From: Flavobacterium sp.
GTDB taxonomy: Bacteria > Bacteroidota > Bacteroidia > Flavobacteriales > Flavobacteriaceae
Direction: 5' to 3'
Assembly: GCF_043779715.1 (NCBI RefSeq)
Contig: NZ_JAYWDT010000240.1
Coordinates: 1,621-65,620 of the forward strand
Length of the DNA: 64,000 nucleotides
In this document: positions 1 to 64,000 of the stretch, in pieces
Position numbering within the stretch: position 1 is the stretch's first letter
How the letters are laid out: each line of letters opens with the position of its first letter
The notes under the pieces: generated by a model
Told to the model about the DNA's origin: nothing
The model's input: the letters and a program-made list of their open reading frames with translations, nothing else
The model's database searches: none
Program-made: the position numbers and the translations under genes

Positions 1-2145
1 CATTTTGCCAATATATCGACCAATATGTGTTTCTGTTTCATAACCGTGATGATCATTGTAGCCCAATCTCCATTCAGCACCAATACTCCAGCGTGTGTTA
101 CTGAACATTGCCATACCATCATTTCCGTTAGTAGCAAAATCATTTTCTGCCATGAAGTGAAATTTACGATCCTCTCCAAATAGTTTTCGTTGTGCTAATT
201 TTGGATTCAGAATTAACGGATTTGGTTCTTGGTTTTCATAGGTAAAAACACGTCCCATTCCTGCCATCATGTGGTACAAAATATGGCAGTGAAAGAACCA
301 ATCGCCTTCTACATTTGCATTGAATTCGATAACATCAATTTCCATTGGCATGATGTCGATGATGTTTTTTAATGGTGCGTAGTCTCCTTGACCATTTAAA
401 ATACGAAAATCATGTCCGTGTAGGTGCATTGGATGTCGCATCATTGATCCGTTGTACAATGTAATTCTAACATTTTCACCTTTTTTAATCAAAATTTTAT
501 CTGTTTCAGAAACTACTTTATTGTCCAAGCTCCAAACATAGCGGTTCATATTTCCTGATAATTCAAAACGTAATTCCTTAACTGGTGCATCATTTGGCAG
601 AGTTGTTTTTGTAGGCGACTTTAGCATGGCATAATTTAAAGTCGTAATATCTGAAAGTTCGTTACTGTTGTAATCTTGTTCAGACATTTTCATATTTTCC
701 ATTTTGTCAGCTTTTTTTGATGTTGCTTTTCCTGTAATTTCTGGGTACATTACTACGTTCATGTCCATTTGATTGTAAGACATCTGCATTCCCATGTCGT
801 CTAAATCACCATTCATTTTCATCATTCCGTTCATCATTTTCATTCCATCAAAATATTTTAATTTTGGTAATGGTGATATTAATTGCTTGACTCCATCGCC
901 AATATAAAGTGATGCCGATTTAGTTCTGTCTTCTGGTGTTACAAGGAATTCAAACGCTGTATTATCAGAAGGAATAGTAACAATCACATCATAGGTTTCA
1001 GAAACGGCAATTAATAATCGATCTACTTCTACAGGCTCAACATCGTTACCATCATTGGCTACAACTGTAATTTTGCCACCTGCATAGGTTAACCAAAAAT
1101 AGGTTGATGCACCACCATTTGAAATACGTAAACGCACTTTATCGCCACCTTTGAATTGGGATAACAGACTGTTACTTTTACCATTGATTAGGAACTTATC
1201 ATAGTACACATCGCTAACATCCATAGCATTCATTCGTTTCCATTCGTTCGCTATTTTAGTTTTAAAGTGACCTTGTTGTATGGCTTCTGCATAACTTTGG
1301 GTAGTTCCTTTTTGAATGGCAAACCAATCGGTAGCGTTGTGTAACATTCTATGTACATTATTAGGATTTACATCGGTCCATTCGCTTAAAATTACCGGAA
1401 CTGTTGGCAAGTCGTCAATACCTTTCCTGAAGGTTTCGTCTTCGAGTTTTTTATTTAAAATCATTGAACCGTACATTCCGATTTGCTCCTGTAACCCCGA
1501 ATGACTATGGTACCAATGGGTTCCGTGTTGTATAATTGGAAACGTATATTTGTGCGTTGTTCCTGGCTCTATTGGCATCTGCGTTAGATAAGGTACACCA
1601 TCTTCCTTATTGGGTAGAAATAATCCGTGCCAATGTAATGATGTGCTTTCCTTTAATTCGTTATGAACATAGATTTCGGCTGTATCGCCTTCCGTAAATG
1701 TTAGCGTAGGCATTGGAATTTGACCGTTTACTGCAATTGCTCTAGTAGGTTTATTACCAATAGTTACTAAAGTATCTCGAACGTATAAATCATATCGAAC
1801 CGTTTTAGCTATTGTTTTAACTACATTTTTGATTTCAGATATAGGTTTCTCTTTTGGAACTTCAACAATTTTTGGAGTTTCTTTTATTGGTTCTGAAACT
1901 TCTTTTTTTGTTTCAGAAATCACTTTTTTTGTAGCAACTGGTTTTTTTACAACCGCTTTTTTAATCGGTTTAGCTTTTTCTTTCACTAATCCCATCCCAC
2001 ATTTTGGACATTTTCCAGGTTTTGGTGAATGAATTTCCGGATGCATGACACAGGTATAAAAAGTTTGTTGTATTTCTTTTTTTACTTGTGAATTTGCAAA
2101 AAATCCGATTGAAAAGATGATTATTATAAGAACTATTTTTTTCAT
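1..2145 (-). CDS. Multicopper oxidase (CopA/PcoA-like) with N-terminal HMBD motif; 3' end runs off the window
   Basis: Hand translation from ATG 2145: MKKIVLII..YTCVMHPEIH..GKCPKCGM. All four Cu-binding motifs seen: TSLHWHG (~1630), GTHWYHSH (~1510), HPMHLHGH (~420), WFFHCHILYHM (~285). Absent from the ORF track because it is truncated by the edge. Confidence 0.93.
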   Translation of the reverse strand, partial: MKKIVLIIIIFSIGFFANSQVKKEIQQTFYTCVMHPEIHSPKPGKCPKCGMGLVKEKAKPIKKAVVKKPVATKKVISETKKEVSEPIKETPKIVEVPKEKPISEIKNVVKTIAKTVRYDLYVRDTLVTIGNKPTRAIAVNGQIPMPTLTFTEGDTAEIYVHNELKESTSLHWHGLFLPNKEDGVPYLTQMPIEPGTTHKYTFPIIQHGTHWYHSHSGLQEQIGMYGSMILNKKLEDETFRKGIDDLPTVPVILSEWTDVNPNNVHRMLHNATDWFAIQKGTTQSYAEAIQQGHFKTKIANEWKRMNAMDVSDVYYDKFLINGKSNSLLSQFKGGDKVRLRISNGGASTYFWLTYAGGKITVVANDGNDVEPVEVDRLLIAVSETYDVIVTIPSDNTAFEFLVTPEDRTKSASLYIGDGVKQLISPLPKLKYFDGMKMMNGMMKMNGDLDDMGMQMSYNQMDMNVVMYPEITGKATSKKADKMENMKMSEQDYNSNELSDITTLNYAMLKSPTKTTLPNDAPVKELRFELSGNMNRYVWSLDNKVVSETDKILIKKGENVRITLYNGSMMRHPMHLHGHDFRILNGQGDYAPLKNIIDIMPMEIDVIEFNANVEGDWFFHCHILYHMMAGMGRVFTYENQEPNPLILNPKLAQRKLFGEDRKFHFMAENDFATNGNDGMAMFSNTRWSIGAEWRLGYNDHHGYETETHIGRYIGKM

Positions 2146-2155
2146 TATATTTTAT

Positions 2156-4693
2156 TTAAAGTTTTAAATTTCGCAATCGTAACGCATTTACAATAACTGA
2201 TACTGAGCTAAAAGACATTGCTAAAGCTGCAATCATCGGTGATAATAAAATTCCGAAAAAAGGATATAATACTCCAGCTGCGATTGGCACACCCAATACA
2301 TTATAGAAAAAGGCAAAAAACAGATTTTGCTTGATGTTTCTCATCACAGCATGGCTTAAATTCTTAGCTTTTACGATGCCTTGTAAATCTCCTTTTACTA
2401 AAGTGATTTTTGCACTTTCTATGGCTACATCTGTTCCAGTTCCCATTGCTATTCCAATATCGGCTTGTGCTAACGCAGGCGCATCATTTATACCATCGCC
2501 TGCCATCGCTACAATTTTTCCTTCGGATTGTAAACGTTTAATTTCATTTAATTTGTCTTCGGGTAGGCATCCTGCTTTATATGATGATAAACCCAATTCA
2601 TCTGCAACTGCTTTGGCTGTATTGACATTATCACCGGTTAGCATAATTACTTCTACACCTTGACGCATTAGTTCTTTTATAGCTGCTGCACTCGATGTTT
2701 TAATTGCATCAGTAATTGATACAAATCCTACTGCAATGCCATCTACTGCTATATAGGAAACTGTTTTTCCTAGTTTTTGTTCGGCAATAATCTTGTTTTC
2801 TAAATCGTCAGAAACTGTTGCTTTGACTTGTTCCATTAGCTTTTTATTCCCTAATGTTACTTTTTTATTGGTCACAGTTCCTGTAACCCCTTTTCCTGTA
2901 ATGGCTTCAAAATCTTTTACTTCTATTAGAGCAATAGATTTTGTTTTGGCATAATTTACTACTGCTTGTGCTAATGGATGTTCACTGTATTGGTTTATAG
3001 AAGCAATGCTTTGTAATAAATCATCCTCGTTGTTATTGGATGAATAAACTTTCTCTACAGATGGTCTTCCTTCGGTAATGGTCCCTGTTTTATCAGTAAT
3101 TAACACATTGACCTTGTTCATATTCTCTAAAGCTTCGGCATTTTTTATTAAAACCCCGGATTGTGCCCCTTTACCAACGCCTACCATTACTGACATAGGC
3201 GTTGCCAAGCCCAAAGCACAAGGGCACGCTATGATTAGTACTGCGATAGCATTTATAAAACCATAGACTAAAGCCGGTTCGGGGCCAAACTTTGCCCAAA
3301 TGAAAAAGGTAATTATCGAAATAATCACAACAATTGGCACAAAGTATTTTGCGATACTATCGGCTAATTTTTGAATTGGCGCTCTCGAACGAGAAGCATC
3401 ATTTACCATTTGAACAATTTGAGAAAGCAATGTTTCAGAACCTACTTTTTCAGCTATCATCACAAATGATTTGTTTCCATTTATTGTTCCGGCAATTACA
3501 CTATCGTCTTTCTTTTTGTCAACTGGTATCGGCTCGCCTGTAATCATGGCTTCATCAATACTACTTTCGCCATCGGTTATTTTTCCATCTACAGGAATTT
3601 TATCTCCGGGTTTTACTCGTAGTAAGTCACCTTTTTTGATGTCGTGGATTGAGATTACTTTATCGCTTCCGCCAATTACCAAAGTCGCTTCTGTAGGTGC
3701 TAGTTTTAATAATTCTTTTATAGCACCGCTAGTTTGACTGTGTGCCCTGGCTTCTAACAATTGTCCCAATAAAACTAAAGTCAGGATAACTGTTGTCGCT
3801 TCGAAGTATAATAGTACTGTGCCGTGTTCCGTCTTGAATTCACTTGGAAAAATATCCGGAAAAAACATTCCGACCAAGCTAAAGAGAAACGCCACTCCTG
3901 TACCAATTCCGATAAGAGTGAACATATTCAAATTCCATGTAATTATTGACTTCCAGGCCCGTACAAAAAATATCCAACAAGCATAAAAAACAACAGGTAG
4001 TGAAAGAATTAATTGTACCCAATTCCATTTTGAAGCATCCATTAGTTTTAGTAAAGGATTATTGTGTGCCATTTCTATCATTGCAATTGTAAAAATGGGA
4101 ACGGTAAATACGACCGCAATTTTCATTTTTTTAACCAAATTTTTATACGTTTTCTGGTCTTCGCTTTCGCTTGGTTCCATTGGAACTAAATCCATTCCGC
4201 AAATAGGACATGAACCAGAACCTTCTTGAATTACTTCGGGATGCATTGGACACGTATATAACGTTTTACTCACCATTAACTCTGGTGCTTTAACTAAATC
4301 CATTCCACACACAGGACAATCGCCTGCCTTGTCGTACACTTTTTCGCCTTCGCAATGCATTGGGCAATAATACTTCCCTTGGGTATTGGTTGGAATAACA
4401 GTTTCTTTTTTATGATCGTTGGAATGCATGGAGCAACATGATTTTTCCGAAGTTTCATTCGTTGTACTATGCTCCTTGGTTTTACCGTTGCTCATTTCTA
4501 TGGTGTATTTTCCCACTGCTGTCAAAGCTTCCTGTAGCTTTTCTGTTGGAATGTGCTTTTCCATAGTTATTGTTGCTAATGGTGGATTTAATGAAACTTT
4601 TGCTTCAATACCTTCAATAGTATTCAACGTTTTTTCGACTTTAGCGCGACAACCATCGCAAGTCATTCCGGTAATGTTGTAAGTATGTATCAT
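2156..4693 (-). CDS. copA: Copper-translocating P1B-type ATPase
   Basis: N-terminal GMTCDGC HMA domain, two CPMH..CP.CGMDL HMBD repeats, TGE, CPCALGLATP, DKTGT and GDGIND motifs. Confidence 0.95.
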   Translation of the reverse strand: MIHTYNITGMTCDGCRAKVEKTLNTIEGIEAKVSLNPPLATITMEKHIPTEKLQEALTAVGKYTIEMSNGKTKEHSTTNETSEKSCCSMHSNDHKKETVIPTNTQGKYYCPMHCEGEKVYDKAGDCPVCGMDLVKAPELMVSKTLYTCPMHPEVIQEGSGSCPICGMDLVPMEPSESEDQKTYKNLVKKMKIAVVFTVPIFTIAMIEMAHNNPLLKLMDASKWNWVQLILSLPVVFYACWIFFVRAWKSIITWNLNMFTLIGIGTGVAFLFSLVGMFFPDIFPSEFKTEHGTVLLYFEATTVILTLVLLGQLLEARAHSQTSGAIKELLKLAPTEATLVIGGSDKVISIHDIKKGDLLRVKPGDKIPVDGKITDGESSIDEAMITGEPIPVDKKKDDSVIAGTINGNKSFVMIAEKVGSETLLSQIVQMVNDASRSRAPIQKLADSIAKYFVPIVVIISIITFFIWAKFGPEPALVYGFINAIAVLIIACPCALGLATPMSVMVGVGKGAQSGVLIKNAEALENMNKVNVLITDKTGTITEGRPSVEKVYSSNNNEDDLLQSIASINQYSEHPLAQAVVNYAKTKSIALIEVKDFEAITGKGVTGTVTNKKVTLGNKKLMEQVKATVSDDLENKIIAEQKLGKTVSYIAVDGIAVGFVSITDAIKTSSAAAIKELMRQGVEVIMLTGDNVNTAKAVADELGLSSYKAGCLPEDKLNEIKRLQSEGKIVAMAGDGINDAPALAQADIGIAMGTGTDVAIESAKITLVKGDLQGIVKAKNLSHAVMRNIKQNLFFAFFYNVLGVPIAAGVLYPFFGILLSPMIAALAMSFSSVSVIVNALRLRNLKL

Positions 4694-4769
4694 CTTTTAT
4701 AATTTTAATACAAATTTCTATCATAACCGATTTTTGCATTTGCATAATTTTGGGTTTGATATGCAAAAT

Positions 4770-5330
4770 TTATAAATCTTCTATTTGCTTTCTTTTAATG
4801 GTTTTTATATTCTTGAAGTAGGTTGGCGAAAAGCCAGTTACTTTTTTGAATTGATTGCTCAAATGTGAAACCGTACTGTAATTTAAAGAATAAGCAATTT
4901 CACTTAATGAGAGTTCATCATACATAATTAACTCTTTTACTTTTTCAATTTTCTGATTGATGAAATACTTTTCGATAGTAGTATTTTCGACTTCGGAGAA
5001 TAAATTGCTCAGGGTATTATAGTCTTGATGCAGTTCTTGTGAAAGGTAGTTGGATAAATTAATTTTCAAATCATTGCTCTTGTTCTGAACCAAATCAATA
5101 ATCAATGTTTTAATCTTATCGATGGTTTTACTTTTTCTGTCATCGATTAAATCAAAGCCAACGGCACGAAGTTTTTTTACTAGTTCACTTTTTTGATTTT
5201 CGTTAATTTCATTGTGTAATTCAACTTCGCCTAATTCCACGTAAATAGGATTAATTCCTTCACTTTCAAACACAGACTTGACTACTAATTTACAGCGACT
5301 GCATACCATATTCTTGATGTAAAGTTTCAT
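4770..5330 (-). CDS. AraC-family regulator with N-terminal metal-binding motif (probable start MKLYIKNMVCSRC)
   Basis: CxxC (MVCSRC) plus C-terminal AraC HTH (LSEIAYSLNYSTVSHLSNQFKKVTG). Confidence 0.88.
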   Translation of the reverse strand: MKLYIKNMVCSRCKLVVKSVFESEGINPIYVELGEVELHNEINENQKSELVKKLRAVGFDLIDDRKSKTIDKIKTLIIDLVQNKSNDLKINLSNYLSQELHQDYNTLSNLFSEVENTTIEKYFINQKIEKVKELIMYDELSLSEIAYSLNYSTVSHLSNQFKKVTGFSPTYFKNIKTIKRKQIEDL

Positions 5331-5406
5331 ATATATCGATTTAATTAAAAAATGCAAACTAACCCTGCTAGCACTATAACAAGGTTAATTTAAAATTTAT
5401 TTATTT

Positions 5407-5673
5407 TTATTCCTCTTTCTCTGGAACAGGCTCAGTCAAATCCATACCACATTTTGAGCATTTGTCATTTAGCTTACCTTGTACTTCAGGATGCATTGAA
5501 CATGCATACATTTTTTCGTGATTCTCCATTTTAGAATGATCCATCGTGGTGGAATCTGTGTGCATTACGGTGTCAGTTTCTACTGTTGTCACCGTGTTTT
5601 CCTCTTTGTTTTTTTGGTTACAAGAAACCAATACGAAAGCCATTATTACAGCTGAAAAGATTACTTTTTTCAT
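5407..5673 (-). CDS. Small heavy-metal-binding (HMBD) lipoprotein
   Basis: Lipobox LVSC; His/Met-rich linker; YACSMHPEV..KCSKCGMDL. Confidence 0.8.
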   Translation of the reverse strand: MKKVIFSAVIMAFVLVSCNQKNKEENTVTTVETDTVMHTDSTTMDHSKMENHEKMYACSMHPEVQGKLNDKCSKCGMDLTEPVPEKEE

Positions 5674-5782
5674 TTTTTTATTTGATTTAAATTGCAGATT
5701 AATTTCTGCATTATAATTATACAAAATATTGTTTTTTAGTACGTTACAATCTGTACTATTTAAATTGCATAATTCATACTAA

Positions 5783-6592
5783 TTATTTGAATGCATTAAA
5801 AAAGTTGTATTCGAGATTAAAATAAAAACCATTTGGAGCAGTTCTTAACATTGAACTTACCAACTCTTGTCGGTATGCTATATCTATTCGTGCCTGACTA
5901 TTAATAATAAACTGAATTGCAGGAACTATATCAAGATAGGACTTACCGTCTTCGTTTATTGTTTGCCCGACAAATTCAACCATCAAATTGATATTGGTTT
6001 GCTTGAAGCTGGTGTACTTTTTTGGGTACATCAATTTACCAAAAGACAAAGTGTAGTTCGTCGCATTATCTCCCAAATCATCTGGAAAAGGATAATTGGG
6101 TTTGTTGTCGAATGCTTTTTCAAAGCTAACGGATGAACTTATAGCTAGTTTTTTTATCAATTTAGTTGCCACAAATCCTGTTTCAAAACCAGTATTATGT
6201 CCCATAATTTCAATTTGTTCCTGATGGATATCGGCATTATTGAAGCTGTATCTTCCGAATGCTGCCAAACGAAAATGACTGTTTAAATCATCGGTTGAAT
6301 AAAAACGGTACTTGGTGTAGAAACTTCCGCCTTCAGTTACCAATTGGTTACTACGATTACTCACAAAAGCCGAAGCCCTAAACATTAAATCTTTATTCAA
6401 TCCATACGTAAGCTCTGGCATTAAATGATAATTATAACCCGATACAAATTCTTCTTTAAACAAGGATTGTGAGAGCCGAACACTTAATGTATTTGCTGGA
6501 ACATTACTGGCAGGATCGGTAACTACAAATAATTCCTGACTATAATTTTTTTGAAATGCAAACACGAATAACAAAATGCAAACCTTTCTCAT
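5783..6592 (-). CDS. Secreted/outer-membrane beta-strand-rich hypothetical protein
   Basis: 269 aa, signal peptide, aromatic C-terminus (YNFFNAFK); operonic with HMA genes. Confidence 0.6.
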   Translation of the reverse strand: MRKVCILLFVFAFQKNYSQELFVVTDPASNVPANTLSVRLSQSLFKEEFVSGYNYHLMPELTYGLNKDLMFRASAFVSNRSNQLVTEGGSFYTKYRFYSTDDLNSHFRLAAFGRYSFNNADIHQEQIEIMGHNTGFETGFVATKLIKKLAISSSVSFEKAFDNKPNYPFPDDLGDNATNYTLSFGKLMYPKKYTSFKQTNINLMVEFVGQTINEDGKSYLDIVPAIQFIINSQARIDIAYRQELVSSMLRTAPNGFYFNLEYNFFNAFK

Positions 6593-7080
6593 TAGTTAAC
6601 ATATTTAAAATGAAAATCATCTTCGTTGTTTAAACTATAGGTTACCAAATTCTTGAGCGATTTTGATAATTTCTTATATTCTTTTTCTGTAACATAACCT
6701 TTGTCTAAAATTTGAATTTGGACCTCTGAATTTGTATTAGATGTTTTATTAAGTAGAATATAACCCTCTTGTTTTATGGTTTCAGCTTTGGTTGTTAGCA
6801 CCAATGAACCGATAAAGAAACCTGCTTTCTCTACTTTTTCTTTAAACACTTTTGGAGTTAAAATATTATCTTCTTTTAGTGTTACAGTAAATGTATTGGT
6901 GTTTAAATCGGTTTCTACATTAGCCACTTCTGACATGCTTTTCAGTTGCTTGTTAATGGCGTTAGAGCACATTGAACATGTTAAACCTGTTGCTCTAATT
7001 TCGGCTTTTACGATTTGTGCATTACTTTTTATTGAGAACATCAAAACCATTGATGCTATCATTATATATACTTTTTTCAT
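6592..7080 (-). CDS. Periplasmic heavy-metal-associated (HMA) domain protein
   Basis: Signal peptide followed by GLTCSMC motif. Confidence 0.85.
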   Translation of the reverse strand: MKKVYIMIASMVLMFSIKSNAQIVKAEIRATGLTCSMCSNAINKQLKSMSEVANVETDLNTNTFTVTLKEDNILTPKVFKEKVEKAGFFIGSLVLTTKAETIKQEGYILLNKTSNTNSEVQIQILDKGYVTEKEYKKLSKSLKNLVTYSLNNEDDFHFKYVN

Positions 7081-7084
7081 TTTA

Positions 7085-7552
7085 TTATTTTATTAATTTC
7101 AATATTTCTTCCTCGGACGGATTTTTTGCTATTAGAATGCCTTCAGGATTAAAGAGGTATTTGGATGGTAATTCATCAACCCCAAATTGGATAGCTGTGT
7201 TGGCATCAAAACCTTTTGGGTCTATTAGTTGTGTAAATTTGATTTTATCTTTTTCTATCGCTTTTAACCATTTATTCCTATCGGTATCAATTGATATTCC
7301 AATAATTTCGATGGTATTTGAACTCGCTTCGTTGTGAAGTTGTATTAACTTTTTATTTCCCAATCTGCACGGTGCACACCACGAAGCCCAAAAATCGACA
7401 AGTACATATTTACCTTTAAACGATGTGATATCAACTACATTATTTGTAGTATTTTTTAATGTAATTGATGGTATAGCATCGTCGATTTTAATTTGAGCTT
7501 TGGAGTTTGTGACTGTAGCGATTAAAAAAAACACTATTACGATTTTCTTCAT
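7085..7552 (-). CDS. TlpA-family thiol:disulfide oxidoreductase
   Basis: DFWASWCAPC motif; signal peptide. Confidence 0.9.
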   Translation of the reverse strand: MKKIVIVFFLIATVTNSKAQIKIDDAIPSITLKNTTNNVVDITSFKGKYVLVDFWASWCAPCRLGNKKLIQLHNEASSNTIEIIGISIDTDRNKWLKAIEKDKIKFTQLIDPKGFDANTAIQFGVDELPSKYLFNPEGILIAKNPSEEEILKLIK

Positions 7553-7557
7553 CTTAT

Positions 7558-8430
7558 TTATTTGATAGTTTCAACAGTTTTACCACAACTTAACATCATT
7601 GAGCCGTAGTATGGATTTTTGACTGCATTTTCTTTACTTAACCAATTGGCACCTTTACCATCGTTAAACATAGGACAATATTGATAGTACACTGGAGTTT
7701 CATATTTAGAAACTTTCATCAATGTGTAAATATCTTTGGATAACGTTGTAAAATGATCGCGTTGGTGTTTCACATCTTTTGTATCGGCAATGTGTTCCGC
7801 ATCTTCTTTTATCGTATTTAGAACTTTCATCCATACCATGTGAACGTCCATATCGAGTTTGTCCATTTTTACATTATTGATAGCTGTTACTAGTTCTTTT
7901 GAAGCTAAGGCTGTGTTATCTCCATTAGAAGCAATCAACGCATCTTTTATCAAAAAGTAACTATCAAAAACTAATTTTAATTGATTTTCTTTTTGAGAAG
8001 TCATTTGTGGCATATCTGAATGATTAGCATGATTGTCGTGATTGTTGGTTTCTGTAACAGCTTTTGGTACTTCTTTTACAGCTACTTTAGCTGTACGCTC
8101 ATATTGACAACATCCGTGAAGATTGCTGTATACATCATCTGGAGCGAGAAATTTATCACTATCGTAACCAACTAGTGCAATTCTTTTTAGAATTTCGTCT
8201 TGATTGGTCTTTTTAGCATCATAGGTTAGTGTTGCCATTTGAGTATCTTTATTCCAATCGACATTGGCGACTTTTTTAAGATTTCCGGCTTTTTCGATTT
8301 TGGTTTCGCACATGCCACAGTTACCGTAAATTTTTACACTTTCGGTTTTGGCATTTTTTATTTGCGCATTACTTGTAGTTGATAGCAATAGACAAATTGC
8401 CATCATTATTTTCATAAATGAATTTTTCAT
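7558..8430 (-). CDS. HMA (MerP-like) + DUF3347-like metal-binding protein
   Basis: GNCGMC HMA motif, HGCCQY, His-rich linker, YCPM..GANWLS..NPYYGSMMLSCG. Confidence 0.85.
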   Translation of the reverse strand: MKNSFMKIMMAICLLLSTTSNAQIKNAKTESVKIYGNCGMCETKIEKAGNLKKVANVDWNKDTQMATLTYDAKKTNQDEILKRIALVGYDSDKFLAPDDVYSNLHGCCQYERTAKVAVKEVPKAVTETNNHDNHANHSDMPQMTSQKENQLKLVFDSYFLIKDALIASNGDNTALASKELVTAINNVKMDKLDMDVHMVWMKVLNTIKEDAEHIADTKDVKHQRDHFTTLSKDIYTLMKVSKYETPVYYQYCPMFNDGKGANWLSKENAVKNPYYGSMMLSCGKTVETIK

Positions 8431-8614
8431 TATACATAAAATTGTAATCAAAGTGGTTTACCTTGATTGATTGATAAAATAAATTTGAATAAAAAACAGT
8501 TGAGAAAGAATTTAATTTCGATACCAATAATGGTATTAAAAATAATATTAAACTGTTAAATTGAATAGCAAAACGCTATGAATTTGACACACTTATGGCT
8601 GTCAAAATTTGGAT

Positions 8615-8992
8615 TTAGCTTATTTTAGGAATTAGCCAAATGGAATAAAAACCATCTGAGATAGATGGTATTGTGTATAAAAATTTAACTTTCTCGATTG
8701 AAGAATAGCTGAACATATAATTTTTAAAAATAATTTCAGATAAAAAGCTTACTGAAGAAGAAGGACATGTTGAAGAACATCCACATTTTGAGTGACCGCA
8801 ATTGCCTTTGCAATCTTTGTTGTCGTTATCTTTTGAATTGTCGTTATCACAACAACTCTTTTTTTCCTTTTTAGTAGAGGAAACTTCTTTTTTACAAGAA
8901 CTCTTTTCTGATCCTTTACCACAAGCCATAGCAATGTTAGGCATAATTAACATGCCTAATAAAACTACAAGTATGATGTGGTATTTTTTCAT
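8615..8992 (-). CDS. Cys-rich small hypothetical protein with signal-like N-terminus
   Basis: KSCCDN..DCKGNCGHSKCGCSSTC; first gene of the HMA operon. Confidence 0.65.
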   Translation of the reverse strand: MKKYHIILVVLLGMLIMPNIAMACGKGSEKSSCKKEVSSTKKEKKSCCDNDNSKDNDNKDCKGNCGHSKCGCSSTCPSSSVSFLSEIIFKNYMFSYSSIEKVKFLYTIPSISDGFYSIWLIPKIS

Positions 8993-9120
8993 TTATATAT
9001 TAAAACAGTACAAAACTAATTAAAATTTATTGCCTTATGTTAAAATTGTTGTTAAATATGTGTTTTTCACTAGTCAGTTTATTCTTCTATAACTTTATCT
9101 TCATTTAAACTGTATGCGTT

Positions 9121-10083
9121 TTATCGATGAAAATCTGTTTTAAATTCTTTTGGATTTATTGATTTTTCATCAAACTCAAAATAAAATGCTGTTGGTGCAA
9201 TATAATTAGGATATTTTTTTATGCCCTGCATATCACATTGCAAATTGTAAAATAAAATTTTACCTTTATATTCATTAACTACATAAAAATTCTTTGCAAA
9301 CCATCGCATTTTGTTAGCCAATTCAGCATCAATTTTGTTTAATAAATTGTCATTAATTCTAAATTTTTGAAAGTTAATTGTATCGTTTGCTTTGTAACTA
9401 TTTAGTTCTCCCATATAAATGAATGTATCTGTTTTTCCTAAACCATACCATTTTCCGTTTCCGTTTGTTACAGGAACTGTCATTATAGCGATAGGTTTTA
9501 TACCTTTTTTGGCAAAGGCGCTTTCAAATTGTTTATTTATACTTTGTTTATGAATTAAAGTAAACAATAAGTAACTAGTTGAAAATGCAAAACATAACTT
9601 AAAAATTAGATTTCTGTAAGTTTTTGTTTTAAAGATATTAAGTATGGATAGAACACCTATTAGAAGTGGTATTGAATAAACCAAATCAACTATTGTTATA
9701 TTGTTTAGTGCTACTCGTGTGTTGTTGAAAGGCAAAAATAATTGTGTTCCATAAGGTGTGAAAATATCTAACATTAAATGTGACATTAAAGAAAGTAGCG
9801 TAAAAGTGAGTAGTCTTAAAAATGGTATTTCTTTTGCCCACGATTGACGCCTAAAAATTACTGCTAACAAAACACTACTTAATGTACAAAATAAAATGGA
9901 ATGTGTGAATCCCCTATGAACTCCAATCTTTTGAAATTCATTGAAAAAAGGTAAAAAAACGACATCAATATCAGGTAGGTTAGCAATTAACGCTCCAAAC
10001 AAAATTGTTTTTTTAGTGCTTTTTTTTCCTAAAACTAGTTGAGAGACTGAAGCTCCTAATAATCCGTGTGTGATTGAGTCCAT
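9121..10083 (-). CDS. Membrane-bound metal-dependent hydrolase (YdjM/DUF457-like)
   Basis: MDSITH, PDID, HRGFTHS and SHLMLD..TPYGT motifs. Confidence 0.85.
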   Translation of the reverse strand: MDSITHGLLGASVSQLVLGKKSTKKTILFGALIANLPDIDVVFLPFFNEFQKIGVHRGFTHSILFCTLSSVLLAVIFRRQSWAKEIPFLRLLTFTLLSLMSHLMLDIFTPYGTQLFLPFNNTRVALNNITIVDLVYSIPLLIGVLSILNIFKTKTYRNLIFKLCFAFSTSYLLFTLIHKQSINKQFESAFAKKGIKPIAIMTVPVTNGNGKWYGLGKTDTFIYMGELNSYKANDTINFQKFRINDNLLNKIDAELANKMRWFAKNFYVVNEYKGKILFYNLQCDMQGIKKYPNYIAPTAFYFEFDEKSINPKEFKTDFHR

Positions 10084-10146
10084 CGTTTGTATTATATGTT
10101 TTAGATCTACAATTATTGTTTTGTCTCACTTGTCCGAATTACTTAG

Positions 10147-10773
10147 TTACTGTTGACTGTTATTCTTTCTAAACTCACAAAATTGAAAGTTTTGAGTTGT
10201 ATTGAATGGAGTTGTATGGTTTTCAGTAAAACATTGTATTGCCACAAAATTTTCGCTAAATGTATTTTTCATTTCATTTTCAGAATATTGTTTTATTTCC
10301 AATCCGCTACATTTTAAAGGTCCGTTTTCTGAGAACGTACCCAATAGAAAATGACCATTTTGATTGATTGCGTTTCCAATAGTATCAACATATTTATTGA
10401 TGCTTTCTTGATTTGTTAAGAAATGAAAAACGGCTCTATCGTGCCAAAAATCGAATGTTACATCGGGATCAAACTCAGTAATATCTGAAACAACCCAATG
10501 TACTTTATCTGCTTTATTTCCTAAACGTTTTTTGACTCTTTCTAAAGCAAATTCAGATATGTCTAAAACCCAAATATTCTCATATCCTTTTTCTAACAGT
10601 ACATCTACTAAATTGCTATCGCCACCGCCAACATCAATAATATTGGCGGTTTTTGATAGTTTCAAGTTTTCGATATACTCCATTGAAGTTTTGGGATATT
10701 TTTGTGTCCAACTAACTTCATTCGGGCTTTTGGTTGCAAATACATTTTCCCAATGTGATTTTTGATTTTCCAT
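10147..10773 (-). CDS. Class I SAM-dependent methyltransferase
   Basis: IIDVGGGDS SAM motif; WHDRAVFHFL. Confidence 0.88.
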   Translation of the reverse strand: MENQKSHWENVFATKSPNEVSWTQKYPKTSMEYIENLKLSKTANIIDVGGGDSNLVDVLLEKGYENIWVLDISEFALERVKKRLGNKADKVHWVVSDITEFDPDVTFDFWHDRAVFHFLTNQESINKYVDTIGNAINQNGHFLLGTFSENGPLKCSGLEIKQYSENEMKNTFSENFVAIQCFTENHTTPFNTTQNFQFCEFRKNNSQQ

Positions 10774-10778
10774 TTGAT

Positions 10779-11135
10779 TTAAATTTTACAACAACCATCT
10801 AAAGAAGCTATTCCTTCGCTTGTTGCTTTTACTTCATCGGCATCGTATCCTAATTTTGAAATACCTTCTTTAATAGTCTGCAAGGTTGTTTTCTTTGCGT
10901 TGTAATAAACGGTAAACGTCATTTTCTTATCGTCTAGTTCATACATTTTTACTCCTTTAATTTTGAGCATTTCGGTTTTAAATTTTAAACCACAAGTTTC
11001 ACACTCTTTACAATGGTCACAGTGTAAAGTTGTTTTGATAACAGATTTTTGGTTAGATTTTTGAGCCGAAACACTATTACTTGCAAAAAATAATACGGCT
11101 AGAAAAAAGATTGATTTTACTATTGAATTTTTCAT
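10779..11135 (-). CDS. Periplasmic HMA-domain protein
   Basis: Signal peptide; HCDHCKECETC; C-terminal LDGCCK. Confidence 0.8.
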   Translation of the reverse strand: MKNSIVKSIFFLAVLFFASNSVSAQKSNQKSVIKTTLHCDHCKECETCGLKFKTEMLKIKGVKMYELDDKKMTFTVYYNAKKTTLQTIKEGISKLGYDADEVKATSEGIASLDGCCKI

Positions 11136-11168
11136 TTGATTTAATTTTACTAGTTTAAAAAGGTTTAG

Positions 11169-11498
11169 TTAATGACTATGTGCATCTTCACCATGTGAAT
11201 GACCGTGTTCCTTTTCTTCTGGAGTTAATTCTTTAGTTTCAGAATAGTCGTGTCCATCACTTTCAGCGTGTTTTTGCTCTACTAAATCCATTTTGCAAAC
11301 TGGGCATTTTCCTGCCTTATCATAGATTTTTCCTTTTTCACAATCCATCGAGCATACGTAAGCTAATTGTTTTGTATCATCTGCATTGTGATTGTGTCCT
11401 TCGTGTTCTGTTGTTGTTTCCGTCTTCGCTTTTTTATCACACGAAACTACTGTTACTGTTGCGATGGCAAATGCCATCATTAGAATTACTTTTTTCAT
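11169..11498 (-). CDS. His-rich HMBD lipoprotein
   Basis: Lipobox VVSC; YVCSMDC..GKCPVCKMDL; His-rich tails. Confidence 0.8.
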   Translation of the reverse strand: MKKVILMMAFAIATVTVVSCDKKAKTETTTEHEGHNHNADDTKQLAYVCSMDCEKGKIYDKAGKCPVCKMDLVEQKHAESDGHDYSETKELTPEEKEHGHSHGEDAHSH

Positions 11499-11501
11499 TG
11501 A

Positions 11502-12131
11502 TTATTTATTTATTAATTGATATTCACCTGTTAAATTTAATGTTACCTGTATGTCGGTACTGTATTTGTTTTTAAAATACCAACCGTGTTTTCCTTCATA
11601 CGGTGCAATAAAGGAACCTGCCATGTTATTGGAATTTGCCACCGTATAACTTTCGAAATAGCCCGATTTTGTGTCGGCAGTTTTTACATCTCCGTGCATA
11701 TCTACAAATAGAATTCCCTTATTTGTTTTCCATGCATATTTTACCTGACCGTATTTTAAAACAGCAATTTTATACTCTAAACCTTTTCCTGCCGGGATAG
11801 TAATGGTAATACTGTCTTTTCTTGCTACATACTGTTTTGATGGAGCTGAATTTTTGCCTTCTATTGGCATTGGAACTTCTGGAGCTGAACCTACGTTGTT
11901 AAGCGTTAATTCTTTAAAACTAGGCGTTACAATCTCGGTTTCTTTTGATTTATCTTCGCTCTGGTGTAGTTTTGAAAATCCCAGAACTTTACCCAAACCA
12001 GTGTAATCTTTGCCGTATTCTGCGGGCAAAACCGCAACAATTGCCAATATTGAAGCAGTTAGTAAGGCAATTACAGTCGCCTTTATAATTTGTGAAGACG
12101 TAAGATTGGGTTGTGAATTATTAGTTGTCAT
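11502..12131 (-). CDS. Membrane-anchored hypothetical protein (typical HupE/UreJ partner)
   Basis: Single N-terminal TM, LPAEYGKDYTGLG, conserved-looking HGD and HGWYF; overlaps the HupE/UreJ gene end. Confidence 0.65.
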   Translation of the reverse strand: MTTNNSQPNLTSSQIIKATVIALLTASILAIVAVLPAEYGKDYTGLGKVLGFSKLHQSEDKSKETEIVTPSFKELTLNNVGSAPEVPMPIEGKNSAPSKQYVARKDSITITIPAGKGLEYKIAVLKYGQVKYAWKTNKGILFVDMHGDVKTADTKSGYFESYTVANSNNMAGSFIAPYEGKHGWYFKNKYSTDIQVTLNLTGEYQLINK

Positions 12132-12141
12132 TTTTTTTATG

Positions 12142-12828
12142 TTAAGAATTAAAATAGCCACTAAGTTGAAAAATTATAAGTACAAAACCAGCTGTCATAA
12201 GAAGTGTATTTGTAATGACTGAAAAGCGTGTAAACGAATTGTATTTTCGCCAAACACTTATCAAAATTAAAACAAATAGCAATGCTACAAACTGACCGAT
12301 TTCGACACCAATATTAAACCCAATAAGATTGCCGAAAAGACTTTCTTTCCCAAAATTAAATTCCTGCAATTTGGTGGCTAAACCCAGACCGTGAAATAGT
12401 CCGAAAACCAAAACTGCTATTTTAGTATTGGGTTGAAAGTGAAACACTTTTTGAAAACCACCTAAATTGTCAAACCCTTTATAAACAATGGATAGTGCAA
12501 TAATGGCATCTATTAAATAGGCATTTACCTGTAAGTTCAACAATACGCCCAAGAGCAACGTTATACTGTGTCCGATTGTAAAAAAACTCACATACAAAAG
12601 CACTTCTTTGGGTTTATAGAGAAAGAAAATAACTCCAACTAAAAATAACAAATGATCATAACCTGTAATCATGTGTTTAGCTCCAATGTATAAAAAAGGC
12701 ATGAAAGCCGCACCTTTATTGTCTACTAAAAAAGCTTTGGTGTCGCCATCAACTCCATGAGCAAAAGCATTGCCACAGAGGAATAGAGCAATAAATAGCA
12801 GTGAAAAAATTAAAATTTTACTTTTCAT
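12142..12828 (-). CDS. HupE/UreJ-family metal transporter
   Basis: AFAHG, HMITGYDHLLF, FTIGHSITL, FHGLG. Confidence 0.88.
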   Translation of the reverse strand: MKSKILIFSLLFIALFLCGNAFAHGVDGDTKAFLVDNKGAAFMPFLYIGAKHMITGYDHLLFLVGVIFFLYKPKEVLLYVSFFTIGHSITLLLGVLLNLQVNAYLIDAIIALSIVYKGFDNLGGFQKVFHFQPNTKIAVLVFGLFHGLGLATKLQEFNFGKESLFGNLIGFNIGVEIGQFVALLFVLILISVWRKYNSFTRFSVITNTLLMTAGFVLIIFQLSGYFNS

Positions 12829-12920
12829 TTTGATTAAGTTTTCATGTTCTGGTTGAATTTTAAAGATGCGTTTTTGAATTAGGAATATGATAAAATATTA
12901 TGTTGAGTTTTAGTTGGTTA

Positions 12921-13376
12921 TTATTTATTTAAATTTTCATTTCTAATTTCCGTATGTCTGATTTCTCCTCCCGATGTCCCAGTCTTTTGAGCAAAGTATA
13001 AAACCACAATTGCAAAGACCATAACCGTAATTGAAATAGTATTTGAAAATGATTTTTGCTTAAAATTTGACCAAAGTCCTACTAGAGAAAGTCCACCGAG
13101 TAAATATGACATTAACGCAAATGTTTCTGCGGTTTCTTCATGATTTTTGATAAACTTTTCAGAAATATCATTAATCGTTTCTAGAAATACTTCGGCATCT
13201 TCGCCAGTTGACATAGCAATTATTGCAGATAAGGATCCTAAAATAAAAATCATAAATGCAGTTCGCTTGACTGCATCAGATTTAAAAATTAATCCTGTTA
13301 TCAAAACAATAATTCCAATCAAAGGAAAAATAATAGGTAAATGATTTACCACTAAATGAAAATGTGCATCGTTCAT
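12921..13376 (-). CDS. 4-TM membrane protein with conserved His residues (DUF2231-like)
   Basis: HFHLVVNHLPI..TGE..HEE..GG.IRHTEIR. Confidence 0.65.
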   Translation of the reverse strand: MNDAHFHLVVNHLPIIFPLIGIIVLITGLIFKSDAVKRTAFMIFILGSLSAIIAMSTGEDAEVFLETINDISEKFIKNHEETAETFALMSYLLGGLSLVGLWSNFKQKSFSNTISITVMVFAIVVLYFAQKTGTSGGEIRHTEIRNENLNK

Positions 13377-13405
13377 AATTCTTAATTTTAAATTTTAAAT
13401 TTTAA

Positions 13406-14107
13406 TTATATTTTCACTCCAAAGATATAGCCTACTAAAGCAGATAGTAACATTGCTATTGTTCCCCAAACAGTAATACGCAAAATTGCTTTTTTTATAC
13501 TTGAACCACCTGTTTTTGCTGCAACAATTCCTAAAGTAATTAGCGAAATTATAGTGAAGTTATACAGCCAATATTCAATTCCGATAACAGGTGCAAAAAG
13601 TATTACTATAAGTGGCAATAGACCTCCTGCCGTAAATGCTGTTCCTGATGCTATTGCAGCTTGGATAGGATTTGCTTGATTAATCTCGTTTATACCCAAT
13701 TCGTCCCTAATATGTGCCGCTAATGCATCTTTCTCAGACAGTTCTATTGCTACTTTCATTGCAGTTTCTTTCTTTAAACCTCTTCTCTCATAAATTTGTG
13801 CCAAAATATTTAATTCATTTTCTGGCATTTCTTTGAGTTCTTGTATCTCTCTTTTAATGTCTGCTTTTTCTGTGTCGGTTTGTGAACTTACTGATACATA
13901 TTCTCCTGCCGCCATAGATAATGCTCCTGCAACCAATCCTGCAACAGTTGCCAAAACAATTGGTTCTCTGGTTGTACTAGCAGCAGCTATACCGATAGCA
14001 AGACTCGAAACTGAAATTATTCCATCGTTTGCACCCAAAACCGCAGCTCTTAACCAATTACTGCGGTGTATGTAATGATTATCTAAATAATTATCGATTG
14101 TTATCAT
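13406..14107 (-). CDS. VIT1/CCC1-family Fe/Mn transporter
   Basis: SNWLRAAVLGANDGIIS; SMAAGEYVSVSSQ. Confidence 0.93.
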   Translation of the reverse strand: MITIDNYLDNHYIHRSNWLRAAVLGANDGIISVSSLAIGIAAASTTREPIVLATVAGLVAGALSMAAGEYVSVSSQTDTEKADIKREIQELKEMPENELNILAQIYERRGLKKETAMKVAIELSEKDALAAHIRDELGINEINQANPIQAAIASGTAFTAGGLLPLIVILFAPVIGIEYWLYNFTIISLITLGIVAAKTGGSSIKKAILRITVWGTIAMLLSALVGYIFGVKI

Positions 14108-14155
14108 TTTTTTAATTTTAAAGATTTCTTTAGTGCTAATTATTATTTAAATTAA

Positions 14156-15328
14156 TTACTCTTCAGTATTCTTTATTTTCATCAAAAGTGCGTAAGCCCC
14201 TTTAATAACGATGCTTGTTTCATTCATATTGTTTGAAAGAATTTCTGTAAATTCATTTTCAGAATTTCCCACGGTGACTTCTGTCATTTCAAATTGTTTG
14301 TCTGCTTTTGCAATAAATACATAATCTTTGTTTTCATAACTTACTATTGCGTCTGATGGCAATACATTTGATTTTTGGCTTTTTACTTCAATTTCGGAAT
14401 TCATATACATTCCTGGCAAAAGTGCTTTGTCATAGTTGTTAAAATGACAGTGTATTACCGTACTTCTGTCTTCTGAAAAATCTTTACCAATCAAAATGAT
14501 TTTACAAGGATATTTTTTTTCAGGATTGGTATTGGTATAAGCCAAAAGCGATTGACCAATTGCTAATTTATTAATATCTTTTTCAAAAACGGTCAATGCT
14601 AAGTGAATGTCGGAAGGATTTACGATTTCAAATAAAATATCACTCGGATTTACATATTTTCCGGTGTTTACATTGACTTTAGTTATATAACCACTAATAG
14701 GCGAATATACATTGATACTTTTTGAAATGCTTTTTGCCGATACATTATTGGGATTTATTCCTGCGAATTTGAGTTTCTCGCCATACGATTGCACCATTAC
14801 TGAAAGTGAATTGTATTCGGCTTGAGCTTGTTGATACACTTTGTCGCTGCTAGCTTTACTTTGGTTGAGTTCTTTTTGGCGTTCAAATTCGGCTTTGGCG
14901 TATCCTATTTTTGCTTTGGCCAAAAGGTAATCTTCTTGTAATTGAATGTATTGTTGGTCTTCTACAATGCACAAAACTTGTCCTTTTGTTACAAACATTC
15001 CCTCTAACAATTTAGTGCTTTTTAAATATCCACCCATTGGAACACTTATAGAAACTAAATTTTGTGGTGGTACATCTATTTTCCCGTTTAATTTTAAGGT
15101 TGCCGAAATTTCTTTTTGCTCTATCTTTCCTGTTTCAATCCCTGCATTTTTTATTTGTGCATCGGTAAGCGTTGTTCTATTTTCGATAGTTGGTGTTTCG
15201 GTAGCTTGTTCCTCGGATTTTTTGTTTCCGCAAGAGGTAAGTAATAAAACGGCTGTAATTGTGAATACTATATTTTTACTCACAGCTTTAATATTTGGGT
15301 TTTGGTGTTCGTGAATCTTCGATTTCAT
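14156..15328 (-). CDS. RND efflux periplasmic adaptor (CzcB/CusB-like)
   Basis: Lipobox LTSC; lipoyl/hairpin/beta-barrel MFP pattern; LLPGMYM. Confidence 0.9.
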   Translation of the reverse strand: MKSKIHEHQNPNIKAVSKNIVFTITAVLLLTSCGNKKSEEQATETPTIENRTTLTDAQIKNAGIETGKIEQKEISATLKLNGKIDVPPQNLVSISVPMGGYLKSTKLLEGMFVTKGQVLCIVEDQQYIQLQEDYLLAKAKIGYAKAEFERQKELNQSKASSDKVYQQAQAEYNSLSVMVQSYGEKLKFAGINPNNVSAKSISKSINVYSPISGYITKVNVNTGKYVNPSDILFEIVNPSDIHLALTVFEKDINKLAIGQSLLAYTNTNPEKKYPCKIILIGKDFSEDRSTVIHCHFNNYDKALLPGMYMNSEIEVKSQKSNVLPSDAIVSYENKDYVFIAKADKQFEMTEVTVGNSENEFTEILSNNMNETSIVIKGAYALLMKIKNTEE

Positions 15329-15337
15329 ATTATTTGT

Positions 15338-16576
15338 TTATTTATTTTGAAAATTAAATGATGGTTTGAAAATGATGATGGCAATAATTCCTAATATTAT
15401 TGTAAGAATACCACCATATAAAAATTCTGATTTTGGAAATTGTGAACCTAAATATCCTGCAATTGGATAAGCTATCGCCCACCACAAATGCGAAAAAGCG
15501 AAGTGTGAACCATAAACTTTTCCTTGATTTTCAGATGCAATTGTTTCGGCTATTAATGTTTCTGAGGGCATTTCGGCAAGACTCTGACCTAATCCTGCAA
15601 ACAGCCACAAAACTAATAATACAGGATAACCAACATAGTTAACCATACAAATTGAAATACCTAATAAAAAAGCACCACTTATTAATGAAGTACTTCTAGT
15701 TTTTGATCTGTCTAAACTTCCTAAAAGGAAAGCCGCTATTGCTGCTCCAATACCGAAAATCGCCATTGCCCAGCCGTAATATTTATCATCAAGCAATAAA
15801 CTATTTTTGATATGGCTAATGGTATTAACCAATATCATCGCACCTGCAATTGCAGAAACAAATTCGATTGCCAAAGCAAAACGTAAAGTGTTGTTTCCAA
15901 ATAGTAATCGAATACCTTTTATAACATCGCTCCAAGTACTTTGAGATTGTTTGGCTTCATCAGTTACACCTTTTTGAAGTTCTTTACTTGGAATAGACAG
16001 AATTAAAATTCCTGCCAAAACAAACGATATTCCATCTAAAAAAAATATTTCTCTTGCACCCAACCAAACTGCAATTATTCCTGCTAATGCTGGACCTAGA
16101 ACTCCTAATAATTGAAATGTTGCCGTTGATAATCCAATGGCTTCACGATAATATTTTCCTTCAACAACCTGTGGAATTATAGCACGATAGGTTGGCGTGA
16201 AAAACGCATTGAATACATTTAAGAAAAATACCAATACATAAATTTGCCATTCTGATGTGATAAATGGAAGACAGCAAATAATACCCATTCGGATAAAATG
16301 AGTAACATATAGAATTTTTTTTCGTTCTACTTTGTCGGCTAATATACCAGCAAATGGTGAAAAAACTATGAATGCTGTAACTCGCAACGTTAATGCCGTT
16401 GCAAGAATTACAGGCGAATTTTCTTTGTCAATTTGATAGGCTAATAATGCTAGACCAACCCACGAAAACGCATCGCCCAAAAGACTGATGGTTTGTGCTA
16501 AATAAAGTTTTGCAAAGGTTTTATTTTGCAAAGCTTTGAATGGTTCTATGAATATTTGATAAATTTTTGAATTCAT
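15338..16576 (-). CDS. MFS transporter (NreB/H+-antiporter-like)
   Basis: About 12 TM; GILADKVERKK MFS motif A; HFAFSHLWW. Confidence 0.85.
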   Translation of the reverse strand: MNSKIYQIFIEPFKALQNKTFAKLYLAQTISLLGDAFSWVGLALLAYQIDKENSPVILATALTLRVTAFIVFSPFAGILADKVERKKILYVTHFIRMGIICCLPFITSEWQIYVLVFFLNVFNAFFTPTYRAIIPQVVEGKYYREAIGLSTATFQLLGVLGPALAGIIAVWLGAREIFFLDGISFVLAGILILSIPSKELQKGVTDEAKQSQSTWSDVIKGIRLLFGNNTLRFALAIEFVSAIAGAMILVNTISHIKNSLLLDDKYYGWAMAIFGIGAAIAAFLLGSLDRSKTRSTSLISGAFLLGISICMVNYVGYPVLLVLWLFAGLGQSLAEMPSETLIAETIASENQGKVYGSHFAFSHLWWAIAYPIAGYLGSQFPKSEFLYGGILTIILGIIAIIIFKPSFNFQNK

Positions 16577-16586
16577 TTCACTACAA

Positions 16587-19500
16587 TTATTTGGTTAATG
16601 AGTTAAGTTCAATTATGCTAATGTTTAACTTTCTAACCGCTTCAATATAATTGCTTTGAATTTCGGTGTTCTGATTGATAAGGATTACCCATTCTAAATA
16701 ATTGATGTCTCCACCAATAAATTTTTTATTAGCAGTATTAGTTACTAAATCAACATTTTTTAACGCTTTAAATTCATAATATTCAGTTGCCGTTTTATTC
16801 TTTTGATACTCTTGCAACAAATTTTGATATTGGTTTTGTAGTTTCAATTTTTCAAAATTCAAACTGTTTTCAGCGATTTGGGTTTTGGTTTTCAACGCTT
16901 TATTTCTGTTGCTGAACGATGAATTGAATAGCGGTAATGCCACTCCAAACTGACCGTAAACTCCATTATATCCATTTTGACTAGTACTATTAGTTTTAAA
17001 AGTTTGCCAATAAACACCACCAATAAATTCAGGTAATCTTTTAGATTTTTCAAGTGAAATTTCTGCATTATTGGTAGTTACATCTTGCTCAAATAATTTA
17101 ATACTTGGATGATTTGTTGTTGCATTTTCTATCTTCTCGTCATCAAAGTCTATCTTAATTTTTTCTGAATAAGGAACAAAATCTTTGTCGGTATTGAGTA
17201 ACATTTTAAACTGAGACAGGACTACTTTATAATCGCTTTGCACTTCCTGTAATTGGATTTTTATTTGTCCCGATTGATTTTCAGCAGTAGCTTTTTCTAA
17301 AACATTGCTTTCGCCTTTGTCAAAACGCAGTGTTGATTTTCTTAAAAATTCATAGTAAATACTATCACTTTTAAGCAATAATTTTTCCTTTTCTTTTAGA
17401 TAAATAAGTTCATAAAACACTGTTGTAACTTGCTTGGACAATTCTTTTCTTTGTAAAGCCTCGTTCCATTCGCCTGTTTTGGCTTGTTCTACTAAAAATT
17501 GTTTTTGTCTTTTGTAAACTGTTGGAAATTTTATGCTTTGCGAGATACCAATTTTTAGATCATTTATATTACTGTTAAATTGCCCATATTCGGAAATTAT
17601 TCCTGTATTTGGAATGTCATAACCCGTTTTAGTCATTTGTTGTAAGTAAGTCGAATTGAGTTTTTGGTTCTTAACATTCAAATTGTTTTGTAATGCCGTT
17701 TCAAGTGCTTTGTCTAAATTAATTTTTTCTTGCGCATTGGCGTTTTGAAACGAGAATAACAATCCCAATACAATAATGGTTATTATTGAATTTTGCTTTC
17801 TTGGTTTTAATTTAATTCCTTTTTCGAACATTATGTATAGGATTGGTAAAACAAATAAGGTTAAGAATGTAGCGATAATTAATCCACCGATTACAACTGT
17901 AGCTAATGGTTTTTGTACTTCTGCACCTGAACCGTTGCTTAATGCCATAGGTAAAAAACCTAATGAAGCTACAAGTGCTGTCATTAATACCGGACGTAGC
18001 CGTATCTTTGTGCCTTGAAGAACAATTGCTTTTAAATCGGTTTCGCCAGATTTCTTTATGCGGTTGAATTCGGCTATTAATACCAAACCATTTAAAACTG
18101 CTACACCAAACAAGGCTATAAATCCAACTCCAGCACTAATGCTGAAAGGCATTCCACGCATTGCTAAAAAGAAAATTCCGCCAATCATAGATAAAGGAAT
18201 AGCAGAATAAATTAATAATCCTTGTTTTATCGATTTGAAAGCAAAATACAATAAGACCAGAATTAGTAGCAACGATATTGGAACTGCAATTAGCAATCTG
18301 TTTTTTGCTTGTTCTAAATTCTCAAAGGCTCCTCCATAAGTTGGATAGTAACCTGCTGGAAATTTGATTTTTGCACTTACTTTATCTTGCAATTCTTTCA
18401 CAATACTTTGCACATCGCGCCCTCGAACATTGAACCCAACTACTATCCTGCGTTTGGCATCTTCACGTTGTATTTGATTTGGACCTTCAGTAATTTCTAC
18501 TTTTGCCAATTGTGCTAACGGAATTTGAGAACCATTTGGTGTTGGGATTAACAGATTTTGAACATCTGTAACATCTTTTCTTTTTTCTCCTGCTAAACGA
18601 ACAACCAGATCAAATCGTTTTTCGTCTTCATATATTAATCCTGTGCTTTGTCCCGCAAATGCCGTATTAACTATTCGGTTGATGTCTTCGATATTCAAGT
18701 TGTATTGAGCAATCATTGGACGGTTATAATTTATTACAATTTGAGGCATTCCTGTAACACTTTCTACATAAATATCGGAAGTTCCTTTTACAGTGCTTAC
18801 AATTTTTCCTAATTTGTTGGCATATAATGCTAATGTGTCGAGATTTTCGCCAAATATTTTACAAACTACATCCTGCCTAGCACCTGTCATTAACTCGTTG
18901 AAACGCATTTGAACAGGATATTGAAAACCATAAGAAACACCCGGAACGGCTTCGAGTTCTTTTGCCATTTTTTCAGATAATTCATCAAATGTTGATGCAG
19001 ATGTCCATTCGGATTTATCTTTTAGAATAACCATCATATCACTAGCATCAATTGGCATTGGGTCCGTTGGAACTTCGGAACTTCCTGTTTTTCCTACTAC
19101 TTTTTCAACTTCTGGAAATTTGGTTAATAATATTTTTGCCCCTTGAGAAATGGCAGTCATAGATGTTTCTAAATTACTTCCTGGTAAAACTCGGGTTTCA
19201 ACTGCAAAATCGCCTTCTTCTAAAGAGGGCATAAATTCGCCACCCATAAACGAGAGTGTCACAATTGCTAAAACAAATAATGCTAATGTAGTTCCGATGA
19301 TAATTCTAGGAATTGCTAATGCTTTTTCTAAAATTGGCTGATAGAAATTTTCTAATCTCGTCATCATTCTATCTGAAAAATTTTGCTTGTGCGTTATTGA
19401 TTTATTCAAGAATAAAGCGGTCATCATAGGAACATAAGTCAAAGACAAAACAAAAGCGCCAAACAAAGCAAAAGCTATCGTTTGTGCCATTGGTAAAAAC

Positions 19501-20915
19501 ATTTTTCCTTCAATGCCACGTAATGTGAAAATTGGAATGTAAACAATAAGAATAATTAACTCGCCAAAAACGGCAACATTTCGCATTCTTACCGAAGTTT
19601 CCAAAACGGTTTTATCCATTTCGTTTTGCGAAATTTCACCTTGCTTTCGACTGTGTAAACTAAACAAACACGCTTCGACAATAATAACAGCACCATCAAC
19701 TATAAGCCCAAAATCTAATGCACCTAAGCTCATTAAATTTCCGCTTACGCCAAATACATTCATTAGTATTACTGCAAACAACATCGCCAACGGAATAACT
19801 GAAGCTACAATTAAACCTGCTCGTACATTTCCTAAAAAGAAGATTAATACTAAAAGTACAATGATTGCTCCTTCAAGCAGGTTTTTTCCAACGGTAGAAA
19901 TAGAATTATTAACCATTTTAGTTCGGTCTAAAAATGGTTCAACAATAACTCCTTCGGGTAATGTTTTCTGAATTTGTGCAATTCTTTCTTTAATATTTTT
20001 AATAACTACATTACTATTTGCTCCTTTTAGCATCATCACAACTGCGCCCGAAACTTCTCCTTTTCCGTTGTAGGTCATTGCACCGTAACGAATTGCACTT
20101 CCTATACGAACATCAGCCACATCACGAATAAACAATGGACTTCCGTTAGTAGTATTTTTAATGGAAATGTCCTTTATGTTTTCGAGAGTACTGATTAATC
20201 CTTCACTTCGAATATATAAAACAGTTGGACCTTTTTCGATATATGCACCACCTGTATTTTGATTGTTTTTTTCTAAAGCTGTAAAAACATCAGCAACCGT
20301 AATATTGTGGGATTGCAATTTATTTGGGTCGATTGCGATTTCAAATTGTTTTAGTTTACCACCAAAACTGCTGACCTCGGCAACGCCTTCAACACCTAAT
20401 AATTGACGGCGTACGATCCAATCTTGAATTGTTCTCAGTTCAGTTATGTTATATTTTTTTTCGTAACCAATTTTTGCTCTGATAACATATTGATAAATTT
20501 CTCCCAATCCTGTGGTTACTGGTGCTAGAAAAGGCTGCCCGATACCTTTTGGAATTTGGTCTTTTACAGCACTTAGTCTTTCGGTTACTTGCTGTCTAGC
20601 CCAATAGACATCAGTTGCATCATCAAAAACAATAGTTACTACAGACAACCCAAAACGTGAGAAACTACGAATTTCTTTTAATCCCGGAATATTACTATTT
20701 GCTTGTTCAATAGGGAATGTTATTAATCGCTCAATATCGGTAGCACCCAATGATGGTGCAGAAGTAATAACTTGCACTTGATTATCAGTAATATCAGGAA
20801 CTGCATCGATTGGTAGTTTGGTAAATTCATAACTACCATAACCAATAAGTGCAATTACAAATAATCCAATAATGAGTTTGTTTTTTATTGAAAATTCTAT
20901 GATTTTATTTAGCAT
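16587..20915 (-). CDS. CusA/CzcA heavy-metal RND pump with C-terminal TolC-like domain
   Basis: DAVPDITDNQVQV, ALDFGLIVDGAVIIVE, RLRPVLMTALVASLGFLPM; ~400-aa helical outer-membrane-factor-like extension after the pump. Confidence 0.93.
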   Translation of the reverse strand: MLNKIIEFSIKNKLIIGLFVIALIGYGSYEFTKLPIDAVPDITDNQVQVITSAPSLGATDIERLITFPIEQANSNIPGLKEIRSFSRFGLSVVTIVFDDATDVYWARQQVTERLSAVKDQIPKGIGQPFLAPVTTGLGEIYQYVIRAKIGYEKKYNITELRTIQDWIVRRQLLGVEGVAEVSSFGGKLKQFEIAIDPNKLQSHNITVADVFTALEKNNQNTGGAYIEKGPTVLYIRSEGLISTLENIKDISIKNTTNGSPLFIRDVADVRIGSAIRYGAMTYNGKGEVSGAVVMMLKGANSNVVIKNIKERIAQIQKTLPEGVIVEPFLDRTKMVNNSISTVGKNLLEGAIIVLLVLIFFLGNVRAGLIVASVIPLAMLFAVILMNVFGVSGNLMSLGALDFGLIVDGAVIIVEACLFSLHSRKQGEISQNEMDKTVLETSVRMRNVAVFGELIILIVYIPIFTLRGIEGKMFLPMAQTIAFALFGAFVLSLTYVPMMTALFLNKSITHKQNFSDRMMTRLENFYQPILEKALAIPRIIIGTTLALFVLAIVTLSFMGGEFMPSLEEGDFAVETRVLPGSNLETSMTAISQGAKILLTKFPEVEKVVGKTGSSEVPTDPMPIDASDMMVILKDKSEWTSASTFDELSEKMAKELEAVPGVSYGFQYPVQMRFNELMTGARQDVVCKIFGENLDTLALYANKLGKIVSTVKGTSDIYVESVTGMPQIVINYNRPMIAQYNLNIEDINRIVNTAFAGQSTGLIYEDEKRFDLVVRLAGEKRKDVTDVQNLLIPTPNGSQIPLAQLAKVEITEGPNQIQREDAKRRIVVGFNVRGRDVQSIVKELQDKVSAKIKFPAGYYPTYGGAFENLEQAKNRLLIAVPISLLLILVLLYFAFKSIKQGLLIYSAIPLSMIGGIFFLAMRGMPFSISAGVGFIALFGVAVLNGLVLIAEFNRIKKSGETDLKAIVLQGTKIRLRPVLMTALVASLGFLPMALSNGSGAEVQKPLATVVIGGLIIATFLTLFVLPILYIMFEKGIKLKPRKQNSIITIIVLGLLFSFQNANAQEKINLDKALETALQNNLNVKNQKLNSTYLQQMTKTGYDIPNTGIISEYGQFNSNINDLKIGISQSIKFPTVYKRQKQFLVEQAKTGEWNEALQRKELSKQVTTVFYELIYLKEKEKLLLKSDSIYYEFLRKSTLRFDKGESNVLEKATAENQSGQIKIQLQEVQSDYKVVLSQFKMLLNTDKDFVPYSEKIKIDFDDEKIENATTNHPSIKLFEQDVTTNNAEISLEKSKRLPEFIGGVYWQTFKTNSTSQNGYNGVYGQFGVALPLFNSSFSNRNKALKTKTQIAENSLNFEKLKLQNQYQNLLQEYQKNKTATEYYEFKALKNVDLVTNTANKKFIGGDINYLEWVILINQNTEIQSNYIEAVRKLNISIIELNSLTK

Positions 20916-21032
20916 AATTTTAAATTAATGAATTGATAAAAGTACCATTCACTAAAAAAATAGTAAATAGCATTTTAATACCTAATCAGAAATAGTTTTA
21001 ATATTTCTAACTAGTTATTTTAAAAAAAAACA

Positions 21033-21425
21033 TTAACTCAACTTGGGTGGAAGCCATATACAAGCAAAAACATCTGAAGTGTAGAATTGTTTGCTGAAAG
21101 GTGTAACAATGTTAATAGAAATACTAACAGGATTGTGAAATATAATTTCTGTTTGATTTTCGAAAGCAATTATATTGCTTGCCGAACCGCTTATCGTCTT
21201 GAATGGTAAGTTTTGATGTTCGTCGTGTTTGTCGGTATCTGTGTGCTTCTGATTGTCATTGTAATGACTTTTTACAAAATCTAAAAAAGAAATACTCTTT
21301 TCGTCTTTGTGGTCATGGTGTTCTATAAAATGTTCAATTAGGTTGGGTAATTTCAACAATTGACCTATTTCTGTGTTAGCACACAGGAATGTAAATAGAA
21401 ATAATATGGAGACTATTTTTTTCAA
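21033..21425 (-). CDS. His-rich small protein upstream of czcA (TTG start)
   Basis: EHFIEHHDH..HYND..HTDTDKHDEHQNLPFK..IWLPPKLS. Confidence 0.65.
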   Translation of the reverse strand: MKKIVSILFLFTFLCANTEIGQLLKLPNLIEHFIEHHDHKDEKSISFLDFVKSHYNDNQKHTDTDKHDEHQNLPFKTISGSASNIIAFENQTEIIFHNPVSISINIVTPFSKQFYTSDVFACIWLPPKLS

Positions 21426-21468
21426 GAGTGTAAATATAGCATATTTTAATTTATTGAATATAAAAACA

Positions 21469-22224
21469 CTAAAACGTTTTTATGAAACCTATTCCATATT
21501 GCTTACCATTATAAAAAGGAGCCATAATTGATGCTGTTTTTTTCTCTTTTGATTTAAAAATTTTCTCCTGCATGAAAGGATTTATCCAATAGGCAACTTT
21601 GGTACTTAAAATACCAATTCCAGCACCTGCTACTACATCAGTCAACCAGTGTTTGTCGTTGTAAATTCTGAATGCTCCTGTGCCAGCAGCCACAATATAT
21701 CCAGAAATGCCATACCAAACAGAAACATCTTTGTATTCTTGCCAAAGAAATTCTGCTCCTGCAAATGCTGTTGCAGTATGTCCGGAAGGAAAGGAATTAA
21801 ACCCAGAACCATCTGGTCGTTCTACTTTTGTTATGGATTTTAAACTTAGTACAGTAGCTGACATTAACAAATAGGAAGTTCCCAAAATAATAGTTCTGTC
21901 TTTAAAATTGTGTTTGCCTTTTATACCAATTGCATTAAGACCATAAACCGATGCTGCAGGAAGGTATTGCGAGAAATCGTCAATTGTTATTTTTTCGTCG
22001 ATATTTTCGTTTACTTCTTCCTTTATTCCTGAATTAACGAATTTCAATCCATCACTTTCAATGCCAATAACACCATAACCAATTAAGACTGTTGGAATGA
22101 TGAGTTGTTTGAACTTAAACTTTTTGTTGTTCTCTTTTGGCTCATTTATAGTTATTGTATCTGTTACTTGCTGTGCAAAACCGACTGAACCAATCATAAA
22201 AAATAAAAACACTTTTAAATACAT
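21469..22224 (-). CDS. PAP2-family phosphatase
   Basis: K..TKVERP, SFPSGHT and RIYNDKHWLTDV motifs. Confidence 0.92.
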   Translation of the reverse strand: MYLKVFLFFMIGSVGFAQQVTDTITINEPKENNKKFKFKQLIIPTVLIGYGVIGIESDGLKFVNSGIKEEVNENIDEKITIDDFSQYLPAASVYGLNAIGIKGKHNFKDRTIILGTSYLLMSATVLSLKSITKVERPDGSGFNSFPSGHTATAFAGAEFLWQEYKDVSVWYGISGYIVAAGTGAFRIYNDKHWLTDVVAGAGIGILSTKVAYWINPFMQEKIFKSKEKKTASIMAPFYNGKQYGIGFIKTF

Positions 22225-22289
22225 ACTTTAAGATTTAGAATTAATAAAAGTATTTTTTTTGCATAAGCTGGATTTTTTAAGATTAAGGA

Positions 22290-23048
22290 TTAATTAAATT
22301 TGTGAAGCATTTTTTTTTGAGAGTAATAGATCAACAACGACATTATTACAATTGAGACTAGTGATGCCTGTAATGTACCTAAGTCTAATCCTCCTTTAGC
22401 GAGTGGTTTGGTTAAAAAGTCTCCAAAAGTGGCACCAAATGGTCTTGTAAATACAAAAGCCAACCAAAATAAAAACACCTCGTTAAGCTTAGTGTAATAG
22501 TGTAGTAAAACCACCGCTATTATTATTGATGCAGTTATTAAAGCACCTTGAATATAGCTTAGTCCGATGACATCACCCAAGTAATCGCCAAATGCAGTTC
22601 CGAGGCTGTTTGAAAATAAAACAGCAATCCAAAAGTATGTTTCTTTCTTGTTTTCTGTTATTGGATTAACATTCAAGTTTTTATATTTTGAATACCATAA
22701 ATAGAGTGTAAAAAGTAAACCTGACAACAAGACCAAACTACCTATTGTATAACCTAAGTGTAAGCTGCGGTCAATGAAATCAGAAATTTCAGTACCTAAT
22801 GTTGTAGTTGCTATGATAACCAACCAAAATGGAAGTGGTTGGTATTCTTTTGTTTTAAGTTGATTGTAGAGCAGTACAATGAAAAAGACAACAGTTATTG
22901 CTATTCCTGTTAAATACCCCAAATTTAAAGTCATTGAAATAAAGTCTCCCAAAGTTTCGCCGAGCGTGGTTGCTACAATTTTCATAACCCAAAACAATAC
23001 AGTTATTTCAGCAATTTTGTTTACTAATTTTGTTTCTACTATTTTCAT
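22290..23048 (-). CDS. COG4705/DUF347 repeat membrane protein
   Basis: Repeated FW..KI.ATTLGET.GD / TTLGTEISD / SNSLGTAFGD / TRPFGATFGD. Confidence 0.88.
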   Translation of the reverse strand: MKIVETKLVNKIAEITVLFWVMKIVATTLGETLGDFISMTLNLGYLTGIAITVVFFIVLLYNQLKTKEYQPLPFWLVIIATTTLGTEISDFIDRSLHLGYTIGSLVLLSGLLFTLYLWYSKYKNLNVNPITENKKETYFWIAVLFSNSLGTAFGDYLGDVIGLSYIQGALITASIIIAVVLLHYYTKLNEVFLFWLAFVFTRPFGATFGDFLTKPLAKGGLDLGTLQASLVSIVIMSLLIYYSQKKMLHKFN

Positions 23049-23091
23049 TTTAAATTTATGTATTTTGAGTTATTAAATTATTTTTGGCTCG

Positions 23092-23970
23092 CTATGACAC
23101 TATTTCAAGTCCGTTTTTGATAACTGAAACTTCAATTTTATTGGTTTTTAAGTTGTGGTATTCGCCATCTAACTGAATGTCAACAAAAATTTTCTCAGGT
23201 AATTCAATCGCAATGTTTTCAATTAAACTGTACTGCGCCATTTTAAAAACTTCTGCTTTTTTTGAAACCACATGAAGTCCCAACTTGATTTGATTGATTA
23301 AACTTATTTTTGGAATTAGCACTAAATTTAGCTTCCCATCAATAAGACTTGCATTTGGTGTTAAACTCATACCATATCCCATTTCGTTTGAATTTGAAAC
23401 AAAAAGCATAAAAGAATTGCTGTTTATAATTTGATTATTGAACAATAGTATCGCTTTGATTGGTTTGTACTGTAAGCTGGCTTGTAATGACGCTTTTATA
23501 TATGAGGTTAATGTTCTTTTTTTATAACACTCGTATTTTTTAATTATCAACGCATCGATCCCAATTCCCATATTGCTAAAAAAGTATTGTTGGTTTACTT
23601 TTCCAATGTCGATGAATTGCGTTTTCCCATTTCTAATAACTTGTGTTGCTTCTTCTAATAGTTTAGGAATTTTAAGGTTTGAAGCTAAACCATTGCCCGA
23701 ACCAATAGGAATTATGCCCAATTTAATTTGGGTGTTAACTAAACAAGATGCCACTTCATTTATGGTACCATCGCCACCACAGGCAACGATATAATCTGGA
23801 TTTTTAGCCACGGCATTATTGGTCAACATAATTGCATGGTGTTTATGATTTGAATAATCTACAGCAATTTTGAATTCTTTTTCAGAAAAATATTTTTCCA
23901 AAACTGTTCTGCTTAGATTGTGTTTGCCATCACCTGATATTGGATTAATTATAAAATGGATGTGTTTCAT
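23092..23970 (-). CDS. Diacylglycerol/lipid kinase family (YegS/DAGK)
   Basis: NPISG, GGDGT, GSGNGLA and DGE motifs. Confidence 0.92.
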   Translation of the reverse strand: MKHIHFIINPISGDGKHNLSRTVLEKYFSEKEFKIAVDYSNHKHHAIMLTNNAVAKNPDYIVACGGDGTINEVASCLVNTQIKLGIIPIGSGNGLASNLKIPKLLEEATQVIRNGKTQFIDIGKVNQQYFFSNMGIGIDALIIKKYECYKKRTLTSYIKASLQASLQYKPIKAILLFNNQIINSNSFMLFVSNSNEMGYGMSLTPNASLIDGKLNLVLIPKISLINQIKLGLHVVSKKAEVFKMAQYSLIENIAIELPEKIFVDIQLDGEYHNLKTNKIEVSVIKNGLEIVS

Positions 23971-25931
23971 TATTTGAGCAACTTATGAGTGAAAAGGTAA
24001 TCGGCTGTTTGGTACCATGAAATGGTTTCGTTTAAGAAATTTTTATCCATTGGAATAGCATTCAAACTATTATCGGCTTTGTTCCATTGGTAAAAATTTT
24101 GTCTTTTTTGATCGGATAAAATCATGGCTTTATCATTTTTCATCAATACCAATTTTCGGTATGTTCCGACTAAAGCTCGTTCTTCAAAATTGGATGCCAG
24201 AATGTTTTTACCAAAAAAGTTGCTTTCGTAGTTCCAGTGAAGTAATGAAAAGAATGTTGGAAAAATATCTATTTGAGAACATTGCTTTTTAATTTTTTGA
24301 TTTTGATATTCCGGAAGATTGACGATGAATGCAGGAATATGATAATTTGCAACGTCAATTTCATCTTTTCCGGCGCTGCTGGCACAATGGTCGGCAATGA
24401 TTATGAAAACTGTATTCTTAAACCAAGGTTTTGATTTTACTTTTTCAAACATATTTTTTAATGCGTAATCGGTATATTTCACTGCACCTTCACGATCTTT
24501 ACCCGATGGAATATCAATTGCATTATCAGGATAGGTATATGGTCTGTGATTGGAGGTTGTCATTACAAAATTGAAAAATGGCTTTTTTGATTTATAATGT
24601 TCATCCGCTACTTTTGTCATTTTAGAATAAATATCTGCATCGCATATTCCCCAAGCGTTTTCAAAAGTTACTTCATCATCACTAATATTATTTCTAGTGG
24701 TTTTAATTTTATCGCTCAAAACACTTCCGCGACCACGGTCATAAATTGTAAATCCGTTTCCTCCAAAATAGGCGTTCATATTATCAAAGTAACCATCGCC
24801 ACCATAAAAGAAATTGGAATTATATCCTTTGCTTTTGAAAACATTTGAAATGGTGTATAGATTTTGATTTTCGGGTCTTTTTACAATACTTTGCCCAGGT
24901 GTTGGCGGAATGCAAAGTGTCATGGCTTCCATACCACGAACTGTTCTAGTTCCGGTGGCATATAGGTTATCAAAAAAGATGCTTTTTTGCGCTAAACTGT
25001 CTAAAAATGGGGTAATGTTTTGCTCATTGCCGAACTCTTTCATAAAACTGGCACTTAAACTTTCAACCAGAATAAAAACTACATTTTTCTTGATGGGTTG
25101 ACTTTTGGTAGTATCTGTAATTGTTCTGTGGATTGATTGTTTATTTGATTGGTATTTACTGTTTTTATCTTGCAGTTTATTTCTAACTATTTGAAACGCT
25201 TCTTCATTTTTAACTGACGTATAAAATTCATTATATGCCATTTGATTGTTTCTGAACGCTGCAAAAAAGGAATAAATTCCCGATTTTGAAATTTCAGCAT
25301 TGTAGCGGTTGGATGACCATTCTGCTTGATTATTAGTAATAAAAATGGAGAAAAGCGCTGCTGTTATTACTGTTGTCCCTAAAACAATGGTTCGGTCTTT
25401 TAGATTGACTGTTGTGGTAAATGTTTCCTTGAAAACATTTAATTTGTAAAAAGTAAAAATTATAATTCCTGTAATTAAAAGAACTCCCGATACAAGAAAT
25501 GGTAACGGATACGATTGTTGGATGTTGGCAACAACTTCATGGGTATAAATTAGATAATCAACTGCAATAAAATTAAAGCGTGTTTTAAATTCATCCCAAA
25601 ATGTAATCTCTGCAAAGAATGTAAATACCAATATAAAAATGGTAAGTGATGTGAAAAACCAAAGTAGAATTTTATCAATCCATGAGCCAATCCATCTGTT
25701 CGGGAATACAAAATAATAGAGGACCGACGGAATAATTATTAAACTTATGGTTCCGATATCATAAAAGAGTCCTGTTAGAAAAGTTCCTATAATTGAGAAT
25801 ACGTTGAAGGAAACTTCATCGTATTGTAAAATTGTAAATATTATTCTTAGGAAGAAAGAAAATGTTATAAACCATGAGATAAATGCAAGTAGTAAACTGT
25901 AACGATTGGAAATTTTTATTCTATTGGACAT
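23970..25931 (-). CDS. LTA-synthase/phosphoglycerol-transferase family sulfatase
   Basis: 5 TM then ILVESLS, TGTRTVRG, TTSNHRPY and ADH. Confidence 0.9.
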   Translation of the reverse strand: MSNRIKISNRYSLLLAFISWFITFSFFLRIIFTILQYDEVSFNVFSIIGTFLTGLFYDIGTISLIIIPSVLYYFVFPNRWIGSWIDKILLWFFTSLTIFILVFTFFAEITFWDEFKTRFNFIAVDYLIYTHEVVANIQQSYPLPFLVSGVLLITGIIIFTFYKLNVFKETFTTTVNLKDRTIVLGTTVITAALFSIFITNNQAEWSSNRYNAEISKSGIYSFFAAFRNNQMAYNEFYTSVKNEEAFQIVRNKLQDKNSKYQSNKQSIHRTITDTTKSQPIKKNVVFILVESLSASFMKEFGNEQNITPFLDSLAQKSIFFDNLYATGTRTVRGMEAMTLCIPPTPGQSIVKRPENQNLYTISNVFKSKGYNSNFFYGGDGYFDNMNAYFGGNGFTIYDRGRGSVLSDKIKTTRNNISDDEVTFENAWGICDADIYSKMTKVADEHYKSKKPFFNFVMTTSNHRPYTYPDNAIDIPSGKDREGAVKYTDYALKNMFEKVKSKPWFKNTVFIIIADHCASSAGKDEIDVANYHIPAFIVNLPEYQNQKIKKQCSQIDIFPTFFSLLHWNYESNFFGKNILASNFEERALVGTYRKLVLMKNDKAMILSDQKRQNFYQWNKADNSLNAIPMDKNFLNETISWYQTADYLFTHKLLK

Positions 25932-26004
25932 AGGTATATTATTGGGTTACTATAAAAAAAAAAGCACTCACACCAAATGATGTGAATGCCCAAACATGAA
26001 AAAA

Positions 26005-26460
26005 TTAACTAACTGACAGTAACTTTCCATTTTCATCAAAAAGCAAATCTTTTCCTTTAATTTCAGCCTCGTAGGTAACAATACCTTTATCTGAAATTAT
26101 CTTTGCCGCTTCTTTTACTTTTTGATCTTTATAGTTTTTACCTATGTAATTAAGAATTGATTTTGGTAATTGTGCTGTGGTAATTTCAACTTCTGTTTCG
26201 ATGATTTTACCATTCGCATTGAATAAAACAGAGTTTTCTATTTTATTGCTTTCAAAACTGGCTTCAAAATTGTTTTCTTCTTTATCCCACTTGACTTTTT
26301 TTGCATTGGGATATTTTGATAATAGAGATTTAGAAACAATCTCCGGTACTTTTGTTGCTTTTACTTTTTGAGCAAAAGCGATTGTAGATAACACTAAAGC
26401 CACTACAATAATTACTGATTTTCTCATTGCTATTATATTTTTTGAATTAATAATAGTCAA
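26005..26460 (-). CDS. PepSY-like periplasmic protein
   Basis: Signal peptide; two KYPNA..W.KE..YEA..F...G repeats. Confidence 0.8.
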   Translation of the reverse strand: MTIINSKNIIAMRKSVIIVVALVLSTIAFAQKVKATKVPEIVSKSLLSKYPNAKKVKWDKEENNFEASFESNKIENSVLFNANGKIIETEVEITTAQLPKSILNYIGKNYKDQKVKEAAKIISDKGIVTYEAEIKGKDLLFDENGKLLSVS

Positions 26461-26526
26461 AGTTGCAAACCAATTTTGTAGAAATATTGAATTTTGAATT
26501 AAAGCAAAAATAAATTTAGTTATTCT

Positions 26527-28935
26527 TTAAAATTTATAATTATACCCTAATCGTACCACTTGAGTTTCGTAGTAATCATTGCTAGTATATCTAAATTCCT
26601 GACCTTGAATTTCTTTTTTGATTACAAGAGTGTTCAGAATGTCGGTTGCATTAAGAAAGAATTCTCCTTTTCCATTTTGAACCGATTTTTTTAATCCTAA
26701 ATCAATTGAGAAACGTGATTTTATTTTGCCTTGCGGAATTATATCTGGAGCTAAATATAGTGCTGTTATCTGCGCATCCACTTTTTTAGACAAATGCAAC
26801 GTATTGTTCCACTTTACATTTCCTGAGAAAACATCTTGTTTTGCTGCTGTAAATGTGTTGGGTTGTGGATATAGATTTTGAACTGTAAACGCACCAATCT
26901 GATTGTAGTAGGCATTTAGATTAAGATTGGAGGAATACCATTTTACAATATCTTGTGAAAGAACCATTTCTATTCCTGTGTTGGAACTTTTATTCACGTT
27001 TTGAAATATGGCATAAATTAGATTGCTATTGGGTACAGTAGAAGCAATTCGTGTAATGGTTGCATTTGCAAAACGATGGTAGAAAGCTGAATATAAATAT
27101 CCTTTTTTTAAATTTCTCTTGAAACCTAATTCAACTAAATTGGTAAATTGTGGTCGTAATGCAGGATTACCGACTTTAATAATTTCGGCATCGTCATATT
27201 TTGGAAATATTCGAATATCAACTTCGTTTGGTCTGTCAATTCTTCGATTATAAAACAACGATATTTTGTTGTCATCATTGATTTTATAGGCAAAGCGGAA
27301 ATTCGGAAACGGTTCGAAATAAGAATAGCCATCGGTTCTGTAGGTTGGATGGTTTGGATTTACTTCGTATTCTAAATCTAAGTATTCCAAGCGCAATCCA
27401 ATTTCTGCTTCGATTTTATTGGTCTCATAAACGTAGTTTCCATACACTGCCGGAATGATTTCTTCATACGTTGCTTTGCCGCCTGCGCTTGCATCTAAAG
27501 GCGAACTTGTACCCGGAAAGAATTGCATGTTTGTTGGAATAATTCGGTTACGAAACTTAAATCCTGTTTCAAATCGACCATATTTTAATGGTTTTATGTA
27601 ATCTATATTGAAGTCGATTACACTTTCATCCGATAGTAATTTGAAGGAATCTTTGCTTGTTGAGCTTGGCAAAATATTATCGAAAAAGTATTTTTCATCT
27701 TCACGATGAAAGGTATAATTTAAACCAATGTTCATTAAATGACCAGCTTCCTTGAATTTATGTTGATATGAAGCTGTTGCCATATATGTTGTCTTTAATT
27801 CATCTTCTAAAAATGTCCAAAGTCGCAATCGCTCGGAATAATCGGCATTAAAAAATGGCTGGTCTCCGTTATCAATAATTTTTTCTGAGCCAAACAAGCC
27901 CAAAACAGTAAGTGTATTATGGTCATTGATATTCCAATCAATTCCCGATTTAATAGTAGTGAAATGTGTATTTCGGTTTCTTTTTAATTGTTGGTTAATG
28001 ATTGTTCCGTCATTGTAGGTACGCGTCACAAATTCATTTTTATTCAGTGTTTCTGTATATAAATAATCGCCTTGAAAAAACACATTGATTTTGTTTTTGC
28101 GGTAATTAAGTGATAGTGTAGGATTAACTTTTGGCGTTAGTGAATATTGCCGTCTAATTGTAGGCAGGTTTTCTTTTCGTTCCCACAAAGCACCTAATCC
28201 AGAAGTAAAACCGACTTTACCATTGAAGCCTTCTTTTTTGTTTTTCTTGTAAATGATATTGATAATACCTGCGTTACCATTGGCATCATATTTTGCTGAC
28301 GGATTGTTAATGATTTCGATTTTATCTATAGCTGAAGCCGGAATATTATCTAAACCCGATTGACTTCCAAAACCTGTTAAAGCCGTTTGTTTACCATCAA
28401 TTAATACGGTGACTTTATCATTACCTCTAATTTGTACTTTGCCATCTTGGACTGTTACTCCTGGTAAATTTTGCATTGATTGTAAAACAGAGCCGCCACT
28501 TTGACTGATGTTATCCGCCATAGAAAACGTTTTTTTATCCATTTTATCGCCGATGGTATTTTGTTTAGAAACTACTACTACTTCTTGTAGAGTTGTGGCA
28601 TCTTCCTCTAATTCAATACTACCCTGATCCAAAAATTCTGATAGTGAACCTACATAAACCGATTGTGTTTTGGTTTTGTAGCTAATAAATGAAAATTCTA
28701 AAACGTAATTTCCCGATTTTATGTTAGCAATTGAAAATCTTCCTTCTTCGTTGGTTACTGTACCAGCAATTATAGAAGCGTCTTTTGAAGTCTTTAAAAC
28801 TACATTTACAAAAGGTAAAGCTGCTTTTGTAATTTTGTCTTTTGTAGTGCCCGATACCGTTACTGATTTTTCTTGAGCCAGTAATTTTGTCCCAAATAAT
28901 GATATGAGAACAATTAATAATGTTTTAATTCGCAT
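26527..28935 (-). CDS. TonB-dependent outer-membrane receptor
   Basis: CarboxypepD-like N-domain, plug (NPSAKYDANGNAGIINI), C-terminal RLGYNYKF. Confidence 0.9.
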   Translation of the reverse strand: MRIKTLLIVLISLFGTKLLAQEKSVTVSGTTKDKITKAALPFVNVVLKTSKDASIIAGTVTNEEGRFSIANIKSGNYVLEFSFISYKTKTQSVYVGSLSEFLDQGSIELEEDATTLQEVVVVSKQNTIGDKMDKKTFSMADNISQSGGSVLQSMQNLPGVTVQDGKVQIRGNDKVTVLIDGKQTALTGFGSQSGLDNIPASAIDKIEIINNPSAKYDANGNAGIINIIYKKNKKEGFNGKVGFTSGLGALWERKENLPTIRRQYSLTPKVNPTLSLNYRKNKINVFFQGDYLYTETLNKNEFVTRTYNDGTIINQQLKRNRNTHFTTIKSGIDWNINDHNTLTVLGLFGSEKIIDNGDQPFFNADYSERLRLWTFLEDELKTTYMATASYQHKFKEAGHLMNIGLNYTFHREDEKYFFDNILPSSTSKDSFKLLSDESVIDFNIDYIKPLKYGRFETGFKFRNRIIPTNMQFFPGTSSPLDASAGGKATYEEIIPAVYGNYVYETNKIEAEIGLRLEYLDLEYEVNPNHPTYRTDGYSYFEPFPNFRFAYKINDDNKISLFYNRRIDRPNEVDIRIFPKYDDAEIIKVGNPALRPQFTNLVELGFKRNLKKGYLYSAFYHRFANATITRIASTVPNSNLIYAIFQNVNKSSNTGIEMVLSQDIVKWYSSNLNLNAYYNQIGAFTVQNLYPQPNTFTAAKQDVFSGNVKWNNTLHLSKKVDAQITALYLAPDIIPQGKIKSRFSIDLGLKKSVQNGKGEFFLNATDILNTLVIKKEIQGQEFRYTSNDYYETQVVRLGYNYKF

Positions 28936-29001
28936 TGTTTCTTTTCTTTATAATTTTTCAATGACAAAAATCGCAATGGAATTTGTAGAAATTTTGAATT
29001 T

Positions 29002-30291
29002 TTAAAATGATATTTCAAAATTATGAAATCTATCTTTAAAACTATAATGGATAGACCAACTGTTTGCATCAACAATCTTTTTAATTATCGATAAACCCAA
29101 ACCATTTCCTTTAGAACTTGGATTGGATTTAGAAAAGCGCTCGAACATTTTTTCTGTTTTTAAAGGTATTAAAGCACCAGTGTTTGAGAATAGTATTCCT
29201 TTGGACGTCACGCTGACATTGATTTGACCATCATTTACGTTGTGATTGATTGTATTTATGAATAAATTATTTATTAGTATTTCAACTAGAAATGGATTGG
29301 CACTAACAATTACTTTTTCACTACTCTCTATATTGATTTCAATATCTTTAGATTTTGCCTGTTCGTTGAAAAATGCTATTTGATGATTTATAATTTCACT
29401 AATGTTTACTTGTTGTTTTTCATAGAATGAATTACTTTCAATTTTAGAAAGAACCAATAAATTTTTATTTAGCTTGACTAATCGAGAAGTGGTATTGTTT
29501 AAATCATCAATTAATTGAAACTGCTCTTGATTAAGGTCTTTTCGTTGTAGAATGTTTTCGATTTTTCCTTTAAAGATTGCAATTGGTGTTTGAAGTTCAT
29601 GAGCTGCATTTTCAATAAATTCTCGCTGACTATTATAAATACTACTGTTTTTGTGAATGAGTTTCACTGTTACATTATTTAATCGATCAAATTCTTCGGT
29701 GGTATTTTCTATTAAATTAACTGAAGTTGTTTTGTCAATTTCAAATTGTTCGAGCTTGTCGAGTGCGACATAAAACGGCAACCATAATTTTGATGAAATG
29801 TATTTGGTAATAAAAAGGAAGCCAAGAATTAAAAGCACTAAAAGTGAAATGAAAAGTACCACTGTACTTCCAATTAAGTTTTCTTTTTCAACCATATTAA
29901 TTCTTGCTGAAAAAGTGAATGTTTTGCCTTCAATTTTTACCGGAGCATTAAGTACTCTGTATGGTTCATTTTCTTTATTAAGACTATCGTAATAGCTGTG
30001 ATCAAATAAACTGTCCTTTGCAATTCCGTTGAACTTTTGCAGGTTTACGTCTTTATTGAATTTGTTCCAAAGTGCAATGTCCTTTAGAGTTAATTCATCC
30101 TTTGTGAAAGTGTCAAACTGTTTTTTTATTGCATACAAATCTTCGTTGGCATCGTCTTCATATAAAACATTTGAAACTACATAAAATAACGGAGCAACGG
30201 TTATTAGTATAACAACAGCATAAATGAAATAATAGTTTAGTGTTTTTTGAAGTAATTTTTTATTCATCTTCCCATTTGTAGCCTGTTCCAT
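29002..30291 (-). CDS. Sensor histidine kinase
   Basis: 2 TM; H-box NAAHELQTP; N, F and G boxes (GNGLGLSI). Confidence 0.93.
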   Translation of the reverse strand: MEQATNGKMNKKLLQKTLNYYFIYAVVILITVAPLFYVVSNVLYEDDANEDLYAIKKQFDTFTKDELTLKDIALWNKFNKDVNLQKFNGIAKDSLFDHSYYDSLNKENEPYRVLNAPVKIEGKTFTFSARINMVEKENLIGSTVVLFISLLVLLILGFLFITKYISSKLWLPFYVALDKLEQFEIDKTTSVNLIENTTEEFDRLNNVTVKLIHKNSSIYNSQREFIENAAHELQTPIAIFKGKIENILQRKDLNQEQFQLIDDLNNTTSRLVKLNKNLLVLSKIESNSFYEKQQVNISEIINHQIAFFNEQAKSKDIEINIESSEKVIVSANPFLVEILINNLFINTINHNVNDGQINVSVTSKGILFSNTGALIPLKTEKMFERFSKSNPSSKGNGLGLSIIKKIVDANSWSIHYSFKDRFHNFEISF

Positions 30292-30937
30292 AAACTGATT
30301 TTAAATAATCAAAAGTACCCATTTCTTTCAACTTCTTTTTTAAATTTTTGATGTGCGCATAAATAAAGTCGTGGTTGTCTAACATGTCAGCCATATCTCC
30401 AGACAAGTGTTCTGCAATGGCACCTTTGGACAAGACTTTATTTTTGTTGCCAATTAAAAAGAGTAATAAATCCATTTCTGTTTTGGTGAGATCGATTTTT
30501 GTACCCTTAACTTTTACTGATTTATTGATGGTATCTATCTCAATTTCATTGAACTTAACAGTGTTGCTTCCATTAAATTGTTTTCTTCTTACCAATGCCT
30601 GAATTCTAACCAGTAATTCGGATAAGTGAAATGGTTTGGTGAGGTAATCATCAGCACCCAATGTAAATCCTTCAATTTTAGTTTCTAAGGTTTCTTTGGC
30701 TGAGATTATTATTACGCCATCAGATTTATTGAGCTTTTTTAATTCTTTTAAAATTGAAAATCCATCACCATCTGGCAACATTAAGTCGAGCAAAATACAG
30801 TCGTAATTGTACAATGTTATCTTTTCGTGCGCTGTTTCAAAATTATTTGCGCTCTCACATTGAATTTCGTTGGTTTTTAGATAACTATTGATACTTTCTT
30901 GTATTTCCAGTTCATCTTCAATTATAAGTATTTTCAT
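30260..30937 (-). CDS. OmpR-family response regulator
   Basis: LLDLMLPDGDG, GADDYLTKPF, winged helix SVYGTGY. Confidence 0.95.
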   Translation of the reverse strand: MKILIIEDELEIQESINSYLKTNEIQCESANNFETAHEKITLYNYDCILLDLMLPDGDGFSILKELKKLNKSDGVIIISAKETLETKIEGFTLGADDYLTKPFHLSELLVRIQALVRRKQFNGSNTVKFNEIEIDTINKSVKVKGTKIDLTKTEMDLLLFLIGNKNKVLSKGAIAEHLSGDMADMLDNHDFIYAHIKNLKKKLKEMGTFDYLKSVYGTGYKWEDE

Positions 30938-31014
30938 GATGCAAAGTAAGAAATGAATTTTGAATAAAAGTTGAATTTTATTTTAAATTTTGAAAACAAA
31001 AAGTATATATGACG

Positions 31015-31644
31015 TTATTTTGAATTTATTTCATCAAGGTAATATTGTAAATCATACAGATAAATTAGCTCGATGTTTTCTTCATTTAGCATTTGACTTA
31101 GTTCAACAAAATTGATGTTTTCAAAAAGTGCTTTTTCTACTATAATATTTTGAATGATTATATAAATGACTTGGAGGAGGTTTTTATTATTGCAATGAAC
31201 GGTATAGTTTTAAAAATACACAATCATGTCTATTTTTTTACAGTTCTCATATTGTAACGGTTCAAATTTTATTTCACTTGCCTTAATGTTAATGTCTTTA
31301 AATACATACGGTTTGTCTAATCCTGCTTCCATTTCTTCGATATCTTCGGATGGTTGGATGAAAGCCATGAAGTTCCAGTTTTTTAGTTTTGGAGCATTGT
31401 CTACCAAATTTGTTACTTCTTTAAAATAATTGGGATTGCCATTAGCTGAAATTATTAGTTGTATTGGTTGGGTGTTTCTCTTTGGGAAAATTAAAATGCA
31501 ATCTAATCCTTCGGAATAGTAATGCAGGTTTTTGTCGAGCCAGAAAAGAAAAAGTTTTTGGATTTTTGGTTTTTCATTTTGAAGGTTTCTTAAAGCTTTT
31601 TCATTGAACTGTATCCAGTCCCAGAATAATTTTATATTTTTCAT
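31015..31644 (-). pseudogene. Hypothetical protein interrupted by an in-frame TAA (31210-31212)
   Basis: Frame continues past the stop for 64 sense codons: DMIVYF*NYTVHCNNKNLLQVIYIIIQNIIVEKALFENINFVELSQ..EINSK*. Confidence 0.6.
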
Positions 31645-31804
31645 CTTGTTGTTTTTAAATTATTATTTTTAGAAAATACCTGACTGCCACTGGCAGTCCT
31701 CCTTTTAATTTCAAATGTTGTATTGGATCCAATTCCAGAATAGTGTTGTATTTTTCATGATTGTAAGTGATTAGAAAAAAGTGATTAGCAATGTTAGAGA
31801 ATAA

Positions 31805-32428
31805 TTATCTTTTGTCTTTTGAAGTGTTGTCGTAAGCTATTAGATTAAAGAGTTCACGCATTCGGCTTCGGACACGGTTGCCGTATTGTGATTCTATTTC
31901 GCTTGCGGAAAGGTTAGTTGTGATGTGGGTTTGTATTCGTTTTGCGATGTACACATCGTATCTGCTTAATAGGATTTCTGCCATTACATTGCATTCGTTA
32001 CCGTAGTATTTTAGGTTGCTTTCTGTACCTAAGTCGTCGAAGCATATTGTTTTAGGTTCGAATTCATAGAGTTTTCCTTTGCTGTATTTGTGTATGATTT
32101 GGTAACCGTCTTGAATGAATTCAAAACTTATGTCTCGGCATGGTTTTACGAAAAATTTGTGTTCGGTTGGTGTTAAGTATTTCATTATGTTCATTATTGA
32201 AGTTTTGCCACAGCCGATTGGACCTGAAAGTAGAATTCCTTTGTTTAAGTTGATATTGTATTGAAAACAGGTTACCTCGTCTTTGAGAAAATAGGCGATT
32301 AGTTTGAATATGATTGGGTAATCGGTTTCAAGAATTTTGAAATGATTGCCGTGTAGTTCAATGCCTTTTTTTTCTATCCAAGTGATTATTTCTTGGTAGT
32401 TGTAGTGGGTTTTTATTTCGTTTTCCAT
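31805..32428 (-). CDS. P-loop ATPase (DnaC/IstB-like helicase-loader type)
   Basis: Walker A GPIGCGKT; Walker B FDDLG; ITTNL. Confidence 0.85.
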   Translation of the reverse strand: MENEIKTHYNYQEIITWIEKKGIELHGNHFKILETDYPIIFKLIAYFLKDEVTCFQYNINLNKGILLSGPIGCGKTSIMNIMKYLTPTEHKFFVKPCRDISFEFIQDGYQIIHKYSKGKLYEFEPKTICFDDLGTESNLKYYGNECNVMAEILLSRYDVYIAKRIQTHITTNLSASEIESQYGNRVRSRMRELFNLIAYDNTSKDKR

Positions 32429-32570
32429 AATTATTTTAACATTACATTGACATCGATTTATTCGCTAAAGCGAATGTTTTTGGGACACAGATGACGCGGA
32501 TTAAATGGATTTACACAGATTTTTAAAAACCACAAAGCACTTCGACAAGCTCAGTGTGACAAATGAGTTA

Positions 32571-33407
32571 CTATAATGGTTCAGTGTAGTCTTTTTCGGT
32601 TGTGGTGTTGAGTTGTTTTGGTCGGTTTGGTTCTGCATTTGGGATGAATTTTGGTGCGTTTAATATCCAGTTTTGTGCTGCTGCTTGCCAATCGACCATT
32701 GGTGTTTTGCCACCAACTAACCAGCCGATACTGGAGAAGTAATTGAAGAATTTTTGGGCTTCGAGTTCTGGGAAGTTTTGTTCGAGGAAATAGGATTTAA
32801 CATTTTCGATTGTTGGTTTTTTATCTTTCTTTTTTTCGCGCAACTTTTTTTCTTTCTCTTCTCCGGCTTCGGTTGATAAGATTGCTTCGTTCTTCGCAAT
32901 GACATTTTCTTCAATTTTTTTTGATTGCTCGCCCAAGTTTAAGCCGTTTGAATTGTTTAAATCGTTTGTAATGTTTGTATTGTTTATATAAGGTACTACG
33001 ACTTGTTCATTAACCTGTTCACTACTTGTTTCATCACTAGTACAGGACTTGTTCACTACTTGTTCAATAACTGGTTTAAAATTTGAACTGGCACTTTTTG
33101 GTAAAGGCTTTAAATCATCGGAGAAATTGAATAAAAAAACATGACTGCCTTTGAATGGATTGTAGGATGGTTCGTATTTTATATACCCTTGCGCATGCAA
33201 TGCTTTGAGACATTTATGATAGGTTGCTTTTGAGCTGATTTTGCTTATTCGCATTATTTCATCACGAGAAATACTGATTGGATTTCTGAACCGATTGCAA
33301 TTCCAGAATTGAAATAGCGACATGTATAAACTTACATGTGTTGGATTGAGCAATTTATCTTTTGCTACTCTGTCGAAAAATCCAGTTAGGTGTTTTATAT
33401 AATTCAT
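32571..33407 (-). CDS. Replication-initiator-like protein (N-terminal wHTH, C-terminal conserved helical domain)
   Basis: LNPTHVSLYMSLFQFWN..wHTH; PT.E.V..YF..F.NYF.S.GWLVG.K.PM.DWQAAA.NW; sits between xis-like and ATPase genes. Confidence 0.65.
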   Translation of the reverse strand: MNYIKHLTGFFDRVAKDKLLNPTHVSLYMSLFQFWNCNRFRNPISISRDEIMRISKISSKATYHKCLKALHAQGYIKYEPSYNPFKGSHVFLFNFSDDLKPLPKSASSNFKPVIEQVVNKSCTSDETSSEQVNEQVVVPYINNTNITNDLNNSNGLNLGEQSKKIEENVIAKNEAILSTEAGEEKEKKLREKKKDKKPTIENVKSYFLEQNFPELEAQKFFNYFSSIGWLVGGKTPMVDWQAAAQNWILNAPKFIPNAEPNRPKQLNTTTEKDYTEPL

Positions 33408-33415
33408 AGTATGAA

Positions 33416-33709
33416 TTACTTAGAGTTGAATAATGTGCGTTCGGAGCTGACTTTGTTTTGGTCTAATAGTTTTTCAATATCCTTGTATGGATAATAGATA
33501 ATACCTCCAATCTTGGTATAGGATAAGGTTTTGTTGATGCGTAATGTTTGCAGTGTTCCTGGAGAAATGTTGAGTAGCTTTCTAACTTCGGATGATTTTA
33601 ACCATTGTTTGGTTTGCTCTGTTTTGCTTTGGAAGATTTCTCGAATGTCGTCTAGTAGTAACGTACGGAAATCATTTAAGTCTTGTTTAGTAAGGATTTC
33701 AATTGCCAT
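33416..33709 (-). CDS. Excisionase-like HTH DNA-binding protein
   Basis: WLKSSEVRKLLNISPGTLQTLR..YTKIGG..YY (HTH_17/MerR-like). Confidence 0.85.
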   Translation of the reverse strand: MAIEILTKQDLNDFRTLLLDDIREIFQSKTEQTKQWLKSSEVRKLLNISPGTLQTLRINKTLSYTKIGGIIYYPYKDIEKLLDQNKVSSERTLFNSK

Positions 33710-33810
33710 AATATATGTTTTACATTGTTATGGCACAAAATTGTATGATTTGAGATTATTTATTTCACAAGTCAATCACAAGTTGTGAAAGAAAAAGAGG
33801 CAATTAATTT

Positions 33811-35499
33811 CTAATTGCCTGTATTTATTGACTTCTTTAATTTATAAATGAAATAAGTTGGTGAAATTCCGTTTCGTTCTTTGAAGGCACGAGTGAAATT
33901 TTGAGTGGAACCAAAACCAGCCTCGTCGCTCAAGGCTTTGTTAGTATAATTTCGGTATCTACTTTCTGTTTTGAGTTTTTCTATAATGTAATTTATTTTT
34001 AAATCTGTAATGTATTCAATAGTACCTTTTCCTCTGTGTTTGGCAATAACTCTGGTAACGTATTTTGTATTTGTACTTAATAGAGTAGCCATTCTTGCTA
34101 GGTTCATGTCTTTTTCTAAAAACTTATTTTCGCTTTCTAATTTTTCTAACTTTTTAATTATTGCATCTTCAATATCTTGACTGATATCTTGTGTAACCGC
34201 TTTGCTTGAAATTTTTGGAACACTTGGTGATTTTGTATCGCGTTTCATTATTTCATTAAAAAGTCGTTTGTTTTTGAAGTGCTTGTATATTAAAAAAGCA
34301 ATAATTGAAATCAGTATGCAGATGATACCAAAAGCCATTATGGTTCTGAACGTCATGGCATTTTCAATCTCTTGTTTTGACTTTAATAATTCTTTAGTGT
34401 CGTATTCTTTGACTACTTTTTTTAATAGGTATTTATAATTTTGACCTAGAATACTGTCCACTTTTAAAAGTTGATCAATATAATAAAGTTGCGATTTTGT
34501 ATTTCCTTTTTGTTTGTAATAAGCGATTAGTTTTTCATAGCCTTCGCGTAGGTCTGGACGGATGTATTTTTCTTTTTTGAATATTTCCTCTACTTTTTTA
34601 AAATAGATTATCGCTTTATCCTTTTGATTTAAAGCCCAAAATGATTTTCCGATATAGAAATATGCCACTGATGCGTTTGCAAAATCTTTCTTGCTTTGTA
34701 TTGTTGGCAGAACTAAAGTTAATTTAGAAATAGCTTCATTATATTTTTTCAAACCACAAAGATTTACACCTTCAGAATGGATGAAATACGGTTGCATTTC
34801 GAGGTTGTTCAATCTTTTTCCTTCGTCAATTCCAGTTTGATTTGTAACGGTACACCATGCATAATTTCCAATTCGATTGTAACACAAACCCAATGAATGT
34901 AATGAGTTGAGGTATGCTCTGTCGTTTTCTTCCTTAAAATAATCAATACATTCTCTAAATAAACTGATGGCTTCATCATAGAAACCAAGGTAGGATTTGG
35001 TTTGTGCAATGCCGTATTTTAGTTTATAGATTGAATACTCGTCATTAGTTTTAGAGATATAAGTATCTGCAATAATAAAATTATCTAATGCTTTGTTGTG
35101 CTCTTTTTTACCATAGTACACTGTTGCCTTAGTGAGATAGGCATTGCCAATTATTAAGTTATCTTTTGTGTTCATGGAAACACTAATTATGCTATCTGCA
35201 TAATTCAAATGATACTTCTTATCTACTAGATACATTATGGTTTTGTATGCTAAAGTCACTTGCTCATAGTCATTCTGCTTCTTAGCTTTTTCTAACCATG
35301 CTTTTGCATACCTATTTGATTTGACAGTATCATTCCCATATCGGACTGCCGCTTGACTTAAATAATCATAACTTTTGGAAGATAGACTATCTGAATTTTT
35401 ACCATAGTTGTCTTGTGCATTACTATAATGCGAAATTAGTAGTACTAGAAATAGTAAGCGTTTTTTTGTAATCATTTTAAGGATTTGGGGCTTAATCAA
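33811..35499 (-). CDS. Membrane-anchored TPR-sensor AraC-family regulator
   Basis: Signal peptide, periplasmic TPR-like helices, one TM, C-terminal AraC (ALSDEAGFGSTQNFTRAFKERNGISP). Confidence 0.88.
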   Translation of the reverse strand: MIKPQILKMITKKRLLFLVLLISHYSNAQDNYGKNSDSLSSKSYDYLSQAAVRYGNDTVKSNRYAKAWLEKAKKQNDYEQVTLAYKTIMYLVDKKYHLNYADSIISVSMNTKDNLIIGNAYLTKATVYYGKKEHNKALDNFIIADTYISKTNDEYSIYKLKYGIAQTKSYLGFYDEAISLFRECIDYFKEENDRAYLNSLHSLGLCYNRIGNYAWCTVTNQTGIDEGKRLNNLEMQPYFIHSEGVNLCGLKKYNEAISKLTLVLPTIQSKKDFANASVAYFYIGKSFWALNQKDKAIIYFKKVEEIFKKEKYIRPDLREGYEKLIAYYKQKGNTKSQLYYIDQLLKVDSILGQNYKYLLKKVVKEYDTKELLKSKQEIENAMTFRTIMAFGIICILISIIAFLIYKHFKNKRLFNEIMKRDTKSPSVPKISSKAVTQDISQDIEDAIIKKLEKLESENKFLEKDMNLARMATLLSTNTKYVTRVIAKHRGKGTIEYITDLKINYIIEKLKTESRYRNYTNKALSDEAGFGSTQNFTRAFKERNGISPTYFIYKLKKSINTGN

Positions 35500-35853
35500 T
35501 TAAAAATGTAAAAGAAATATGTTTAATCTGGTGTTTTTTTGCGAATAAATGTAAATAAAATATTTAAAAAAGGCATTAGATGTAGTGACAAATTGAGAAT
35601 GTATTTTATTAAGTGTAATGTATTGAAGGGTTGTGTTTTTCTATTTGTTTTTAAGTGTTTCATTCCCGAATGACACATTCTACATTCGGGAATGGCGCAC
35701 CAGTTGGCTTGTGAGATGGGAATAAGGCAGTTAGTTTTGTCTTGAATTCAATCGGTTTTGTTATGAGCACAACCAAATCCTAGTTCAATTATCCCGGGCT
35801 AAATGAACTGATGAAAAAAAAGTAATCAGTAACATTCTAACACATTAAATCAC

Positions 35854-36591
35854 ATGAAAAATATACACTCATGCACGCCAATTATTGCCTTTTTTATTAT
35901 GTTGAGTACAGGATTTGTATCTTGTAGCTCTGATAATGAAACTACGAATTCTGAAAATGCCAATTCTCATTCCGCTAAACTTATTACAACTTTACCAGGA
36001 AATGATGCCAATCCTTATGACGAAGTCGGATGGCTTTACAATGAATTGTTTGATACGTATTACACCAATGGAAATTTGGGTGGCACGGTTCCTCAAATTA
36101 TAACCAAAGTACAAACTATAGCTGATGCTAGTTCAAGTTTTAATTCGATTAAAGGTTCATCCTATCATAACGTTTCAAGTGCTATAGTATTGAATTTACT
36201 TGAACATCCAACAACTTGTGTCAATGATGTTATCTCCGCGTCGAGTATGTCAACATCAGCCAAATCGAGTTTATCAAACTTTATTAATTCGTTTATTATC
36301 TTTCTTGATAATGAGACTGATTGTGATGTTATTTATGATAAAATTGTAGCGTACGAGAATGGCGTATTGCTTAACTCTTCATTAAATCAGACTGATAAGC
36401 GTATTATTTTCACCACAACATCGGTAGCTAGACATTCAGCTTACAGAGCTAATAAAAAACCAAAAAAGAATACTGATCCAGATTGGACTGTACTTATTGG
36501 AAATATTATTGCTTCCACTGAAGGTGCTGAATATGGTTCGGCTGAAGCGGCAACTATGGCTCTTGTGACTGGGATTGCTCAGAATGATTAA
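35854..36591 (+). CDS. Hypothetical lipoprotein
   Basis: Lipobox FVSC; divergent from the TPR-AraC gene. Confidence 0.7.
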   Translation: MKNIHSCTPIIAFFIMLSTGFVSCSSDNETTNSENANSHSAKLITTLPGNDANPYDEVGWLYNELFDTYYTNGNLGGTVPQIITKVQTIADASSSFNSIKGSSYHNVSSAIVLNLLEHPTTCVNDVISASSMSTSAKSSLSNFINSFIIFLDNETDCDVIYDKIVAYENGVLLNSSLNQTDKRIIFTTTSVARHSAYRANKKPKKNTDPDWTVLIGNIIASTEGAEYGSAEAATMALVTGIAQND

Positions 36592-36633
36592 GAAGAAAAT
36601 AGAAAAAGGTTTTTCGCGAGCTCGCAATTTCAG

Positions 36634-36666
36634 AATATGGGTTGTCAATTTTTGACAGCCCATATT
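36634..36666. terminator. Bidirectional hairpin between convergent lipoprotein and rteC genes
   Basis: AATATGGGTTGTCAA-TTT-TTGACAGCCCATATT, 15-bp stem with one G-U pair. Confidence 0.75.
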
Positions 36667-37507
36667 AATTTTCGTCAGCATCTTCCATGCGCAGTATTAG
36701 TTTTTCTTTTAAGGTGTTTAGGAATTTTGTTCTTTCTGATTTTCTAGTACGGATTTCTAGAAAGGCACGGTTGAATTGTCCTAAATTGATATTGAAAGTA
36801 GTTTCAAAAAAAGTGGTTACTTCTTTTAGTTCGGATGTGCCGTGATTAAAAACACCTTCGGTGTGCAGTGCATAAATTAATTCGATTAGTCCCACTTTTG
36901 ATCCAGTCCATTTTTGAGTTTTGGGGTTTATGACATTAGTAATGGTTTCTTCTTTTTGTTCTAGTTTTAAAATCTCATTATCTATGTAGCTTTTTATCTT
37001 TTCGTTTGCTAGAATTTTAGCTACTTTATAATCGTGTGATGTTGAAAATCTATTATCTGCTTGAAAGTAGAAGCTGTCCAATGTATGCCTTAAATCGTGC
37101 TTTCCTCGTAGAAAATATTTGTGATCTAAACTTTTATTATCCGTTCTGTAATATTTGTAGAAGTCTTTATTCTCATTATAAAACGTTTGCAGTTTGACTA
37201 GTTCGAGATTGAAGTATTTTCGGATTGCTTTTTTGGAACCGAATGGCTTATTGGTTTCTATATTGTAGATTTCGTTGTAGTAAATTAGTTTGGCCGCAAA
37301 TTGCGGTTTGGTATCGCGAAAGAAACTAATTTCCTCTGATTTGTTTGTAAACGTATGCTTTAGGAATTTTGTTTTCAGGTTTTCAAAAATTGGAATAAGC
37401 GTTTTGATTGCTAATTCTGCGTATTGAACTGTATTGTCTGTTTCGGAATGAATGCCTTGTAGTTGTTTGTCTAGTTCAGACATTAGTTGTTCGGAAAACA
37501 ATTTCAT
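36665..37507 (-). CDS. rteC: RteC-domain regulator of Bacteroidota conjugative elements
   Basis: EEI.FFR..KPQ..KLIYY; WTGSKVGLIELIYAL; RK..RTKFL..LKE.L. Confidence 0.88.
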   Translation of the reverse strand: MKLFSEQLMSELDKQLQGIHSETDNTVQYAELAIKTLIPIFENLKTKFLKHTFTNKSEEISFFRDTKPQFAAKLIYYNEIYNIETNKPFGSKKAIRKYFNLELVKLQTFYNENKDFYKYYRTDNKSLDHKYFLRGKHDLRHTLDSFYFQADNRFSTSHDYKVAKILANEKIKSYIDNEILKLEQKEETITNVINPKTQKWTGSKVGLIELIYALHTEGVFNHGTSELKEVTTFFETTFNINLGQFNRAFLEIRTRKSERTKFLNTLKEKLILRMEDADEN

Positions 37508-37708
37508 ACGCTACTGTTTTAGTTTGATAGAAAGCAAATCTATTGGAGTAGTGTTATTGTTGCAAGTGGTTTGGTGTTGTATTCCCGAATTGAACAGGTT
37601 TGATTCCCGAATTGAATAACACATTTTCTTCGCTTTGCTCAGAGTTTTGGAACACAGATTAAACGGATTTTCACAGATTTTATTTATAGTAGAGTTGGTT
37701 AATATCTT

Positions 37709-38698
37709 TTAAGAGAAAGTTTCTCTATCGACTTTCCAGTCGACTTTCTCTAGTCTTTCCTTTACCGTATTAAGAGTTGCCAAGATTTGTTTTTCGGTTG
37801 GTAGTTCTCCATATACTAATTCTTTGAATGTTGTATTGTAGGTATTGCGTAATTGATTCCAAGTGTTTTCAATGTTGGCATAAATCATAGCTATTGCCGG
37901 ATGATTGTCGAGCCAACCGTTATTATTCTTAAAACTTATTACATCGTCATTTGCAACAATTAGCAATAAACTGTCAAACTCATTTGATAGGAAAAAAGTC
38001 TTAATTTCTTCTTTCTCCAACAATTTATGTATGTCGTAAATGTGTCTGATTTTGTTGTTTAAGTCGGTAATTGGATCTTCGGTAAATGAAAAACGCATTA
38101 AGCTCATTATTTTTTCACAAAGTGTGCGCTCCAGACTTAATACAAGGACTTCGAATGGATTTAAATTGTATTGGTTTATCAATTCTTCTTGGTTGTTTTC
38201 TTTCATCATTTCTGAGACAAAGGAAGTGACTGTTGCATTAGTATATGGTTCGAAGCTTCCTAACCAAGTAGATTCTACAATGATAATATCACGAACTTGA
38301 CCAAATTGACCTTCAAAGGTTTTGGTGTAGCTGTGTGCTGTTTTTCGAATCATTCCCATTTTATTTGTAATTCCTTCCACCTCAATTTCTGGTAAAATTT
38401 CGGCAACTACATTTGAAATTTTCTTGATTTTGGTTTTTAACTGATTTCCAGTTTCTGCCTCATTTCTGAGAATGACCATATCAATATCTTCTGAAAATCG
38501 TTCGATTATGTTGTAGCATTTTGATAATGCTGTTCCGCCTTTAAAGACAGCTTCCTTTCCAATATCCGAAGTAAAAATTCGGTGTAATGCCAGTGTAACC
38601 CAGTAATCTTTTTCGACATAAATTTCCTTAATTCCTTTTTGCTGTGCTGTTGCAAGAATTGCATCGTTATATAGCTCTTTATTTTCGTGTAGTGTCAT
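37709..38698 (-). CDS. AbiEii/AbiGii-type nucleotidyltransferase toxin (type IV TA)
   Basis: EKDYWVT, FKGGTALSK, RFSEDID, RHIYDI. Confidence 0.92.
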   Translation of the reverse strand: MTLHENKELYNDAILATAQQKGIKEIYVEKDYWVTLALHRIFTSDIGKEAVFKGGTALSKCYNIIERFSEDIDMVILRNEAETGNQLKTKIKKISNVVAEILPEIEVEGITNKMGMIRKTAHSYTKTFEGQFGQVRDIIIVESTWLGSFEPYTNATVTSFVSEMMKENNQEELINQYNLNPFEVLVLSLERTLCEKIMSLMRFSFTEDPITDLNNKIRHIYDIHKLLEKEEIKTFFLSNEFDSLLLIVANDDVISFKNNNGWLDNHPAIAMIYANIENTWNQLRNTYNTTFKELVYGELPTEKQILATLNTVKERLEKVDWKVDRETFS

Positions 38699-39420
38699 AC
38701 TATGTTCCAGTTTTTGGCATTCGGTAAAATATCTTCGGTAATTTTATATTCATATTGCGAAAGTGGGTTTAGACTTTCTTTTAAAGGCTTTATTTCGTTG
38801 GCTATTTCAAAATATTCAATTATTGCTCCTAAAATTGCACGAACTCTTGGTGGGTATTTTAAGGCGTATTTTACCAGCAGATTTTTATCTTTTTCACTCC
38901 ATTTTTTCATTTCGTTTGCTAAAAGTAGCACTGCTGATCTTTTATTCATATCTGGAATTTGCTTAAAATCCTTTAGTGCGTCTAAAATTTCTAATATGTA
39001 GTAGTTTTTATCAGAAACATCGATGTAACTTTTTACAGGTTTTCCTTTTATATTTCCGATGGAAACAAAAATTCGTTTGTCTCGGCTTGCAATTTTAATG
39101 ACTTTAGGTACTTGTGTTGTTAAGCCCAGTCGATTGTATAAACTTAGTCCGGTTATGTATGCAATTCTTTTATCATTTTCGAATAGATAGTTTTTTAAAA
39201 GTTCTTCTTCTCTTGGTTTTAATTCACCAAAAACAGTTTGTTTTGGTTTGTAAAACACTCCGGTAGATGCGCGCTTTAACATTCCTTTCTTTATTAAACG
39301 CTCTAATGTTTTAGCTGTAGCAGCGTATTCCTCTGATTTTACAGCAAGTGTTTGATAGGTGAATGTAGTGCCTATTGGCAGCTTTTTTACTTTGTTTTCT
39401 ATTTTACTTGAAATTGTCAT
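38695..39420 (-). CDS. AbiEi-like/DUF6088-type antitoxin (wHTH)
   Basis: N-terminal wHTH, YITGLSLYNRLGLTTQVP; 4-nt overlap with the toxin gene. Confidence 0.85.
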   Translation of the reverse strand: MTISSKIENKVKKLPIGTTFTYQTLAVKSEEYAATAKTLERLIKKGMLKRASTGVFYKPKQTVFGELKPREEELLKNYLFENDKRIAYITGLSLYNRLGLTTQVPKVIKIASRDKRIFVSIGNIKGKPVKSYIDVSDKNYYILEILDALKDFKQIPDMNKRSAVLLLANEMKKWSEKDKNLLVKYALKYPPRVRAILGAIIEYFEIANEIKPLKESLNPLSQYEYKITEDILPNAKNWNIV

Positions 39421-39605
39421 GTTTCGTAATTGTTTTACAAAGATATGTTATTTTTTTTATTTGTCAAGTAAACGAAGCAATATACTTGACAAAATATTTT
39501 ACTTAGCTTTGTTAAACACTGCTTTAGTTCATTTTATAGACTTGACTTTCTCGAAAAAAAAGACTAACTTTACCACACTTTTTTAAAGTAATAAAATGCA
39601 TGCGC

Positions 39606-39634
39606 GATAGCACGGTTGTTTCAACCGTGCTATC
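39606..39634 (-). terminator. Hairpin terminator of the CBASS-like operon
   Basis: Perfect 13-bp stem GATAGCACGGTTG-TTT-CAACCGTGCTATC just past the stop at 39649. Confidence 0.75.
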
Positions 39635-39648
39635 AATTTATTTGTTAA

Positions 39649-40005
39649 TTAAACTAACTCAGTATTCCGTCTGATAAGTAGATTAGGAATATTTTGGAGT
39701 GTGTTTTTAAGTCTTATTGTTTTGCTTTTGACAACTGATTTTATAGAATAATAAATGCAAAAAATAGCCAATAAGCTTATTAAACAATGAAACAGCTTTT
39801 GGAGTTTGAAGCCGGAATTTATCCAACTTATTACAGCAACACAAAAATATACTACTGTAATTATCAGTAAAGCTAATAAAACCAATAAACTAGCTATGAA
39901 AAATTTAATATCAAATTGAATCCCTGCAAGTGGATTGATGATAATTAATTTTTGAAGTATTGGTAGAAAAAAGATAAAAGTAGTAAAGAGTAATTTTTGT
40001 TTCAT
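39649..40005 (-). CDS. Small multi-TM membrane protein, translationally coupled to the second nucleotidyltransferase
   Basis: Three hydrophobic segments; TAATG stop/start overlap at 40005. Confidence 0.55.
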   Translation of the reverse strand: MKQKLLFTTFIFFLPILQKLIIINPLAGIQFDIKFFIASLLVLLALLIITVVYFCVAVISWINSGFKLQKLFHCLISLLAIFCIYYSIKSVVKSKTIRLKNTLQNIPNLLIRRNTELV

Positions 40006-41084
40006 TATTGATGAAATATTTCTTTAGTATAATGTGGATTTGATTTGATTTTAGAAATATCATTGACTACAACGCTCAAAATGTTTTGCTTGCTAGAATA
40101 ATCAATGTTGTTTAGTAAATTATGATTGGAATTAGCATAGTCTAAAATCCTATTTTTAGAAAATTTAAATGCAATATGCTCCATACACCTTTTCAAATTT
40201 TCACTAATTGAAGATTCATTTCCAAAATTGTTTACAGATAATGCTTCAAGACATAACTGCTCAATTACTATATTATTTAGGTCTAAATTATTTCTATCCC
40301 TATATGCTTTTAATGTTTTAATAACATCCCTAACTCTAGGTTTATTAATTAGTAGTTTTTTTTGAATAGCAACATTAGTTTTAAAACTCTTGCCACTTTG
40401 CCAAAAATAGTTTGGACGAATATATAAGTTTAACTTTTGATCTATTTTATAATTATCAATTTCTTTACCGTAAGCGATATCTAGTTTATGATTACAATCA
40501 GTTCCCTCAAAAATTAAACTTGTTACTCTTCTTCGCTTTATTACTTTCGCTTTTTCTCCAAATAAATCTTCGATTTTGTTATGAATCTCATTTGATAAAT
40601 TTGATAGATTTCCGAACTGATTTTCTTTTTTTATCGGTAAAACAATATCAGAATCGAAAGTGCCTGCAATCGCTGTCTTTTTAGTCAGAGAACCTACACT
40701 CTCTGGATAATTGACTAGTTGGTCCTCAAACGCATCATATAAAGTGGCTTTAACTTCCTTAGTAATTGATTTTAATTCCAGCAATTTCGTTGGATTTGAA
40801 TTTACATTTTGCGTTGCAAGTATATTTTTAAGGAAAGTATCACTTGAAAATGGTTTTTTAGCATCTTCCTGAAAATTGAATTTATAGATTTCATTTCCTA
40901 TGAAACCTCCTGCAATTCCTAAAATCGCTGCTTTTTTTACTGTTTGGAATCCGTTATAATTATCCAACGTTAACTTTTGTCCCTGTTTTTTTAACCGTTC
41001 TTTCTGTTGATAATAATCCAAAATGGATGCTAATACAAATGCCACAATGACTCCTGTAACAATGTGTTTATCTTGTTTTCTCAT
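40005..41084 (-). CDS. Second cGAS/DncV-like (SMODS/OAS-like) nucleotidyltransferase with N-terminal hydrophobic/glycine-zipper segments
   Basis: GSLTKKTAIAGTFDSDIVL (GS..K.T...D.D), third Asp in KLDIAYG, KTN...Q, RDVIKTLKAY. Confidence 0.78.
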   Translation of the reverse strand: MRKQDKHIVTGVIVAFVLASILDYYQQKERLKKQGQKLTLDNYNGFQTVKKAAILGIAGGFIGNEIYKFNFQEDAKKPFSSDTFLKNILATQNVNSNPTKLLELKSITKEVKATLYDAFEDQLVNYPESVGSLTKKTAIAGTFDSDIVLPIKKENQFGNLSNLSNEIHNKIEDLFGEKAKVIKRRRVTSLIFEGTDCNHKLDIAYGKEIDNYKIDQKLNLYIRPNYFWQSGKSFKTNVAIQKKLLINKPRVRDVIKTLKAYRDRNNLDLNNIVIEQLCLEALSVNNFGNESSISENLKRCMEHIAFKFSKNRILDYANSNHNLLNNIDYSSKQNILSVVVNDISKIKSNPHYTKEIFHQ

Positions 41085-41094
41085 AATTACTCTT

Positions 41095-41517
41095 TTATTC
41101 TATATGTTCGCCTCCGCCCAGCCATTTTCCAGTTGTATGCCATAGTTCATAATAATACAGCCATAAATACGTCCACGGAATAATTGTTGTACTAATATAA
41201 TTTTTCCTAGTAAATTCAGAATACTTTGGCATATAAAGACACAATGTTTCCTGTGAATACATGTGAGGTATTTTCTCACCAGATTCATTTACCACTAAGA
41301 TAGGATTAATTACTCTAACTTGAATAGGTTTTAAAAGATGAAACTTAATTTCAATAGTATACTTTTCACTTCTAGTTGTTGGCTGTATTATACCAGTAGC
41401 TTTAAGCTGCAAAGCGTCAAAATTGACTTTCCATGAAGAGTACTTTGCTTTGATAGTATTTACTTGCTCTACTATCGTTTTATCCCTGTTCAAATTTTTA
41501 ATCTTCATTATCTCCAA
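41095..41517 (-). CDS. E2 (ubiquitin-conjugating-like) protein of short type II CBASS (Cap2-like, E2 only)
   Basis: IPHMYSQETLCLY (PH..Y..LC), TIIPW..LWLYYYELW..TGKWLGGGEH; overlaps the CD-NTase. Confidence 0.8.
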   Translation of the reverse strand: MEIMKIKNLNRDKTIVEQVNTIKAKYSSWKVNFDALQLKATGIIQPTTRSEKYTIEIKFHLLKPIQVRVINPILVVNESGEKIPHMYSQETLCLYMPKYSEFTRKNYISTTIIPWTYLWLYYYELWHTTGKWLGGGEHIE

Positions 41518-42637
41518 AAAAAGTATTTGATTTTATGGGAGCTATTGAAGCCACACCCAATGCACCTAATGTTTCCGTTTTTTTATCTATTCCTAATTGA
41601 TTATTATTTCTTGCCTTATCAATCACATCTGTCTGCGAAATTTGTGCCTTCATATACAAATCATCACCGAATAAGTCTTTTAATATCCTACCTTCAGTTA
41701 TAATTCCATTTTCTTTTTTAAGTTCCTGCCATTGCACATAAAGATGTTCGCAAAAGGCTTTGAATGCTTCATAGTACTTTGGCTCACTTTCCCATTTGTC
41801 TGTAAAATCTTCTTCGGCATTTACTGGATTGAGTACTTTAATCCTAGCTGGAATATTGAAAGTATTTCTTCTTATCTGATTGACAATATTTTCTACTGCT
41901 AAAAATATACTATCTTCACCATTATAGTATTGTCCAGCAATTGTTGTTAGAACAATGCTTGAAGTTTTATAGGTGTCATCTTTCTGAAAATAAATATCTC
42001 TATACGTCTTTATCAATTGTACTGCTCTTTGTAGCGGCTTCTTGTTTTCATAGTCATTTGAAGGTAAATTTTCGGCACGAAGTGCTTTTTCTAACAAACT
42101 TACTTTTATAGTGTTTGCTTTGTTGAGAAACCATTTTGCATAACCTCTTGGATTGGAACTAACCCAATATCCTAATTGACGGTCTGGTACACGAAGTTTA
42201 TCTTCATCCCATTCGTTTTCCTGTATTCCTGGTAAAATATCCATATGGAAATCTCCTGCATAATTTAACCTAATACAACGGTTTTTCAATTCCATTTTTT
42301 CCTTGTAAACAGAATGTTCTGACAACCTTCTTTTTAGTTCGGCATAGATTTTTTCTGGAGTATGATTATTCCATTGAGCCTTAAGATGCAGTGCAATATC
42401 TAAATCGAATTCATCTTTACCGATTGGTTTTACAGTAGTTCGAATTCTAACCGAGCCATGTGGATATAATTCATACTTAAAAGGTTTGAAAAACAGTTCA
42501 TCTGCTTCAATCCATTTTTTTATAGCTTCATAATGCTGAATCATTAAGTCATAACGTGTTTTATCCAATTGCAATGATTCAGCCATCCTATCAAGTAGGT
42601 CGTCTAATTGGATATTTTTGTCTTGAAATTGTATCAT
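41498..42637 (-). CDS. CBASS CD-NTase (cyclic oligonucleotide synthase)
   Basis: HGSVRIRTTVKP..EFDLD, FHMDILPG, SNPRGYAKWF, PLQRAVQLIK.YRD; C-terminal KSNTFFG-DNED tail. Confidence 0.92.
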   Translation of the reverse strand: MIQFQDKNIQLDDLLDRMAESLQLDKTRYDLMIQHYEAIKKWIEADELFFKPFKYELYPHGSVRIRTTVKPIGKDEFDLDIALHLKAQWNNHTPEKIYAELKRRLSEHSVYKEKMELKNRCIRLNYAGDFHMDILPGIQENEWDEDKLRVPDRQLGYWVSSNPRGYAKWFLNKANTIKVSLLEKALRAENLPSNDYENKKPLQRAVQLIKTYRDIYFQKDDTYKTSSIVLTTIAGQYYNGEDSIFLAVENIVNQIRRNTFNIPARIKVLNPVNAEEDFTDKWESEPKYYEAFKAFCEHLYVQWQELKKENGIITEGRILKDLFGDDLYMKAQISQTDVIDKARNNNQLGIDKKTETLGALGVASIAPIKSNTFFGDNED

Positions 42638-43440
42638 CTTGGTAATATTTTAAATGTATGTGGTAATATTCTAACTCCAGAAGCAGTTGCTCCTTTTTTA
42701 ATTTCTTCAGCAGTAACAAATGCTATATTATCATTATTAGCCAAAGCTTTTATCGCTTGTCTTTGAGCATCAGTTTCTATTCGTAATTCAAAAATGTCTG
42801 CATGTCTGAATTGATCAATTGGATAATCCTCGTTTCTAAGAATACCTTCCTGATGGTCAAATAGGAAAGCATACTTTATATGTTTAAAATGTTCCGCAGG
42901 TAAATAACCAGGTTCTATTAATTCCTCAAAAAATTCTCGCCAAGGGTCAATTTCTCTATTTTTCCTACTATTAAACCATTTAAAAAAATCAATCAGATTC
43001 TTTCGTTTATTTATTTTAATTCTCAAGTCATTTTCTGTAGCACTATCTCTTGGAACCTCATTGCATGGAATTATGCCAAGTTTATCGAAATTTTCTCTGT
43101 TCTCTTCTTTAAAATATTTGTAAGCACCACCTACAGGCTGAAATCCAATAAAATCTTCTTTATGCCTTTTTATCAGCATGTATTTTCCGTTATGTTCTAT
43201 TCTGAAAAGATATGCCACAGTTACCCTTACAGGAGCATTTGATTTCCATATTTTTGTTACAAGCAATTTCCAATGTTTTTTATTATCATAAAGAAATACT
43301 ATAAAATCAATAATACTTGCTATTAAAAGCCCTAAAGCAATCTTAAAAACGGTACTTTGTGCCTCACCTGTTAGGAAGACACTACAAAATATCAGTCCTG
43401 TCAAACCAATAATGAAACTTATTTTTCCTTTTACATTCAT
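42634..43440 (-). CDS. 2TM + SMODS-associated NUDIX-like effector
   Basis: Two N-terminal TM; RVTVAYLFRIE..YMLIK, FQPVGGAYK, WREFFEEL; ATGA overlap with the CD-NTase. Confidence 0.8.
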   Translation of the reverse strand: MNVKGKISFIIGLTGLIFCSVFLTGEAQSTVFKIALGLLIASIIDFIVFLYDNKKHWKLLVTKIWKSNAPVRVTVAYLFRIEHNGKYMLIKRHKEDFIGFQPVGGAYKYFKEENRENFDKLGIIPCNEVPRDSATENDLRIKINKRKNLIDFFKWFNSRKNREIDPWREFFEELIEPGYLPAEHFKHIKYAFLFDHQEGILRNEDYPIDQFRHADIFELRIETDAQRQAIKALANNDNIAFVTAEEIKKGATASGVRILPHTFKILPR

Positions 43441-43445
43441 TTTGT

Positions 43446-43670
43446 CTATCCTTTAGGTGGAAAATTATCTTTTCCATATGTATTCCTTTCTCTTATTTGC
43501 CCATTCGGTCTATGAATAAACATTTCGGATTTCTGATTGATTGCAATGTTCCTTGCAATTTTTATTGCTTCAGTCTGAGTTGAAACTACTTTAGTAGCTT
43601 TACTATTACCAGCTCCTTTTACTTCCCAATTGTCCCCTTTAGGAACAACATGTTGATTTTTCTTGCTCAT
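43446..43670 (-). CDS. DUF2188-family small protein (probable start MSKKNQHVVP)
   Basis: HVVPKGDNWEVK..TQ.EAI..AR..IH..GQIRE..YG.D.FPPKG. Confidence 0.85.
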   Translation of the reverse strand: MSKKNQHVVPKGDNWEVKGAGNSKATKVVSTQTEAIKIARNIAINQKSEMFIHRPNGQIRERNTYGKDNFPPKG

Positions 43671-43701
43671 GATGATTTTTATTAATAATTTAGTTATACT
43701 T

Positions 43702-43769
43702 TTGTTGCATATATAAGATAAACAATTGTTTTGTTGCAACAAAGATAAATATTAATTTTGATTGTTGCA
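43702..43769. promoter_or_regulatory. Candidate operator: three TTGTTGCA boxes in the divergent CBASS/HTH promoter
   Basis: Copies at 43702, 43731 (within palindrome TTGTTGCAACAA) and 43762, about 30-bp spacing. Confidence 0.55.
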
Positions 43770-43806
43770 CTAATGAAACAGTGTTTAATACATAAAACTT
43801 ATCAAC

Positions 43807-44142
43807 ATGCAATCAACACTTAACACAGACCTTTTAGCAGGAATGTTAAAAAGTAAAAGAGAAGGTAAAGGTTTACGAACTATTGCTGAAGAAATTGGAA
43901 ATGTAAGTGCAGCTACATTATCAAGGATTGAGCAAGGGAAAATTCCAGACGTAGACACCTTTATAAGTATCTGTAGTTGGCTCAAGGTTACAACCGACAC
44001 CTTTATTATTGGCGAAATCCAAAATAAAATTATTTCTAACAAAGATCATGTAGTAGCTCATCTCAGAGCAGAAAAAGAATTAAGTAAAGATACCGTCAAT
44101 ATGCTTATCAAGATGATTGACATGGCTTATGAAACTAAATAA
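43807..44142 (+). CDS. XRE-family HTH regulator (CapH-like)
   Basis: GLRTIAEEIGNVSAATLSRIEQGKIPD. Confidence 0.88.
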   Translation: MQSTLNTDLLAGMLKSKREGKGLRTIAEEIGNVSAATLSRIEQGKIPDVDTFISICSWLKVTTDTFIIGEIQNKIISNKDHVVAHLRAEKELSKDTVNMLIKMIDMAYETK

Positions 44143-44153
44143 GCGTATATCTA

Positions 44154-44738
44154 TTGGCAACGAAAACTACCCTAATTCGCGGATTTAAATCCAAAGCCGA
44201 ACGCATAGCGCTCGATTATCGTCAGAAACTTGGAGTGCATGCTTGTGCACCACTTTGCGCCTTTAAGGTTGCTAAATATTTGAGTATTCCTGTTTATAAT
44301 GCTACTGAGTTTATAACAGACGAATTTGAATTGCAAAAATTAGAAGGTAAAGTTTGTGAGGAGTATGGTTGGAGTGCTTTAACAATGCTCACTAAGGCAG
44401 GCAATCGAATTATCATCCATAACAATTTTCATACAGCTGCTCGACAGCAAAGCAATATTATGCATGAGATTGCGCATATTATTTGTGAACACGAGATTAA
44501 AGCACGTCCAGAAGGAATTGTTTTACCCCTTGGGATGCGTGATTTTGATAGAAATCAAGAGGATGAAGCAATTTATTTAGGTGCGACAATGCAATTATCA
44601 CGCCCATGTCTTTTATGGGCTAAAAAGACTAAAATGACAAATGCTGAAATTGCACGTCATTATAATGCTAGCATGGAAATGGTTAATTTTAGAATTAGCT
44701 CTACTGGAGTTAACAAACAATTTCAAAAGGCAGTTTAA
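44154..44738 (+). CDS. ImmA/IrrE-family metallopeptidase (CapP-like)
   Basis: RQQSNIMHEIAH (HExxH); QEDEA. Confidence 0.88.
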   Translation: MATKTTLIRGFKSKAERIALDYRQKLGVHACAPLCAFKVAKYLSIPVYNATEFITDEFELQKLEGKVCEEYGWSALTMLTKAGNRIIIHNNFHTAARQQSNIMHEIAHIICEHEIKARPEGIVLPLGMRDFDRNQEDEAIYLGATMQLSRPCLLWAKKTKMTNAEIARHYNASMEMVNFRISSTGVNKQFQKAV

Positions 44739-44793
44739 AATTGAATTTTTAAATTACAAAGTATGAAGTCACGTCCAAAACAAAACTTCAAAA

Positions 44794-45555
44794 TTATTTA
44801 AAAATATCTTTTAATACGCTTGATAATCTTATGCCGGCTTTCTGGATCTGTTCCTGAATAATTATAAAGTTTGCATCAACATATGAGTCATTTATTTTGG
44901 CTCCGTAAGTTTTGTAAATTATTGGTAAATAACTTCTCGATTGGTTTGCCCATTCTATCACATCGATTTTCTCAATCTGCGCTACTTCTTCTTTTGAATA
45001 GGTTTTTGCTTTTAGGCATTGTGGTAATGACAAAGTTTTATACTCTATAATTCCAGAATCGTAGAATGAGTGGAGGTTAGTTCCCCGCCCATAAAAGTTT
45101 ATCTGGTAGTTGTTTCCACCTTTATCCTCTCCATAACCTACGTGTAATGGTTGGTGTAAATCGCCTACTAAATGAAACAGAATGCATAGTTTTGTTTTTA
45201 CTTCTTCTTTAGAAAGTGTTTTGTGATTTTTTAGTTCTTCTATTGTTTTAGTTAACGCACCAATAATATTCTCTTCGTTGTTTGCGGTTATTTTCTGACC
45301 TCTCTCTGCATTTATGTAATGTAATTTTCTAAGATAATCGTAAGCCTTGTCGCTTTTAATATCATCCATCCAATTTGCGGCATCCTGAATGGTCATTCCA
45401 TCAAGATATTCTAACAATACTTTTCTTGTAGCTGGATCTAAATAATTAAATGCTACTTCTGCAACTAATGAATGTCCTTTTTTACCCCAGGCAAAGGAAG
45501 TTGTAGATTGGAAAGCTGTGAATACTATTATTGTGAGAAAAATATATCGTTTCAT
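44794..45555 (-). CDS. S1/P1 nuclease
   Basis: Signal peptide; WGKKGH, WMDDIK, HLVGDLHQPLH, NLHSFYD. Confidence 0.93.
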   Translation of the reverse strand: MKRYIFLTIIVFTAFQSTTSFAWGKKGHSLVAEVAFNYLDPATRKVLLEYLDGMTIQDAANWMDDIKSDKAYDYLRKLHYINAERGQKITANNEENIIGALTKTIEELKNHKTLSKEEVKTKLCILFHLVGDLHQPLHVGYGEDKGGNNYQINFYGRGTNLHSFYDSGIIEYKTLSLPQCLKAKTYSKEEVAQIEKIDVIEWANQSRSYLPIIYKTYGAKINDSYVDANFIIIQEQIQKAGIRLSSVLKDIFK

Positions 45556-45754
45556 TTTTTGATTATTAAAAGTTTCGAAAGGTAGGTTTTTTTCTTTTAC
45601 TTCAAAAGAAGTGCTGATTGCAAATCATAAGTCTTCTCAATTGTTGTTTATTGCCAATACAACCATTAATTAGCCCTATCATATTTTAACTGTTTTAAAA
45701 TGATAAATAATCTGACGCAATTTCTAAATAACTTCTGTTAAGTCAAAATTTAGA

Positions 45755-46717
45755 TTAAATTTTAAACCCTTTATTTTTTGCAAAAAATATTATTGTTGCA
45801 AAAGTAATTGCATTATCAATATCTAATTTTCGATTATTGTAACTAGACTTTAAAAGGTTAATTGATTTTTCTTCATTATGTTTCACTTGATCTAAGCGAC
45901 AAAGTGATAAGAAATATTTCTCACCTACATCATAACTAAAAGCTGATGCGATAGCAAAAGAAACTTTAAGCCAATCATCATGTGTTTCTGTTATTGATAA
46001 ATTTCTTTTAGTTAGATATTTTATAATTTGTCTAATCGTATTTCTATCTTCGACTTTATTGAGACCTTCAGTGGCATAAGCACTTTTTAAGAGGGAAATA
46101 CTTTTGATTAGACCTTCTGATTTTTTTGAACTCTTTTTTTTATTTTCTTCTAAAAAATCAACATATACTTCAGCATTAGAATTAAAGAATATGTTTTCAT
46201 CCCATGAGGAAAAGCAAAGTCTTGAGATATCTTTACCGCTAACATCAAGTTCGATTTCATAGTTATCAATAAAGTAATTTTTCAAGGAGTTAAAAATAGC
46301 TTTATGTTTTTCGTAATTACTATTAATTTTTATCAACCCTTTTAGCCCGTTGCCAGAAGGAGAATCCCAAAATGATAAAATATATTTATCATTAGAAAGT
46401 ATTGTTTTGATATCTATTAGTTCGTTACTAGATAAATTGTCAATATCTAAAATCATAAGATTGTTATATATTGTTAACTCTGAAGCTTTTCTAACATTCG
46501 CGAATTCTGCACAAAAAGTTACAGCTGGTAATTTACTTTTGAGCACAACATACAATTCCTTATTATTAGCAGCTAGAGCCGCTCTGCATTTTAATATCAA
46601 ATCTTTATACTTACCAGTTTTAATATTTTTCAATTCATCAAACAATAATATACTAACGCCTTGTTTGGCAGTCATATTTTGAAACTGAGTAATTCTGATT
46701 TCCGAAAGTTTTTTCAT
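45755..46717 (-). CDS. VirE N-terminal (BT4734-like) + PriCT-2 primase-like protein, with no helicase domain
   Basis: KSKLPAVTF, LMILDID, SPSGNGLKG, DISRLCFSSWD (VirE_N); DWLKVSFAIA..G..F..L..ITFATIIFFAK..G (PriCT-2). Confidence 0.82.
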   Translation of the reverse strand: MKKLSEIRITQFQNMTAKQGVSILLFDELKNIKTGKYKDLILKCRAALAANNKELYVVLKSKLPAVTFCAEFANVRKASELTIYNNLMILDIDNLSSNELIDIKTILSNDKYILSFWDSPSGNGLKGLIKINSNYEKHKAIFNSLKNYFIDNYEIELDVSGKDISRLCFSSWDENIFFNSNAEVYVDFLEENKKKSSKKSEGLIKSISLLKSAYATEGLNKVEDRNTIRQIIKYLTKRNLSITETHDDWLKVSFAIASAFSYDVGEKYFLSLCRLDQVKHNEEKSINLLKSSYNNRKLDIDNAITFATIIFFAKNKGFKI

Positions 46718-46725
46718 ACAGTATG

Positions 46726-46743
46726 CAAAAATAGTTATATTTG
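46726..46743. promoter_or_regulatory. Back-to-back Bacteroidota -7 boxes (TAnnTTTG)
   Basis: TATTTTTG on the - strand (46733-46726) 9 nt before the primase ATG; TATATTTG on the + strand (46736-46743) before the RNA/RT. Confidence 0.6.
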
Positions 46744-46749
46744 TTTAAT

Positions 46750-46934
46750 GCGTAGCTAAGGGTGTTATGTATAACATCATTTTAAACAGGAGGGCTATTT
46801 GGCCTAGGAAGAGAAATCAACCGAAAAATCCGCGGGTCATAAGGGTCCTGATTATTTTATTTTCTGGCTCGATTGTGTATTGAGTTCATCGGTAGACAGT
46901 CTTTATTCATCTATTATTTAATTTCCGGCTACGC
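46750..46934 (+). ncRNA. Putative RT-associated structured RNA
   Basis: Terminal stem GCGTAGCT (46750-57) / GGCTACGC (46927-34); internal hairpins at 46761-78, 46787-850 and 46866-86; ~39% GC by hand count in an AT-rich island; begins just after a -7 box. Confidence 0.6.
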
Positions 46935-46951
46935 TTTTTATTTGCAAATTA

Positions 46952-48750
46952 ATGACAGATTTAAATTCTTATTTCACAGAGGAAAATATTATTAAGTTGC
47001 TCTGTAAATATAGGGCAAATGAGGCTAATAAGCGACATGCGAAACACATGATTAGAAATGTTAGTTTGCATAAATCTACTAATAAAGTTTTGATAACCGA
47101 TGAGCAAGAGAATTTCAAGTTTCTACAAAAGTTATTTCCTTCAAGAAGAGATTGGAAAAAATTAAATGAAATTGAAAGGAAAACCTATGTAGATACTTTA
47201 AGTATTAATAGAAAGCGTCTTTATAAATCATATGAAACAGCAAAAAGGGAAGTTGATACAAGAGGAGGTATTCCTGCTGAGTGGTATAAACAACTTATCG
47301 ATTTTGTGAATGAAATAAAAGATGATATTGACAATATCGAAATATCTTCATTTATATTTAGTAAACCAGATATTCTGGGGATTAAAAAGGAAATAAAGCA
47401 TGAGATTATAGAAGGGGTAAAGCATAACACCATAATATAATATACAGACCTATTGCTTTATATGAATACAAAGACAAAATAATATGTTCTTTAACTTCAA
47501 GGTATTTAGTAAATTATTTTGAGCCCCTTTTTGCCAAACTAAATTGTTCTTTTGCCTTTAGACCAAAAAATACTGATGATAGGGTTCCTGACCATCATGA
47601 TTGTATACAAGAAATTTTAGTTTACAAGAATCAACATCCTGATTTGTGGGTGTCAGAGTGTGATATTCAGAAATTTTTTGATACAGTACAGCACAATCAT
47701 ATACTTAAGGTTTTGGATAAGCATACAACGGTGGTTGAAAAAAAATCTGGGTTTATATTTGACATACGAGCGAGAAAAATTTTTAATTTATTTCTCGAAT
47801 CATTCAATTTTCAACAAAGCATTTTAAGTTTAGATGCAGCTTGGTTTGAATCTAAAAACTTACCATTTGGAAAGTTTAAGTGGGTTGAGAGCCAATTAAA
47901 TGCAAAGTTTGGCTCTAATTATACAGAAACACACAAAATTGGAGTACCACAGGGTAATGCTATCTCTTGTTTTATAGCAAATCTAATTTTACATGATGTA
48001 GATGTTAGCGTTAAGCAATATGATAGTTCAATTTTTTATATTCGATATTGTGACGATATGGTTTTAATGCATCCTGATGAAAAAAAATGTTTGGAAGCAT
48101 TAAAAATATATATGAAGGGTATTGATGATAATTATCTCTTATTTCATGCTCCGGAGAAATTTGTAAATTATAAAAATCGTTTGACAAGTCATGATTTTTG
48201 GGAATCAAAGTCAAAAGAACCTTTTTTTTGGGGAGACAAAAACTCTAATGAAAATAATGTTCCTTGGGTATCGTTTGTTGGGTATCAAGTTGACTATCAT
48301 AAGCGGATAAGAGTAAGGAAGTCTACCTTGAAAAAGGAAACTAAAAAACAAATATTTGAAACCCAAAAGGTCATAAAGGCACTAGGAAAACTTCACAGAC
48401 ACATGGAAGTGGAAGATGAGTATGCTAGATTATCCAAAGACCAAATTGTTTTTAGAATGCAACAGCGATTAATTTCGATGTCAGTAGGAAGAGTAACCAT
48501 CCATAATCACAGAAAGCCATTAGAGCAGGGATTTTGTTGGACAAATGGATTTAAAAAACTTGAAAAGAATAGAATAAGTAAGAAACAGATAAGACATTTG
48601 GATAAAAGGAGAAACCTTCAAATTAATAGAATTCGAAGAGAGCTGCGAAAAGTTGAAAAACCTAACGATAACGCTACCTTTCCCGATGAATTAAAAAAAC
48701 TTCGCTTTGGTGGTGCTTATAGTTATTATAATTTTTTAAAGCATAAATAG
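46952..48750 (+). pseudogene. UG/Abi-like reverse transcriptase (~597 aa when repaired), frameshifted at 47432-47444
   Basis: Frame 2 MTDLN..KPDILGIKKE..HNTII* joins frame 1 IIYRPIALY..SFAFRP..ECDIQKFFDTV..GVPQGNAIS..YIRYCDDMV..SFVGY; all core RT motifs present. Confidence 0.88.
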
Positions 48751-48792
48751 TTTACTTAAATGAATAAACACCAAATAAACTTTTTTTTATAG

Positions 48793-49524
48793 TTAATTAT
48801 CTTCTAGTACTATTAAGTATTTTTTATATAGTTCCACAAAGATTTTGTCGATTAGTATTAATACTCCGAAATAAACAAAATAATTCTCATACTTAATATT
48901 TTCTCCAAGCAGTGTTTTTAAGGTTGGCAAATTTTGCTGATATGATTGGGTATTGTGTGCTATTTTATTCCTGCGTTTGTATAAATGTTCTTCGTATATT
49001 CTTTTCAAAGAATTGTCAGTAGTTCCTGCTGCAAATAATGTGTTATCGTCATTTGCGAAAGATGAAATTAAAATACTGTTCCAAATCGTGCTGTATTCGT
49101 TAAAACTCTTTTGTGCCCAAATTGACAAATTTGTATTTAAAAACCTATTTGTCAGTTCTGAAGTTGTAGTGGATAAGATTTCCGCTTTATTGATTTCAGT
49201 TAAGACATTAAAGCTTGAATTGTATTTTTTTATTTGCTTAATTAAATCTTTATAAATTGTTTGTTTGTCTTTGAAAGTCGAACATTCGCCCAATGGCATT
49301 TTGGTAAAATGATATCTATATTCGAAATCATTAGTAGCCATTTCCCAGCAGATACATTTCATTTTTTGTTCTTGCGAACCAGTCATTTTTAGAAAAACAG
49401 ATTGCATAACATAGTCGCACATTGGGAATGTTTCAATACCACTGCCGATTCCAGCACTAGCAGAAACAACATCTTTTAATATATCGGAAATTGGCGATAA
49501 AATGAATTGACTGTGATTATGCAT
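48793..49524 (-). CDS. HEPN-like protein (putative RNase)
   Basis: C-terminal RRNKIAHN (Rx4H); overlaps the DUF262 gene by 8 nt. Confidence 0.6.
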   Translation of the reverse strand: MHNHSQFILSPISDILKDVVSASAGIGSGIETFPMCDYVMQSVFLKMTGSQEQKMKCICWEMATNDFEYRYHFTKMPLGECSTFKDKQTIYKDLIKQIKKYNSSFNVLTEINKAEILSTTTSELTNRFLNTNLSIWAQKSFNEYSTIWNSILISSFANDDNTLFAAGTTDNSLKRIYEEHLYKRRNKIAHNTQSYQQNLPTLKTLLGENIKYENYFVYFGVLILIDKIFVELYKKYLIVLEDN

Positions 49525-50698
49525 TTAGAAAAGTTTTATAAATATCAATTGAAGAATCAATGCGGGACTTCAAATACTTTAGTGCGTTTGGAGCTCTAGT
49601 GTGTGATGGATCTGCTTTGAATAATCTTATTTTTTCGTCAAGTTTTTCTTTTAGAAGATCTTTTTTGGTAATATCTAATACCTTGTTTTGAAAAACGATA
49701 GTATATATTAATCCAAACAAATACAAATCTAAATCGATAATAGATGTGTATTGTGTAGGTGTTTCCAAGGAAGTAATACTCTCCTTTAGATGTTCAAAAC
49801 GTTCACTATAATTTCGGTCATTAAAAATAGTTGAAAAATCAACAAATAATGATGAATCATTCTCGCCTACTACAGAATATATGTATTCTTCATAATAAGT
49901 TTCCATTTTAGGTTTGTAACCTCTTGCCACTTTATTCGTGTTGCCATCTTTTATATACTGTGATAATAAAGAAAGATATCGAACAAAGTCTGCCTTGGAT
50001 TCAGCACTACCGCTTCTACTAATAATAAACCGGACAAATTTTGGGTCAAAAAAATCGCCTAAATTTTTATCTAGAAAGTATAATGATGCTCGGCTTTCTT
50101 GCGGCAGGAGAACTTGTCCCTGAACATTTATATTACGAAAAACTGATGAATAATATTTCTGTTGGATTTGATCGCTGTTTGCAATATCGGGAACTAAATA
50201 TGAAAAACCGAGAAATGTCGTTTTTAGAAACTCCTCGTCAATGTTTAAATTTATATTTTTATAATTGCCCTCGGTTATTCTACTGAGTATTTGTTCTCTA
50301 TTTTTTCCTTTCTCAGTCAATAAGTTAAATTTCCATTCGAAGATATTGTCAAGCGAATCGTCCTCTTCATCTTCCTCATCTATTTCACTGGCGAATCTTT
50401 CTTGAGTCAATTTATAGATTGTTTTATCGGGATATAGCCCTAAGTACGCCAGTAATATGCTAGTTAACCTTTGCTGTCCGTCAAGAAGTAAATTTTGGTT
50501 AGCATTTCCAATTTTAAAAGCTCCAATTGTTACTGGAGGAACAAATTGCTTTTTCTTGAAAGTATTGATTAAGGTTTCTACTTTTCTTTCGTTCCAAACA
50601 AAATATCGTTGATAATCTGGAAGAATAATGTTTTGTTTTAAAATTAAATCAATCCAATGTTCTAGAGAATACTCTCCATAAAAAACTCTATTATCCAT
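49517..50698 (-). CDS. DUF262 (ParB/Srx-like, GmrSD N-terminal) domain protein
   Basis: LPDYQRYFVW, LLLDGQQRLTS, FRNINVQG. Confidence 0.87.
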   Translation of the reverse strand: MDNRVFYGEYSLEHWIDLILKQNIILPDYQRYFVWNERKVETLINTFKKKQFVPPVTIGAFKIGNANQNLLLDGQQRLTSILLAYLGLYPDKTIYKLTQERFASEIDEEDEEDDSLDNIFEWKFNLLTEKGKNREQILSRITEGNYKNINLNIDEEFLKTTFLGFSYLVPDIANSDQIQQKYYSSVFRNINVQGQVLLPQESRASLYFLDKNLGDFFDPKFVRFIISRSGSAESKADFVRYLSLLSQYIKDGNTNKVARGYKPKMETYYEEYIYSVVGENDSSLFVDFSTIFNDRNYSERFEHLKESITSLETPTQYTSIIDLDLYLFGLIYTIVFQNKVLDITKKDLLKEKLDEKIRLFKADPSHTRAPNALKYLKSRIDSSIDIYKTFLNA

Positions 50699-50803
50699 AT
50701 ATAACTAATTTTTATATTTTTAGCAGCTAATTTATTTTCTGTAATTAAGAAGTGTGAAATGTCAAATATAAATTATTTTCTTTACTTTTTTCTATCCTTC
50801 CAA

Positions 50804-50908
50804 CTAATCATTTTTAAAGAAGTTCTTTTTATTCTCATAGATTTTACCTCTTAGGAATGCACCAACTATTACTATTATAACAAGACCTACTATTTCGTAC
50901 CATACCAT
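50804..50908 (-). CDS. Candidate 34-aa single-TM small protein
   Basis: MVWYEIVGLVIIVIVGAFLRGKIYENKKNFFKND*; hydrophobic helix plus basic tail; follows the conserved 28-bp motif. Confidence 0.4.
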   Translation of the reverse strand: MVWYEIVGLVIIVIVGAFLRGKIYENKKNFFKND

Positions 50909-51070
50909 ACTGTTTAAAAAAATCAAGATTTGATTTACTTGATTTGGTTGCAAACCTCAGCATTTTGTATTGTTAAAGCAAGAAGTATAGTGTGTGATTC
51001 CGGAATTGAATACTACAAATATGAATTTATTGCACAAAAAAAGATGCCCAGGCATCTTTCAAATATTTCT

Positions 51071-51307
51071 TTATAATGGCTTTTCTGGCCAGAAGTCTTT
51101 AGGAGAACATTCAAATATTTTTGCAATATCATTTAAATGTTTGACATTGTACTTTGCTTTTTTTGATGGAGCTTCAATATCAGATATGAAAGTAGTACTT
51201 TTTCCTAAAGCTAAAGACAGAGAAACTTGGCTAAGACCTTTCTTTTCTCTCAATTCTTTTACTCTTTTTATTAAGTATCTTTCTATGTCATCAAGTGATT
51301 CGTGCAT
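51071..51307 (-). CDS. XRE-family HTH regulator
   Basis: VKELREKKGLSQVSLSLALGKSTTFISDIE..YNVKHL. Confidence 0.85.
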   Translation of the reverse strand: MHESLDDIERYLIKRVKELREKKGLSQVSLSLALGKSTTFISDIEAPSKKAKYNVKHLNDIAKIFECSPKDFWPEKPL

Positions 51308-51445
51308 AGTTACAAAATGACTTCAAAAAAGATTAAAAAACTAAGGACTATAATCCTGTTTTTAAAATATTTTATTATATTAGCACCGAATTAATTAAAT
51401 TTGCGATTCTTCAAATACAATATTGAAGCATTCGCTTAGAATCTC

Positions 51446-51552
51446 GCACTGGAAAACTGGTAATTTTAAAGAAACGAGATGATAAGTAAGATGCTCACGC
51501 TCTAGGGTGTGGGCTCACTTATTGTTTCCAGGTATACCAGTACCTCCAGTGC
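51446..51552 (+). ncRNA. Putative structured leader/cis-regulatory RNA upstream of susC
   Basis: Four nested stems: 51446-53/51545-52, 51456-62/51535-41, 51476-87/51517-28 and 51494-500/51507-13; -7 box TAAATTTG at 51396-403; T-run after. Confidence 0.6.
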
Positions 51553-51890
51553 AGTAAGATGAGTTCCATACCTTTTTTTTACCTTAAGGTTTTCTCTTCC
51601 TGATTCTTAGCACTGTTTCTGTTTTTATTGGTTTTGCGAATTGTTTCTTTGTAGTTCTCAATTAGCTACGCTCAGTTCGGCTAATCGCCTCGGGTCAATT
51701 TTCTGTCCCTAAAACTAGCGTTTTATGCACAGAAAATCACTCGAAGTGACGGTGGTAAACAAATTAATCAATTGCCTATGGAATAACAGACTAAACTAAA
51801 TTCACAAAAAAAGCCCTCTATCTCGTCGGGAAAACTAGTATAGAGGACTGGACAAACAAAACTAATGTTTCATTTAACTCAACCAAAATT

Positions 51891-54800
51891 ATGAATAAAT
51901 TTTCATTGTACAAGGACCGATGCATTATTATGATGTGCTGTCTTTGTTTTCAATTTTCTGGTGCAGTCGTAAAGTCGAAAGTCGAAAGTCTTAAAGTAAG
52001 CCCCTCGACTGCGCTCGGGATGACAAAAGACAAAAAGACTCTGATCCTGAATCAAGTTCAGAGCAAGCAAGTTCAGAGCAAGCAACAAAATATTACAGGA
52101 AATGTACGTGATGCCAATGGTGTATTGACTGATGTTACCGTTTCTATTAAAGGTAAGCCAATTAGCACTATAACAAACGAGAATGGACAGTTTACAATAG
52201 CTGCTGCTGAAGGCGATGTGCTTGTTTTCAGTTTTATTGGATATTCTTCAATATCAATGACAATAACAATGGCAAACTTCAATGGGAATGCGTTGAATAT
52301 AACCATGAAAGAAGATGCCACAACTTTAAAAGAAGTGGTTGTGAATGCTGGGTATTATACTGTAAAAGATAAAGAACGTACTGGAAGTATTTCTAAAATA
52401 TCTAATAAGGATATAGAAAAGCAACCTGTAACCAATGTACTTGCGGCTATGCAAGGACGAATGGCTGGTGTGGATATAGTGCAGGATAGCGGAAGTCCGG
52501 GTGGTGCTTTTGCTATTAAAATTAGAGGCACGAATAGTTTGCGAGCTGATGGTAACCAACCGCTTTATATTATTGATGGTGTGCCGTATTCTTCGGAAAC
52601 GATTGGTTCTATTGCTACATCGGGCACTGCACCGAGTTTGACTAGTCCGTTGAATTCTATTAATCCATCGGATATTGAGAGTATTGAAGTGCTCAAGGAT
52701 GCTGATGCTACGGCGATTTATGGTTCGCGTGGTGCTAATGGTGTGGTATTGATTACTACCAAAAAAGGAAAGGCAGGTAAAACTACTTTTACCGTTAATG
52801 GTTCTACGAGTGTTGGAAGTATTACAAGAACTCCAAAATTGATGAATACGCAACAGTATTTAGCGATGCGCCAACAGGCATTTGCGAATGATGGTATTAG
52901 TGTTTATCCCGATTTTGCTTATGATGTAAATGGCACTTGGGATGCTAACCGCTATACGGATTGGCAAAAGAAATTTATAGGTGGTACTGCTGAAGTTAAC
53001 AATTTGCAAGTTTCGGTTTCTGGTGGAAGTGCCAAAACACAGTATTTATTGAGTGGGAATTATAGAACGGAAACGACTGTTTTTCCTGGTGATTTTAAGT
53101 ATAATAAAGGTGCTGCTCATTTTAACATGAATCATGCTTCGGACGATGACAAATTTAAGTTGGTGTTTTCTGCTAATTATACTGCCCAAAAGAATAATCA
53201 ACCTGCTACAGATTTGACTGCGGTATCGCGAACACTTGCACCCAATGCACCTGCACTTTATAATGCCGATGGTAATTTGAATTGGGAGAACAGCACTTGG
53301 GATAATCCGTTGGCTACTATGCTGTCGGAGTTTGATTCTAGGATTAAGGATTTGACTGCGAATACGGTTTTGTCGTATCAAATTTTGAAGAATCTACAAG
53401 TGAAATCGAGCTTTGGTTATTCGGATTTGAAGAGTACGGAAAGCAGAACCCAACCGCATACCATGTATAATCCGGCTTTTGGATTGGGAAGTGCCTTTTC
53501 GGGATTGAGTGTCAGCCAAACCGATAGAAGCACTTGGATTGTTGAACCGCAATTAAATTGGAACACTAAACTTGGTAAAGGAAAAGTAGAAGCTTTGGTT
53601 GGAAGTACGTTTCAACAACAAAAAACCAACCGATTGTTTATGAATGGATTTGGATTTTCGAGTAATAGTTTGATTCACAATTTGGCTTCGGCATCGATTA
53701 AAACTATTGACTTGAGTGATGAAACCGTATATAAATATCAAGCCTTTTTTGCCCGAATCAATTATAATTGGAATGAACGTTATATTATTAATGTTACTGG
53801 TCGCCGTGATGGTTCGAGCCGCTTTGGACCAGGCAAGCAGTTTGCCACTTTTGGCGCTGTTGGTGCGGCTTGGATTTTTTCGAATGAGAATTTCTTGAAG
53901 GATAATTCGGTGTTGAGTTTTGGAAAATTACGTACGAGTTATGGAACGACTGGTAATGATCAGATTGGCGATTATCAGTTTCTTGATACTTATGCTTCAT
54001 CGGGCAATACCTATCAAGGATTGATTGGCTTGCAACCGATACGTTTGTTTAATCCCGAGTTTGGATGGGAAACGAATAGGAAATTTGAAGTGGCTTTGGA
54101 AACAGGCTTTTTGAAAGATAGGTTGTTTTTAACTACTGCGTATTATTTTAATCGTTCGTCTAATCAGTTGGTTGGTATTCCGTTGCCTGGAACGACTGGG
54201 TTTGGTTCGTTGAATGCCAATCTTGATGCTACCGTTGAAAATAGCGGCTTGGAGTTTACACTACGAACTGTGAATTTTCAGCGTAAGGATTTTGAATGGA
54301 CAACCAATTTTAATATTTCTGCTAGTAGAAACAAATTGGTTTCTTATCCCGGATTAGAAAGTTCTACGAATGCGAGCCGCTACATAGTTGGTCAACCAAT
54401 AAACATCATAAAAGTTTATAGTTATACAGGCATGAACCCAACTACAGGTGTTTATGAGTTTGAAGATGTGAATGGTGATGGTGTGATTACTTCGATAGGC
54501 GACAGAACACATGTTGCCGATTTGAGTCCGGATTTCTTTGGCGGTTTGCAGAACAATTTTAAATATAAAAACTTGCAATTGGATTTTCTGTTTCAGTTTG
54601 TGAAGCAAGAAACTTTTGGACCAACACCAGGTGTTCCCGGAACGGCGGTTAATCAGGTGGCGAGTGTTAGCAATGCTGATGGACAACAGCCACTCACGAG
54701 TGGTGTTAATGGCGATATCATTAATGCGTATTTCCGCTATGCACTTAGTACAGGTAATATTGAAGATGCTTCGTATGTGCGCTTGAAAAACATATCATTG

Positions 54801-54971
54801 ACGTATGATTTACCCTTGAAAATGAGTAAAGGTGTTCGATGTCAATTGTATTTGCAAGGTCAGAACTTGTTGACTTTTACCAATTATTCTAACGGCGATC
54901 CCGAATTTAAGTTTAGTAATTATTTGTCGCCGTTGAAAGTGTATTCGGCTGGTGTAAAACTGACTTTATAA
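51891..54971 (+). CDS. SusC/RagA-family TonB-linked outer-membrane protein
   Basis: KDADATAIYGSRGANGVVLITTKKG signature; C-terminal YSAGVKLTL. Confidence 0.95.
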   Translation: MNKFSLYKDRCIIMMCCLCFQFSGAVVKSKVESLKVSPSTALGMTKDKKTLILNQVQSKQVQSKQQNITGNVRDANGVLTDVTVSIKGKPISTITNENGQFTIAAAEGDVLVFSFIGYSSISMTITMANFNGNALNITMKEDATTLKEVVVNAGYYTVKDKERTGSISKISNKDIEKQPVTNVLAAMQGRMAGVDIVQDSGSPGGAFAIKIRGTNSLRADGNQPLYIIDGVPYSSETIGSIATSGTAPSLTSPLNSINPSDIESIEVLKDADATAIYGSRGANGVVLITTKKGKAGKTTFTVNGSTSVGSITRTPKLMNTQQYLAMRQQAFANDGISVYPDFAYDVNGTWDANRYTDWQKKFIGGTAEVNNLQVSVSGGSAKTQYLLSGNYRTETTVFPGDFKYNKGAAHFNMNHASDDDKFKLVFSANYTAQKNNQPATDLTAVSRTLAPNAPALYNADGNLNWENSTWDNPLATMLSEFDSRIKDLTANTVLSYQILKNLQVKSSFGYSDLKSTESRTQPHTMYNPAFGLGSAFSGLSVSQTDRSTWIVEPQLNWNTKLGKGKVEALVGSTFQQQKTNRLFMNGFGFSSNSLIHNLASASIKTIDLSDETVYKYQAFFARINYNWNERYIINVTGRRDGSSRFGPGKQFATFGAVGAAWIFSNENFLKDNSVLSFGKLRTSYGTTGNDQIGDYQFLDTYASSGNTYQGLIGLQPIRLFNPEFGWETNRKFEVALETGFLKDRLFLTTAYYFNRSSNQLVGIPLPGTTGFGSLNANLDATVENSGLEFTLRTVNFQRKDFEWTTNFNISASRNKLVSYPGLESSTNASRYIVGQPINIIKVYSYTGMNPTTGVYEFEDVNGDGVITSIGDRTHVADLSPDFFGGLQNNFKYKNLQLDFLFQFVKQETFGPTPGVPGTAVNQVASVSNADGQQPLTSGVNGDIINAYFRYALSTGNIEDASYVRLKNISLTYDLPLKMSKGVRCQLYLQGQNLLTFTNYSNGDPEFKFSNYLSPLKVYSAGVKLTL
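52053..52085 (+). repeat. 15-bp in-frame tandem duplication in the susC 5' region
   Basis: CAAGTTCAGAGCAAG x2 (QVQSKQVQSK). Confidence 0.8.
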
Positions 54972-54982
54972 TCTTAATTTAT

Positions 54983-56362
54983 ATGACTATGAAAAATTTT
55001 AAAATAACAGTACTTAGTTTATTTGTGTTACTAAGTTTGATGGGTTGTGATAGCTTTGTGGATGTTGAAACGCCTAATTCGCAACTGACTGGCATAACTG
55101 TTTTTGAAGATAGAACTACAGCCAATGCGGCTATGATTGATATTTATTCTAAACTACGCGATACAGGATTGATAGCAGGAAACGCTAATGGTTCTGGTGT
55201 AAGTTTGGGTTTGTATGCTGATGAACTGACTTATTATGGAAATACCGATGATAACATTTCGTTTATTTTTAACAATACGATGCTAGCGACTACATCGATA
55301 GCATCGCAACTATGGAATGAAAGTTACCAACAGATTTATTGTGCTAATGCAGTGATTTATGGTTGCCAGAATTCTATTGGACTTTCGACTGCCGATAAAA
55401 ATCAGTTTATTGGTGAGGCAACTTTTGTTAGGGCTTTGGTTCATTTTTATTTAGTGAATTTGTATGGCGATGTTCCGTATATCACTACTACTGATTATGA
55501 AGTAAACCGCTTGGTGACTAGAATGCCAGCGGCAGAAGTTTACAACAACATTATTGCCGATTTACAACAAGCGATTGCTTTATTGCCAGAAGCTTATTTT
55601 GCACTTGACCGTGTTCGTCCTAATCGTTCGACTGCATCGGCATTATTAGCAAGAGTGTATTTGTATAATGGCAATTGGGCTGAAGCTTCGAATGCTGCCT
55701 CTGCTGTTTTGAATAATGCAGAGTATGTTTGGGAAACCGATATTGATAAGATATTTTTGAAGGATTGTACCGCTACAATTTGGCAATTTTCGCCAAAGTT
55801 GGAAGGTAATAATACCGATGAAGGTTCTGTATTTGTGTTTCAGACTGGACCACCATCGTTTGTTGGATTGCGTGAAGAATTGTATAATTCGTTTGCCAAT
55901 GATGACCTTAGGAAAAGTCATTGGATTGCGACTGTAACCGATGGTTCAAACACTTGGTATCATGCTAATAAATACAAACAAAATAACAATACCGGAACCT
56001 CTGTGGAGTATTCGATAGTGTTTCGATTGGCGGAGCAATATTTAATTCGTGCGGAAGCTAGAGCACGACAAGGTGAATTGAGTAATGCGAAACAAGATTT
56101 GGATATGGTTCGGAGTTTGGCAGGATTGCCGAATACGACAGCCAACACAGATGCTGAAATTGTTGCTGCTGTGCAAGAGGAACGACGTTTTGAATTGTTT
56201 ACTGAGCAAGGACATCGCTTTTTTGATTTGAAACGAAATGGAGCTTTGAATACCGATTTACCTATTGCAAAATTGGGTTGGAATAGTACCGATGTTAATT
56301 GGCCAATACCGGAAACGGAATTATTGGCTAATCCAAACTTAACTCAAAATCCCGGTTATTAA
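54983..56362 (+). CDS. SusD/RagB-family lipoprotein
   Basis: Lipobox LMGC; GEATFVRALVHFYLVNLYGDVP; RLAEQYLIRAEA; QNPGY end. Confidence 0.95.
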   Translation: MTMKNFKITVLSLFVLLSLMGCDSFVDVETPNSQLTGITVFEDRTTANAAMIDIYSKLRDTGLIAGNANGSGVSLGLYADELTYYGNTDDNISFIFNNTMLATTSIASQLWNESYQQIYCANAVIYGCQNSIGLSTADKNQFIGEATFVRALVHFYLVNLYGDVPYITTTDYEVNRLVTRMPAAEVYNNIIADLQQAIALLPEAYFALDRVRPNRSTASALLARVYLYNGNWAEASNAASAVLNNAEYVWETDIDKIFLKDCTATIWQFSPKLEGNNTDEGSVFVFQTGPPSFVGLREELYNSFANDDLRKSHWIATVTDGSNTWYHANKYKQNNNTGTSVEYSIVFRLAEQYLIRAEARARQGELSNAKQDLDMVRSLAGLPNTTANTDAEIVAAVQEERRFELFTEQGHRFFDLKRNGALNTDLPIAKLGWNSTDVNWPIPETELLANPNLTQNPGY

Positions 56363-58974
56363 TGAAGTTCACTTATTTACCAACGTTTTATGGTGTGATC
56401 GCCATAATTTTAGTTGGGTTAGTTCCCTGTCCTGTAATGGGACAGGTGCTAGCTAAGAAGCATTTGACCGAAGCCGATTATGGTTTGTGGCATATTATGG
56501 GAAGTGAGCAATTGTCTGACAAAGGCAACTGGGTTAGTTATCGGTTTTCGTATGAAAATGGAGTAGATACTACGTTTGTGGTTCATACTAAAACTGATAA
56601 GAAGTTTGTGTTTCCTAATTTGCTACATGGTCAATTTATTGAGGAACGAAGCTTTGCTTTTTTGAAAAAAGAAGGATTGTTGTTGTTTGATTTGAAAAGC
56701 GGTACTGAAAAGTTATTACCGAATGTTAGTCGGTATGACTATTCGGCTGATGGACAGTATTTGGTTACTTTGGAAGATGCTTGTACGCTAGTTATAAGAA
56801 AGAATGAAACAGTTATTGAACAAATAGAAAATGTAACTACTTATGAATGGAATGTAGACAAAACCAAGTTAGTTTATGCAACTTCGTTACATGGGAAAGG
56901 TTCTGTTGGTTGTTTAAGTTTGAAAAATACTTTTAGTCAGCAGCAAATTTTGAAACCAACTGCGCAAACTTTTGAAGTTTTCAAGTGGCAACAAAATGGC
57001 AACTCTGTTGCTTTTTATGGTGTTGACAAAGACAATGAAGAAGTGTATTATTATGATTTTGTGAACAATAAGGTATTTACGCTGAACTCTTCTGATGCTA
57101 TTTTTCCTGTGAAAATGAAAATTGCTCCCGATCAAAATATTGCTCTGAAGGTTTCTCGTGATGGGAAGAAGGTATTTTTTGGAATTACTACTATTGTGGC
57201 AAAAGACACTACTGGATATTCTGGCAGTGTTGAGGTTTGGCATGCAAAAGACCAGTTGCTTTATCGTGAAAGAAAGTTGAGAGCAAGTGTACCTTATTTA
57301 CAATTTTTAGCCGTTTGGTTTCCAAAAGAAGGATTTGTTCGTTCACTAAATTCAGAGCAACAAAAATGGATTGCTTTGAATGGCACACAAGATTACGCTC
57401 TTTTAGCGAATATGGATTACTATGAACCACAGTATAAATTGAATGCTGATAGGGATTTTTACTTGATTGATATTAGAACTGGTGCAAAAGAGTTGCTTTT
57501 GGAGAAGCAGTCTGGTATTGATAGTCAACTAGACTTTTCTCCCGATGGAAGGTTTATAAGCTATTATAAAAAAAGTAATTGGTGGGTTTATGATATTGTG
57601 AAAAAATCACATACCAACATTACTCAAGGATTGAATGTTAGCTGGGATAACTGGGTTAATGATCCAGGTACTGAATTGCGCGTTTGGGGTCAGACCGATT
57701 GGACGAAAGATGGCAAATATGTATTGTGCTATGATTATCATGATATTTGGGCGATTTCACCTGATGGCAAGGAACGTAAACGATTGACTAATGGCAAAGA
57801 TAAAGACATACGGTTTCGATTTGATACATCTGCTGTATCAAATATTCACGAGTTTAATTATTCTGAAACTGGTACTACTGTTTATGATTTATCAAAAGAA
57901 GTTGTTTTAATTTCTTATAATTTACAAAGTGGTGCGCATGGTTTTTTTACCTTAAAACCTAACCTAATTGCAAAGCCACTTATAGCTGATGATGCTATGG
58001 TTACAAAATTCAAAAAATCAAAAAAAGGCACATCATTTATTTATGTCATGCAACGATTTGATTTGCCACCAACTCTAGTATTTGATAATAATGGGTTGCA
58101 AAAAGAAATTGTTAATAGTAATGAACATCAAAAGAAGTATCATTGGGGAAAATCGGAAATGATTCAGTATGCCGATAGTAAAGGAACACCACTCAAAGGC
58201 ATATTGTATTATCCAGCGAATTATGATGCTAGTAAAAAATATCCTATGGTTGTGTTTATTTATGAAACTTTTTCAAAATATAGACATGATTATATTACTC
58301 CAAGTTTGCATAATGGGATTGGGTTTAATATTGCTAATCTTACTACAGATGGCTATGCTGTTTTGTTACCCGATATTTCTTTTGAAAAAGGAAATTCGGC
58401 TATGTCGGCAGTTGACTGTGTTACTGCTGCTACTAAAAAGGTTATTGAAATGGGTGTTGCTGATGCTAAAAAAATTGGACTAACTGGACAATCTTTTGGC
58501 GGATATGAAACAAATTTTATCATTACACAAACGGATATGTTTGCCACGGCTATAAGTGGCTCGGCTGTATCTGATAATTTGCAACATTACTTTACAATCA
58601 ATACATTATACACAAATATTGATGCATGGCGCTACGAAAACCAACAATATCGTATGGGATTTTCTTTTTACGAAAATCAAGAAGCCTATCATAACAATTC
58701 ACCTTTACTGAATGCTAATGGAATAAATACTCCGTTATTGACTTGGGCTGGTAAAATTGATGACACAGTGCAGTCAAGACAAGCTGAAACTTTTTATGCG
58801 GCTTTACGACGATTAAAAAAAGAACATGTTATGTTGGCGTATGATAACGAAGGTCACATTTTTCAAGATCCAAAAAACCAAGAAGATTTACTGAGAAAGA
58901 TGAATGATTGGTTTGGTCATTATTTAAAAGGTAAGCCAAAAGCATCATGGATGAAATCTGATTTAGAAGAGTAA
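56362..58974 (+). CDS. S9 prolyl-oligopeptidase-family peptidase
   Basis: Beta-propeller N-region; catalytic GQSFGG (Ser), DDTV (Asp), EGH (His). Confidence 0.92.
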   Translation: MKFTYLPTFYGVIAIILVGLVPCPVMGQVLAKKHLTEADYGLWHIMGSEQLSDKGNWVSYRFSYENGVDTTFVVHTKTDKKFVFPNLLHGQFIEERSFAFLKKEGLLLFDLKSGTEKLLPNVSRYDYSADGQYLVTLEDACTLVIRKNETVIEQIENVTTYEWNVDKTKLVYATSLHGKGSVGCLSLKNTFSQQQILKPTAQTFEVFKWQQNGNSVAFYGVDKDNEEVYYYDFVNNKVFTLNSSDAIFPVKMKIAPDQNIALKVSRDGKKVFFGITTIVAKDTTGYSGSVEVWHAKDQLLYRERKLRASVPYLQFLAVWFPKEGFVRSLNSEQQKWIALNGTQDYALLANMDYYEPQYKLNADRDFYLIDIRTGAKELLLEKQSGIDSQLDFSPDGRFISYYKKSNWWVYDIVKKSHTNITQGLNVSWDNWVNDPGTELRVWGQTDWTKDGKYVLCYDYHDIWAISPDGKERKRLTNGKDKDIRFRFDTSAVSNIHEFNYSETGTTVYDLSKEVVLISYNLQSGAHGFFTLKPNLIAKPLIADDAMVTKFKKSKKGTSFIYVMQRFDLPPTLVFDNNGLQKEIVNSNEHQKKYHWGKSEMIQYADSKGTPLKGILYYPANYDASKKYPMVVFIYETFSKYRHDYITPSLHNGIGFNIANLTTDGYAVLLPDISFEKGNSAMSAVDCVTAATKKVIEMGVADAKKIGLTGQSFGGYETNFIITQTDMFATAISGSAVSDNLQHYFTINTLYTNIDAWRYENQQYRMGFSFYENQEAYHNNSPLLNANGINTPLLTWAGKIDDTVQSRQAETFYAALRRLKKEHVMLAYDNEGHIFQDPKNQEDLLRKMNDWFGHYLKGKPKASWMKSDLEE

Positions 58975-58983
58975 AGATAAAAA

Positions 58984-59014
58984 TATGCAGTTTTCGATTA
59001 AAGAAAACTGCATA
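58984..59014. terminator. Bidirectional terminator between the S9 peptidase and the Cys-peptide gene
   Basis: TATGCAGTTTTC-GATTAAA-GAAAACTGCATA, 12-bp stem. Confidence 0.75.
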
Positions 59015-59030
59015 CTTAAAAGTTACTTGT

Positions 59031-59312
59031 TTACAATACTTTGTACAAGTTTACACTACAAGCATTTGCTGCATTTTTATGCCAAACACGTCTTGGAGTT
59101 GCCTCACTAGACATACAGTTTTGGATTGTAGTCGTTGGAGTACAATCCACCGTAACTTGAAGACAATTTGCAATTGATGGATTTTGTATAAATCCAATGA
59201 TAGAAACTGTCTTTTTTGCTTCTTTAACTTTAGCATTTTTTGAGCTAACTGCTCCGGCACTTGCCAATGTGAATGCCAATACTGGCAAGATCACTTTTAA
59301 AATGGTTTTCAT
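59031..59312 (-). CDS. Small secreted 4-Cys peptide (DUF6520-like)
   Basis: MKTILKVILPVLAFTLASAGAVSS signal; mature region C-x6-C-x8-C-x18-C. Confidence 0.7.
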   Translation of the reverse strand: MKTILKVILPVLAFTLASAGAVSSKNAKVKEAKKTVSIIGFIQNPSIANCLQVTVDCTPTTTIQNCMSSEATPRRVWHKNAANACSVNLYKVL

Positions 59313-59411
59313 GGTAATAGAATTTAAATTACTTTTTTTGACTTACTCTTTTTTACAGGTTTTCAGTCTCGTTCCTGCTACTGATCAGAATAGATTTTTA
59401 TATTATTATTT

Positions 59412-60893
59412 CTATTTGAAATGTTTTTTACTCAACTGGTATTTGTGTAATTGATGTCCGATTATTGCATACAGCTTGTTATCAACCACAAACATTTCTT
59501 TCAACTTGGTTTTGTTTATATTATAAATGTAAATACTTGACAAGTAGGTGTTTTTCTCGATGTTGTACACATCAACAATCGAAGCTTGTTTCCACATTTC
59601 TTTGGGTTCGTATCGTCCGATTAATTTTGAATTTACAAATAGTAAATTGTTAGAAACCGTCGTCAATTGATTAACAGTTGCTGGTAGTGAAGCAATTTTT
59701 CGTTGTCCAGTTTCTTTGATATGTGCTATTTTAAGTTTGGCTTTGGTCGTTGTGTCGATGGTATTTCCGCGATGTATTAGGTTGAGGTTGGTATCGGCAA
59801 CTATGAATTGATTTCGGTAGTAATAGGTATAGATGAATTTTTGCGATTGTATGTCAAAATGCATCATGCCATCGGTGTCAAAAAAGCCATCTATTTGTTT
59901 TTGTAATAGTTGAGGCGCGTATTGCATTTTTAAACTGTCTTTGAAAGTGAAGGTTCCTAAAATGTTATAAAGCGTTTTGAGTTGCTGTGCTCGAAATGCG
60001 ATTTTATCTGGAGTAATTATTTCGGCTTTTGAGAAATAGTAATTGTTGTCGTACATTACAAGTTTTGCTTTCCAATCGGATATATTGCCTTTGTAAATTA
60101 CTGGCACTGTGCCATCCATGAGATAAAAATAGGGTGGTGCAATTCGGACTTGTACTGAAACAAAAGGAAAGTTTTCACGCTCCAGTTGTATTTTATAATG
60201 ACGTTTGGTTTTTAAAATGGTATCGTAAGCTATTATGTGTAGCGGTGCTTGACTATCTCCGAAATAAATGGTTTTACCATCGGTTCCTGCATAGTATTTG
60301 GAATTGTTGGTTAGTTCTGCTTCGGCTGTTTGGGTTGCTGCACCTTGGATAAATCTTCTTATGAATGGGTTTTCTCGGTGCATGGTGTGTTCTGAATAGA
60401 AGTATAAAATCACAATTACAGCTGAACCGATTATTGCGATAATTATTAGTTTTATAACTGTTTTGGATTTATTTGTTGCTGTAAATACAGCTGCAATTGC
60501 AGCTAGAATTGTAAACGCTATGTTGAAAATCAGGTGTTCTTTCCAACCCATTTTCTCTAATATACCACCGCAGGAGCAAGGAACAAATGAGGAATAATTT
60601 AGAATGACAACTATGTAAGCGGTGAATATTAGCATCAAACCAAATGAAGCTAACAAAGCAATATATCTTGATTTTGGTATTGCAAGTAATAAAGCGATTA
60701 ATAATTCAATTATTAAAACGGAATAGGAAACAAATCCGGTGTATGCGCTTATAAGTGGCGATTGACTTAGTTGGGCTTGGAAGTTTTGAAATTCTAATAG
60801 CTTACTCAGTGCTGAATAAACAAAAAGTAACATTAGTAAAATACTTATTATTTCTACTAAGATTGATTTTAGATTGGTGACCTTAATTTTCAT
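59412..60893 (-). CDS. MauE/DoxX-family redox-associated membrane protein with large C-terminal periplasmic domain
   Basis: LLFVYSALSK, SFVPCSCGGILE.MGW.EHL.FN (CxC MauE motif). Confidence 0.85.
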   Translation of the reverse strand: MKIKVTNLKSILVEIISILLMLLFVYSALSKLLEFQNFQAQLSQSPLISAYTGFVSYSVLIIELLIALLLAIPKSRYIALLASFGLMLIFTAYIVVILNYSSFVPCSCGGILEKMGWKEHLIFNIAFTILAAIAAVFTATNKSKTVIKLIIIAIIGSAVIVILYFYSEHTMHRENPFIRRFIQGAATQTAEAELTNNSKYYAGTDGKTIYFGDSQAPLHIIAYDTILKTKRHYKIQLERENFPFVSVQVRIAPPYFYLMDGTVPVIYKGNISDWKAKLVMYDNNYYFSKAEIITPDKIAFRAQQLKTLYNILGTFTFKDSLKMQYAPQLLQKQIDGFFDTDGMMHFDIQSQKFIYTYYYRNQFIVADTNLNLIHRGNTIDTTTKAKLKIAHIKETGQRKIASLPATVNQLTTVSNNLLFVNSKLIGRYEPKEMWKQASIVDVYNIEKNTYLSSIYIYNINKTKLKEMFVVDNKLYAIIGHQLHKYQLSKKHFK

Positions 60894-60988
60894 GGTTCAA
60901 TAGAATTGGTAGTGTAAAATTCTATTAATGAAAACGTTATCTTATTTCATTTCGGGAATATCGGTTTGCAAAAGAAGGAATGCCTTTA

Positions 60989-61555
60989 TTAATTGTTGTT
61001 TTCTTTTTCTCTTTTTACCTCGCTTGGAGGATAGTTGTAACGTTTTTTAAATGCTTTGTAGAAGTTGGGATAATCATTAAATCCGCATATTAAAGCAATT
61101 TCTTTCAATGGAATTGCTGTTTCCTTGATTAGAAAATGCGCTTTCTTCAATCGCTCGTCATTGTAAAATTGATAAATGCTCGTTTTAACTATATTCCGGA
61201 AGCTGTCTTTTAAAGTAAATTCATTAGTGCCAAACATTTTTGAAAGTTCTTTGGTAGTTGGCAAAGGTTCTTCTAAATGATTTTTGATGTAGTCAAGGAC
61301 TTTCTGTATTAGTTCTGCATCGGATTGTTTAGTAGTATTTTGATTTGTACTGTAATTGTATGGTTGGTTCTTGAACTCGTATTTCGAAATTATGTTTTGC
61401 ATTTTTTCCGCTACTTCATTCAGCATATTTGCCAATTGATCCAACTCATCGCCACTGCCATTTAGCTCCACCCGAAACGCTAGATTTCCGGTTGCCATTT
61501 CTAAAAGCATCTTATATAAGCTTTTAATTCGTTGTTGGTTTTGTTGATTATCCAT
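60989..61555 (-). CDS. AraC-family regulator with HAMP-like N-terminus
   Basis: ELDQLANMLN; ELSKMFGTNEFTLK; IALICGFNDYPNFYKAFKKRY. Confidence 0.88.
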   Translation of the reverse strand: MDNQQNQQRIKSLYKMLLEMATGNLAFRVELNGSGDELDQLANMLNEVAEKMQNIISKYEFKNQPYNYSTNQNTTKQSDAELIQKVLDYIKNHLEEPLPTTKELSKMFGTNEFTLKDSFRNIVKTSIYQFYNDERLKKAHFLIKETAIPLKEIALICGFNDYPNFYKAFKKRYNYPPSEVKREKENNN

Positions 61556-61694
61556 TAAGGTATGTATGTGAATGATTGCCAGAAAGGAAGTTGGGAAATG
61601 TTGACAAAACTATATTATCGAATTATATAAATCAAGAAGTATAGTGTTCCATTCGGGAATTACACACCTTGTTTTGGATGTGTTTTTAATAAAA

Positions 61695-61721
61695 AAAGCA
61701 TTGCAGTTGTTGCAATGCTTT
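61695..61721 (-). terminator. Integrase terminator
   Basis: AAAGCATTGCA-GTTGT-TGCAATGCTTT, flanked by A/T runs. Confidence 0.7.
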
Positions 61722-61741
61722 AAAAAAAAGTAAAAGTTATT

Positions 61742-62980
61742 CTATGAACTTTTCGCTATTAGTTGAGGTGCTAATTTTTGCTTGAGAATAGCCATATCAT
61801 CACTCACTTTTCTATCAACTACTTTTGCGTAATGTTGCGTGGTTCTGATGTTAGTGTGACCAAGCATTTTGCTTACGCTTTCAATAGGAACGCCATTTGT
61901 GAGTGTTATAGAGGTTGCAAATGAATGTCGAGCAAGATGGAAAGTTAATTCTGTTTTAATGCCACAAACATCGCCAATTTCCTTGAGATAGCTATTCATT
62001 TTTTGATTGCTTAAAACTGGTAGTATAGTTTCTTCATTTATGCACTTTGGATGTGATGCGTATTTCGCCATAATTTGTTCTGGAATAGGTAGTAAAGGAA
62101 TTTTTGAACTAGTATCGGTTTTTTGTCTATTCTTGAATATCCATTTGTTGCCATCAATTCCAATTCCAATGTGATCATTTGTCAATTGCTTTACATCGAT
62201 ATAAGCTAGACCAGTAAAACAACAAAATATGAAAATATCACGCACTTGAACTAATCGCTCACAATGAAACTTCTTATTGTAAATTGTCTCGATTTCGCTT
62301 TCAGTTAAAAAATCTCTTTCAACTTCCTTGATTTTTCCTTTATACTTTACAAATGGACTTTCAATAATCCATCGGTTATCCAAGCAGATTTGAATTATCT
62401 TCTTGAAGTTTTTAATGTATTTTACAGTCGTATTATTGCTACAACCACGTTCAGTTCTCAAGTAAAAATCGTAATCCGTAATAAACGCCAAGTCAATATC
62501 CTTGATATTAATGTCTGATATATTGAATTTCCATTTCATGAACTCTTTTGTATGGCTAAGCGAAGTTTTGTATCGCTCTAATGTTCCTGGAGAATATTCT
62601 TCGGTTTTTACTAAAGCTTCAATTTGATTGTTATGGTTTTGAAAGATTGGGATAAGTGTTCGTTGCTTTTCAGTTTTGCCTGTCAACACATTATTAAAAA
62701 CTTCGGCAGTAATATCCTTGTCAACTGCAATTAATTTCTTTTCAATACTAGAATTTTTTGCAATCAGTGAATCAAGGTGGCTATTTATTGTTCTAGCTTC
62801 TTCAGAAGTGCCTTTCATTCTGCCTGCTTCTGTTGACCATTTAGTGGGATCAATGTACTTTCCGGTGCTTTTGTCGAGGCGTTTTCCGTTGATTGTGGTT
62901 CTGTGATAAATTGGAACTAGTCCGTGTACATTGGCTTTTGCTCTTTTTAGATAAAAAAGATTTGTGATTGTTGCTTCCAT
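61742..62980 (-). CDS. Tyrosine site-specific integrase (Bacteroidota Arm-DNA-binding type)
   Basis: RDIFIFCCFTGL, HLARHSFAT, LGHTNIRTTQHY. Confidence 0.95.
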   Translation of the reverse strand: MEATITNLFYLKRAKANVHGLVPIYHRTTINGKRLDKSTGKYIDPTKWSTEAGRMKGTSEEARTINSHLDSLIAKNSSIEKKLIAVDKDITAEVFNNVLTGKTEKQRTLIPIFQNHNNQIEALVKTEEYSPGTLERYKTSLSHTKEFMKWKFNISDINIKDIDLAFITDYDFYLRTERGCSNNTTVKYIKNFKKIIQICLDNRWIIESPFVKYKGKIKEVERDFLTESEIETIYNKKFHCERLVQVRDIFIFCCFTGLAYIDVKQLTNDHIGIGIDGNKWIFKNRQKTDTSSKIPLLPIPEQIMAKYASHPKCINEETILPVLSNQKMNSYLKEIGDVCGIKTELTFHLARHSFATSITLTNGVPIESVSKMLGHTNIRTTQHYAKVVDRKVSDDMAILKQKLAPQLIAKSS

Positions 62981-63083
62981 TTTGGTGACCTTTTAATTAG
63001 TAATAATTTAGTTAAAAAGTCAAATAGGTACAAGATGTTCATTTTCTGAACTGGCTGTAAATACTGAGGTTGGCGAAAAGATA

Positions 63084-63128
63084 GGGGCACAATTTTTATT
63101 GATTGCCTTGTGCCCCGAATTGTGCCCC
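63084..63128. repeat. Three TTGTGCCCC 9-mers (candidate integrase arm-type sites)
   Basis: GGGGCACAA (inverted) at 63084, TTGTGCCCC at 63108 and 63120, between integrase and tRNA. Confidence 0.65.
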
Positions 63129-63232
63129 TCTTGAATTGCGAATTAATGAATGTTTTGATATGGGATTAAAAACAAAAAACCCCGAAAATCATAAGATTTA
63201 AGGGGTTTTGAAGTACTTTAAAAAGTATTTTG

Positions 63233-63317
63233 CGGAGAAAGAGGGATTCGAACCCCCGGACCTGTTACAGTCAACAGTTTTCAAGACTGCCGCATTCGAC
63301 CGCTCTGCCATTTCTCC
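63233..63317 (-). tRNA. trnS: tRNA-Ser (TGA)
   Basis: GGAGAAA acceptor stem, anticodon arm GCAGT-CTTGAAA-ACTGT, long variable arm, GGTTCGAATCC; CCA not encoded. Confidence 0.97.
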
Positions 63318-63453
63318 AGTTGAGCGTGCACAATTTGTTATTGCGAGTGCAAATATAGTAAGCTTTTTTGTTTATGCAAACCTTTTTTGAATAAAAAATG
63401 GAATTATTTTTTAACTAATTCATTTCGTTTAAATTAACGTTAGAAAATAGTTT

Positions 63454-64000
63454 CTAATAATTTACATATTCAACAATCTCAAGCCCATATCCTATCATAC
63501 CCACACGTTTTCCTTGGTCTGTATTAGAAACTAATCTGATTTTAGAAATATCTATATCGTGCAAAATCTGCGCACCTATTCCAAAATCTTTACTGTCAAT
63601 TACAATTTTAGGTGCTTTCATCTCCCCTTTCGATTGTAATGCTCTAAGTTCATGAATTCTGTTTAACAAACTTACCGATTGCATGTCTTGATTAATGAAT
63701 ATCACAGCACCTCTACCCTCTTCATTAATGACTTTAAACATATCGTCGAGTTGCTTGTCTGCGTTGTTTGTCAACGTTCCCAACAAATCATTGTTTACTT
63801 GTGATGAATTGATTCTGGTTATAACAGAATCTCCTAAATTCCAAGTACCTTTTGTTAACGCAATATGTATTTGTTTATTTGTTGTTTGCTCGTAAGCACG
63901 AAGTCTGAATGATCCAAAGCGAGTTTCTATATCAAAATCTTCTTTTTTAACAATCAAACTATCATGTTGCATTCTGTAAGCTACTAAATCTTCGATTGAA
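63454..64000 (-). CDS. ribBA: Bifunctional DHBP synthase/GTP cyclohydrolase II-like (RibBA), C-terminal part; 5' end outside the window
   Basis: Frame open to the edge: SIEDLVAYRM..ETRFGSF..HIAL.KG..DFGIGAQIL.D..RLVSN..GYGLEIVE. Confidence 0.85.
   Translation of the reverse strand, partial: SIEDLVAYRMQHDSLIVKKEDFDIETRFGSFRLRAYEQTTNKQIHIALTKGTWNLGDSVITRINSSQVNNDLLGTLTNNADKQLDDMFKVINEEGRGAVIFINQDMQSVSLLNRIHELRALQSKGEMKAPKIVIDSKDFGIGAQILHDIDISKIRLVSNTDQGKRVGMIGYGLEIVEYVNY

Follow-up and report, generated by a model that had tools for sequence, protein, structure and literature searches.

A second, hairpin-bearing CD-NTase-fold protein in a short type II CBASS operon of Flavobacterium

In the E2-CBASS pair SmCdnG-SmE2, the E2 protein cleaves a C-terminal fusion of the cyclase and is linked covalently to the cyclase tail (PMC12948482). 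Effectors of the Cap16 type have been treated as self-sufficient membrane effectors (Duncan-Lowey et al. 2021, summarised in PMC10419184). We analysed a stretch of 64,000 nucleotides from Flavobacterium sp. (the window), which carries on its minus strand, in this order, genes for a DUF2188 protein, a 2TM-NUDIX protein, a CD-NTase, an E2 protein, a second nucleotidyltransferase (NT2), and a protein with transmembrane (TM) segments (Table 1). What sets the operon apart is NT2; its core is otherwise that of an ordinary E2-CBASS.

Layout of the operon and its regulatory region

The first-pass annotation had described a tightly spaced or overlapping six-gene operon of the short type II, E2-only kind, and both statements held up. 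All six ORFs were confirmed, with neighbouring genes overlapping or separated by at most 10 nt, and a CD-NTase is accompanied by a stand-alone E2, whereas profile searches with Pfam and PADLOC gave no ThiF or JAB match, and hence no E1 or JAB, among the operon ORFs. The Pfam and PADLOC searches revealed no SAVED domain in the window operon either, and HORMA and TRIP13 are absent from it. Its gene content identifies the locus as a short type II CBASS (E2-CBASS), a recognisable anti-phage system whose effector is known by family. The gene list itself was correct but had overlooked a divergent pair of genes for an HTH protein and an M78 peptidase.

Table 1. Features of the CBASS locus (positions counted from the first nucleotide of the window)
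Feature	Position	Strand	Evidence
CapP-like M78 (IrrE/ImmA-type) zinc peptidase	44154..44738	+	Pfam Peptidase_M78 1.1e-13, HEIAH motif
CapH-like Xre-family HTH repressor	43807..44142	+	Pfam HTH_3 8.3e-7
Divergent promoter/operator region	43671..43806		sequence, TGCAAC half-sites
DUF2188 small protein, 74 aa, operon gene 1	43446..43670	-	Pfam 1.8e-24; PADLOC PDC-S16 3e-36
Effector 2TM-Sa_NUDIX (Cap16 type)	42634..43440	-	PF18167 9.6e-60; PADLOC CBASS effector 1.9e-79
Primary cyclase, CdnG-like CD-NTase	41498..42637	-	SMODS 2.6e-18; PADLOC cyclase 8.7e-153
E2-only Cap2	41095..41517	-	PADLOC E2 6e-42; SmE2 (PDB 8hsb_B) 1.2e-15
NT2, hairpin + CD-NTase-fold domain	40005..41084	-	PADLOC cyclase PDLC00803 1.1e-35
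TM ORF, 118 aa, three hydrophobic segments	39649..40005	-	no family match
Hairpin, 13-bp stem, candidate operon terminator	39606..39634		directly downstream of last ORF

The primary cyclase possesses the complete GS...DxD...D set in its motifs HGSV, DLD, and MDI and scored above the cut-off of Pfam SMODS. Its alignment with SmCdnG (8hsb_A, 2.8e-36) reaches the very C-terminus, where the tail KSNTFFG/DNED is aligned with the ...NTFYGE end of SmCdnG, and 47 of 48 primary cyclase homologues terminate with NTF[FY]G plus 1 to 9 variable residues. The match to the SmCdnG tail and its conservation among the homologues support the earlier suggestion of an E2-processing site, and the protein is classed as a clade-G-like CD-NTase (CdnG) with a predicted E2-processed C-terminal glycine. 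The E2 protein contains the motifs PH..Y and LC; according to the alignment with SmE2 its catalytic cysteine is located in LCLY, corresponding to LCLF of SmE2, and E2 homologues carry PF26395 (E2-CBASS).

For the effector, hydropathy peaks of 2.1 and 2.4 indicate two TM helices. A split Nudix box retains R..E..REFxEE, and residues R162, E163, R168, E169, E172, and E173 were invariant in the homologue alignment. The AF2 model has a pLDDT of 86, and among the Foldseek matches listed, 50 of 50 were Nudix-fold proteins. The proposal that the TM-NUDIX protein is a CBASS partner agrees with its assignment to a known effector type, Cap16, by PF18167 and the PADLOC effector model.

The HTH and M78 genes, which diverge from the operon, can be assigned as a CapH/CapP-like regulator pair. 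Such a pair also adjoins related operons (L032, L034, L037 to L040, L071, L072, and L141), and the HTH protein is 83 to 91% identical among related Flavobacterium loci. TGCAAC half-sites are located in the divergent region at 43702, 43731/43735, and 43762, those at 43731/43735 forming the perfect palindrome TTGTTGCAACAA (43731-43742). The sequence TTGTTGCA has 11 matches in the window, 4 of which lie inside 70 nt of the divergent region. The half-sites are kept across six Flavobacterium operons, irrespective of the presence of NT2.

As DUF2188 homologues comprise 74 to 75 aa, translation of DUF2188 most likely starts from the ATG at 43670 and not from the TTG at 43742. DUF2188 forms a 5′ "bookend" common to E2-type and HORMA-type operons. 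The upstream region and DUF2188 of the type III locus L027 share 74 to 77% DNA similarity with the E2-type loci L048 and L057, and 159 nt of this stretch are also in common with the contig-truncated locus L045.

Fold and conserved residues of NT2

The AF2 model of NT2 (pLDDT 87.7, pTM 0.81) gave as top Foldseek matches the CdnC structures 6u7b (3.8e-9) and 6p80, followed by CdnD, cGAS, and cGLR, and NT2 is, on the basis of this model, a CD-NTase-fold protein of the cGAS/CdnC-like kind. In profile searches it scored 16.9 bits against Pfam SMODS (cut-off 26.5) and 22.5 bits against the NCBIfam CBASS cyclase (cut-off 200), and the matching PADLOC model PDLC00803 has no curated cut-off in that library. 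Residues G131, S132, D144, D146, and D202 were invariant in 23 members sharing 32 to 100% identity, and the equivalent GS/DxD/D set was likewise invariant in 34 distant hairpin-NTases with only 20 to 34% identity. Together with a dN/dS of about 0.15, indicating purifying selection, these data are in line with the earlier view of the second cGAS/OAS-like protein as a real enzyme, and NT2 is apparently catalytically competent.

The N-terminus of NT2 forms a helical hairpin composed of one hydrophobic helix and one Gly-zipper helix, the second helix being weakly hydrophobic (KD19 0.5 to 1.6). We infer that NT2 is inserted into the membrane via this hairpin. The zipper residues G59 and G63 and the polar residue Q27 are conserved throughout the clade, and such features are frequent in membrane-active helices, as would be expected if NT2 were a second effector or receptor whose hairpin created, or served as nucleus for, a lesion in the membrane and whose CD-NTase-fold domain mainly bound the signal of the primary cyclase. 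The fold also resembles that of the membrane-anchored, ADP-binding protein MiD51, one of the Foldseek matches listed, and MiD51 is non-catalytic; moreover, CBASS operons with two effectors exist, such as those with NucC and Mrr (L111, L133). This reading is nevertheless quite improbable in our judgement. The full catalytic set is strictly invariant over very deep divergence and therefore favours catalysis over mere binding, one NT2 lineage is found alongside differing primary cyclases, and every operon already has an effector.

Distribution and origin of NT2

Among the 80 Cap16 operons surveyed, NT2 was present in 28 and absent from 52, including the closest Flavobacterium relatives (L037 to L040), and the Cap16 tree requires at least 9 to 11 gains or losses of NT2. 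The conserved part of about 36 Cap16 operons ends with NT2, and in many cases there is a 4-nt overlap or a gap of 1 to 12 nt between NT2 and the gene before it; translational coupling is usual. The possibility that the second nucleotidyltransferase is an independent insertion therefore applies in part: it is missing from the 52 loci, but its fixed 3′ position, its coupling, and its conserved catalytic residues speak against a random event. From this pattern, NT2 appears as an optional add-on that is nevertheless neither a chance insertion nor dead.

One NT2 lineage, with 81 to 85% DNA identity, was shared by HORMA/TRIP13 and E2-containing operons with unrelated middle parts. The comparison indicates that NT2 has been exchanged between operons of the E2 type and of the HORMA/TRIP13 type and is not tied to the regulator of the operon. 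It also bears on the idea that NT2 alters the CdnG product chemically or lengthens it, or else serves as another substrate of the E2; we regard this idea, in either form, as very improbable. NT2 resides in the operon of the E2, in the window directly downstream of it. Apart from contig-truncated cases and a single remnant, every NT2 locus surveyed had a primary cyclase, a pattern compatible with synthesis in two steps. However, one NT2 lineage occurs together with primary cyclases that are unrelated to each other, and the proposal of the first-pass annotation that NT2 is a second conjugation target is made unlikely by the lack of a conserved C-terminal glycine (NT2 proteins end in C, K, L, Q, D, and other residues) and by the occurrence of NT2 in HORMA/TRIP13 operons devoid of E2.

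The TM ORF, whose start overlaps the NT2 stop codon, had been listed as an operon member. The ORF is present but not conserved: it matched no family in Pfam, PADLOC, or NCBIfam, and its only homologue was found in Flavobacterium terrisoli (39 to 43% identity), corresponding to 2 of about 36 NT2 operons. Other loci contain unrelated genes downstream of NT2 or, in four cases, DUF3892. The sequence comparison thus characterises the TM ORF as a lineage-specific extra gene rather than a conserved partner of NT2. The overlap with NT2, the hairpin following the TM ORF, and a dN/dS of about 0.18 (with dS saturated), which suggests purifying selection on this ORF, would be compatible with two stacked systems, NT2 and the 118-aa TM protein representing a separate type I CBASS that abuts the E2-CBASS. 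With the TM ORF so rarely present, different genes at this position elsewhere, and no stand-alone pair of NT2 with any effector found in the surveys, we rate such an arrangement as extremely improbable.

The hairpin-NTases constitute a single clade (SH-aLRT 99) nested within soluble cyclases of about 300 aa. A C-terminal F/Y-G was present in 21 of 39 sampled soluble relatives, and three tested operon-primary cyclases of the soluble family matched the same PADLOC model as NT2. The hairpin-NTases can thus be traced, by phylogeny, to ordinary soluble cyclases. Members of the clade are located at or beside the 3′ end of many CBASS operons of Bacteroidota, and 20 further operons contain a primary cyclase followed by a NucC or 2TM-NARF effector and then a hairpin-NTase. 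The earlier remark that a second synthase is unusual is correct relative to the literature searched, but such genes are not rare in Bacteroidota. Across the loci compared, the hairpin NT2 presents itself as a recurrent, swappable CBASS add-on in Bacteroidota that is so far unstudied.

Proposed role of NT2 and comparison with known systems

In a tree of 44 operons, which was a quick tree of loci from three different searches, 5 changes had to be assumed for the effector type and 10 for the regulator type, and all Cap16-linked NT2 proteins fell into one clade (support 94). Within the scope of this tree, the NT2 lineage follows effector type better than regulator type. We tentatively favour, at slightly less than even confidence, the view that NT2 acts as an auxiliary signal synthase localised to the membrane and provides a second effector input that neither Cap2 nor HORMA controls. 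The operon would be controlled by the CapH/CapP-like repressor and peptidase, and its core would work as in relatives that have been studied, in which the stand-alone E2 restrains and primes CdnG by cleavage after the C-terminal glycine and covalent linkage to the tail. Upon infection, CdnG would make a cyclic nucleotide; to judge from studied clade G enzymes, its trigger can be a phage protease cutting the activation loop. The cyclic nucleotide would then activate the Cap16-type 2TM-NUDIX effector, leading to disruption of the inner membrane. NT2, presumably anchored at the membrane by its hairpin, may make a signal whose product suits the effector of the operon and would represent a second input channel into the same effector. 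As its glycine tail has been lost, this channel would be independent of control by E2/Cap2 or HORMA/TRIP13, and it could respond to membrane events. The effector can do without NT2, as many operons lack it. An awkward point is that near-identical NT2 proteins serve operons with CdnG-like or CdnC-like primary cyclases, and that the Cap16 proteins of operons having near-identical NT2 proteins are only about 27% identical, a combination that appears to fit poorly with exact ligand matching.

The main rival to the auxiliary-synthase reading is a role as guard or decoy, for which Panoptes, with its constitutive nucleotide synthase and 2TM effector (PMC12657218), provides a precedent and may show why an additional synthase would be useful. 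A constitutively formed nucleotide of membrane-bound NT2 might restrain the effector or soak up phage sponges and nucleases of the Acb type, whereby phage counter-defence would be detected or blunted. NT2 is optional and horizontally swapped, as expected of an arms-race add-on, its lack of a regulatory glycine tail and of a dedicated regulator fits constitutive activity, and its lineage follows the effector and not the sensor module. On the other hand, NT2 is not an mCpol protein and a SAVED effector is absent from the operons, NT2 also occurs beside NucC, a soluble nuclease for which decoy inhibition is without precedent, and our surveys found no NT2 as a two-gene guard pair outside CBASS operons. 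Overall, we consider a guard or decoy function unlikely.

A more general idea, possible but somewhat doubtful, is that hairpin CD-NTases constitute a distinct class of CBASS accessory proteins, acting either as a second sensor residing in the membrane or as a guard or decoy synthase, in each case with effector-matched output, that was passed on as a cassette among CBASS operons of type II, short type II, and type III, DUF2188 at the 5′ end and NT2 at the 3′ end being handles for core swapping. If this were true, a CBASS operon with one input would gain a second one through its hairpin CD-NTase or become resistant to phage counter-defence, and the DUF2188 and NT2 bookends would act as recombination handles for the swapping of CBASS cores in Bacteroidota.

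Compared with Panoptes (mCpol OptS and 2TM-SAVED OptE; PMC12657218), the locus has in common a synthase without an obvious dedicated regulator and an immune output acting at the membrane. An assignment of the NT2 locus to Panoptes was rejected, as Foldseek identified a cGAS-type fold and the SAVED domain is absent: OptS has the mCpol fold and NT2 the cGAS/CD-NTase fold, the operon lacks SAVED, and Panoptes is a two-gene system whereas NT2 forms part of complete CBASS operons. With type III CBASS (CdnC, HORMA, TRIP13, and effector; E. coli MS115-1) the link is that CdnC structures are the best structural matches of NT2 and that some NT2 genes are present in HORMA/TRIP13 operons (L006, L027, L030); CdnC, however, has no N-terminal hairpin, and HORMA and TRIP13 are not part of the window operon. 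The regulatory genes resemble CapH/CapP (bioRxiv 10.1101/2022.04.27.489752; 10.64898/2026.05.16.725639) in that a divergent HTH repressor and an M78-type metallopeptidase lie beside a CBASS operon and an operator-like palindrome separates the two divergent units, but the peptidase of this putative pair matches the PADLOC capP model weakly (1.3e-3). The effector shares with Cap16 proteins (Duncan-Lowey et al. 2021 via PMC10419184) the family PF18167, the architecture, and the PADLOC CBASS effector models; the published work describes a self-sufficient membrane effector, whereas here Cap16 is accompanied by NT2 in 28 of 80 operons. The Serratia marcescens SmCdnG-SmE2 system (PDB 8hsb; PMC12948482) likewise combines a CdnG-family cyclase whose extended C-terminus finishes with NTF[FY]G and a few further residues, an E2 that occurs alone, with no E1 or JAB, and has a conserved cysteine, and a membrane effector within the operon. 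The two proteins of the window share little sequence identity with SmCdnG and SmE2 (E values of 2.8e-36 and 1.2e-15), and the window operon differs by its 2TM-NUDIX effector, its leading DUF2188 gene, and its hairpin CD-NTase, none of which is mentioned for Serratia in PMC12948482.

The E2-CBASS core, its regulator and its surroundings

All six tightly packed minus-strand ORFs described in the first-pass annotation were recovered from the sequence (see the table), and, as had been claimed there, neither an E1 nor a JAB gene is present in the operon. The DUF2188 start was placed at the ATG at 43670 because homologues have 74-75 aa. Many CBASS operons with Cap16, E2-type and HORMA-type alike, begin with DUF2188 (PADLOC candidate PDC-S16), which is also the first gene of one NARF-type operon (L132).

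The core of the operon is an ordinary, textbook E2-CBASS. Its assignment to short type II (E2-only) CBASS was borne out by matches to the Serratia marcescens system. The cyclase CdnG is a homologue of SmCdnG (8hsb_A, 2.8e-36), with an alignment reaching the very C terminus (...KSNTFFGD against ...KNTFYGE), and the E2 matched SmE2 (8hsb_B, 1.2e-15), the Cys of LCLY standing opposite LCLF. E2-CBASS cyclases are long and mostly of clade G, and SmE2 removes a C-terminal GFP fusion while covalently joining the cyclase tail (PMC12948482). In 47 of 48 distinct homologues of the window cyclase, the C terminus consists of NTF[FY]G plus 1-9 variable residues, a conserved tail that appears consistent with processing after the Gly. 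Clade G cyclases are reportedly switched on by phage prohead proteases cutting the activation loop (PMC12991175). The effector architecture, 2TM-NUDIX, is called Cap16 in a review (PMC10419184) citing Duncan-Lowey et al. 2021. R162, E163, R168, E169, E172, and E173 of its split Nudix box are invariant, and all 50 Foldseek matches listed for its AF2 model (pLDDT 86) were Nudix-fold proteins with modest scores; a search of PDB sequences gave no match for Cap16.

The first-pass annotation had overlooked a divergent gene pair for an Xre-type HTH protein and an M78 peptidase, the layout of which is that of the CapH/CapP regulators of CBASS (bioRxiv 10.1101/2022.04.27.489752). A search of PDB sequences with the M78 peptidase gave no match. 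In the operator-like region between this pair and the operon, the TGCAAC half-sites are kept in six Flavobacterium operons; conservation is limited to them, the exact palindrome TTGTTGCAACAA being absent from the other loci compared. A hairpin with a 13-bp stem lies 3′ of the last ORF. The source genome, a 2.8-Mb assembly of 283 contigs, contains a single CBASS. RteC-family genes are typical of Bacteroidota conjugative transposons, and the RteC and AbiEi/AbiEii genes next to the operon, together with an S1/P1 nuclease, a broken reverse transcriptase, and a primase-like gene, place the CBASS within a mobile defence island.

Coordinates of features in the window and in related loci (L-numbers)
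Feature	Locus	Position	Strand or place	Evidence
DUF2188	window	43446-43670	minus	Pfam 1.8e-24; PADLOC PDC-S16
2TM + SMODS-associated NUDIX (Cap16)	window	42634-43440	minus	PF18167 9.6e-60; PADLOC CBASS effector 1.9e-79
CD-NTase (CdnG)	window	41498-42637	minus	Pfam SMODS; PADLOC cyclase 8.7e-153
E2	window	41095-41517	minus	PADLOC E2 6e-42
NT2 (second NTase)	window	40005-41084	minus	PADLOC cyclase PDLC00803 1.1e-35; Pfam SMODS only 16.9 bits
118-aa TM ORF	window	39649-40005	minus	three hydrophobic segments; no family match
Xre-type HTH	window	43807-44142	plus, divergent from operon	
M78 peptidase	window	44154-44738	plus, divergent from operon	HEIAH
Operator-like region, 136 nt	window	43671-43806	between CapH-like gene and operon	TGCAAC half-sites; palindrome TTGTTGCAACAA
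RteC-family gene and AbiEi/AbiEii toxin-antitoxin pair	window	36665-37507 and 37709-39420	just downstream of operon	RteC 9.7e-81
Segments matching L045/L048/L057	L027	4134-4738 and 8001-9523	operon ends	
DUF3892 protein	L027	9096-9413	after NT2	
NT2 broken into two ORFs	L021	715-1794		
NT2 broken into two ORFs	L029	8001-9079		
ORF in place of E2	L056	8826-9503		
ORF in place of E2	L058	8847-9515		
Hairpin CD-NTase	L112	3059-4132	beside type III CRISPR locus	

NT2 and its distribution among Cap16 operons

The close family of NT2, the second CD-NTase-like enzyme of the operon, is small (39 proteins of ~358 aa, exclusively from Bacteroidota), and G131, S132, D144, D146, D202, and an ANSNNN motif are invariant in it. 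A role of NT2 as a receptor or second effector is decidedly unlikely in view of this deep invariance of the catalytic residues. For the confident AF2 model (pLDDT 87.7, pTM 0.81), Foldseek gave Escherichia coli CdnC (6u7b, 6p80) as best match, followed by CdnD, cGAS, beetle cGLR, NF90/NF45, and MiD51, and a profile search of PDB sequences found CdnC and a Mab21 protein. PDB sequence matches yielded no clade letter for NT2 or its soluble relatives, being only weak matches to unnamed CD-NTases. The dN/dS ratio relative to the F. terrisoli orthologue was ~0.15, with saturated dS, and an IMG/VR scan revealed no relatives of NT2. The N terminus is made up of two long helices, at residues 3-33 and 45-74. 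The first is hydrophobic across the family (KD19 of 1.2-2.25), and D23, Q27, G59, G63, and Y67 are invariant. Despite these invariant residues, we infer membrane anchoring with caution, because the second helix is a weakly hydrophobic Gly-zipper.

In a search with the NT2 profile, NT2 stood at the 3′ end of a Cap16-effector CBASS operon in 22 of 22 genome loci. The commonest order was [DUF2188]-Cap16-CdnG-E2-NT2; one locus (L024) showed CdnG-E2-Cap16-NT2, and Pfam models gave DUF2188-cyclase-HORMA-TRIP13-Cap16-NT2 for L027 and L030, a HORMA/TRIP13 type shared by the metagenome contigs L004 to L009. L019 is a remnant in which just the last 15 residues of E2 remain upstream of NT2. The earlier suggestion that NT2 might be a second conjugation target found no support: NT2 has no Gly tail and is also present in operons without E2, and it was therefore rejected as an E2 substrate. 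On the same grounds, a function in modifying the signal or as E2 target is very unlikely. Two Cap16-CdnG operons (L056, L058) had no BLAST-detectable E2 and carried in its place an ORF of ~222-225 aa overlapping the cyclase stop. That NT2 and the TM ORF constitute a separate type I system is scarcely credible, as the TM ORF is known from just two species; a stacked type I CBASS was discarded as an account of these operons in general, since 2 of ~36 contain the TM ORF. Its place is taken by a conserved 105-aa DUF3892 protein in four Chitinophagaceae operons (L027, L030, L045, L057).

When Cap16 was taken as the starting point, 28 of its 80 best loci contained NT2; among 25 same-genus genomes, 2 had it. 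The Cap16 and CdnG proteins of the nearest operons lacking NT2 (L037 to L040) are 65-69% and 71-79% identical, respectively, to those of the window, and these operons are closer to it than many operons with NT2. NT2 presence requires at least 9-11 changes on the Cap16 tree, and vertical co-evolution of NT2 with Cap16 was rejected because their trees are incongruent. The type III operon L027 and the E2-type operons L048 and L057, all from Chitinophagaceae, showed 74-77% DNA identity in the upstream region and DUF2188, where the contig-truncated L045 had 159 nt in common with L027. Across NT2, identity of L045, L048, and L057 to L027 was 81-85%, and the match extended ~450 nt beyond NT2 in L045 and L057. 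Between DUF2188 and NT2, L027 is unrelated to these operons, the entire signalling and effector core being different, as if cassettes had been exchanged between conserved bookends. Patchy presence, incongruent trees, and matching DNA only at the operon ends therefore mark NT2 as an optional, exchangeable cassette with a constant insertion place and usual translational coupling. The first-pass annotation had considered an independent insertion absent from syntenic operons: such absence was found in L037 to L040, but the constant 3′ place and the coupling argue against chance insertion.

NT2 was broken into two ORFs in two genomes (L021, L029, the latter on the same contig as L064), Cap16 was split in L078 and L081, and CdnG in L029 and L054. 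In some lineages, then, the operon seems to be in decay.

The wider family of hairpin NTases

Among 1.84 billion cluster representatives, the NT2 profile matched 802 (E ≤ 1e-3), including many full-length hairpin forms as well as soluble cyclases of ~300-330 aa. Of 39 soluble members sampled, 21 have the terminal F/Y-G by which Cap2-conjugated cyclases are recognised. When the hairpin was removed before tree placement, the hairpin forms among the sampled representatives formed one clade of 91 (SH-aLRT 99) nested among soluble cyclases. The primary cyclases of the three Cap2-type operons tested (L111, L114, L116) belong to PADLOC family PDLC00803 (1e-76 to 1e-80), as does NT2; this makes the hairpin form a paralogue of a true primary cyclase. 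Four CBASS operons (L134, L141, L164, L183) carried two or three PDLC00803-type cyclase genes not classed as hairpin forms, for example cyclase-Cap2-Cap3-cyclase-NucC in L141.

Hairpin forms occurred in 19 of 27 Bacteroidota loci scanned for the wider family and in one Pseudomonadota locus, and none lacked a primary cyclase among the complete loci surveyed. The distant forms (TMNT) again lay at or adjoining the 3′ end of CBASS operons, in the architectures cyclase-Cap2-Cap3-NucC(-Mrr)-TMNT, cyclase-Cap2-Cap3-(2TM-NARF)-TMNT, cyclase-[HORMA]-TRIP13-NucC-TMNT, and cyclase-x-NucC-TMNT; one TMNT stood beside a Cmr type III CRISPR locus and MoxR/VWA genes. These positions behind NucC and 2TM-NARF and beside Cmr weaken the idea of NT2 as a specific partner of NUDIX effectors. 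In L112, a hairpin CD-NTase directly follows Cmr5, a RAMP protein, and Cas6b and precedes bpMoxR AAA and VWA genes, with a cyclase-like ORF farther along; a link of the class with cOA signalling is possible. Across 44 operons placed on a tree, 5 changes were needed for effector type against 10 for regulator type, and all Cap16-linked NT2 fell into one clade.

Possible roles of NT2 and the present picture of CBASS

We favour a catalytic role of NT2, linked with the effector branch instead of with control by E2 or HORMA. NT2 could well be an auxiliary, membrane-localised synthase, a reading we hold at a little below even confidence: it would make a signal at the membrane, which would reach the shared effector of the operon as a second input and so bypass Cap2 or HORMA control. 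The main weakness of this proposal is that one NT2 lineage spans operons whose primary cyclases and Cap16 proteins differ widely. A decoy or guard role, by analogy with Panoptes (PMC12657218), would explain why NT2 is optional and swappable and why it lacks a regulator, and we judge this role rather improbable.

An auxiliary synthase of this kind would be open to standard phage-defence assays, since the family is large, the catalytic residues can be mutated, and operons that naturally have or lack NT2 share 70-80% identity. In the literature searched, we found no description of a CBASS operon with a second, membrane-anchored cyclase, though comparative-genomics surveys might mention such fusions; queries on CBASS operons with two cyclases and on NARF gave nothing. 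The core of the operon is already known, and the accessory hairpin cyclase class is uncharacterised. The bookend pattern offers a concrete example of how recombination may swap the cores of defence operons.

Most descriptions of CBASS have a single cyclase that signals to at least one effector, under the control of Cap2/Cap3 or HORMA/TRIP13. This picture would gain a further level from a second cyclase that is conserved, catalytically intact, as its residues suggest, presumably membrane-anchored, devoid of these regulatory handles, and swapped between operon types, and that tracks the effector, not the sensor. Such a level might be another trigger, a boost of the signal at the membrane, or a safeguard against phage sponges and nucleases.

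Follow-up and report, generated by a model that had tools for sequence, protein, structure and literature searches.

The window analyzed here is a 64,000-nt stretch of DNA from Flavobacterium sp. (GCF_043779715.1, NZ_JAYWDT010000240.1, positions 1,621–65,620, forward strand), whose source genome is a draft of 283 contigs that is 91% complete. Positions 45755–48750 carry a primase-like gene on the minus strand, a structured RNA on the plus strand, and a reverse transcriptase (RT) gene on the plus strand that is split into two pieces, with a spacer of 234 nt between the two genes (Table 1). Profile searches placed CBASS genes upstream of this module (a cyclase at 8.7e-153 and a 2TM/NUDIX effector) and a GmrSD_N/DUF262 protein with a weak HEPN match downstream, in agreement with an earlier note on this DNA that had described a defense island with CBASS on one side and DUF262-HEPN on the other. 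Two close relatives of the locus are flanked by Qat genes, GmrSD_N, AAA_15/21, and a YoeB toxin. A neighboring S1/P1 nuclease does not travel with the RT-primase pair.

Table 1. Features of the RT-primase locus, in window coordinates.
Feature	Position	Strand	Description
Primase-like gene	45755–46717	−	320 aa, intact; BT4734-like_N/VirE_N + PriCT-2; RT-associated subfamily, AEP-type
TAnnTTTG box TATTTTTG (minus-strand reading)	46726–46733	−	Promoter-like −7 element facing the primase-like gene; ATG 9 nt beyond
TAnnTTTG box TATATTTG	46736–46743	+	Promoter-like −7 element for the RNA + RT transcript
Conserved structured RNA	46748–46941	+	~194 nt; covariance model and covariation
RNA helix P1	46748–57/46927–36	+	Closing helix
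RNA helix P2	46761–67/46772–78	+	
RNA helix P3	46787–90/46847–50	+	
RNA helix P4	46793–95/46801–04	+	
RNA helix P5	46807–08/46821–22	+	
RNA helix P6	46828–30/46844–46	+	
RNA helix P8	around 46865–46898	+	
Conserved single-stranded RNA stretch	46899–46926	+	
RT gene, 5′ piece	46952–47440	+	162 aa, N-terminal extension; ends at frameshift-made TAA
ATAAT-ATAAT tandem duplication	47432–47441	+	Shifts the RT reading frame
RT gene, 3′ piece	47428–48750	+	440-aa open frame; RT domain, basic helical C-terminal domain, conserved tail with FGGAYSYYNF
YCDD motif of the RT	48046–48057	+	
YSYY of the RT tail	48718–48729	+	

The RT falls within the UG/Abi family, as had been proposed. Its 3′ piece matched the PADLOC model RT_UG39 (PDLC03778) at 6.8e-138 (459 bits, profile positions 134–539) and its 5′ piece matched the same model at 2.9e-25 (profile positions 2–133), compared with 1.5e-23 (81 bits) for Drt9, the next-best PADLOC RT model. 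DRT9/UG28 was rejected as the best family for the RT on this difference in score and on a very long outgroup branch in the tree. RVT_1 (1.2e-16) was the only Pfam domain found in the two pieces, and the RT thus has the Class 2 trait of carrying no additional known domain as a fusion; a PDB sequence search with the RT returned RT-core matches only, at about 1e-8. An origin among group II intron or G2L RTs was rejected because no Rfam intron family matched in the window and NCBIfam TIGR04416 scored 79.8 bits against a cut-off of 300. A retron was likewise rejected, the retron RT models reaching 3.6e-9 (PADLOC) and 1.7e-10, below cut-off (NCBIfam), with no retron RNA family found in Rfam. The ~597-aa protein that had been described was recovered in its parts, namely the YCDD motif together with a basic C-terminal region and an extension of ~160 aa at the N-terminus, but these are distributed over two frames rather than one ORF. 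Near its C-terminus, residues S581 and Y582 are at least 90% conserved, distant UG39-like RTs included, and by analogy with characterized systems the conserved F/Y-S-Y-Y/F tail suggests protein priming.

The frame is broken by the tandem duplication listed in Table 1, within which the TAA at 47438–47440 ends the 5′ piece; skipping one copy of the repeat restores a 597-aa RT frame without a stop. The duplication sits at the 3′ edge of 29 nt (24 in frame plus 5) that are missing from the two closest relatives. All complete homologous RT genes examined were uninterrupted (in L016 and L020 the contig stops within the gene), and this trait of a working UG39 member is absent from the window copy. 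Because its RT is frameshifted, the window copy is probably not a working system, contrary to the RT/RNA defense module that had been supposed, and it should not be tallied as a working defense system of the host genome. Most likely, the module has been switched off or recently inactivated, with its RNA and partner gene still intact. That the frameshift is instead no real mutation, and arose in assembly or through a reversible switch by strand slippage, seems unlikely to us, if still worth weighing: the genome is an incomplete multi-contig draft, the 5-nt unit, present here in two tandem copies, is of a form able to arise and revert by slippage, and the RNA and partner gene are undamaged, but slippage is rare with only two repeat copies, and a 5-nt duplication is atypical of base-calling errors. 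Inspection of the sequence at the RT junction found no slippery heptamer, which argues against programmed frameshifting.

The 320-aa VirE_N plus PriCT-2 protein described in the earlier note is encoded intact, with Pfam matches to PF08800 (BT4734-like_N, formerly VirE_N; 8e-25) and PF08707 (PriCT_2; 1.1e-4). Its stand-alone, helicase-less character could be narrowed to a specific subfamily, PADLOC PDLC03818 (RTasVirE-PriCT2), which it matched at 1.8e-103 over residues 4–319 of 320. An AF2 model of the partner (pLDDT 88) had as its best PDB fold matches the AEP primase-polymerases 6zp9, 6a9w, 3h20, and 2iry, with weak E-values (7e-3 to 8e-2) and probabilities of 0.94–1.0; a sequence search of the PDB with the protein gave no matches. 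Residues D91, D93, S119-P-S121, G124, K126, H138, D158, G161, D163, and R166 were invariant in 61 partner homologs, and the acidic DxD (D91-x-D93) and third-motif Asp (D158/D163) of AEP enzymes are among them; a wider search yielded some 180 homologs of the partner. The canonical AEP motif II is Ser-x-His, and the place of its His is taken in the partner by the invariant Lys of SPSGNGLK, with the invariant H138 nearby. Since the VirE_N primase-helicases have the same Lys in motif II, we regard it as a family trait rather than a sign of decay. The BT4734-like (VirE_N) primase-helicases of Bacteroidota mobile elements have AEP motifs identical to those of the partner (LDxD, SPSGNGLK, H, and D..CKD..RLCF), and many of them share its PriCT-2 domain, but in the partner no helicase or other module follows at the C-terminus. 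The AEP domain is shared with CRISPR-associated primase-polymerases as well, and the partner matched NCBIfam PrimPol_Db (8.4e-20), but on the NCBIfam model for CRISPR-associated PrimPol it reached 71 bits, where the cut-off is 200. With its invariant DxD, SPSGxGxK, H, and D..SGxD..RLC motifs and a predicted AEP-like fold, the partner is probably active as an enzyme.

The pairing of the two genes has already been catalogued as UG39 plus cluster 64 and is modeled in PADLOC, and is therefore not new. UG39 (formerly UG28b) was defined by its pairing with a cluster-64 protein carrying VirE and PriCT-2 domains (Mestre et al., 2022, PMC9226505), a study that rated the defense role of the group inconclusive; we found no mechanistic study of, and no experiment on, UG39 in the literature. 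The window locus agrees with that description in that the models of this group outscore all others by far on both proteins, the RT lacks a fused domain, and the gene adjoining that of the RT encodes VirE and PriCT-2 domains. It departs from it in the frameshift of the RT, and our comparison differs further in revealing two gene orders and a partner that is missing outside the Bacteroidota. Among 401 genomes of the phylum, the RT occurred in four, and a partner scoring at least 338 bits was found in the same four, adjoining the RT; all other VirE_N matches in these genomes scored at most 154 bits and were mostly the N-termini of 700–1000-aa proteins. Both genes were present in 26 of 26 related Bacteroidota loci, in line with the expectation that homologous RTs would keep their VirE_N/PriCT-2 neighbor. 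The two genes were divergent in some loci and co-directional in others, and L053 and L054, where the order is changed, still have the pair. Within about 4–6 kb on either side, the 26 loci had no third gene in common. Twelve distant UG39-like RTs have no primase partner, nor do RTs outside the Bacteroidota that match the UG39 model. The three-part system that had been claimed is thus found as RT, RNA, and primase together in Bacteroidota relatives but without the primase beside distant UG39-like RTs, so the primase is a clade-specific add-on rather than a universal core part, and the RT itself can do without it.

Several of these observations would also suit a module that replicates or maintains a small mobile cassette, that is, a retro-element-like replicon rather than an immune system: the distribution is sporadic (1% of genomes), the two genes move together between unrelated flanks, and VirE_N/PriCT-2 is typical of primase-helicases in Bacteroidota mobile elements. 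We nevertheless consider such a cassette very improbable, given that no integrase, helicase, or other conserved gene accompanies the pair, that defense genes flank both the window locus and its close relatives, that many UG/Abi RTs are experimentally proven to be anti-phage, and that a search of viral contigs for phage carriage yielded almost nothing (one weak partial match).

In the spacer, a foldable RNA of ~185 nt had been proposed between the plus-strand promoter and the RT start codon. A conserved, covarying RNA of ~194 nt does lie there, but its single-sequence folding energy was not significant (z = −1.55 and −1.95). A covariance model, R1, trained solely on 11 distant marine relatives, matched the window RNA at 55.6 bits (E about 2e-11), with no other match in the 64 kb. 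Covariation was extensive: 28 of 37 base pairs had changed on both sides, which none of 500 shuffles equaled, and 96.3% of alignment cells were paired compared with 79.6% after shuffling. The RNA is 93% identical to that of two close relatives, vs. 82–85% for the RT gene. Conservation among relatives was as anticipated, with 20 of the 26 loci matching R1 at E ≤ 3.2e-5. At L015 the match was weak (E about 0.01) and at the right place; at L016, L053, and L054 it was not significant, the closing stem being visible by eye only, and the upstream RNAs of L060 and L061 were assessed through alignment alone. A similar closing stem and U-run precede partner-less UG39-like RTs. Two further pairings were rejected, one a pseudoknot of AUUAU (before P3) with AUAAU (before the P3 3′ strand), where the variation is just A/G opposite U, and the other an RNAalifold pairing, UAGGU-GCCUA, which competes with the better-covarying P5. 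No family for the RNA emerged from Rfam, either in a permissive scan of 46500–47200 or in one of the full window at the gathering threshold (the sole gathering-threshold match in the window was a tRNA at 63233–63317). No RNA is mentioned in the published account of UG39 (PMC9226505), whereas our analysis finds this covarying molecule of ~190 nt, a structured RNA that we came across in no paper or Rfam family.

The two TAnnTTTG boxes, described as head-to-head and 2 nt apart, are present as stated; TAnnTTTG by itself is not significant, occurring 100 times in the window vs. 115 expected. In the plus box, the T, T, T, and G columns are nearly invariant across 22 homologous spacers, with a fixed spacing of 4–8 nt before helix P1. 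The minus box is kept only in part of the closest subgroup (the window, L004, and L007), and because it is conserved in so few relatives the evidence for it is weak.

Helix P1 is followed by a U-run, 11 nt ahead of the RT ATG in the window. In all relatives the closing helix and U-run form the end of the RNA, ~11 nt ahead of the start codon of the RT. Such an ending is what would be expected if the structure acted in cis as an mRNA leader for the RT, regulating by attenuation or at translation, rather than in trans as a scaffold or template RNA, and a separate RNA species is here a prediction from sequence. However, seven covarying helices over ~190 nt go far beyond the need of an attenuator, the RNA is conserved above the coding sequence, and the Class 2 relatives DRT2, DRT9, and DRT10 use an RT-adjacent RNA as template. 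In a DRT9 locus (L059), moreover, a terminator also separates the RNA region from the RT ATG immediately beyond it. A leader therefore appears quite unlikely. On the evidence of both proteins and the RNA, we assign the locus to a UG39-type Class 2 UG/Abi (DRT-like) module composed of a structured RNA, a UG39 RT, and a divergent, helicase-less AEP primase-polymerase-like protein, a reading to which, together with the mechanism outlined below, we give a probability of roughly 0.6.

Among characterized systems, DRT9 (UG28), in which an upstream ncRNA is the template for protein-primed poly-dA synthesis from C-terminal tyrosines (PMC12483538), is the most similar. An AF2 model of an intact relative with an 85% identical, uninterrupted RT had DRT9 structures as its top six PDB matches (E 2e-15 to 3e-13, TM 0.58–0.61), and DRT9 is thus predicted to be the closest solved fold to the UG39 RT, with a TM of about 0.6 over the full length (PDB 9nlv, 9vma, and 9ioa). 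In both systems the RNA gene immediately precedes that of the RT and extends almost to the start codon, tyrosines lie within the last ~10 RT residues, and UG39 sequences were once classed within the DRT9/UG28 group. Apart from the model scores given above, the two differ in that the UG39 RT is ~100 aa longer and that DRT9 has no primase partner. Since R1, run with filters off on the L059 locus, hit only the terminator hairpin (E 0.3), homology of the two RNAs is not supported. DRT10 (UG17), to which UG39 can also be likened, combines an RT, an ncRNA, and SLATT in telomerase-like synthesis of tandem repeats (10.1101/2025.10.16.682844); it is a Class 2 system of three parts, primed by protein and templated by an upstream ncRNA, but its third part is a membrane effector where that of UG39 is a polymerase-like protein. 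The UG39 RNAs contain no universally conserved U-tract of the DRT9 template type (U-runs vary and are absent in some), and DRT10-type A-B-A′ repeats in the 3′ single-stranded region were rejected as not above shuffled sequences (p 0.19–1.0 per sequence), so that neither pattern points to the UG39 template.

By analogy with DRT9, DRT10, DRT2, DRT7, and DRT3, we favor, with moderate confidence, a mechanism in which the UG39 RT would produce an RNA-templated, protein-primed cDNA that the primase-like enzyme would then copy or extend. The RNA would bind the RT as a scaffold, and one conserved single-stranded stretch might serve as template, a candidate being the segment that follows the last hairpin and leads up to the 3′ strand of the closing helix, where the template of DRT9 is also located. 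Synthesis would be primed from the RT's own F/Y-S-Y-Y/F tail, and the partner could take the single-stranded cDNA as template or primer for a complementary strand or an extension. The DNA product may build up during phage infection and lead to abortive infection or trap phage proteins. In DRT7 (UG10), an RT is fused to a primase-polymerase and hands its product over to build duplex-like DNA (10.64898/2026.04.18.719102), so that an RT stands alongside an AEP-type polymerase as in UG39; unlike UG39, DRT7 belongs to Class 1, with fused activities, protein-templated synthesis, no ncRNA, and a PrimS-type AEP domain. DRT3 is a further precedent, with an RT that works together with a second polymerase.

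The primase-like protein might instead act before the RT, making short primers for it to extend or sensing phage DNA and switching the RT on, with the RT product left uncopied. AEP enzymes are capable of priming de novo, PriCT-2 domains are found alongside primases, and dispensability of the partner in some clades would fit a regulatory or sensor role. We think this order of events improbable, because the tail and the DRT9-like fold both speak for protein priming, for which no nucleic-acid primer is needed, and because the primase-polymerase of DRT7 works on the RT product.

The DNA products of defense RTs differ widely, from a new gene (DRT2) to poly-dA (DRT9), telomere-like repeats (DRT10), and protein-templated DNA (DRT3 and DRT7). 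Among relatives of DRT9 that have not been studied, UG39 is the nearest, and of the set DRT2, DRT3, DRT7, DRT9, DRT10, and UG39 it alone pairs an RNA-dependent RT with a separately encoded primase-polymerase. With RNA boundaries, seven helices, single-stranded stretches, a two-protein unit, and cultured hosts with intact copies in hand, it is directly testable; such hosts include Flavobacterium artemisiae KCTC 62025 (L018), Algibacter lectus DSM 15365 (L005), and Mesonia oceanica ISS653 (L013). Tentatively, and with more doubt than conviction, UG39 may be proposed as a three-part DNA-writing immune system in which a new RNA family templates protein-primed cDNA and a separate, helicase-less AEP primase-polymerase converts or extends the product. 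If true, its mechanism would be distinct from those of DRT2, DRT3, DRT7, DRT9, and DRT10, and the core of RNA and RT would predate the primase add-on or could survive its loss.

The earlier note was accurate in its observations, and the composition it proposed, an RT, an RNA and a primase-like partner, was correct. The 320-aa VirE_N plus PriCT-2 protein placed on the minus strand is encoded by an ORF with both domains, and the PADLOC model RTasVirE-PriCT2 matched it over its full length (1.8e-103). RT_UG39 matched the 5' piece of the RT at 2.9e-25 and the 3' piece at 6.8e-138, the two covering consecutive parts of the profile, with Drt9 as the second-best PADLOC model for the RT (1.5e-23). Both proteins have dedicated PADLOC models; neither passed the cut-off of any NCBIfam model. 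We identify the locus as a UG39 RT with its partner with a probability of about 95%. UG39 was created from 15 sequences previously placed in UG28 (“UG28b”), in a survey that rated its defence association inconclusive and described ncRNAs for UG2, UG3+UG8, UG28, and UG27, and none for UG39 (Mestre et al., 2022; PMC9226505). This was the sole paper tying RT, VirE, and PriCT-2 to defence found in our literature search, and the RT–primase pairing is thus already catalogued as UG39.

Coordinates of the module genes, spacer boxes and tRNA gene in the window
Feature	Position	Strand	Description
Partner ORF	45755-46717	-	320 aa; BT4734-like_N (formerly VirE_N) residues 59-178, PriCT-2 residues 233-313
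TAnnTTTG box	46726-33	-	motif match in spacer
TAnnTTTG box	46736-43	+	motif match in spacer; 2 nt from - box
RT 5' piece	46952-47440	+	162-aa ORF, terminated by TAA
RT 3' piece	47428-48750	+	open frame, 440 aa; contains RVT_1 domain and YCDD
tRNA gene	63233-63317	-	sole Rfam gathering-level match within window

The RT of the window copy is broken. The YCDD motif and a 597-aa read-through frame are present as described from the sequence, in two ORFs rather than one gene. The two ORFs meet at a tandem ATAAT-ATAAT (47432-47441), and skipping one copy yields the 597-aa frame without a stop. Compared with L060 and L061, close relatives from metagenome assemblies with intact 589-aa RTs, the window has 29 extra nt where the N-terminal extension meets the RT domain, comprising 24 in frame plus 5 from the frame-breaking ATAAT duplication. 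The 24 in-frame nucleotides (in the stretch 47402-47430), which start with a repeat of TAAAGCAT, resemble a diverged duplication of older date in the linker preceding the RT domain. Every complete homologous gene examined has an uninterrupted RT frame (those of L016 and L020 run into contig ends and are incomplete), and no second copy of the module was found in this genome. Given that the assembly is a draft of 283 contigs, the frameshift could have arisen recently as a real mutation, be a variant within the population, or reflect an error of assembly.

With one genome scanned per species, 33 RT loci were obtained, and in all 21 Bacteroidota loci with at least 38% identity the partner was immediately upstream and divergent. 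Of 401 genomes sampled evenly across the phylum, 4 (1%) carried the RT, and the partner, at 338–432 bits, occurred in exactly the same four, adjoining the RT; all other VirE_N matches scored at most 154 bits and were mostly the N-terminus of a 700–1000-aa protein. Two of the four genomes (L053 and L054) carry partner, RNA, and RT in that order on one strand, so the pairing survives rearrangement. Among all ORFs clustered across 26 loci, the RT and partner alone recurred. The same-strand loci (L053:3659-6638 and L054:3563-6660) represent a second UG39 architecture, with a shorter RNA-like spacer of about 150 nt that has a closing stem and a U-run of its own and was missed by a covariance model from divergent-type loci.

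The spacer between partner and RT in the window is 234 nt long and holds the two adjacent TAnnTTTG boxes reported earlier. This motif is common in the AT-rich window (100 matches vs. about 115 expected), and it is only the conservation of the + box in relatives that gives the boxes weight. The claim of a foldable upstream RNA was right in its conclusion, on comparative evidence; the argument from folding was weak, since the folding energy of the single sequence is unremarkable. A plain MAFFT alignment of 22 spacers showed conserved blocks and a closing helix with compensatory changes (GTAG/CTAC, GTGA/TCAC, GTCG/CGAC). Seven helices were curated on 11 marine Flavobacteriaceae sequences, and the covariance model R1, built from these alone, recovered nine loci outside the training set, each over its full length and where it was expected. 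The window is one of the nine, and its only R1 match in 64 kb spans 46748-46941 (55.6 bits, E about 2e-11). In a 20-sequence alignment, whose fitting to R1 favours structure, 96.3% of cells were paired vs. 79.6% when shuffled, 28 of 37 pairs changed on both sides vs. 15.4 expected (0/500 shuffles), and sliding the pairing partners by 1–3 columns lowered pairing to 37–45%; the same compensatory changes were seen in model-free alignments. Spacers of L060 and L061 are 93% identical to that of the window, vs. 82–85% for the RT genes, and their partners share 84 and 81% identity, respectively. No Rfam family matched the RNA. A functional RNA at this locus is very likely.

Twelve more distant RTs, from Cyanobacteriota, Pseudomonadota, Bacillota, Kiritimatiellota, and gut Bacteroidales, lack the partner, and RT_UG39 is still their best model (1e-95 to 1e-170). 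In a tree rooted on one DRT9 sequence they nest within the partner-bearing grade; given the great length of the outgroup branch, it is uncertain whether the partner was lost or gained. Their neighbours are DUF1848 or WYL proteins in some and housekeeping genes in others. Those adjoining DUF1848 or WYL-domain proteins include RTs of gut and rumen bacteria (L024:2110-3117 and L025:2314-3342; L027:2561-3556, L028:2630-3556, and L030:5259-6275). RTasDUF1848 (PADLOC) matched the DUF1848 neighbours at about 1e-39, and the DUF1848 and WYL proteins look like alternative partners of the same RT group. Upstream of two partner-less RTs from Anaerovoracaceae (L023:955-1128 and L025:~390-540) lies a conserved region with a 14–16-bp long-range closing helix, wobble-mediated changes, and a U-rich run up to the RT ATG, which suggests that the whole UG39 group has the RNA.

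The structure predicted for the intact L061 RT (85% identical to that of the window; pLDDT 88, pTM 0.87) matched six chains of DRT9 cryo-EM structures best (E 2e-15 to 3e-13; TM about 0.6 over about 610 columns); G2L4, group II intron RTs, and DRT2 ranked lower. In DRT9, an upstream ncRNA serves as scaffold and template, and synthesis is primed from two conserved C-terminal-tail tyrosines (PMC12483538). UG39 RTs carry a conserved FGxP(F/Y)SY(Y/F) motif at the C-terminal end, whose Ser and Tyr show at least 90% conservation even when distant partner-less members are included. The RT of a DRT9 locus (L059) ends in LNYDYR, and the RNA region of this locus has a terminator after it, just ahead of the RT start. 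An R1 search of one DRT9 locus detected no relation between the two RNAs, and the UG39 RNA showed neither a universal U-tract nor a DRT10-style A-B-A' repeat above chance. The best template candidate, on position only, is a conserved single-stranded stretch that follows the last hairpin, precedes the 3' strand of the closing helix, and contains a YUAUCU-like motif; a U-tract occupies the equivalent position in the MFE fold of one DRT9 upstream region.

The partner model (pLDDT 88) has two domains separated by a disordered linker (192–214), and its best PDB matches, with weak E-values, were AEP primase-polymerases (cyanophage S-2L PrimPol, NrS-1, RepB', and LigD-Pol). Across 61 homologues, D91-x-D93, SPSGxGxK, H138, and D158..G161-x-D163..R166-L-C do not vary. 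Large primase-helicases have the same motifs in their VirE_N domains, so that the enzyme signature of the family is intact and only the helicase, already noted as absent, is missing.

Downstream of the partner gene lies an S1/P1 nuclease with a hydrophobic N-terminus (44794-45555, minus strand; Pfam 1.2e-51), ruled out as part of the module by its presence beside the RT–partner pair in 0/26 related loci. At 43807-44738 (plus strand), an HTH_3 protein (111 aa) and a Peptidase_M78/ImmA-IrrE protein (194 aa; weak PADLOC capP match, 1.3e-3), divergent from a CBASS operon ending at about 43742, look like CapH/CapP-type regulators of the CBASS genes. Convergent with the RT (48793-50698, minus strand) are two overlapping genes, one encoding a 393-aa GmrSD_N/DUF262 protein (4.3e-20) that lacks a nuclease C-terminus, the other a 243-aa protein whose HEPN_MAE_28990 match is weak and below the cut-off. 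The L061 module is likewise flanked by a DUF262 gene.

To the catalogued pairing, our analysis adds comparative proof of an RNA component, a two-gene linkage that is strict and occurs in two gene orders, a predicted DRT9-like fold with a conserved tail, and the observation that the RT is broken in this copy. In the proposed mechanism, RNA and RT would form a complex, the RT tail would prime synthesis of single-stranded DNA with the RNA as template, and the AEP partner would copy or extend this DNA. How RT and primase would share the work is tentative, and this specific scheme is less likely than not to hold. The DNA product would then be the active agent, which is plausible by analogy, since no effector gene travels with the RT–partner pair and since DNA itself drives abortive infection in DRT9 (PMC12483538) and DRT7 (bioRxiv 10.64898/2026.04.18.719102).

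Follow-up and report, generated by a model that had tools for sequence, protein, structure and literature searches.

A conserved, pseudoknotted RNA directly upstream of UG39 reverse transcriptases is probably the RNA component of a reverse transcriptase-primase system

A structured RNA accompanies the UG39 reverse transcriptase

Positions 46750-46934 (+ strand) of a 64,000-nt stretch of DNA from Flavobacterium sp. (hereafter, the window) most probably encode the cognate ncRNA of a UG39 system, which would consist of a reverse transcriptase (RT), this RNA, and an AEP primase-like protein. The UG39-associated structured ncRNA was detected with two covariance models, R1 and R2, and spans ~185 nt, with the outermost bases of its closing helix as its ends. 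Comparison of homologous loci indicates that it is genetically inseparable from the RT, and from DRT2, DRT9, and DRT10 we infer that it would serve as the RT's scaffold and template. This probable RNA partner of UG39 appears to be new, with no earlier description in the papers searched or in Rfam. Besides Mestre 2022, none of those papers dealt with UG39 or with the RNA of any RT-VirE/PriCT system, and a cmscan of positions 45500-49800 against Rfam 15, down to E 10, returned only a chance mir-395 match inside the RT gene.

The locus encodes a UG39 RT and a primase-like partner

The RNA lies in a 234-bp spacer (46718-46951) between divergent genes. The UG39 RT is encoded on the + strand in two frames, 46952-47440 (a 162-aa ORF) and 47428-48750. 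The PADLOC model RT_UG39 matched the C-terminal part (47428-48750) at 6.8e-138 over profile positions 134-539 and the N-terminal part (46952-47440) at 2.9e-25 over positions 2-133. Other PADLOC models that matched the RT were Drt9 (1.5e-23) and, as the best retron RT model, RT_Ec107-like (3.6e-09). Encoded on the - strand at 45755-46717 is the partner, an intact 320-aa VirE_N/BT4734 and PriCT-2 (AEP primase-like) protein identified with PADLOC (RTasVirE-PriCT2, 1.8e-103) and Pfam (BT4734-like_N, 8e-25; PriCT_2, 1e-4). UG39 was defined by the combination of an RT with a VirE_N/PriCT-2 protein (cluster 64) and was placed in Class 2 of the UG/Abi RTs, split off from UG28 (= DRT9) as 'UG28b'; the defense prediction for UG39 was inconclusive, and no RNA was reported for it (Mestre 2022, PMC9226505). 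Both marks were found here, an RT_UG39 match and an adjacent RTasVirE-PriCT2 protein. The RT of the window is thus a member of UG39 in Class 2 UG/Abi, and its nearest solved relative is DRT9. Around the locus is a defense island, with a CBASS-like cyclase and a 2TM effector upstream and a GmrSD_N and HEPN pair downstream.

A primase-like gene adjoins the RT in 65 of 113 UG39 loci, and many of the remaining loci are incomplete. The partner is likely to be catalytically active, since D91-x-D93, SPSGxGxK, H138, D158, D163, and R166 are invariant among 55 homologues.

Homologues of the RT are each encoded by one ORF of ~590 aa. Comparison with loci L018, L034, L036, and L037 revealed in the window a tandem ATAAT-ATAAT (47432-47441, + strand) that shifts the RT frame directly 5' of the conserved IYRPIA motif. 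This 5-nt duplication of ATAAT evidently breaks the RT in this genome, with the RNA and the primase gene intact; the R2 score of the window RNA was 104.8 bits, compared with 105.5 bits for the intact relative L037. Because the RT is broken by the duplication, the UG39 system is probably switched off in this genome. Loss of the RT looks recent, or it may be a variant within the 283-contig assembly.

Position, composition, and promoter of the RNA

The original prediction described a ~185-nt element closed by a terminal inverted repeat, in which 46750-46757 pairs with 46927-46934, and the comparative analysis retained both the boundaries and the repeat. Its G+C content, estimated beforehand as ~39% and above that of the flanking genes, is 39.5%, compared with 27.2% for the primase gene, 30.5% for the RT gene, and 32.8% for the whole window. 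A Bacteroidota-type -7 box, TATATTTG (46736-46743, + strand), is the putative promoter of the RNA/RT transcript by its agreement with the known Bacteroidetes consensus. The closing helix (P1) starts 7 nt 3' of this box and ends 17 nt before the RT start codon (ATG at 46952), distances that agree with those first proposed. Of 31 homologous RNAs, 24 have TAnnTTTG 2-4 nt ahead of the position at which the model starts. Back to back with this box is another, TATTTTTG (46726-46733, - strand), predicted to serve the divergent primase-like gene; CAAAAATA or TAAATATA is kept in homologues where the window has this minus-strand box.

RNAfold, proposed beforehand as a check, gave a + strand fold that was better than chance, with a minimum free energy (MFE) of -48.4 kcal/mol, a z score of -2.24, and 3 of 200 shuffled sequences folding as well. 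The - strand folded no better than its shuffles (z 0.05). Nested parts of the conserved fold described below amount to ~-44 kcal/mol in the window, compared with an MFE of -49.6 kcal/mol, and the P4 duplex adds ~-8.8 kcal/mol.

Elements of the conserved fold

As deduced from the alignments, the conserved fold consists of P1, P2, a junction of P3, P3a, P3b, and P7, a pseudoknot (P4), and P5. The 5' strand of P1, GCGUAGCU (GCGTAGCT as listed; 46750-46757), pairs with the 3' strand, GGCUACGC (GGCTACGC as listed; 46927-46934). Double changes were present at 10 of the 12 P1 pairs in the 31-sequence alignment A7, and duplex energies also pointed to the 3' strand. P1 is 8 bp long in the window and 9-19 bp in relatives. 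Directly after it is a run of five U (46935-46939).

P2, a GGUGUUA-UGUA-UAACAUC hairpin (46761-46778) that the original prediction had already marked as GGTGTTA-tgta-TAACATC, is conserved, with double changes at 4 of 7 pairs and pairing in 95.5% of alignment cells in A7. A conserved AAG motif precedes it, and (G)AAGRnG follows P1 in all lineages. Between P2 and P3 is J2/3, a single strand of constant length in the alignments (8 nt; 46779-46786), which reads AUUUUAAA here and AUAUUGAA or AUAUUAA in other lineages.

P3 pairs CAGGA (46787-46791) with UCCUG (46846-46850) and is invariant in 30 of 31 RNAs; its sole variant (CGGG/CCCG in L020/L049) is compensatory, so that the covariation support for P3 comes from one lineage. 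P3a, the GGGCU-AUUU-GGCCU hairpin (46792-46805), had double changes at 5 of 5 pairs and pairing in 97.2% of cells in A7. Both stems had been read from the single sequence, as CAGGA/TCCTG around GGGCT-attt-GGCCT, and both proved to be conserved. P3b, GG (46807-46808) with CC (46821-46822), corresponds to helix 5 in A2 and A7, and its site carries a variable extra hairpin in marine relatives. It is followed by the conserved single strand GAAAAAU (46823-46829; GAAAMAAU in the family), the columns of which are nearly invariant. P7, CC (46830-46831) with GG (46844-46845), closes the loop that contains the 5' strand of the pseudoknot; clade comparison revealed three Watson-Crick states (CC/GG, UU/AA, and GG/CC), corresponding to ~3 independent clade-level changes.

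P4, the pseudoknot, pairs CGGGUC (46833-46838) with GGCUCG (46866-46871) and crosses P3 and P7. It had double changes at 5 of 5 pairs and pairing in 92.1% of cells in A7, and A2 and A6, both aligned by sequence only, likewise support it. Between P3 and P4 is a linker, AUUAUUUUAUUUUCU (46851-46865), that is aligned across relatives and is U-rich only in the window's Flavobacterium/Pedobacter-like subgroup, being UGCUUAU-like in marine relatives. P5, a hairpin of AUUGUGUAU (46872-46880) and GUAGACAGU (46892-46900), spans 46872-46900 and had double changes at 5 of 5 pairs in A7 and at 5 of 8 in the alignment of the window's own group (group A). The single-sequence MFE fold predicts P5 too, and P5 is missing in the L003/L004/L040 subtype. 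Two other 3' hairpins proposed from the single sequence, GGCTCGAT/ATTGAGTT and GGTAGA/TCTATT, do exist as complementary strings; their pairing is not conserved, and their bases belong instead to P4 and P5. The RNA ends, before the 3' strand of P1, in a pyrimidine-rich 3' tail, UUUAUUCAUCUAUUAUUUAAUUUCC (46902-46926); the tails of relatives, when listed, had a UAUC or GUAU motif.

Further pairings were considered. From a plain MAFFT alignment that combined both subgroups, RNAalifold retrieved no more than P1, a portion of P3a, and a UAGG/CCUG pairing. The last was rejected: L020 (CGGG/CCCG) and L017 favor CAGG as the partner, and the GG of UAGG belongs to P3b. A hairpin in marine tails (P6, UCAAU/AUUGA) was also rejected, departures from it being unpaired cells only, with no compensation. 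In a blind scan of column pairs, J2/3 and the tail gave no sign of a tertiary helix, and nothing beyond the known helices emerged. In marine relatives, an alternative pairing to P4 and P5, CUCUG/CAGAG, was seen.

Compensatory changes support the fold

The original prediction had been made to depend on covariation among homologues, and compensatory changes were found in each of the alignments A2, group A, and A7. Alignments derived from R1 and R2 are biased toward the modeled helices, with P3 and P7 outside the models; the marine alignment A2 and that of group A were built from sequence only. In A2 (MAFFT), 94.8% of cells pair, compared with 36-44% when the partners were slid, and 25 pairs had double changes compared with 4-7 in the slid controls. 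For group A, the values were 89.8% of cells (24-41% slid) and 14 pairs with double changes (1-8 slid). A7 had 92.8% of cells paired (35-44% slid), double changes at 35 of 45 pairs (7-19 slid), and a covariation score of 0.50, compared with 0.13 or less. When all column pairs were scanned blindly, the five strongest covarying stacks were P1, P2, P3a, P4, and P5, and the next-ranked stacks were weaker and spurious-looking. Comparative evidence for the fold is far stronger than the single-sequence folding energy.

The RNA is rare and is found with UG39 RTs

Scanning 185,579 species genomes with a protein pattern yielded 33 UG39 loci, and a metagenome scan yielded 80 of 448 relatives. Ten divergent RTs of varied lineages, some without a nearby primase match, were checked; all 10 scored as UG39 and none as DRT9. 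Spacers upstream of Bacteroidota UG39 loci align with that of the window along its entire length.

R1 was built from 11 marine Flavobacteriaceae sequences only (alignment A2), so that neither the window nor its subgroup contributed to it. It nevertheless detected the window RNA, at 46746-46938 (+ strand; 46.8 bits, E 3.4e-10), together with 33 further RNAs, each directly upstream of an RT. The second model, R2, detected 31 non-redundant RNAs, including L004, L040, and L069, which were absent from its training. All 31 matches to R2 share the strand of the RT and stop 7-26 nt short of its ATG, and the RNAs are 165-227 nt long across RTs that are ~36-60% identical. The element is therefore not an unconserved 5' untranslated region, an outcome that the original prediction had set against itself. 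RNAs of Class 2 RTs are marked by these same features, here an RT-adjacent position on the same strand with a constant non-coding gap (31 of 31) and a covarying secondary structure. In the window's own 2.8-Mb genome, R2 matched only the window RNA, and it had no match in 440 other genomes (40 relatives and 400 of the class); the element is thus rare, specific, and patchily distributed. With so rare an element (0 of 440), random genome sampling is uninformative about co-occurrence and shows specificity only.

The closing helix recurs in UG39 loci beyond Bacteroidota

In UG39 loci outside Bacteroidota, the primase gene is co-directional with the RT gene and ends 100-190 nt before it, and the RNA starts inside the primase ORF. 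The closing helix in these loci differs markedly in sequence (one instance is GGAGGCAGU/ACUGCCUCC). After it come (G)AAGRnG, an AUAUUA-type J2/3, and an invariant CAGUAUGG, and a U-run precedes the ATG. Duplex energies were calculated for the 45 nt leading up to the RT start against the region 85-300 nt upstream and were compared with those of shuffled sequences. The z score was below -2 in 39 of 77 UG39 loci; in 31 of 77, no more than 1 of 100 shuffles was as good. Many phyla were represented. Duplex energies were used in place of a longest-run test, which is uninformative in AT-rich DNA (11.1 compared with 9.5). RNAalifold on six co-directional loci also recovered the closing helix. A closing helix of unrelated sequence thus appears to recur in UG39 loci of other phyla, and the family may be annotated by a common hallmark, in which a closing helix is followed by (G)AAGRnG and a U-run precedes the RT start.

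Alternative explanations of the element

We consider it unlikely that the element is only a cis-acting structured 5' leader, an autoregulatory element or attenuator that controls RT translation or transcript stability and is neither a cofactor nor copied. Only 7-26 nt separate its end from the RT ATG, and P1 is followed by a U-run (at least four T in 24 of 31 RNAs), so the RNA must be part of the RT transcript or terminate it, as a leader would. A search for a template by way of tail repeats also pinpointed none, A-B-A' direct repeats in the 3' tails averaging 3.9 nt compared with 3.8 nt in shuffled tails, which is not above chance. However, some 45 covarying pairs, including a pseudoknot, in an RNA of 165-227 nt maintained across RTs of ~36-60% identity exceed what known leaders need. 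For every Class 2 UG RT that has been studied, the upstream RNA acts in trans and is both scaffold and template, and the start of the RNA within the primase ORF at co-directional loci is unlike a simple leader.

Far less credible is a template of the DRT2 kind, from which rolling-circle reverse transcription of the entire RNA would assemble a new (Neo-like) gene. Such a template would suit a closing helix that joins both RNA ends, as in DRT2, but most of the 31 homologues have no strand and frame that is free of stops across the RNA. Their longest open frame switches strand and frame, and hairpin lengths differ by non-multiples of three.

A multi-stem RNA closed by a terminal inverted repeat and directly 5' of an RT also recalls the msr-msd RNA of retrons, in which a1/a2 repeats close the RNA and a branching G primes cDNA synthesis through its 2'-OH, so that msDNA results. 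The original prediction had drawn this comparison. The closing repeats are indeed present, but the likeness is no more than an analogy, since the RT falls outside the retron RTs (6.8e-138 for UG39 compared with 3.6e-09 for the best retron model). When an AF2 model of an intact RT homologue (pLDDT 85, pTM 0.83) was compared with the PDB, the top five matches were all DRT9 RT-ncRNA complexes, and retron RTs ranked 43rd or lower. Rfam had neither a retron nor another family match, and the partner is a primase rather than a retron effector, leaving the retron reading with a negligible probability. Equally negligible is the reading that there is no RNA, the element being a conserved divergent promoter/operator region or a chance fold of AT-rich spacer DNA: two -7 boxes do lie at its upstream edge and the single-sequence z score is only -2.24, but conservation and compensatory changes reach 185 nt downstream of the promoter, the many G-U pairs are tolerated on the + strand only, which fixes the strand, and covariation of long-range helices is foreign to DNA-level operators.

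Proposed role of the RNA in the UG39 system

As the cognate ncRNA of the UG39 system, the element would be transcribed from the -7 box at 46736-46743 as the 5' portion of the RT transcript and, given the U-run after P1, probably also as a discrete RNA species. In every Class 2 UG/Abi RT studied (DRT2, DRT9, and DRT10), the upstream ncRNA is both scaffold and template (PMC12632851; bioRxiv 10.64898/2026.06.29.735271), and the template of Class 2 RTs lies between two stem-loops (PMC12632851; bioRxiv 10.64898/2026.06.29.735271). Since its Class 2 relatives work in this way, the UG39 RT would be expected to bind the RNA, which would be its scaffold and the carrier of a short single-stranded template between stem-loops. 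The RT may then make repeated DNA copies of this template, with the invariant tyrosine in its C-terminal tail as the primer (motif FG-x-(P/A)-(F/Y)-S-Y, with Y invariant), as in DRT9 and DRT10, where DNA synthesis is primed from a C-terminal Tyr or Ser (PMC12483538; PMC12489045; PMC12632851; bioRxiv 10.64898/2026.06.29.735271). The primase-polymerase partner would subsequently act on the DNA made by the RT, most simply by second-strand synthesis, comparable to the fused enzyme of DRT7.

Four single strands lie between stem-loops, namely J2/3, GAAAAAU, the linker, and the 3' tail. Our first guess for the template is the linker (46851-46865), with the 3' tail, J2/3, and GAAAAAU as alternative candidates. 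The linker resembles the U-tract template of DRT9 in location; its U-richness is not kept in the marine subgroup. A repeat-like reading of the linker (AUG-CUU-AUG) was accompanied by no covariation. The 3' tail is a candidate either for the template or for an RT-binding strand.

More speculatively, and with rather low confidence, UG39 might be a three-part DNA writer, in which the RNA-bound RT would spool out protein-primed repeat DNA from a short template, the AEP primase-polymerase would prime and complete the complementary strand to give double-stranded repeat DNA, and the CUCUG/CAGAG alternative pairing would be a gating switch. If so, no earlier Class 2 (RNA-templated) system would have had an enzyme dedicated to the second strand.

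Comparison with known RT systems

Class 2 UG RTs each write DNA in a different way, by gene assembly in DRT2, as poly-dA in DRT9, and as telomerase-like repeats in DRT10. UG39, the catalogued sister of DRT9, is alone among these in having a near-constant stand-alone AEP primase partner. The RNA boundaries, strand, pseudoknotted fold, promoter, and single strands, with two covariance models and ~110 loci, should allow UG39 systems to be rebuilt and mutated rationally.

DRT9 (UG28; PMC12483538; PMC12489045; PDB 9VMA, 9NLV, and 9IOA) is the best DRT match to the UG39 RT by sequence and, like UG39, has a Class 2 RT with a ~180-nt structured ncRNA directly upstream on the same strand. The conserved tyrosine in the C-terminal tail of the UG39 RT is like the priming tyrosines of DRT9. 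Compared by layout with SenDRT9 (U123-126, SL6, and the 3' U-rich region), RNAs of the window's subgroup have a U-rich strand about two-thirds of the way along, then a stem-loop and a pyrimidine-rich tail. Unlike DRT9, the UG39 RT has an extra basic N-terminal domain of ~130-160 aa and an almost constant AEP primase-like partner, and the UG39 RNA has a pseudoknot and no universal poly-U tract (UGCUUAU in marine relatives). Assignment of the RNA to the DRT9 ncRNAs was considered and rejected: the RT is not UG28 (1.5e-23 compared with 6.8e-138), and the poly-U loop is not universal.

DRT10 (UG17, RT-ncRNA-SLATT; PMC12632851; bioRxiv 10.64898/2026.06.29.735271) is likewise Class 2 with an upstream ncRNA. 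Its template window is a poorly conserved single strand between stem-loops, and priming is from a C-terminal Ser or Tyr (PMC12632851; bioRxiv 10.64898/2026.06.29.735271). Of the known template models, that of DRT10 would best fit the UG39 RNA, the single strands of which vary by lineage. In UG39, a primase-like enzyme takes the place that the SLATT membrane effector has in DRT10 as third component, and the A-B-A' pattern in UG39 tails is at chance level.

The closing inverted repeat, multi-stem layout, and position 5' of the RT that the UG39 RNA shares with retron msr-msd are common to other RT RNAs, and UG39 differs from retrons in RT clade and in having no Rfam family match. DRT7 (UG10; bioRxiv 10.64898/2026.04.18.719102) is like UG39 in coupling an RT to an AEP-type primase-polymerase, and its RT product is passed to the primase-polymerase to give duplex-like DNA (bioRxiv 10.64898/2026.04.18.719102). 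Unlike UG39, with its separate genes and its RNA, DRT7 belongs to Class 1, is protein-templated and lacks an ncRNA, and has the RT and primase fused.

A kinship of Class 2 UG RTs with TERT has been proposed (PMC12632851). By analogy only, the UG39 components would resemble the telomerase RNA core together with Pol alpha-primase, each having an RT-bound RNA, a pseudoknot beside a single strand, and an AEP-family primase; were the three-part writer true, UG39 would be a bacterial counterpart of telomerase and Pol alpha-primase.

Variation of P5 and RNA position among UG39 loci

In marine relatives (UG39 loci L005-L014, L043, and L046), the loop of the P5 hairpin carries an insertion (CAGAG, CAGAA, CAGGG, or AGAAG) that is complementary to the junction between the 3' strand of the P4 pseudoknot and the 5' strand of P5 (CUCUG, UUCUG, or CUUCU). 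One change in this pairing looks compensatory. The pairing is mutually exclusive with both P4 and P5, and may thus represent a conformational switch or may simply be a relic of slippage. Three other loci (L003, L004, and L040) encode an RNA subtype in which P5 is wholly missing and P1-P4 and the AUGUAUCAC tail motif are kept, indicating that the core fold does not require P5.

In UG39 loci outside the Bacteroidota (L059-L111), the primase gene runs in the same direction as the RT gene, and the last codons of its ORF contain the 5' strand of the closing helix and the GAAG motif of the RNA. UCAGUAUGG is invariant in these loci, 30-60 nt upstream of the RT start.

Putative divergent promoters

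Two Bacteroidota -7 boxes, one on each strand, lie back to back and 2 nt apart at window positions 46726-46743, a layout kept in homologues. One is that of the primase gene (CAAAAATA, reading TATTTTTG on the minus strand), and the other is TATATTTG. Only ~9 nt separate the primase ATG from its -7 box, so the primase mRNA would be nearly leaderless.

RT N-terminal domain and frame break

The UG39 RT begins with a basic, helical domain of ~130-160 aa (window 46952-47440; columns 1-140 of A3, the RT protein alignment), with the near-invariant motif YF-x4-II-x2-LCKYRA-x4-KRH-x-KHM-x-R-x2-S-x-H. The shorter DRT9 profile does not reach this domain, as the alignment to the Drt9 model starts at RT motif 1. 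The domain is plausibly an RNA-binding module.

A 5-nt tandem duplication (ATAAT-ATAAT, window 47432-47441) disrupts the RT gene, and the conserved IYRPIA motif lies immediately 3' of it. Homologues have a single frame through ...ATAATTTATAGACC... at this site. The RNA of this locus is intact, as is its primase gene.

Neighboring genes

Two overlapping minus-strand genes (48793-50698) are convergent with the RT gene. One encodes a GmrSD_N/DUF262 protein (Pfam, 4.3e-20), and the product of the other has an RRNKIAHN motif and a weak match to HEPN_MAE_28990 (1.4e-3). In a CBASS-like unit (41498-43742, minus strand), the oligonucleotide cyclase (PADLOC, 8.7e-153) is accompanied by a 2TM/NUDIX-type effector (1.9e-79) and by a small PDC-S16 protein (3e-36). 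Between this unit and the primase gene lies an S1/P1-family nuclease gene (44794-45555, minus strand; Pfam, 1.2e-51) with no visible tie to the RT system.
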